This document shows positions 1 to 22,525 of a DNA stretch of 22,525 nucleotides, piece after piece. Below the pieces are notes generated by a model that was not told where the DNA came from, made no database searches, and saw nothing but the letters and a program-made list of their open reading frames with translations. Position 1 is the first letter of the stretch; every line of letters begins with the position of its first letter. The DNA lies in assembly GCA_964447495.1 (NCBI GenBank), contig CAYUTF010000055.1:1-22525 (forward strand). The letters run 5' to 3'. The DNA comes from an uncultured archaeon (GTDB taxonomy: Archaea > Asgardarchaeota > Lokiarchaeia > Sigyniarchaeales > SOKP01). A program made the translations under genes and the position numbers.

Positions 1-72
1 CTATTTAATAAGGAATTATTGAATAATTTTATTATATTTTTTTAGTTTCATTATAATTATATAATAAATTTT

Positions 73-1404
73 ATGGTGTTTATTCTGGATGATATGAAAA
101 ATATATTAATCAAAGAAGCGGAAAATTATGAAAAACGCTCTAAAATTGAAGCTCAAAATAAAAATTATGATGATGCAATTGCATTATTATTCCAGGCAAA
201 AGAGAATTACGAAAAAGCGGGGTTAACAGGACAGAGCTCGATTATTATTAAGGAAATCGTGCGATTACAAAGTCTAAAAAAAGAAGAGCAAATTCAAATC
301 GAACTTTCAAGAGGAGAGGAAATTCGACTAGAAATAAATCATAAAGAAAATCTTGAAACGAAAGGGACTGAAACTCTTGAGAAAGCATATAAACTCGCCC
401 TTAAAGGGGAATTAGATGACGCCATTGATATGTATAATGAAGCATACAATATTTTTAAAAAGTTAAATTATGATTATGAATGTAAGCAGATTCTCTGGCA
501 AATAAACGAGATTAAAGAACACCAAAGATGGACTAGAGGTGGAAAAGGAAATAAACAAGATATTCCCATAAAGGATATTGTATCTTTATCTCAAGCTGAA
601 AAGAGAAGAATGAAAATTCAAAACCAACTTACTTCTCATGTAAGACCGAGCAAAGGGGAACCCATAAAGGAAATCCTACCAACTTCTCCCTCAGAAAGTA
701 TCCGTGAAGTGAAAAAACCTAAATTATTTCAACAAATACAAGAAAGAGAAAGAAACCAGCAATTACAAGAAGAAAAAGAAGAGGAACTCCTTAAGGGAAT
801 TCAAGATAACCGAATCCTAAAAATCCGAGAAAAACAAGAAAAGTTACGTATAATCAAGCAACAAAAAGAAGCAGAGGAGGGATTGATTAAACAAGCTAAC
901 ATTTTATTAGATCAAGGTAATAGAAGCATAAAGGATAAGAAATATGATGATGCGAAACAATATTATTTGCAATCAATTAAAATTTTTTCAAGCTTAGGAT
1001 GGAATAACCAGGTAAAGACATTAAATCAGGAACTTAGAAACATTGAAATATATAAACAAGAAGATGAGAAAAAATATTATTTAGAACAACAAAAAAGGCA
1101 ATTAAGTGAAGAAAAGTTCCAAAAGCGAGTATCAACCGCAATTAGTGAGAAAGAGAGATATCGTGAAAAACAAGAGGCAATGCATTCAAATCTTCCTCCT
1201 GAAATAAAAATTAAATTAGAAAAAGCAGAGTTTACTAAATTAAAGGCACAAAAAGAAGAAACGACACAAAATTTTAGTCGTGCTCTTGCGAGATATCAAT
1301 ATGTACTGGATTTGTATAAATCAATTCCCAAGGAAAATTTTAATGCTTCTGAAGAAATTAAGAGTCTTGAAAAAAAAATTTCTGAGCTAAAAGAGAAAAT
1401 GTAA
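73..1404 (+). CDS. TPR-like helical repeat protein with charged coiled-coil segments
   Basis: 443-aa ORF with repeated helical hairpins (NYDDAIALLFQAKENY, ELDDAIDMYNEAYNIF, KYDDAKQYYLQSIKIF, NFSRALARYQYVLDLY) separated by E/K/Q-rich stretches. Start could also be the ATG at 94. Confidence 0.7.
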   Translation: MVFILDDMKNILIKEAENYEKRSKIEAQNKNYDDAIALLFQAKENYEKAGLTGQSSIIIKEIVRLQSLKKEEQIQIELSRGEEIRLEINHKENLETKGTETLEKAYKLALKGELDDAIDMYNEAYNIFKKLNYDYECKQILWQINEIKEHQRWTRGGKGNKQDIPIKDIVSLSQAEKRRMKIQNQLTSHVRPSKGEPIKEILPTSPSESIREVKKPKLFQQIQERERNQQLQEEKEEELLKGIQDNRILKIREKQEKLRIIKQQKEAEEGLIKQANILLDQGNRSIKDKKYDDAKQYYLQSIKIFSSLGWNNQVKTLNQELRNIEIYKQEDEKKYYLEQQKRQLSEEKFQKRVSTAISEKERYREKQEAMHSNLPPEIKIKLEKAEFTKLKAQKEETTQNFSRALARYQYVLDLYKSIPKENFNASEEIKSLEKKISELKEKM

Positions 1405-1451
1405 AATTCAATGTTCCTTTTTATTATTCAACACATTGATTTTGAAATAAT

Positions 1452-2489
1452 ATGAACAATCCTTTTTCCGATTTTTACCATGTTCCTAATGGTCAAGAAT
1501 TACTAGATATTGCGTTTAAAAGAGCTATGAAAAGTTCAGCACAAGTTTCAAAAAACGCACCAATTTTACTCAAAGCAAAAAAGAAAGAACTCAAAAGAAT
1601 CAAAGTTGCTATCAAAGAAATTATTGAAAGGATTCTTCAAATTATTAAAACTGTTCCTATGATTGGAGAATTACCTGAATTTTATAAAGAATTAGCATCT
1701 TTAATTGTAGATATTGATGAATTACGATTGACTTTGGGTAAACTCAATGGTATCCTTCCCATTTTCAATCAAATCGAACGAGAGTCTTCAAAAAAATTAA
1801 GTCAAATAGAGAATCCAAAAGAAGCAGATAAAATTCGGCGATCTGCATTTGGGAGAATTTCCTCGATCTTAAGGAAGCAAAACGCGAATCTAGAATATCT
1901 AAATGAAATAAGAGGAGGTTTAAGAAAAATACCTTCTCTTGACTACACTATCCCGTGTGTTGTAGTTGCGGGCTATCCCAATGTTGGAAAGAGTAGCATT
2001 GTAAAAAATGTTTCTACTAATAAAAAGATTGAAGTACAGGAGTATCCTTTCACAACAAAAGAGCTCAATTTAGGTCATCTAGAAATACAAAGACGATTTG
2101 ATACAATTAAAATTCAAATAATGGATACACCTGGTATCCTCGATAGACCTATGCCTAGTAGAAATAATATTGAATTAAAAGCAATTTTAGCTCTAAAAAC
2201 TATATCAGATCTCATCCTATTTGTTTTCGATCCTACCCCTGCATGTGGATATTCCATTAATTCTCAAATTGAATTATTTCAAGAGATAAAACATAATTTT
2301 ACAAAGGAAGGTAAAATTAGCATTCTAGTATTGATTAATAAAATGGATTTAGCAAGTGCTAAAGAAATTGATTATCTTAAAGAACACTTAGGATTAAAAG
2401 AAAATGAATACTTCCTAACAAACGGCTTAACTGGAGAAAATATTGATAAGGTAATTACATATTTATATAATAAGTATAATCAAGACTAA
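1452..2489 (+). CDS. nog1: NOG1-family (OBG-like) GTP-binding protein, ribosome biogenesis
   Basis: G1 GYPNVGKSS, G2 YPFTT, G3 DTPG(ILDRP), G4 NKMD; N-terminal helical domain with ELLDIAFKRA and LPEFY typical of NOG1. Confidence 0.93.
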   Translation: MNNPFSDFYHVPNGQELLDIAFKRAMKSSAQVSKNAPILLKAKKKELKRIKVAIKEIIERILQIIKTVPMIGELPEFYKELASLIVDIDELRLTLGKLNGILPIFNQIERESSKKLSQIENPKEADKIRRSAFGRISSILRKQNANLEYLNEIRGGLRKIPSLDYTIPCVVVAGYPNVGKSSIVKNVSTNKKIEVQEYPFTTKELNLGHLEIQRRFDTIKIQIMDTPGILDRPMPSRNNIELKAILALKTISDLILFVFDPTPACGYSINSQIELFQEIKHNFTKEGKISILVLINKMDLASAKEIDYLKEHLGLKENEYFLTNGLTGENIDKVITYLYNKYNQD

Positions 2490-2520
2490 TAAAGCTAATA
2501 ATTAGAAAAAGACTTAAATT

Positions 2521-3603
2521 ATGTTTATCTTAGGTTTAGACATTGGTGGTGCAAACACTAAAGCAGCATTAATCCAATTTGAAGCAGCAACTATCATTCA
2601 ACAAGTTTCCCATATAGAGTATTTTCCTTTCTGGGAGAAAACTTATAAAGATATTATCGGTATGTTTAATAGAGCTGTAGAAATTTTAATTAATAGATTG
2701 GATGTTTCACTAGAAAGTATAGATTATATAGCCGTTAGTATTACTGCAGAACTTTCCGATGCGTTCTATACTAAAAGAGAAGGAATATTTATTATTTTAG
2801 AGTCATTAAAAGAAGTATTTGATCAAAAGAAGTTACTTTTTATTAATACTCGTAATCAATTTGTTGACTATTCTTTGGCAAAGAAAGACTATTTAGCTAT
2901 TGCAGCAGCTAATTGGGTTGCGACAGCATTGTTTCTTGGAAATTTTATAGAAAATTGCATATTAATCGATGCGGGATCAACCACTATCGATATCATTCCC
3001 ATCAAAAATTCAATTCCTATCACTGTAGGAAAAGATGATACTTCTCGAATGATAAATCATGAATTAATTTATACAGGCGGTTTAAGAGCGACGATTCCCT
3101 CTATTACTCATTTTGTCCCCTATAAAGAGAAGTTATTAAGAATATCATTCGAGAAATTTGCTCTGATTTCAGATGTCCATCGGATATTGAATAACATCAC
3201 AGAAGAACAATATATTAATGATACAGCGGATAATCGGTCAATTTCATTAGAAGATTGTTATGCGCGCTTAGCAAGAATTATATGCTCAGATTTAGATCTC
3301 ATTTCTAAGAAAGAACTAAATGAGATTGCAAATTATATTTACCAAAAACAAATTGAATTAATCTCTTCAGAAATTAGATTACTAATGAATAATTTAATTA
3401 CACGGCATCCTGAATTTGAATTTAATCCTAAATTTATTATAACCGGTTTATCTGCCGAGTTTTTAATAAGAAAATCGTTACTCATCTTAAAGTATGAGAA
3501 TATAATAAATTTTGAACAAATTACGAAAATTCCTGATAATATTAGCTCATCAGCCTTTGCAGTAGCAGGGGCATTATATTATAATTATTTACAAAAGTCT
3601 TAA
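2521..3603 (+). CDS. mfnF: MfnF-like methanofuran biosynthesis protein (hydantoinase A/oxoprolinase family, H4MPT-linked C1 transfer protein)
   Basis: GLDIGGANTK, ITAELSDAF..KREG, AAANW, LIDAGSTTIDIIPI, ELIYTGGLR, TADNR motifs; adjacent to an mfnE-like kinase. Confidence 0.85.
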   Translation: MFILGLDIGGANTKAALIQFEAATIIQQVSHIEYFPFWEKTYKDIIGMFNRAVEILINRLDVSLESIDYIAVSITAELSDAFYTKREGIFIILESLKEVFDQKKLLFINTRNQFVDYSLAKKDYLAIAAANWVATALFLGNFIENCILIDAGSTTIDIIPIKNSIPITVGKDDTSRMINHELIYTGGLRATIPSITHFVPYKEKLLRISFEKFALISDVHRILNNITEEQYINDTADNRSISLEDCYARLARIICSDLDLISKKELNEIANYIYQKQIELISSEIRLLMNNLITRHPEFEFNPKFIITGLSAEFLIRKSLLILKYENIINFEQITKIPDNISSSAFAVAGALYYNYLQKS

Positions 3604-3605
3604 TT

Positions 3606-4331
3606 ATGGTTTTAGATAAGGCGATTTTTAAAATTGGTGGAAAAATATTAGAGAACTCTCAAAATCTTAATAATACAATTTCGCAGTTATATCAATTACT
3701 TCAAGAAAATATTATTAAAAAAATTATAATAATTCCTGGAGGGGGCTCTTATGCTAATTTTATTAGAGAATTAGATAAGGAATTAAAAATTGGAGATACC
3801 ATGGCACATTGGATGGCGATATATGCGATGGATTATAATGGAAAAATAATTGGAAAGCAATATCCCAATATAAAATTAACAGATGATTTTGAGGAATTAA
3901 AAAAAAATGATAACATGATATATCTTTTTTTGACATTCAAATACTTGAAAGAGTTAGATGAATTACCATACAGCTGGGATATAACATCGGATTCAATTTC
4001 TCTCTATATTGCTAATAAACTTCAGATTGGTGAATGTTACTTAATTAAAAAAGTAGATGGTATCATAAATCGAAACAAGGATGTTATTAAAGAGATAAAT
4101 ACATCTAATTATATTAAATTAAAAGCTTCTGGTAAATTAGCTAAAATTGATTCAAATAATGATCCTCTTAAAAAATCTAAACCAATTGATAATTATTTAA
4201 TCAAATTTGTTGATAAATATAAAATTTCATGCGTAATATTAAATGGAGCACAAGATCATACACGAATTTACAATTATTTTGCTCTTTCTGAAGTTAAAGA
4301 TAAAATCTTTACAAAAATCTCTTATATTTAA
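3606..4331 (+). CDS. mfnE: MfnE-like amino-acid-kinase-family protein ([5-(aminomethyl)furan-3-yl]methyl phosphate kinase)
   Basis: FKIGG, IIPGGGSYANFIR, AHWMAIYAMD, LPYSWDITSDSI, KKVDGI motifs; 2 nt downstream of mfnF. Confidence 0.82.
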   Translation: MVLDKAIFKIGGKILENSQNLNNTISQLYQLLQENIIKKIIIIPGGGSYANFIRELDKELKIGDTMAHWMAIYAMDYNGKIIGKQYPNIKLTDDFEELKKNDNMIYLFLTFKYLKELDELPYSWDITSDSISLYIANKLQIGECYLIKKVDGIINRNKDVIKEINTSNYIKLKASGKLAKIDSNNDPLKKSKPIDNYLIKFVDKYKISCVILNGAQDHTRIYNYFALSEVKDKIFTKISYI

Positions 4332-4463
4332 ATACATAAATGGAAAAATACGCCATAATTTCTTTTTTATAAGATCAATTAGGATGAAAGTTTTAATTAA
4401 TTTCGAATTAATTATTAATTAATATTATAAAAAATATTGATTAAAAAATAATGTGAAGCAAAT

Positions 4464-4964
4464 ATGGATCCAGAAAAAGTAAAGAAAAATGCAGAATTCC
4501 TTGTAAAAAATCTCAGTGGAAAAGAAATAACGGGATCAGTTAATGTCGGAATCAGATATAAAAAACTTGTTGATTTTGCGAAAATTTATGGGATTACTGA
4601 TCCAAAATATGTCGGTCCAGAAGAAGATGGAATCATTGCGTGCCATGCTTTTGCTAATCATTTTACCATTAAAGCACTTTATAAACTGCTTTTAGGAATG
4701 AAATTAACTCAAGAGGGCAAAGAACGTACCTTTATTTTAGATCCCGGGAAATTATTGCATGCGGGTCAACTATATAATTGGGATGGATGTGAGGATGTAA
4801 GATCGGGAGATAAACTAAATATTACGGCCAAATGGGGTAAGGTATGGGTAGCTGTGGATAATATGATTTTATTTGCAGAATTACATGTAGAAGTAAAAAA
4901 TCAAAATGATGAGATGGTCTGTAAACCAGTAGTTACTGCTGCTGTAAGACCTGGAGGATATTAA
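4464..4964 (+). CDS. Hot-dog fold MaoC-N/HadA-like dehydratase partner subunit
   Basis: FAKIYGITDPKY, LLHAGQLYNW, VRSGDKL, VKNQNDEMV pattern of MaoC_dehydrat_N-type proteins; lacks the full hydratase-2 catalytic motif. Confidence 0.7.
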   Translation: MDPEKVKKNAEFLVKNLSGKEITGSVNVGIRYKKLVDFAKIYGITDPKYVGPEEDGIIACHAFANHFTIKALYKLLLGMKLTQEGKERTFILDPGKLLHAGQLYNWDGCEDVRSGDKLNITAKWGKVWVAVDNMILFAELHVEVKNQNDEMVCKPVVTAAVRPGGY

Positions 4965-4989
4965 ATTTAATATTGGAGGTTATTAAAAA

Positions 4990-5538
4990 ATGGTAAAGAT
5001 TAATGAAATGAATTTTGGTCAGGTTATTAGAAATGAATTTGATGGAATTACTAGAGAATTATTAAGAGAATATGCTAAAGCATCTGGAGACACAAATCCC
5101 ATCCATACTAATGACGAAATAGCTGAAAGAGCTGGCTTAAAGGGCATCATTGCTCATGGACTTTTCTCATATGGATTTTTAACTAAATTATTTGAGGATT
5201 TTTTAGAACATGGCAAATATGGTAAGCTTATTGAAACCCAAACTTCTATGAGAGGGATGGTACGATGTGGTGATAAACTTATTACAGAAGCTAAAGTCGT
5301 GAAAATCGAAGGAAAAAGGGTTCATTTTGATGTGACTCAAACAACTATAACAAATGTTGATATTAAGGATAAAGATGGAAATATCGTAAAACAATTTGAG
5401 GCTGGTGAACGCGGTTATGTTTCTGAAAAAGATATTGAAAAAGATTTGGTGAAAACAAAACAAGTTGATGAAGGTATCTTAACTTATAGAGAACGAATAG
5501 CAAGTCCGGGCTCTGCTATAATAGAATTAAATGAATAG
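4990..5538 (+). CDS. MaoC-family (R)-specific enoyl-CoA hydratase / 3-hydroxyacyl dehydratase
   Basis: Hydratase-2 motif YAKASGDTNPIH...AGLKGIIAHG; GGAGG Shine-Dalgarno-like site upstream. Confidence 0.88.
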   Translation: MVKINEMNFGQVIRNEFDGITRELLREYAKASGDTNPIHTNDEIAERAGLKGIIAHGLFSYGFLTKLFEDFLEHGKYGKLIETQTSMRGMVRCGDKLITEAKVVKIEGKRVHFDVTQTTITNVDIKDKDGNIVKQFEAGERGYVSEKDIEKDLVKTKQVDEGILTYRERIASPGSAIIELNE

Positions 5539-5570
5539 ATAAGAAAAGTTCTAAATAATAATATTATTAA

Positions 5571-5588
5571 CTCTCTCTCTTTTTTCTT
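5571..5588 (+). terminator. Pyrimidine/T-rich tract, probable archaeal terminator after the MaoC pair
   Basis: ctctctctcttttttctt about 30 nt after the stop at 5538. Confidence 0.4.
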
Positions 5589-5765
5589 AGTTATAAATAA
5601 AGATTATCATGATTCGCTATTTCTTTTATTCTCATTAAGTTTAAAATATCAAATTTCTATGTATTTGTTGAAAAACATTTTTATAGTTTTACGACAAATG
5701 AGATATTTGCAATATTTGATTTAATTGTTAAATAAACAAAATAAAGCGGATTTACTATTATTGCT

Positions 5766-8681
5766 TTGGATGTTAAAAAAATAGAAGGTTTGATTTTAAG
5801 CGGTAACTATGAGAAAGCCGCAGATGAACTATTTTATGTTATTGAAAAAAATCAACCTTCAGATAAAGAATTGGTGTATAAAAGTCTAAATCTTTTAAAT
5901 AAAATATGCGATAAATCACCTACAATATCTTTAAGAGCTGTAAAAGTAATAAATAATTTAATTAATGATTCTAATTCTTGGATTAGGCTTGTATCGTTAG
6001 AAATTCTTTATCAAATCTCATTATATCGTCCCAACTTATTGATTGATCTTATTGAGAGTATTAAAAATCGTTTCTACGATAATGAACCTGCAGTAAAAAG
6101 ACTTGCTGTAAAAATCATCGGAAATCTCATATTATCATTACATATTGATAAAGAAGAATTATATAAAATTATTGACGAGTTCAATTCAAAGCTTTTAGAT
6201 AATGATTGGAAGGTCAAATTGCAAGTTATAAAAACTCTTAAAAAGATATTAAATCAAGATTATACTAAAATTCCCGATTTTGAACCGCTTTTATCAATCA
6301 TAATTGTAAATTTACGCGATGATGATGACGATGTTGCTAGATCTGCCGCAGAATTATTAAAGATAATAGGTACTTATTTTCTATCGAAAGAAAAAATAAT
6401 GTACGTTCTTTTAAATCTTTTATATAATGAAGAACATCGAGTAAAAGAACTGATAATATGGTTATTTGGAGAAATAGGCAAGGAAAAATCCTCCGAAATA
6501 ATACCTATTATTCCTAAATTAATAGCTCTTCTAAAAGAAGATAATTATAGAATCCAATTGCGTGTAATTGATGCATTGGTGAATATTTCTAAAAACAATT
6601 TTGATCAAATATGGGCCAATTTGATTAATGCTTTATATTCAAGTGATTTTGACTATAGAAATGTTATTATAAACGCCCTTTATCATCTAAGTCAAAATAA
6701 TATCATTGAGGTTTTCAATTACATTTTTGAAGAGTTTGAAAACCCTTCTGAAAATGTGAGAGATGCCGTTGCATTGGTATTTAAAAGATTGTATGAGGAA
6801 TATCAATTAGAGATTGAAAATGAAATTACAAAAATTCTTTATACCCTCGAATCAAAGTTTTGGAGGGAAAGAGAAAAAACAATCCTCCTCTTACGTAATA
6901 TATGTGCAATTTTAGAAAGTAAAAAAATTGCTGTGTGGATTTTCATTGAATTAGAGAAAACGCTAAATGCAGAAACCGATCCTGACGTTAAGGATGAAAT
7001 TTTATATACTCTAAAAAACATTAAACAACTATTTAGTGAAATTCACGAAACAATAAGAAGAGTAAATGAGGAATTAGAGCAATTTCAGAAGAAAATTAGA
7101 GAATTTCAAAAGATTCCCGCTAATTTTCGTGAAAAAATGAATGCATATATAAAAGAATTTAAATTTCGAGATACAGAAATCGAATTGGATAAAATTTATC
7201 GTACTCTTTTAAAAAAAATTAAAAAGTTTAATAAAAAAATTAATAAATTTGAATATAAGAGACTTGCTTTTAATTTAATTGAAGATTGGGAAGAGACAAA
7301 AGTTAATATTATCGATGAATTGAGTATCATAAAAGGGTTCATTACTGAGGTATTTGTAGAGAAAAAAAAGGAATTTACGATTAACATTAAGTCAAAAATA
7401 AAACTTTTCCAAGATCGAATCAAAATTTTAAAAGCACAATTTGATGATATCAAAGAATATACTTTTCCAGATAATTTAGATCAAATATTATTAAGTAATA
7501 CTCAAGATGAGGCACTTAAAGAGAAGTTTTTTCAAATTACTCAACTAAGGAATTATTTATTTAAATTAGATGATGATATTCGTGAAGATCTGGTTGATAA
7601 TGTTGAATTTAACGAAATTTATAAAAATTTATTACGGAAATGGGTAAGTACAAAAATCGAAATTCAAGAATATCTTAGTGATTTAGATCGAAAAATCAAA
7701 GTTGTAAAGGATAAAGTAGTCGATTATTTCATCGAGATTCAAAATCGTAAAGAAATTGTCGAAGAACATAAAATTAACGGTATTAGAAATGAAATGGGAT
7801 TTCAATTATTTCAAGGACATATTCAAACCCTCATTACTCAATCAATTGAAGGATTTAAAAAATTTAATAATCAATTTGATACTTTGGACTCGAAAATTAA
7901 ATCCTTAATTAAAAAAGATGAGTTTTCCGATGTCAAGAAGGTGATTGAGATGAATACCACACAGATTCAAAGCTTTATAGAAGAAAGTGAAAACCAGATT
8001 GATAACATTATCGGAAAGATAACTGAAGATAATAACGTGTTTAATCTTTTTGTAAGACCCTACTTAACTAAATTTGTTGATACTAAAGAATTGCTAATCA
8101 ATAAGCTGAAAAGTTTTAATAAGAGGAGCAGAGACAAATTAATACTAGCACAAATAAAATATTATCTCGAAATAATGAACCGTATCAAACTTGAAAATCT
8201 AGCTTCATATATCGAAATGGATCTAGAATTGTTGACGGGGGAAATTCTAAAATACATTCGGAAAAATAAATTAAATGCAAAAATTATTGATGATTACTTA
8301 TATAGTCCCGAAGAAGAGAATATTCTAGAAGATAAAGAGTTACTTTTTTTCAAAAACATTAAATCAATTGGTAATAAAATATATTTCAACTTTAAATTAA
8401 ACAATCCAACTAATTTGGTGTTTAAAGAATTACAAATAGCATTAAAAGTCCCTCCTTATTTGCTATTCCTTAAAAAAGAAAGCTTCCCAATGCTTCTTTT
8501 TCTTGATGAGCTAAAATCAGGAAATGTTTTTAAATTCAATTACGTCTTTAAGATTAAACGAGATATTGAAAGAAAACTAACGGATCCAACCGTCGATGAG
8601 GTAACCCTTAAATTATATTATAAAGATCCGTTCAATATTAATCGGAAAATAACGAAAAAAATAAATCTTCTCCTTCCCTAA
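5766..8681 (+). CDS. Large HEAT/ARM-repeat protein with central helical/coiled-coil region, PCI/winged-helix-like segment and C-terminal beta-sandwich
   Basis: 971 aa, TTG start. HEAT repeats (LINDSNSWIRL, FYDNEPAVKRLA, LLDNDWKVKL, LRDDDDDVARSAA, LLKEDNYRIQL); IKLENLASY...KLNAKIIDD segment; beta-rich C-terminus. Confidence 0.8.
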   Translation: MDVKKIEGLILSGNYEKAADELFYVIEKNQPSDKELVYKSLNLLNKICDKSPTISLRAVKVINNLINDSNSWIRLVSLEILYQISLYRPNLLIDLIESIKNRFYDNEPAVKRLAVKIIGNLILSLHIDKEELYKIIDEFNSKLLDNDWKVKLQVIKTLKKILNQDYTKIPDFEPLLSIIIVNLRDDDDDVARSAAELLKIIGTYFLSKEKIMYVLLNLLYNEEHRVKELIIWLFGEIGKEKSSEIIPIIPKLIALLKEDNYRIQLRVIDALVNISKNNFDQIWANLINALYSSDFDYRNVIINALYHLSQNNIIEVFNYIFEEFENPSENVRDAVALVFKRLYEEYQLEIENEITKILYTLESKFWREREKTILLLRNICAILESKKIAVWIFIELEKTLNAETDPDVKDEILYTLKNIKQLFSEIHETIRRVNEELEQFQKKIREFQKIPANFREKMNAYIKEFKFRDTEIELDKIYRTLLKKIKKFNKKINKFEYKRLAFNLIEDWEETKVNIIDELSIIKGFITEVFVEKKKEFTINIKSKIKLFQDRIKILKAQFDDIKEYTFPDNLDQILLSNTQDEALKEKFFQITQLRNYLFKLDDDIREDLVDNVEFNEIYKNLLRKWVSTKIEIQEYLSDLDRKIKVVKDKVVDYFIEIQNRKEIVEEHKINGIRNEMGFQLFQGHIQTLITQSIEGFKKFNNQFDTLDSKIKSLIKKDEFSDVKKVIEMNTTQIQSFIEESENQIDNIIGKITEDNNVFNLFVRPYLTKFVDTKELLINKLKSFNKRSRDKLILAQIKYYLEIMNRIKLENLASYIEMDLELLTGEILKYIRKNKLNAKIIDDYLYSPEEENILEDKELLFFKNIKSIGNKIYFNFKLNNPTNLVFKELQIALKVPPYLLFLKKESFPMLLFLDELKSGNVFKFNYVFKIKRDIERKLTDPTVDEVTLKLYYKDPFNINRKITKKINLLLP

Positions 8682-8730
8682 TCCTTTCTATGTAAAAGTT
8701 AGTTGCTATTGATAAGGCAATCTGATTATC

Positions 8731-8747
8731 TATCGAAAAATTCGATA
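8731..8747. promoter_or_regulatory. Perfect inverted repeat TATCGAA-N3-TTCGATA upstream of the selenium cluster, candidate operator
   Basis: 7-bp arms read directly, about 75 nt upstream of the ATG at 8822; contains ATC-N9-GAT (T-N11-A). Confidence 0.45.
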
Positions 8748-8821
8748 AAGATCATTGAAAAAATTAATAAATAAAAAATAATTCTCATAATCATATAATT
8801 TACCCCTTAATTGATGTTATT

Positions 8822-9337
8822 ATGTCTAAGGAAAGTAAACATAAAATTAGCCATATTATTAAGGTTCCCGCGTTTTTGGGCTTAGTTATAGGTTTTTTTG
8901 CTGCATTTGTTCAAGCCTTAATAATTAGCGCTGGTGAACCTGAAGCATACGGTTTTTGCGTTGCTTGCCATATAAGAGACTTAGTAAATGCGCTTTTTAA
9001 CGCTTTTACTGGTGAAACATTAGGACTCGCTCCTATATCAGCAGCAACTCCTGTTCTAACGATTATAGGGGTTATTATCGGAGGATACATAGCTGCTACT
9101 AAAAATAAGGAATTTAAAATCAAAAAATCAAAGCCCTTTATATATTTGCTCTACTTTTTAGGAGGAATTGCAGTGCTTAATTTTGCCTTATTATTAGGTG
9201 CTTGTCCATATAGAGCAGCATTAAGGTTTTCGTATGGAGATCTAGTTGCTTTAATTGGGATACTTTCTATTGCGGGGGGTGTAGCTGTAGGCGTCTTAAT
9301 CCTACTATTTACTATGAAAAGGAGAGGAGTCTACTAA
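8822..9337 (+). CDS. yedE: YeeE/YedE-family selenium/sulfur transporter, N-terminal half
   Basis: Hydrophobic; GEPEAYGFCVACHIRD resembles the G-F-C-x-A-C-x-x-R-D motif of selenium-associated YedE; LLGACPYR motif. Confidence 0.85.
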   Translation: MSKESKHKISHIIKVPAFLGLVIGFFAAFVQALIISAGEPEAYGFCVACHIRDLVNALFNAFTGETLGLAPISAATPVLTIIGVIIGGYIAATKNKEFKIKKSKPFIYLLYFLGGIAVLNFALLLGACPYRAALRFSYGDLVALIGILSIAGGVAVGVLILLFTMKRRGVY

Positions 9338-9846
9338 TGGCTGATGGGTTCTTAATTGCTTCAGCGGCTATAACTATAATCCCTCTTTTAACTCTTGCAT
9401 TAGGGTTATTGATTGGATACCTGGCACAAAGATCTGGGTTCTGTTCAATAGGTGGGATGAGAGATTTAATGATGTTTCGGCATACAAGATTATTCTTTGG
9501 TTACCTTACCTTAATTGCTGGAGGATTTTTAGGTTATTTTATCTTCTGGGCAATCATACCAAGTGCTTTTCCAAACTTTTTTTGGTCAATGACGCAAACA
9601 AATCCCTTAAATCCAATCCCTGGCGCCCCTGGCGGATTAACGGTTGCATCTTACGTTATTTTAGCGATTATCGGAGGTTTTGGTATGGGATTCATTGGTG
9701 TACTGCTTGGAGGTTGCCCCCTAAGACAAATTATTATGGGATCTGAAGGAAACTTGCGTTCATTGTTTTTTGTATTAGGTTTAGCTGTAGGAGCGATTAT
9801 CTTTCATGCCTGGATAGTTGAATTAGTAGTGGCAATACTGCCTTAA
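9337..9846 (+). CDS. yedE: YeeE/YedE-family selenium/sulfur transporter, C-terminal half
   Basis: AQRSGFCSIGGMRD and LLGGCPLRQ motifs; TAATG stop/start overlap with the previous gene and GGAGAGGAG upstream. Confidence 0.85.
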   Translation: MADGFLIASAAITIIPLLTLALGLLIGYLAQRSGFCSIGGMRDLMMFRHTRLFFGYLTLIAGGFLGYFIFWAIIPSAFPNFFWSMTQTNPLNPIPGAPGGLTVASYVILAIIGGFGMGFIGVLLGGCPLRQIIMGSEGNLRSLFFVLGLAVGAIIFHAWIVELVVAILP

Positions 9847-9865
9847 GATTATAAGAGGTAAAAAA

Positions 9866-10093
9866 ATGACAGAATATCAATTAGATATCTTGGGAAAAGT
9901 ATGTCCCTATTGCCTTTTAGCGGTTAGAAATGAAATTAAGAAACTCTCTACAGGTGATCTATTAGTAGTAATAACTGATCATCCTCCTGCAGCAACGGAT
10001 ACTATTCCTCATGATATGAAAAAAAAAGGTCATAATGTGGTAACAAAAAAATTGGAACCAGGAATGTGGGAAATAAGAATTACAATGAAATAG
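9866..10093 (+). CDS. tusA: TusA/SirA/YedF-family sulfur/selenium carrier protein
   Basis: LDILGKVCPYC (CPxx motif), GDLLVVITDHPPA, WEIRI; 75 aa; GAGGT upstream. Confidence 0.9.
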   Translation: MTEYQLDILGKVCPYCLLAVRNEIKKLSTGDLLVVITDHPPAATDTIPHDMKKKGHNVVTKKLEPGMWEIRITMK

Positions 10094-10125
10094 AATCTGA
10101 TCAAAAAGTCTTCACTAATATCATT

Positions 10126-11310
10126 ATGAGAAATCTAAATTTTCTATTTTGTAATAATATTGATAAAGAAAGATTGGAATGGATTTGTAATATAATTGGT
10201 AATCATTATCTTAAATCGAAATCTTCTAAATATAAATATAAAATCAAAATCTTTTTGACTGGAGAGAGTCTTTATAGTTTAATAGATGGCAGGATGCATG
10301 AATTATGGATTAAAATTTTAACTTTTCATTATGTAAAAATTTACATTGATCACTCTGAGCTAGTTCTATTCGGTGTATCGGTTGATTTCTTAAAAGAAGC
10401 GTATCCAAATAATTTTTTTTTGATATCTGAAAATAATCAGAATAGGATAAGTTTTTGGGAATACTTTATAGATACAATATATAGCAAAAATTTTACTTTA
10501 AAATTTGGCTTTTTACAAAATTCTGGCCCATACATGGAAAGAACATCTTTATATGCTCTGCGATTAATAAATGCGGCAATAAATTATAGACTAAATCCCG
10601 AATATTATGGTTATCTTGATGGAGTACATTTAGGTCATAAGGGACAGAATCCTTCTGAATTCGAAAATATTGCAAGTATGCTAATTGAGACCAAGAGTCG
10701 AGCAAAGCAGAAAAATTTAAATTTCTCAATGTTATCTTGTTTGCGTTGCGGAACTGCCAGAGGGTATATAAGATCTCAACCTACCAATGATCTTTATGAG
10801 TCTGATGATACAATACCATCCTATTATTTTGGTAATCTCAATAAAATTATCGATCAATTTGAATATAATTTTCCTATTCTCTCATCTAATTCCGCAATAA
10901 TCACCCAAGATACACAAGAAAATCATTCAAACCCGGGATTAATTATCTTCATTACTCATAGTCCTTATAGTTCTGAATGGAGTTTTGGTGGTGTTTCATT
11001 TGCAGTGGCAAGTGCTTCTCACAATATCCCTACTCAAGTCATTTTCATTGAAAGTGGTGTTTATTGCATGGTAGGAGAACATGCTATTAGTGAAAATGAC
11101 AAAATTTTTAATTTGCAAGAAATATTGGAAGCATCTGTTGATATGGAGTTTCTTAACTTTTATGCTTATGCGCCTTCTTTGAAAATAAGGGATATATTAC
11201 CCTCAAATGATTTAAAGAGTGTGTCACTAATAGGAAATGAAGAATTAACTAATATTGTATTAAAAAATTCTAGAAAAGGTTTATACCATAAAAGAATTAT
11301 ATTTTTTTAA
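10126..11310 (+). CDS. Multidomain DsrE/DsrF/DsrH-like (TusD/TusC/TusB-like) sulfur-relay fusion protein
   Basis: Middle domain SGPY..YLDGVH..SCLRCGTARG is DsrE/TusD-like; C-terminal ITHSPY..VIFIESGVY..PSLKIRD..IIFF is DsrF/TusC-like; N-terminal IFLTGESLYSL..IYIDHSELVLFGV is a third, divergent copy. ATG at 10126 preferred over 10066, which overlaps tusA. Confidence 0.8.
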   Translation: MRNLNFLFCNNIDKERLEWICNIIGNHYLKSKSSKYKYKIKIFLTGESLYSLIDGRMHELWIKILTFHYVKIYIDHSELVLFGVSVDFLKEAYPNNFFLISENNQNRISFWEYFIDTIYSKNFTLKFGFLQNSGPYMERTSLYALRLINAAINYRLNPEYYGYLDGVHLGHKGQNPSEFENIASMLIETKSRAKQKNLNFSMLSCLRCGTARGYIRSQPTNDLYESDDTIPSYYFGNLNKIIDQFEYNFPILSSNSAIITQDTQENHSNPGLIIFITHSPYSSEWSFGGVSFAVASASHNIPTQVIFIESGVYCMVGEHAISENDKIFNLQEILEASVDMEFLNFYAYAPSLKIRDILPSNDLKSVSLIGNEELTNIVLKNSRKGLYHKRIIFF

Positions 11311-11347
11311 TTACATTTTTAACTATATATTATAGATTTTAAAAAAA

Positions 11348-11581
11348 ATGCTCAAAACTGATATAGCGGATTATACTAATCTTACTTGTACAAATTTAAT
11401 GATTAAACTAAAAATTCTACTAAAAAAGCTACCAAACGGAGATAAATTAAAATTCTATGCAACTAGAGAGCAATTCGATAACATTAAAAAACCATTTGCC
11501 AAGAATCCGTATAGATTTCAAGGAGAACAAGTTGGAGATAACAGATATTATATTTCGATATATAAAAATCTAAAAGGTTGA
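11348..11581 (+). CDS. Second TusA/SirA-like protein with atypical C-T motif
   Basis: 77 aa; ADYTNLTCTNLMIKLK..LPNGDKLKFYAT..YYISIYK aligns by eye with the TusA fold but has CT instead of CP. Confidence 0.7.
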   Translation: MLKTDIADYTNLTCTNLMIKLKILLKKLPNGDKLKFYATREQFDNIKKPFAKNPYRFQGEQVGDNRYYISIYKNLKG

Positions 11582-11589
11582 TAATAAAC

Positions 11590-11946
11590 ATGTCAAAAAT
11601 TAATAACCTTCTTACAATTCATTTACTTTTTACACATAATCTTCGAAGGTATATTTTATTTTCATTTAGTTCCTCTAATTATGAATATCTTTATGTTTAT
11701 CATTTGAAAAAGCAGATTCGGTCTCTTTTTTATGGAGAAAATTTCCAAGGATTAATTGCATTATTATTAAAAGATACCAAAATTGAGTGTATTGAATGTT
11801 CTTTGGCGTCAAAAATAATGGGGGGTATTTCTTATGATCGCGATCAACAAGTAATTAATAATATGTCACTTGAAGAGTGTAATACGATATTAGCAAAACT
11901 CAAAGTTGAACTAAATAGAGCATTTGATATTGTTATCCCATTCTAA
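11590..11946 (+). CDS. Hypothetical protein with CxxC (ECIEC) in the selenium cluster
   Basis: Open frame between the tusA-like gene and selD, co-oriented; ATG at 11590 (track uses TTG at 11578). No family recognised. Confidence 0.65.
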   Translation: MSKINNLLTIHLLFTHNLRRYILFSFSSSNYEYLYVYHLKKQIRSLFYGENFQGLIALLLKDTKIECIECSLASKIMGGISYDRDQQVINNMSLEECNTILAKLKVELNRAFDIVIPF

Positions 11947-11977
11947 AAAAATTATATATATCAACAGTGAGGTGAAA

Positions 11978-13006
11978 ATGGAAAAAAATAGTGAATATAG
12001 ACTTACTTCACAGGTTAAAATACACGGATGAAGTTGTAAACTTGGACCAACAGATTTAAGCAATCTATTAATAAAAACAGGATTATCAGGTGATATCGAA
12101 GATGCTGCTGTATTACCAATTCCGAAAAGTGATTTGGTCTTAGTTAAGAATATTGATATCATGACTCCACTTGTCGATGAACCTTCAATCATGGGAGAAA
12201 TTGCTGCATGTAATGTTACAAATGACATTTTTGCCTTAAATGTACCAGAGATTTCCGGTATGCTTGTGTTCTTAGCGATTCAAACAAGTACCCCTATTGA
12301 AATTACCGAAGGGATATTAAAAGGAATTAAACACTTTATAGAGAAAAAAGTAAACTCCCAAATTGTTGGTGGTCATACTATTTACTCGGGATGGCCTCTT
12401 ATAGGTGGTGAGGCTTCTGGATTCGTTCATAAAGATGCTATTATCCCTAAAAGTGGTGTAAAAAAAAGAGATAAACTAATATTGACGAAGCCTATTGGTT
12501 TGCAAGCTGTCATGGCAGCATATAGACTTTTAAAAGATTTCCCAGAAATGTTAGAACAATATTCTCAGCAAGAACTTAATAAGGCTATTGATTTAGCGAT
12601 AAGGATAATGACTACTTCAAATCAGCAAGTTGTCAAGATTATTCATTCATATGAAGATTTTTCATTTATTCATGCGATGTCAGATGTTACTGGGTTTGGA
12701 TTAGCGGGACATCTTAAAGAAATGCTTCAGCATTCAAATTTATCTGCCTTGATTACCAAAACACCCTCAATCAAACTTTCGAAAACGCTCTCTGAAGATT
12801 TAGGCTATGCATTTGATGATTGTACTTGCCATGAAACAGCTGGAGGTATGTTAATATCTGTTGATCCCGTTCAAATTGAAGATTTTTCCGATGTACTTTC
12901 TCGAAATGGTGTTAAAAATTGGATCATAGGAGAAATCGATCAATTTAAACCTGAAATAGTTCGTGTATCAAAAGATGTTCAAAATGTTGAAGTATCAGAA
13001 TTTTAG
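11978..13006 (+). CDS. selD: Selenophosphate synthetase (selenide, water dikinase), selenocysteine-containing, 342 aa, U18
   Basis: ATG at 11978 after GAGGTGA (11969-11975) gives MEKNSEYRLTSQVKIHG-TGA-SCKLGP, in frame with the track ORF at 12134; TGA 12029-12031 is at the catalytic U/C-x-x-K position. EDAAV, NDIFA, GGHT, LILTKPIG, DVTGFGLAGHL, ETAGGML motifs. Confidence 0.96.
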
Positions 13007-13077
13007 AGATGTCTATGAAATAAGCTTAAACACAGCTGTGGTGGCTTATGGAGAAATTCACCCGTATGGTGGCGTCT
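13007..13077 (+). promoter_or_regulatory. Eukaryote-type SECIS element in the selD 3' UTR
   Basis: ATGA 13015-13018 opposite GA 13051-13052 (kink-turn core); helix ATAAGC 13020-13025/GCTTAT 13044-13049; unpaired AAA 13028-13030; apical mini-stem CAC-agct-GTG 13031-13040; basal helix AGATGTC 13007-13013/GGCGTCT 13071-13077. Confidence 0.85.
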
Positions 13078-13083
13078 ATAATA

Positions 13084-13875
13084 TTAACCCTTCTTTAATC
13101 TGCCATTAAGATTTAATATGATTTTTTTTGCTTTATTAATTGCATTTTCAACTAACTCAAGTCCATTTTCTACATTAAAACAAGTGATTGAGAGTTCTAC
13201 TTCCACAGAAAGGCCAATTCTAGGATGTGTTTTAATCCAAAGTTGTGGAAACTCTTTTTCTAGTTGAGTCATATAAGGAGCAATCTGAGATTCACCTATA
13301 CCTGTAAAAATAAACCCCCTTTCAATAAATTCTCCTTTATTTTCCTTTAAAATAGACGTTATAACATTTCTAAACATTGATTTCATCTCAGCGGGTACTC
13401 CCGGTAATATAAAAATAGTGGTGCTTTTTTCCGATAACTTAACTCCGGGAGCAGTCCCAACCGTATTTGGTAAAGGAATCGCTCCTTGAGGAAGATGCGC
13501 CATTTTTTCTCTCTCTTTCGTCATACCTTCAAGCTTTAAAATCCCTCTTCTATTTGCGCTTTCATAAGCTTTCTTTATAGAATTATATGCATGTTGATTT
13601 AGCTCAATATTTCTATTCAATCCTTTTGCAATTCCTTGCAAAGTCATATCATCAAAGGTTGGTCCAAGACCGCCAGTAATAATAATAATATCGGGTACAC
13701 GTGTTAATATCTCTCTTAAAGTGGCGGATATCTCATTTAGATTGTCTCCAATAGTCGTTATTCGCTTTAAGCGATGTCCATATTTTGCTATTCTCTTTGC
13801 CATCCAATTTGAATTCGTATCTTGCGTCTTTCCAATTAAAATTTCATTTCCAATCGTCAAAATCTCAACATTCAT
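13084..13875 (-). CDS. cinA: CinA-like / molybdopterin-binding (MoCF_biosynth, COG1058) domain protein
   Basis: EILTIGNEILIGKTQDTNS, IGDN, ITGGLGPTFDDMT, NTVGTAPG, LPGVPAEM, GIGESQIA; no C-terminal PncC domain. AGGAGG upstream. Confidence 0.88.
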   Translation of the reverse strand: MNVEILTIGNEILIGKTQDTNSNWMAKRIAKYGHRLKRITTIGDNLNEISATLREILTRVPDIIIITGGLGPTFDDMTLQGIAKGLNRNIELNQHAYNSIKKAYESANRRGILKLEGMTKEREKMAHLPQGAIPLPNTVGTAPGVKLSEKSTTIFILPGVPAEMKSMFRNVITSILKENKGEFIERGFIFTGIGESQIAPYMTQLEKEFPQLWIKTHPRIGLSVEVELSITCFNVENGLELVENAINKAKKIILNLNGRLKKG

Positions 13876-14048
13876 GGATATCCTCCTATTTAAATAAATT
13901 TCAATGTTAGTCTAGATTAAATCAATTAACATCATTAACCACAGTAATATTATAAATTTAATTTAAAATTTAAAACTGTATTTTCTCAAAGTTGATATTT
14001 TCTTGTTAATTTCTTTAATTATCATTAAAAATACTATATGTCTGCCTA

Positions 14049-14624
14049 ATGTCAATTGAAATTGATGATTCTGGAACGGGAGATCTTGTAGGGAATGCCT
14101 ATATTGGATTTCTCAGAAAAGATACGGGAAAAATAATATTTCGAACGCTTTCCGTAAATTTATTTAAAAATGAAGAATGGAAAAATAAGATGCCCTATGA
14201 AAAAACGGTTAAATTAGTAAAGAGTGGATTAAAGGAATTAAATTTTAATAAAGAAAAAGATAAAATCTTGCTCTGTCGTGGCAATATTTTCGATGGTGTG
14301 CGTAATTATTTTGAAGAAGAGGGTATAATTTATGAACCAGCTATAATCGAAGGGAAATTACAAGATGCAGTCGAAGGAAGACTCTTAAAGCATTTAAGAT
14401 ATGATCTCGGTATCCGATCAAGGAAGTTAACCAAAATAAGCGGCGCAAAACGATATTTCGTCTTGTTTAACTGGTTATGTCAGGATTTTTATAAAAGAGA
14501 AAAATATGTTAAATCAGGGTTTAAAAAGTGGAATACCGTATGGAGAGATCGAGCAATAGAGAAATATGAAAGAATCCTCAATGCAAGGGAAAAATTACGT
14601 AAATTGAGAGAGGAAAATTTATGA
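14049..14624 (+). CDS. Conserved hypothetical protein, possible RNase H-like fold
   Basis: N-terminal IEIDDSGTGDLVG resembles the RNase HII GxDEAGRG motif; also LCRGNIFD and IEGKLQDAVE. Confidence 0.6.
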   Translation: MSIEIDDSGTGDLVGNAYIGFLRKDTGKIIFRTLSVNLFKNEEWKNKMPYEKTVKLVKSGLKELNFNKEKDKILLCRGNIFDGVRNYFEEEGIIYEPAIIEGKLQDAVEGRLLKHLRYDLGIRSRKLTKISGAKRYFVLFNWLCQDFYKREKYVKSGFKKWNTVWRDRAIEKYERILNAREKLRKLREENL

Positions 14625-15304
14625 AGATAGTAGTATTTGCCCCTCATCCAGATGATGAAGTATATGGTTGTGGGGGAAGTATTATGAAATGGATGGCAGA
14701 AGGGCATGATGTTCATATTGTATATGTAACAGATAACTGTGCATTAATTACGTGGGGAAGGAAGCATAACGCGTTACTTGAAGAGGAAGCTAAGGAATAC
14801 ATCAATTTGAGTGAGGAAGAAATTGGAAAAATTGGTTTAGAAGAAGCTAAAGCAGCAGCAGAGGCATTTGGTTTTCAAAAATCCAATACACACTTATTTG
14901 AATTTCATGATCAAGGTGCCATGAATCAAATTGAAAAAGGGATTAAGTTAGCAAAAGAAATAATCAAAGATGCGGATCGAGTAGTTATTCCAAGTGATAA
15001 TAATAATCATGTCGATCATCAAGCGACTCATATTATGGCTAAAACCGCAGCTCAAGAATTAAAACTGACCCACTTAGAATTTTATGTATATGCGTCATAT
15101 AACCTCATTACGGCACCCACAGAAAAACAAGTGAAAATCCCTATGGTAGAATACCGAGACAAATTATATGAATTAATGAAAATCTATAAAACCCAAATTA
15201 CGCTATCATCATCTCGATTGGGGTGGGAAGCGTTAAAAAGGAAGAGAAAAGAGCGATTTGGAGTATTTTCGCTAAATGATGCAGGAAAGTATTATAATTT
15301 CTAA
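14621..15304 (+). CDS. PIG-L/LmbE-family N-acetyl-sugar deacetylase
   Basis: FAPHPDDEVYGCGG and HVDH metal-binding motifs; ATGA overlap with the previous gene. Confidence 0.9.
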   Translation: MKIVVFAPHPDDEVYGCGGSIMKWMAEGHDVHIVYVTDNCALITWGRKHNALLEEEAKEYINLSEEEIGKIGLEEAKAAAEAFGFQKSNTHLFEFHDQGAMNQIEKGIKLAKEIIKDADRVVIPSDNNNHVDHQATHIMAKTAAQELKLTHLEFYVYASYNLITAPTEKQVKIPMVEYRDKLYELMKIYKTQITLSSSRLGWEALKRKRKERFGVFSLNDAGKYYNF

Positions 15305-15333
15305 ATTGCTTTTTAGGTTATAGAATATATAAT

Positions 15334-16032
15334 TTAATTTAGTGCTGTACCACAATTGGGACAAATTTTTGTATTCGAGGGTACTTCAATCCCACAAGCA
15401 AAACAGATCATTTTATTTTTACCTTTTGGTTGTTCTATAACAATTCTATCACTTGTTCCTTCAGATTTGTTTTCAGGGTGCTTAAAAACACTCATATCGA
15501 TATCTTTATTCAGAATTTTTTCCACATATTCCTTATCATGAGGCGTAATAATCGTAAAATCCTCAGAAGTTTCAATTTCTTGGAAGCCTTTGGGGAGATT
15601 CTTAATATCATCACTTTCTATAACTTTTAAATTGTTTTTTTCAGTTTTAGAAAGATTGGGATGTTTTTGTTCTTGTATAGAGGGGATTGTTTGTTTATTC
15701 GATTCAACCTTTTTTGTATGCAATGACTTTGTTTCGTTCTTCTCTTCATCTCTCTTAAGTGGTGGTGATGTCGGCGATGTTTTCCATTCTGTTTCCAAAC
15801 GAATGGAAGATATCCTTTTCAAATCCTTAATGTGTTTTATAATTTGTTCTGTTCTTTCAATTAACATGGATCGAAACGAAAAATCAAGTTTAGGTAATTT
15901 TGACATCTTAATAACCATTTCAGTAATTTCAATCCAGACTTTAATTGCTTCCTTAACTCTATTATTCTTTTCTAGCCCGTTAGCTTTTGCGACTTTATAC
16001 GCAAGTTCTTGATTAAATTTCGAAATATCCAT
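15334..16032 (-). CDS. Protein with N-terminal MIT-like three-helix bundle, low-complexity linker and C-terminal zinc ribbon
   Basis: KANGLEKNNRVKEAIKVW...ERTEQIIKHIKDLK helical pattern; CFACG...CPNCG at the C-terminus. Confidence 0.7.
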   Translation of the reverse strand: MDISKFNQELAYKVAKANGLEKNNRVKEAIKVWIEITEMVIKMSKLPKLDFSFRSMLIERTEQIIKHIKDLKRISSIRLETEWKTSPTSPPLKRDEEKNETKSLHTKKVESNKQTIPSIQEQKHPNLSKTEKNNLKVIESDDIKNLPKGFQEIETSEDFTIITPHDKEYVEKILNKDIDMSVFKHPENKSEGTSDRIVIEQPKGKNKMICFACGIEVPSNTKICPNCGTALN

Positions 16033-16190
16033 TTTGACTCCAAATTAAATATTTTATATCTATACAAATTTTACATGTGAATTCAAGTATTTATAATTGT
16101 TATCTAATAGACACAAAATTATTAGGAAGGATTTTTATTAGAGTAGTAGGATAAATATTTTAGTAAGTAATTAATGCTATGCGGTAAATA

Positions 16191-18080
16191 ATGTCGATAT
16201 CACTTTTTTCCCCTAATGAATTAGAAAGCCTTAGAGAAGTTATTGAAAAAAATGGATGGACAATTGAGGGAATAACAGAAAATTACTTTAGATATAGTAT
16301 AAAAAACGATAAACTTTTAATATTTACATTAAAAATACCCATTCAATTACCTGTACGCTTAAATATTCCCTTAGAAATAGTCACTTTTCGAGCGAGTATT
16401 GCATTTAAATTTTGGAATTTAAATACCGCTGTGAATAGAAATATCCTTATCTTTATGAAAATGCTCCGAAATTTGGCATTACAAGTAAAACTCGAGCAGA
16501 ATTTTCCAATAGAGGGTAGAGAAACAAAATTAGTCGAACTCTTAAATCTTATTATACCTGAAACTGTTAACCATGAACATGAAAATACTTGGATTAATAG
16601 AATACGGATTTCCTTAATGAGTAAAAGAAATTCAATCAAATTATTCGATGAATCTGATATTAATTTAGTTGTTGCCTCATTAAATAATATAGGTTTAGAT
16701 TCAACATTTAAATTACCTTGGGAATTAAAGGAGGGAGTACCTAAATTAAGGACAGCTGAAACCCTCTTTTTTTCAAATGATGAAACATTCGATGAATTTT
16801 TTATTTTGGAAAAAGGCTTCTTCAGTTATTTTAAAGATATAGAATATAACAAATTTTATATTCGAACCTCATTTGATTGCTATAGCCCTTATATCTTAAA
16901 GAATTTATTTGAGGATATTGATTTCAAGCTGGAGGATCACCTTGAAACATGGATAAAATTTTCAAGAATGTTATTAAATTCTTTACTTAAGATAATTAAT
17001 CTAAACAAAATAAATCAGCAAGATTATATACAGATTAACCCTGAAAGAGAATTAGATACTTCTGAATTTGAATTAAAAGAGAATAACTTTCCTTTTACGG
17101 CACTGCATTATGAAAGTTCAATCGCAAAAGGGGAATTATATCACATCCATAATGCTCTATTAAATACCCCACCAAAGAATTTCGAAGTTCTAGAATTTAT
17201 GAATGTCTATACTGAAGCTGAAGAATTAATACAAAATTACAGATTTGATCAAGCTACTCAACTTTTAAACAATTCTTTAATGGTATTCAATAAGCATAAG
17301 CAAAAAAAAATTGTGGTGTCAATTCTTTTAAAATTAAGAAAAATAGCAAAAAATTTAAATCAAAATGATATTGCGCTTAATTATATGAATACCGCATTAG
17401 GAGTAGCGAAGTCAGGGGACGTCCCTATTGATTTCATTATTCAAGTTCATTATAAACTAGGAAAATATTATTTTAAAATAAATGAATATATTAAGGCAGA
17501 GCAACATTTCGACACAATTATTAATTTTCTCGAAAAAGAAAAAGTGTCAATTAATAAAGAGGAATACTTAGGAATGGCTTACCTTTATAGAGGGTTGATA
17601 AATCTCCAAAATTCTCATTTAGCACTATCTAAAAGTGATTTCAAGGAAGCACTCCTTTATAGCAATGATTCACCTAAAGTTAAACTTAAATACTATCTCT
17701 TAAGAGCCATAGATTATAGAAATAAGGGAAATCTGTCTCAAACTCAAAAATTATTGAGAGCGGGAATTGAAACTGTTGGACTTGATTATAATGACAAAAA
17801 ATATGATTATATTTTGATTAAGATCGTTTTAGAATTAGCTGAATTCTATATACACCATCGAGTTGATTCTAAAAAAGCTCTTTACCTTTTGAAAGTTGTG
17901 GAAACTAGGATCGGCCAAAATATTAAACAAATTCATGGAATAAAAAAAGCAATTAGGTGGAATCTACTTATGTGCGATTACCAAGACATTATAGCAAAAG
18001 ATAGTGAAAAATCTACCCACTACTATAAACAAAGCCAAATTCTTATTAATCAGCTTAAGAAGATAGGCGTTATCCATTAA
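16191..18080 (+). CDS. Protein with uncharacterised N-terminal domain and C-terminal TPR repeats
   Basis: 629 aa; HYKLGKYYFKINEYIKAEQHF and AYLYRGLINL..ALSKSDFKEAL TPR-type repeats. Confidence 0.75.
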   Translation: MSISLFSPNELESLREVIEKNGWTIEGITENYFRYSIKNDKLLIFTLKIPIQLPVRLNIPLEIVTFRASIAFKFWNLNTAVNRNILIFMKMLRNLALQVKLEQNFPIEGRETKLVELLNLIIPETVNHEHENTWINRIRISLMSKRNSIKLFDESDINLVVASLNNIGLDSTFKLPWELKEGVPKLRTAETLFFSNDETFDEFFILEKGFFSYFKDIEYNKFYIRTSFDCYSPYILKNLFEDIDFKLEDHLETWIKFSRMLLNSLLKIINLNKINQQDYIQINPERELDTSEFELKENNFPFTALHYESSIAKGELYHIHNALLNTPPKNFEVLEFMNVYTEAEELIQNYRFDQATQLLNNSLMVFNKHKQKKIVVSILLKLRKIAKNLNQNDIALNYMNTALGVAKSGDVPIDFIIQVHYKLGKYYFKINEYIKAEQHFDTIINFLEKEKVSINKEEYLGMAYLYRGLINLQNSHLALSKSDFKEALLYSNDSPKVKLKYYLLRAIDYRNKGNLSQTQKLLRAGIETVGLDYNDKKYDYILIKIVLELAEFYIHHRVDSKKALYLLKVVETRIGQNIKQIHGIKKAIRWNLLMCDYQDIIAKDSEKSTHYYKQSQILINQLKKIGVIH

Positions 18081-18087
18081 AATTGTT

Positions 18088-18098
18088 AAAAAAAAAAA
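18088..18098 (-). terminator. Oligo-T terminator downstream of eS30
   Basis: A-run on the + strand (T-run on the minus strand) a few nt after the TAA at 18105. Confidence 0.55.
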
Positions 18099-18104
18099 GA
18101 GTTT

Positions 18105-18308
18105 TTAGCGAGAGTATGTTGCTCGTTTTGCTCCAAGACTATCTGATTGTCCTCCGTATTTACCTTTCTCGACTCTTTGGATATATAACTTTCTAAATCT
18201 CATTCTTGGAGGATTTTTCTTTTTAGAATTTACGCCAGTTTTCTCAATTTTAGGCGTTTGCTGTCGAACTTTTCCAGCTTTCGTTAATGAACCATGTGAA
18301 CCAGGAAT
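18105..18308 (-). CDS. rps30e: 30S ribosomal protein S30e (eS30), 67 aa, apparent ATT start; absent from the ORF track
   Basis: Manual translation: (I/M)PGSHGSLTKAGKVRQQTPKIEKTGVNSKKKNPPRMRFRKLYIQRVEKGKYGGQSDSLGAKRATYSR*; HGSLxxAGKVRxQTPK is the eS30 signature. Confidence 0.95.
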   Translation of the reverse strand: MPGSHGSLTKAGKVRQQTPKIEKTGVNSKKKNPPRMRFRKLYIQRVEKGKYGGQSDSLGAKRATYSR

Positions 18309-18502
18309 AATATATCAACTCGTAAAATTATTTTTATGATGATTATACTATTATTAAAAATTCGAAAATTCTTAAATTTTTGGGTTATAGGAATATAATT
18401 ATGCATAATTTTAAAAAATGGACTCCCTTTTTTTTATTAGAGATAGAGAATATCTCTTTTATAGGTATGGTATTAATAAAATTAATATTAACGTGAGGAA
18501 TA

Positions 18503-18685
18503 TTGGAGGATAAAAAAAAACAAGACAAAGCACAAACTTCAGGAATAGTAAAGGAAGGTAAAATACAATATGGTGAATCTCGGATTATTTGTTCTTTTTG
18601 TGGGGAAGAAATAAAAGATGAAATTAAAAATGGTGTATGTCCCTACTGTAATACTCCTATAAACGATGATAAATCAGAGAAATGA
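18503..18685 (+). CDS. Small zinc-ribbon protein
   Basis: 60 aa, TTG start after GTGAGG; CSFCG...CPYC. Confidence 0.7.
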   Translation: MEDKKKQDKAQTSGIVKEGKIQYGESRIICSFCGEEIKDEIKNGVCPYCNTPINDDKSEK

Positions 18686-18791
18686 TATCTAATTATTATT
18701 CTAAAATGTAACTATACGAAATTATATTAAGATAAATAAAATATTGTTAAAATATCAATAATCATTTAAAATTAAATAAAATCTCTTCTCA

Positions 18792-19286
18792 ATGAGCGTT
18801 CGAAACTATAATCAAAGCAGTAGACGGTTAATAATTGGCGTCTCTCTTGCATTTGTTACACTCTTTATTTTTTTAGGGCTGATTTTCGTAGAATTTAGTC
18901 TAATATTCATACTTATTGTCCCCTTATTAATTTTAATGATAATTGGAATATTAATAATTAAATTCTCTTGGAATCCACAAAATTATTGTTCACGCTGCAA
19001 TTATCCTGTGAGTATTTACGCAGAGTTTTGTAGAAATTGTGGTTTACAATTAATTAGTAGATGTCCTAATTGTGATGCTTATGTACGAGAAGGAGTAAGA
19101 ATCTGTCCTACTTGTGGTTATTCTTTTGAGAAAAAGGAGTTAATAAGTGAGCCTATTGAGTATAAAGTAGTTGAAAAAGGTTCACCCTTACCCTTAAAAC
19201 CTAATTTTTGCCCAACATGCGGAGCAAGTTTGAAAAATGCAGAAAATGTGAGATTTTGTGAGTATTGTGGATCAAGAATTAAATAA
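18792..19286 (+). CDS. Membrane-anchored multi-zinc-ribbon (double zinc ribbon-type) protein
   Basis: Two N-terminal TM helices, then six CxxC pairs (CSRC, CRNC, CPNC, CPTC, CPTC, CEYC). Confidence 0.85.
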   Translation: MSVRNYNQSSRRLIIGVSLAFVTLFIFLGLIFVEFSLIFILIVPLLILMIIGILIIKFSWNPQNYCSRCNYPVSIYAEFCRNCGLQLISRCPNCDAYVREGVRICPTCGYSFEKKELISEPIEYKVVEKGSPLPLKPNFCPTCGASLKNAENVRFCEYCGSRIK

Positions 19287-19291
19287 AAAGA

Positions 19292-19864
19292 TTATTTAGC
19301 GTCTCGATCCTTAAGAATTTTTAAGATAAAAGCAAGTACATAACCCAAGAGTATAATTATCGCCCACCGAATTAAATATTCCACAAGTGGGGCCTGAAAG
19401 TAAGCTAGTCTTAAGAAGTATACAAGAAATAACCATGCGCTTATAAAAATCGAAATAGGAATAACCCATTTTGGAAAAAGTGTATCTCTTTTTTTCCAAA
19501 AAATGTAGATGGATACACCAAAAGGAACAATATGATAATAGTCATAAAATAACCCATAGCTAAAAATTTCTGTAACTATGGTTAAAATTAACCCCATCAA
19601 GGAATAAATCATGAAATTGTTGATATAAGGATTATCTCGGTGAATAAACCAGGCAATTGATAAGGAAAAATACCATTGACTTACTGTAAATATAACAATA
19701 TTTGCACCCTCATCAAAATGGTGCACGTTTGGACCAGTACCAAACAAATAAAGTGGTTGCCAGTTCATTGGAATAATAAATTGAAATATTAAACTAATTA
19801 TTGTCGCTACTACTAATTGTATTATCGTAATTGATATCAAATTTAACTGATTTATTTTTTTCAT
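19292..19864 (-). CDS. Hypothetical integral membrane protein
   Basis: 190 aa with about 5-6 hydrophobic segments; no family recognised. Confidence 0.7.
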   Translation of the reverse strand: MKKINQLNLISITIIQLVVATIISLIFQFIIPMNWQPLYLFGTGPNVHHFDEGANIVIFTVSQWYFSLSIAWFIHRDNPYINNFMIYSLMGLILTIVTEIFSYGLFYDYYHIVPFGVSIYIFWKKRDTLFPKWVIPISIFISAWLFLVYFLRLAYFQAPLVEYLIRWAIIILLGYVLAFILKILKDRDAK

Positions 19865-20026
19865 AGAAAATTTCTAATTTTTCCTCTCTTTTTAAGTTTA
19901 TCACTCAATTAATCTGACCGTAAATATCAATATCAATTAGAATAAGATATAAATTATATAGTGAATTTTTATTTATATTATAATAATAGCTATAGTAATA
20001 AATCTTTAATTTATAACACTTAAAAA

Positions 20027-20119
20027 GGGGAATTGGCGTAGTGGTAGCGTGACGGGCTCCAGATCCTTTAAGCATGAGGCGTTACCCGGAGATCGGGGGT
20101 TCAATTCCCTCATTCCCCA
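20027..20119 (+). tRNA. trnW: tRNA-Trp(CCA) with 21-nt intron at 37/38 (intron 20063-20083); CCA end not encoded
   Basis: Acceptor GGGGAAT/ATTCCCC+A; D arm GCGT-AGTGGTA-GCGT; anticodon CCA 20059-20061; T arm GGGGG-TTCAATT-CCCTC; relaxed bulge-helix-bulge at the junctions. Confidence 0.92.
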
Positions 20120-20360
20120 TTTAAGATAAAGAACTCTTTTTTATATTAATATAAATTGATCTAGATAGTTAAATCTTGAATTTCAATGAATTTATCTCAT
20201 ATTTTATAATATAGCGTTTACTTCTTCGATGTTATATGTAATTATATACAAGGTGTCTATAGCATTAGCTTAATTAAAAAAAATTCTCTAAACATATTGA
20301 AGAGGGTTTTATTTATCCTTATGTCAAGGAAAACGATGAGTTTTAGGAGTTTCTTAAATA

Positions 20361-21791
20361 TTATGTAATAAGTAGTTTAATTTTCTTGCTCTCTATTTTT
20401 CTAATCATTATCTCGCTTAACATCGCTTCTTGAGACTTATCCAAGGCAAGAACTCTCAGATTTGGAAAATTTATTATAAATTTGGGTAATTCTTCCATAG
20501 GATTTCCAAAAAGAGATAGAGTTCCTAAAAATTTCAAATCTTTAAGATTGTATGGTAGACATTTTAAATGATTGCCACTTAAATCGAGATCAATTAATCC
20601 TTTAGGAAATTCGAATAGGTCTGATATTTCACGAATTTTATTATTCCCAAAATAAAATGTTCGCAATGAATTTAAGTGTTTCACTTGAATTGGTAGCTTA
20701 GCAAATTTATTACCAGAGAGATCCAGAAATTTTAAATTTCTAAGCAATTCTATAGTTTTAGGTAATTCTTCAAGATCATTATCTGAAAGATTTAAATGGA
20801 CTAGATTGACTAAGCGACCTATCGATTCTGGTAAAGTGTTAAGATGATTCGAATATAATTCCAAATGCTCTAAATGTGTTAAAAATTGAATACTATCGGG
20901 TATCTCTTCAAGCATATTATCTGAAATATTTAACTTCTTTAGATTTATCAGATTTCCTATTGAATCAGGGAGCTTTTGAATTTTATTGATTCTTAATATT
21001 AATTCTTCTAAGGAGACTAAGTTTCCTATAGTTTCTGGGATAATTGTTATCTGGTTTTTAGTTAACCTCAAAAATTTCAATTTGTCAAGAGAGCCTATTG
21101 CATCCGAGACGAATTCGATTTTATTGACCCACGCATCGAATTCGATTAAATTTCTTAAATCTTTAACTCCTTCACCTATTTCCTTAATGTAATTATTACC
21201 AAGTAGGAGCTGTTTTAGATTTCTAGCAATAAATACAAAATCTGGTATAGTTTCAAGCTGTATACCCATTAAATCTAATCTTTTAATCCCCTGTACAAGA
21301 GTTTCTTTTTCTTCAATATTTAAATAATCCAAATACCGCTCTAGAACTAAATATTTAACAACAGGGGGATATCCCGAAGAGAATCTTCTTGCTATTTCAT
21401 CTTTAAACACTCGTTTAGCGATCTCATCCCCAAATTCAACTAACTTTTTCAAAATAGGAAATGAGAGTGTTGAATTCAAAAATCGAGTATCGTAGTTCTG
21501 ATCAACCCAAACTTGAATATTTGAACAATGTGCCCAAAACTCTGTTTCTGGATCTAACCCATAAGATTCAATATTTCCAATAGGAATATCATACAATTCA
21601 TCAGCAGAAACTCCCTCTCCCTCCCTATATATTAATTCGTCAATGCTATTGTAATCTGCTGCCTTCTCCACTGGGATGGTAATCAAAACTTTATGGCACT
21701 GTCGGAATCTCTCCCCCCCTATATAGATAATAGTTTTTTTATTTTCTAATTTTAAAGTAATATACTGATTTACCTGAAAGATTTTTCTCAT
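20361..21791 (-). CDS. Leucine-rich repeat protein with N-terminal non-LRR domain
   Basis: About a dozen 23-residue repeats LxxLxLxxNxIxxLPxxIGxL; N-terminal FQVNQYITLKLE..FRQC..EFWAHCSNIQVW domain of a kind I recall from Lokiarchaeia LRR paralogs. Confidence 0.92.
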   Translation of the reverse strand: MRKIFQVNQYITLKLENKKTIIYIGGERFRQCHKVLITIPVEKAADYNSIDELIYREGEGVSADELYDIPIGNIESYGLDPETEFWAHCSNIQVWVDQNYDTRFLNSTLSFPILKKLVEFGDEIAKRVFKDEIARRFSSGYPPVVKYLVLERYLDYLNIEEKETLVQGIKRLDLMGIQLETIPDFVFIARNLKQLLLGNNYIKEIGEGVKDLRNLIEFDAWVNKIEFVSDAIGSLDKLKFLRLTKNQITIIPETIGNLVSLEELILRINKIQKLPDSIGNLINLKKLNISDNMLEEIPDSIQFLTHLEHLELYSNHLNTLPESIGRLVNLVHLNLSDNDLEELPKTIELLRNLKFLDLSGNKFAKLPIQVKHLNSLRTFYFGNNKIREISDLFEFPKGLIDLDLSGNHLKCLPYNLKDLKFLGTLSLFGNPMEELPKFIINFPNLRVLALDKSQEAMLSEIMIRKIESKKIKLLIT

Positions 21792-21896
21792 CTTAATGTT
21801 AAAGGTTGCTAGTGAATTTAAATATTATGAGCATGATGACTTTCTCTTATATTATATTAAAAAAAAAAGGGAAAAATAAAATTGGACTTAAACTGT

Positions 21897-22525
21897 TTAA
21901 CTCCCCAAATATCTAATATTTAAATAATATATATCCCATACTTGTTCCCATGATAAACCATTAAATAACGCTCTAATATAATTTTCTGGACGTACAAAGT
22001 AAGTGGGATTGATAACGTCGGGAATCAATTTATCTAAATAAGCATTCTTTCTCCGTGGAAGCAAATACTTCTTTTCGCCTTTGGAATCTAAATAATAACC
22101 ACAACTAAGTATTTTCTTGATTTCCGCTCTTTGAAGATCTTTTTTAAACTCAAAAAGATAATTATAACCGTGTTTAGCACAGAGTATTTGTAGTATCGCT
22201 TTCATCTTGGAATGCCCTAACTTCACATAATCTTGTACTGTCTTAACTCCTTGAGGTGTATGAGGATTTCTAAAAAATGGACGACTGATTATTAACTCCA
22301 ACCATTTTGATTCTGGTATACCAGCGAAAAGTCTTTCTCTATCTTCAAGTTGAGCCTCAATAGCATCTAAACCTGAATCAGTATCTAAATTAAAGATATC
22401 GCATATTTTATCTATATCTGATTGCAATATTTCATTTCCCAAACTCCACTCTAAGAACCATTCAGTCATTAACTCCGCACTTTTAAACCTTAGATAGATA
22501 TCATGCAATGTGATTTCCTCAATTT
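21897..22525 (-). CDS. Hypothetical protein, probably 5'-truncated by the window edge
   Basis: The frame stays open upstream of the track's TTG at 22508 (…IEEIT-LHDIY) to the end of the window; no family recognised. Confidence 0.6.
   Translation of the reverse strand, partial: IEEITLHDIYLRFKSAELMTEWFLEWSLGNEILQSDIDKICDIFNLDTDSGLDAIEAQLEDRERLFAGIPESKWLELIISRPFFRNPHTPQGVKTVQDYVKLGHSKMKAILQILCAKHGYNYLFEFKKDLQRAEIKKILSCGYYLDSKGEKKYLLPRRKNAYLDKLIPDVINPTYFVRPENYIRALFNGLSWEQVWDIYYLNIRYLGS

Follow-up and report, generated by a model that had tools for sequence, protein, structure and literature searches.

The selD gene of this archaeal genome contains an in-frame UGA, and the question raised by the locus is what would let the ribosome read this codon as selenocysteine (Sec). 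The whole stretch of DNA analysed, called the window below, is 22,525 nt long and holds the single selD of the genome. The encoded SelD protein scored 183.8 bits against the NCBIfam model TIGR00476 selD (cut-off 125). A TGA was present at the Sec site in 95 of the 96 selD copies that reach the aligned position, the exception being a misaligned copy. An earlier note on this DNA had proposed a eukaryote-like SECIS directly 3' of the selD stop and about 980 nt from the UGA. The element does begin at 13007, the base after the TAG, and 976 nt were counted between the UGA codon and this position. Since the convergent cinA-like gene ends at 13084, positions 13007–13083 (77 nt) make up the entire gap between the two genes. 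A hairpin of the bacterial type immediately after the UGA was not found (-5.2 kcal/mol, z = +0.52). The results below make it very probable, on comparative sequence evidence, that the element is the SECIS of the selD mRNA, with the fold of a three-way junction, and that it lets the ribosome read UGA codon 18 as Sec. The coordinates of all features are collected in Table 1.

Table 1. Features of the selD locus, of the predicted SECIS element and of related sites in the genome and in other selD loci. Partner positions refer to the window.
Feature	Position	Strand	Remark
ORF, 414 aa, just 5' of selD	10066-11310	+	C-terminal part weakly TusC/DsrF-like
Two small ORFs without family, between the 414-aa ORF and selD	11348-11946	+
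selD (selenophosphate synthetase), selenoprotein, 342 aa	11978-13006	+	translation with TGA = U
Sec codon 18, in-frame UGA	12029-12031	+	motif HG-U-SCKLG; translation
selD stop TAG	13004-13006	+	sequence
Helix I, 5' strand AGAUG	13007-13011	+	pairs with 13073-13077; first base directly after stop
Kink-turn C-stem, 5' strand UC	13012-13013	+	C13013 = position -1b; partners A13054 and G13053
Kink-turn bulge UAU, 3 nt	13014-13016	+	its A and U belong to AUGA
ATGA	13015-13018	+	sequence
5' GA of the predicted tandem sheared G.A/A.G core	13017-13018	+	invariant, 86/86
Helix II, 5' strand AUAAGC	13020-13025	+	pairs with 13044-13049
Unpaired AAA, AAR-like motif	13028-13030	+	invariant, 86/86
Apical ministem CAC/GUG with 4-nt loop AGCU	13031-13040	+	13031-33 with 13038-40
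Helix II, 3' strand GCUUAU	13044-13049	+	alignment
3' GA of core	13051-13052	+	A in 86/86; G in 82/86, A in other 4
Kink-turn C-stem, 3' strand GA	13053-13054	+	G13053 = position -1n
Third arm (hairpin III) UCACC / loop CGUAU / GGUGG	13058-13072	+	13058-62 with 13068-72
Helix I, 3' strand CGUCU	13073-13077	+	alignment and RNAalifold
cinA-like gene, convergent to selD	ends 13084	-
tRNA gene	20027-20119	+	54.4 bits; 25-nt insertion in anticodon arm region
Type I SECIS-like sites of FrhD/VhuD-like genes	C5:23353, C25:14610, C51:4564, C126:2550	-, -, +, -	motifs xKUGYG and GU / SU
Type I selD loci	L026, L031, L032, L045, L050, L054, L055, L057, L069		element downstream of selD

Related loci were collected by scanning species-representative genomes with the SelD protein, which gave 72 loci at 59–82% protein identity. 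All 72 belong to Asgard-labelled MAGs (mostly Promethearchaeota) or to entries named 'uncultured archaeon', so that the support for the taxonomy claimed in the earlier note holds. Searching these loci and the window with tblastn produced 103 selD-like stretches: 71 orthologs with the motif HG*SCK (window included), 24 complete upstream tandem paralogs with the motif FG*NCK, and 8 copies that were excluded, of which 7 were truncated at the locus edge or incomplete in some other way and 1 was misaligned at the Sec site. An element of about 71 nt was found directly 3' of the stop in 61 of the 70 other orthologs (62/71 with the window), and the same element lies 3' of all 24 complete upstream paralogs. 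The window, the 61 orthologous copies and the 24 paralogous copies were combined in alignment A1 of 86 rows. The remaining 9 of the 71 orthologs carry a type I form, in which ATGA and GA flank a 9-bp stem capped by an 11-nt A-rich loop. In these nine elements the loop ends in G, and the core is followed by a small hairpin with an AGCA or UGCRA loop. Tandem selD pairs are present in many relatives, with TGA at the Sec site of both genes (L003, L004, L009, L011-L014, L017, L022, L027 and others). The upstream paralog of such a pair has the motif FG-U-NCK and is about 60% identical, and each of the tandem genes has its own predicted three-armed SECIS.

As judged from alignment A1, the whole element is a three-way junction composed of helix I, a kink-turn arm and a third arm. 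Helix I (columns 9-13:80-84) is 93% paired with double changes in 3 of its 5 pairs, and it abuts the stop codon in 78 of the 86 rows. This position counts against a SECIS, in that a ribosome terminating there has to open part of the structure. Helix II (columns 22-27:49-54) reaches 99.4% pairing, with double changes in each of its 6 pairs. Beyond the unpaired AAA, the ministem column pairs also vary in concert (35:43 is CG in 70 rows and UA in 13; 34:44 is AU in 76 and GC in 6). The third arm (columns 64-68:75-79) is 94.7% paired with double changes in 5/5 pairs; its pair 65:78 is CG in 72 rows and UA in 14, and is never unpaired. The loop of this arm contains a G (G13064, column 70) that is conserved in 86/86 rows, usually within YUGC. 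In total 11 alignment positions are invariant, namely the UGA of the 5' core, the AAA, the A of the 3' GA, the third-arm loop G and three bases of helix I. The earlier note had located the core, the ATAAGC/GCTTAT helix, the AAA and the CAC/GTG ministem, and all of these lie where it had put them; its range of 13007–13077 also fits the outer helix AGAUG/CGUCU. It says nothing of a closing helix, of the 2-bp C-stem or of the third arm.

The base of the kink-turn arm deserves separate description. In the nomenclature of kink-turns the first pair of the C-stem next to the bulge is -1b:-1n, and kink-turns with a 3-nt bulge are bound by L7Ae. The corresponding pair 13013:13053 (column 15:59) is CG in 60 rows, UA in 22 and UG in 4, with 0/86 unpaired, and has the third-highest mutual information among all column pairs. 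Within the bulge, column 18 is U in 86/86 rows and column 17 is A in 78/86. Given that a Watson-Crick C-stem, a 3-nt bulge and tandem G.A/A.G pairs together define a canonical kink-turn, the sequence and covariation of the core fit a canonical 3-nt-bulge kink-turn with presumably sheared G.A geometry.

The modelled structure accounts for the alignment well. Standard pairs fill 93.0% of 1942 cells, compared with 29–49% when the 3' partners were slid by 1–3 columns and 34% in an added control where all 3' partners were placed one column off. Changes on both sides were seen in 20 of 23 pairs (232 cells), and 0 of 500 shuffles reached any of the five measures used. The window itself has a standard pair at 22/22 modelled positions. 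RNAalifold, with no structure supplied, predicted helix I, helix II, the ministem and hairpin III, and in a blind mutual-information scan of all column pairs the modelled pairs ranked at the top. The covariation counts are inflated by relatedness of the rows: the U-A form of 13013:13053 mostly occurs together with the U-A form of a ministem pair, so the number of independent events is smaller than the number of cells. Pairing of 13012-13 with 13071-72, as drawn in the single-sequence minimum free energy (MFE) fold, was considered and rejected in favour of the C-stem with the third arm, since 14 cells are unpaired at 15:78 and none there shows a double change. In the mutual-information scan of A1 the third-arm loop did not covary with any other unpaired part of the element. 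Thus the check proposed in the earlier note, covariation across selD orthologs, has come out in favour of its element, with core and stems kept 3' of orthologous selD genes.

A covariance model trained on the other 85 sequences found one match in the window (13004-13090, 77.3 bits, E 1e-16), the next-best window match scoring 13.4 bits. The full model, with the window included, gave one match in the 3.8-Mb genome. Among 150 other genomes sampled from the phylum, scanned with strict filters and a sequence-rich model, the element was found in 22 of 25 of the window's own family and in 0 of 125 elsewhere, which indicates that the exact form is a family-level variant. Thermodynamic stability does not single out the element, the MFE of -17.6 kcal/mol corresponding to z = -0.17 with 81 of 200 shuffles folding at least as well. 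Rfam produced no match at its gathering score, and none at E <= 10 over 12900-13200, eukaryotic SECIS included. The description of the element as eukaryote-like in the earlier note thus stands for its layout, while membership in the eukaryotic family as defined by the Rfam model does not. A transcript ending before 13052, which that note had raised as an objection to its own proposal, is weakly opposed by a metatranscriptome contig of 151 nt that is identical to the window and spans 12958-13108; this contig comes from one run at depth 2, carries no strand information and may stem from DNA carry-over. Three other RNA runs contained pieces of the selD coding part, and gaps in the cover of these runs are not informative.

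A SECIS of eukaryote-like type II layout behind Asgard selD is of a kind already published. The text of Mariotti 2016 (PMC4989117) describes a distinct SECIS 3' of Loki-like SPS, with AUGA, a main stem of reduced length, an additional apical stem and GA, which no eukaryotic, archaeal or bacterial covariance model matched significantly. The window element has each of these parts and, like this SPS lokiSECIS, lies just 3' of the stop with AUGA/GA, an A-rich motif, a short main stem and an apical stem. There is no demonstrable difference between the two as the SPS lokiSECIS is described in PMC4989117; that text is silent on a closing helix, C-stem or third arm, the word 'junction' being absent from it and 'hairpin' occurring only in a reference title, though its figure may draw these features. 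According to the text of Huang, Xiao and Zhang 2024 (PMC11227280), which covers >400 Asgard genomes, type II eSECIS-like elements are the main selD form, tandem or multiple selD occurs in 51 organisms, and rare GAA_A-like structures 3' of the eSECIS-like ones are probably non-functional. The assignment in the earlier note to the type II eukaryotic layout, not the GAA/A type of Methanococcales, fits the descriptions in the text of both papers, and its statement that eukaryote-like SECIS elements are established in Lokiarchaeota is borne out by the same passages of Mariotti 2016 and Huang 2024.

The model of Huang 2024 (PMC11227280), as its text gives it, comprises core, upper stem and apex only, and its authors see no strong nucleotide conservation in either the internal loop or the lower stem. 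In the window its core pattern 5'-GA ... [G/A]A-3' is found at 13017-18 and 13051-52 and is conserved in 86/86 rows. The upper stem, 13019-13025 with 13044-13050, is at the lower limit of the 7–15 bp with at most 2 mismatches allowed by the model, having 7 positions and the one mismatch A13019.G13050. The apex, for which the model asks a ministem of 2–8 bp, a bulge of 4–12 nt and a loop of 2–6 nt, is represented by 3 bp, UUAAA on the 5' side with GUG on the 3' side, and the 4-nt AGCU. The difference from the model as described in that text is in the lower part of the window element, where the conserved fold is a three-way junction and one loop G is invariant. Neither 'hairpin' nor 'three-way' occurs in the main text of Huang 2024 (PMC11227280), and a 2026 review (PMC13188914) contains neither 'hairpin' nor 'lower stem'. 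Literature searches for a SECIS three-way junction, for an Asgard SECIS kink-turn and for 'lokiSECIS' gave nothing on a third arm.

Helix II of eukaryotic SECIS elements is about 12–14 bp long. That of the window element has 6–7 bp and is short, as the earlier note had remarked. With the eukaryotic type II SECIS (Rfam SECIS_1, RF00031) the element shares the location in a 3' UTR, the AUGA...GA non-Watson-Crick core, the unpaired A's, the ministem and the distant UGA; it differs in that the eukaryotic helix II is longer and in that the eukaryotic element has an internal loop where the window has the 2-bp C-stem and the third arm. The gathering threshold of RF00031 was not reached. Eukaryotic elements are read by SBP2, whereas only L7Ae and eL30 are encoded here. 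The GAA_A SECIS of Methanococcales resembles it in its 3' UTR location and in belonging to an archaeal host that has aSelB, and the third arm of the window element is G+C-rich and preceded by GAA (13053-13055). However, the main arm of the window element has AUGA/GA, G13053 and A13054 are paired, and no 3' A stands unpaired next to the third arm, so that the asymmetric GAA/A loop of the euryarchaeal form with three G-C pairs above it is not present. With the canonical kink-turn (Kt-7, box C/D type; a ligand of L7Ae) it has in common the 3-nt bulge, the tandem G.A/A.G and a covarying Watson-Crick -1b:-1n pair in a C-stem 5' of the bulge. The likeness is one of sequence and covariation, from which sheared pairs would be expected, and the C-stem of the window extends for only 2 bp before the junction.

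The genome encodes the machinery that Sec insertion would need. The tRNA-Sec scored 57.7 bits, above the cut-off, SepSecS adjoins it, and aSelB with an aSelB_III domain is 4 kb away. These three genes form a loose cluster within about 6.6 kb (C19:35500-47500, L216), and ORFs of 226 aa, 296 aa and 465 aa between or beside them have no family or a zinc ribbon only; an Asgard-only hypothetical protein is often found near Sec genes according to the text of Huang 2024 (PMC11227280). A search of the genome gave no SBP2-like protein, and L7Ae and eL30 were its only proteins of the L7Ae fold. The absence of SBP2 matches what is already published in the text of Huang 2024 (PMC11227280).

Other UGA-containing genes of the genome also have SECIS-like structures behind them. 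A loose SECIS pattern gave 3335 matches in the genome, which is uninformative in such A+T-rich DNA, and a strict scan for type I lokiSECIS was used instead. It returned 13 sites of which 6 were convincing, and for 5 of these 6 an ORF containing in-frame TGA ends no more than 18 nt away. Four of the five ORFs are FrhD/VhuD-like with two TGA codons each (Table 1), and in the case of C5 the open frame overlaps the type I site by 13 nt. The fifth is an unassigned ORF of 158 aa at C1 about 137777-138253 (-), equal to L217:178-654 (-), which has an adjacent in-frame TGA pair in the motif GC-U-U-EK, ends 14 nt before the type I SECIS-like element at C1:137762 (-) and has no Pfam match at E <= 1; it may represent an unassigned selenoprotein family. 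For the sixth convincing element, C76:11478(+), no upstream ORF with an in-frame TGA was found within 400 nt.

The type I elements bear on whether the third arm is peculiar to selD. In all 6 type I elements of the genome a small hairpin stands one base 3' of the GA/AA, and the strand that comes next is complementary to the bases preceding ATGA; the type I sites of the four FrhD/VhuD-like genes show a small 3' hairpin with a closing helix. A pool of 31 type I elements was made up of 16 from metagenomes, the 6 of this genome and the 9 type I elements of selD loci. The metagenome part consists of those 16, out of at least 119 pattern matches, in which 8 or all 9 of the helix II pairs form; two of the 16 look random and were kept. 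In 27 of the 31, a hairpin with 4 bp or more starts no further than 6 nt from the core (with GC in the loop in 23), compared with 39/99 (22 with GC) among the matches listed that lacked helix II and 270/620 (25 with GC) for shuffled flanks. A descriptor requiring both the hairpin and the closing helix fitted 16/31 type I elements versus 7/98 and 31/620 in the controls. An MFE-based test for a three-way junction, applied to the 22 candidates other than the selD type I elements, was positive for 12/22 versus 11/98 and 23/220 controls; a stricter version that required the lone -1b:-1n pair passed 1/22, and was judged too strict and relaxed. These counts are suggestive of a third arm that is apparently common to type I elements and not specific to selD.

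Other explanations of the conserved structure have to be considered. It might have no role in recoding and serve at the 3' end of the selD transcript, either to terminate or stabilise it or to keep it apart from the convergent cinA-like transcript. The fact that it fills the 77-nt gap between convergent genes, with helix I beginning right after the stop, would suit such a role, but no terminator-like site was found in 12900-13300 by the criteria for bacterial intrinsic terminators, and invariant unpaired bases (UGA, AAA, A13052 and G13064) would be unexpected in a hairpin serving mere stability. Moreover, the same element stands behind the upstream selD paralog, where the next gene is co-directional and is another selD, not cinA, and the same core occurs 3' of other UGA-containing genes in the genome. 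We consider a 3'-end structure of this kind very unlikely. A further idea is that the minus strand is the structured one, the element then being the 3' UTR of the cinA-like gene, whose stop is 7 nt from 13077 and which, to judge from shared 3' flanks, seemingly remains the convergent neighbour in many relatives. Strand can be decided from the wobble pairs. There are 65 G.U cells and 14 A.C cells in the alignment, so the pairs work on the plus strand only and the structured RNA is the plus strand; in addition, the 24 paralog copies are not beside cinA. A minus-strand structure is almost certainly to be dismissed.

A reading closer to the structure itself is that the kink-turn serves L7Ae-dependent regulation of selD, or belongs to a box C/D-like small RNA, and has nothing to do with Sec insertion. 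The core is that of a canonical 3-nt-bulge kink-turn and the genome encodes L7Ae, which would suit this reading. On the other hand, no C/D-box family overlapped 13007-13077 at E <= 10, the invariant AAA would be superfluous in a regulatory kink-turn, and in this genome the element is found only behind genes with an in-frame UGA. There is very little chance, in our opinion, that regulation or a small RNA is the sole purpose of the core.

Returning to the element as the SECIS of selD, the sequence would be compatible with the following mechanism. A kink-turn-binding protein would recognise the core. Recalling that L7Ae and eL30 are the only encoded proteins of that fold and that there is no SBP2, this reader may be L7Ae, eL30 or another factor. 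The mRNA would then loop so that the bound complex delivers aSelB-GTP-Sec-tRNA(Sec) to a ribosome that has paused at the UGA, with the AAA motif and the third-arm loop (G13064) as possible further contact points. As the core is that of a textbook kink-turn, L7Ae is a testable candidate for the reader in organisms without SBP2. In agreement with the recoding proposed in the earlier note, the element confirms the UGA as a Sec codon and the genome as that of a Sec-using Asgard archaeon.

What the third arm contributes is more speculative. That the Asgard SECIS, unlike the simple kink-turn hairpin of the published models, is a three-way junction in which the third arm is a second and required recognition module is a tentative idea which we think less probable than its opposite. 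The arm could be the docking site of an archaeal SECIS-binding factor or of aSelB; alternatively it could pack on helix II and the AAA and so fix the kinked shape. As the arm is G+C-rich and preceded by GAA it could also be the counterpart of the euryarchaeal SECIS hairpin and, if so, the Asgard element would be a physical composite of two SECIS types. The combination of a third arm and a kink-turn on a three-way junction may be undescribed: the texts of PMC4989117, PMC11227280 and PMC13188914 do not describe it, though figures may draw the third arm. This has a practical side, in that reporter or binding constructs designed from the published core-only models would omit the third arm and, if the arm is required, minimal constructs without it are expected to fail. 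A result that counts against the SECIS reading as a whole is that a lokiarchaeal vhuU SECIS placed in Methanococcus maripaludis, a heterologous host, gave 21.1 mU/mg and was called non-functional in the text of PMC11881835; the predicted energy of -6.9 kcal/mol given for the construct suggests to us a minimal hairpin.

Some minor observations were made elsewhere in the window. The ORF of 414 aa just 5' of selD matched the sulfur-relay family TusC/DsrF with E 4e-5 and 23.5 bits, under the cut-off of 94. The region 5' of selD could be a neighbourhood for sulfur or selenium handling. Further downstream, the 25-nt insertion in the tRNA gene (Table 1) is as expected of an archaeal tRNA intron.
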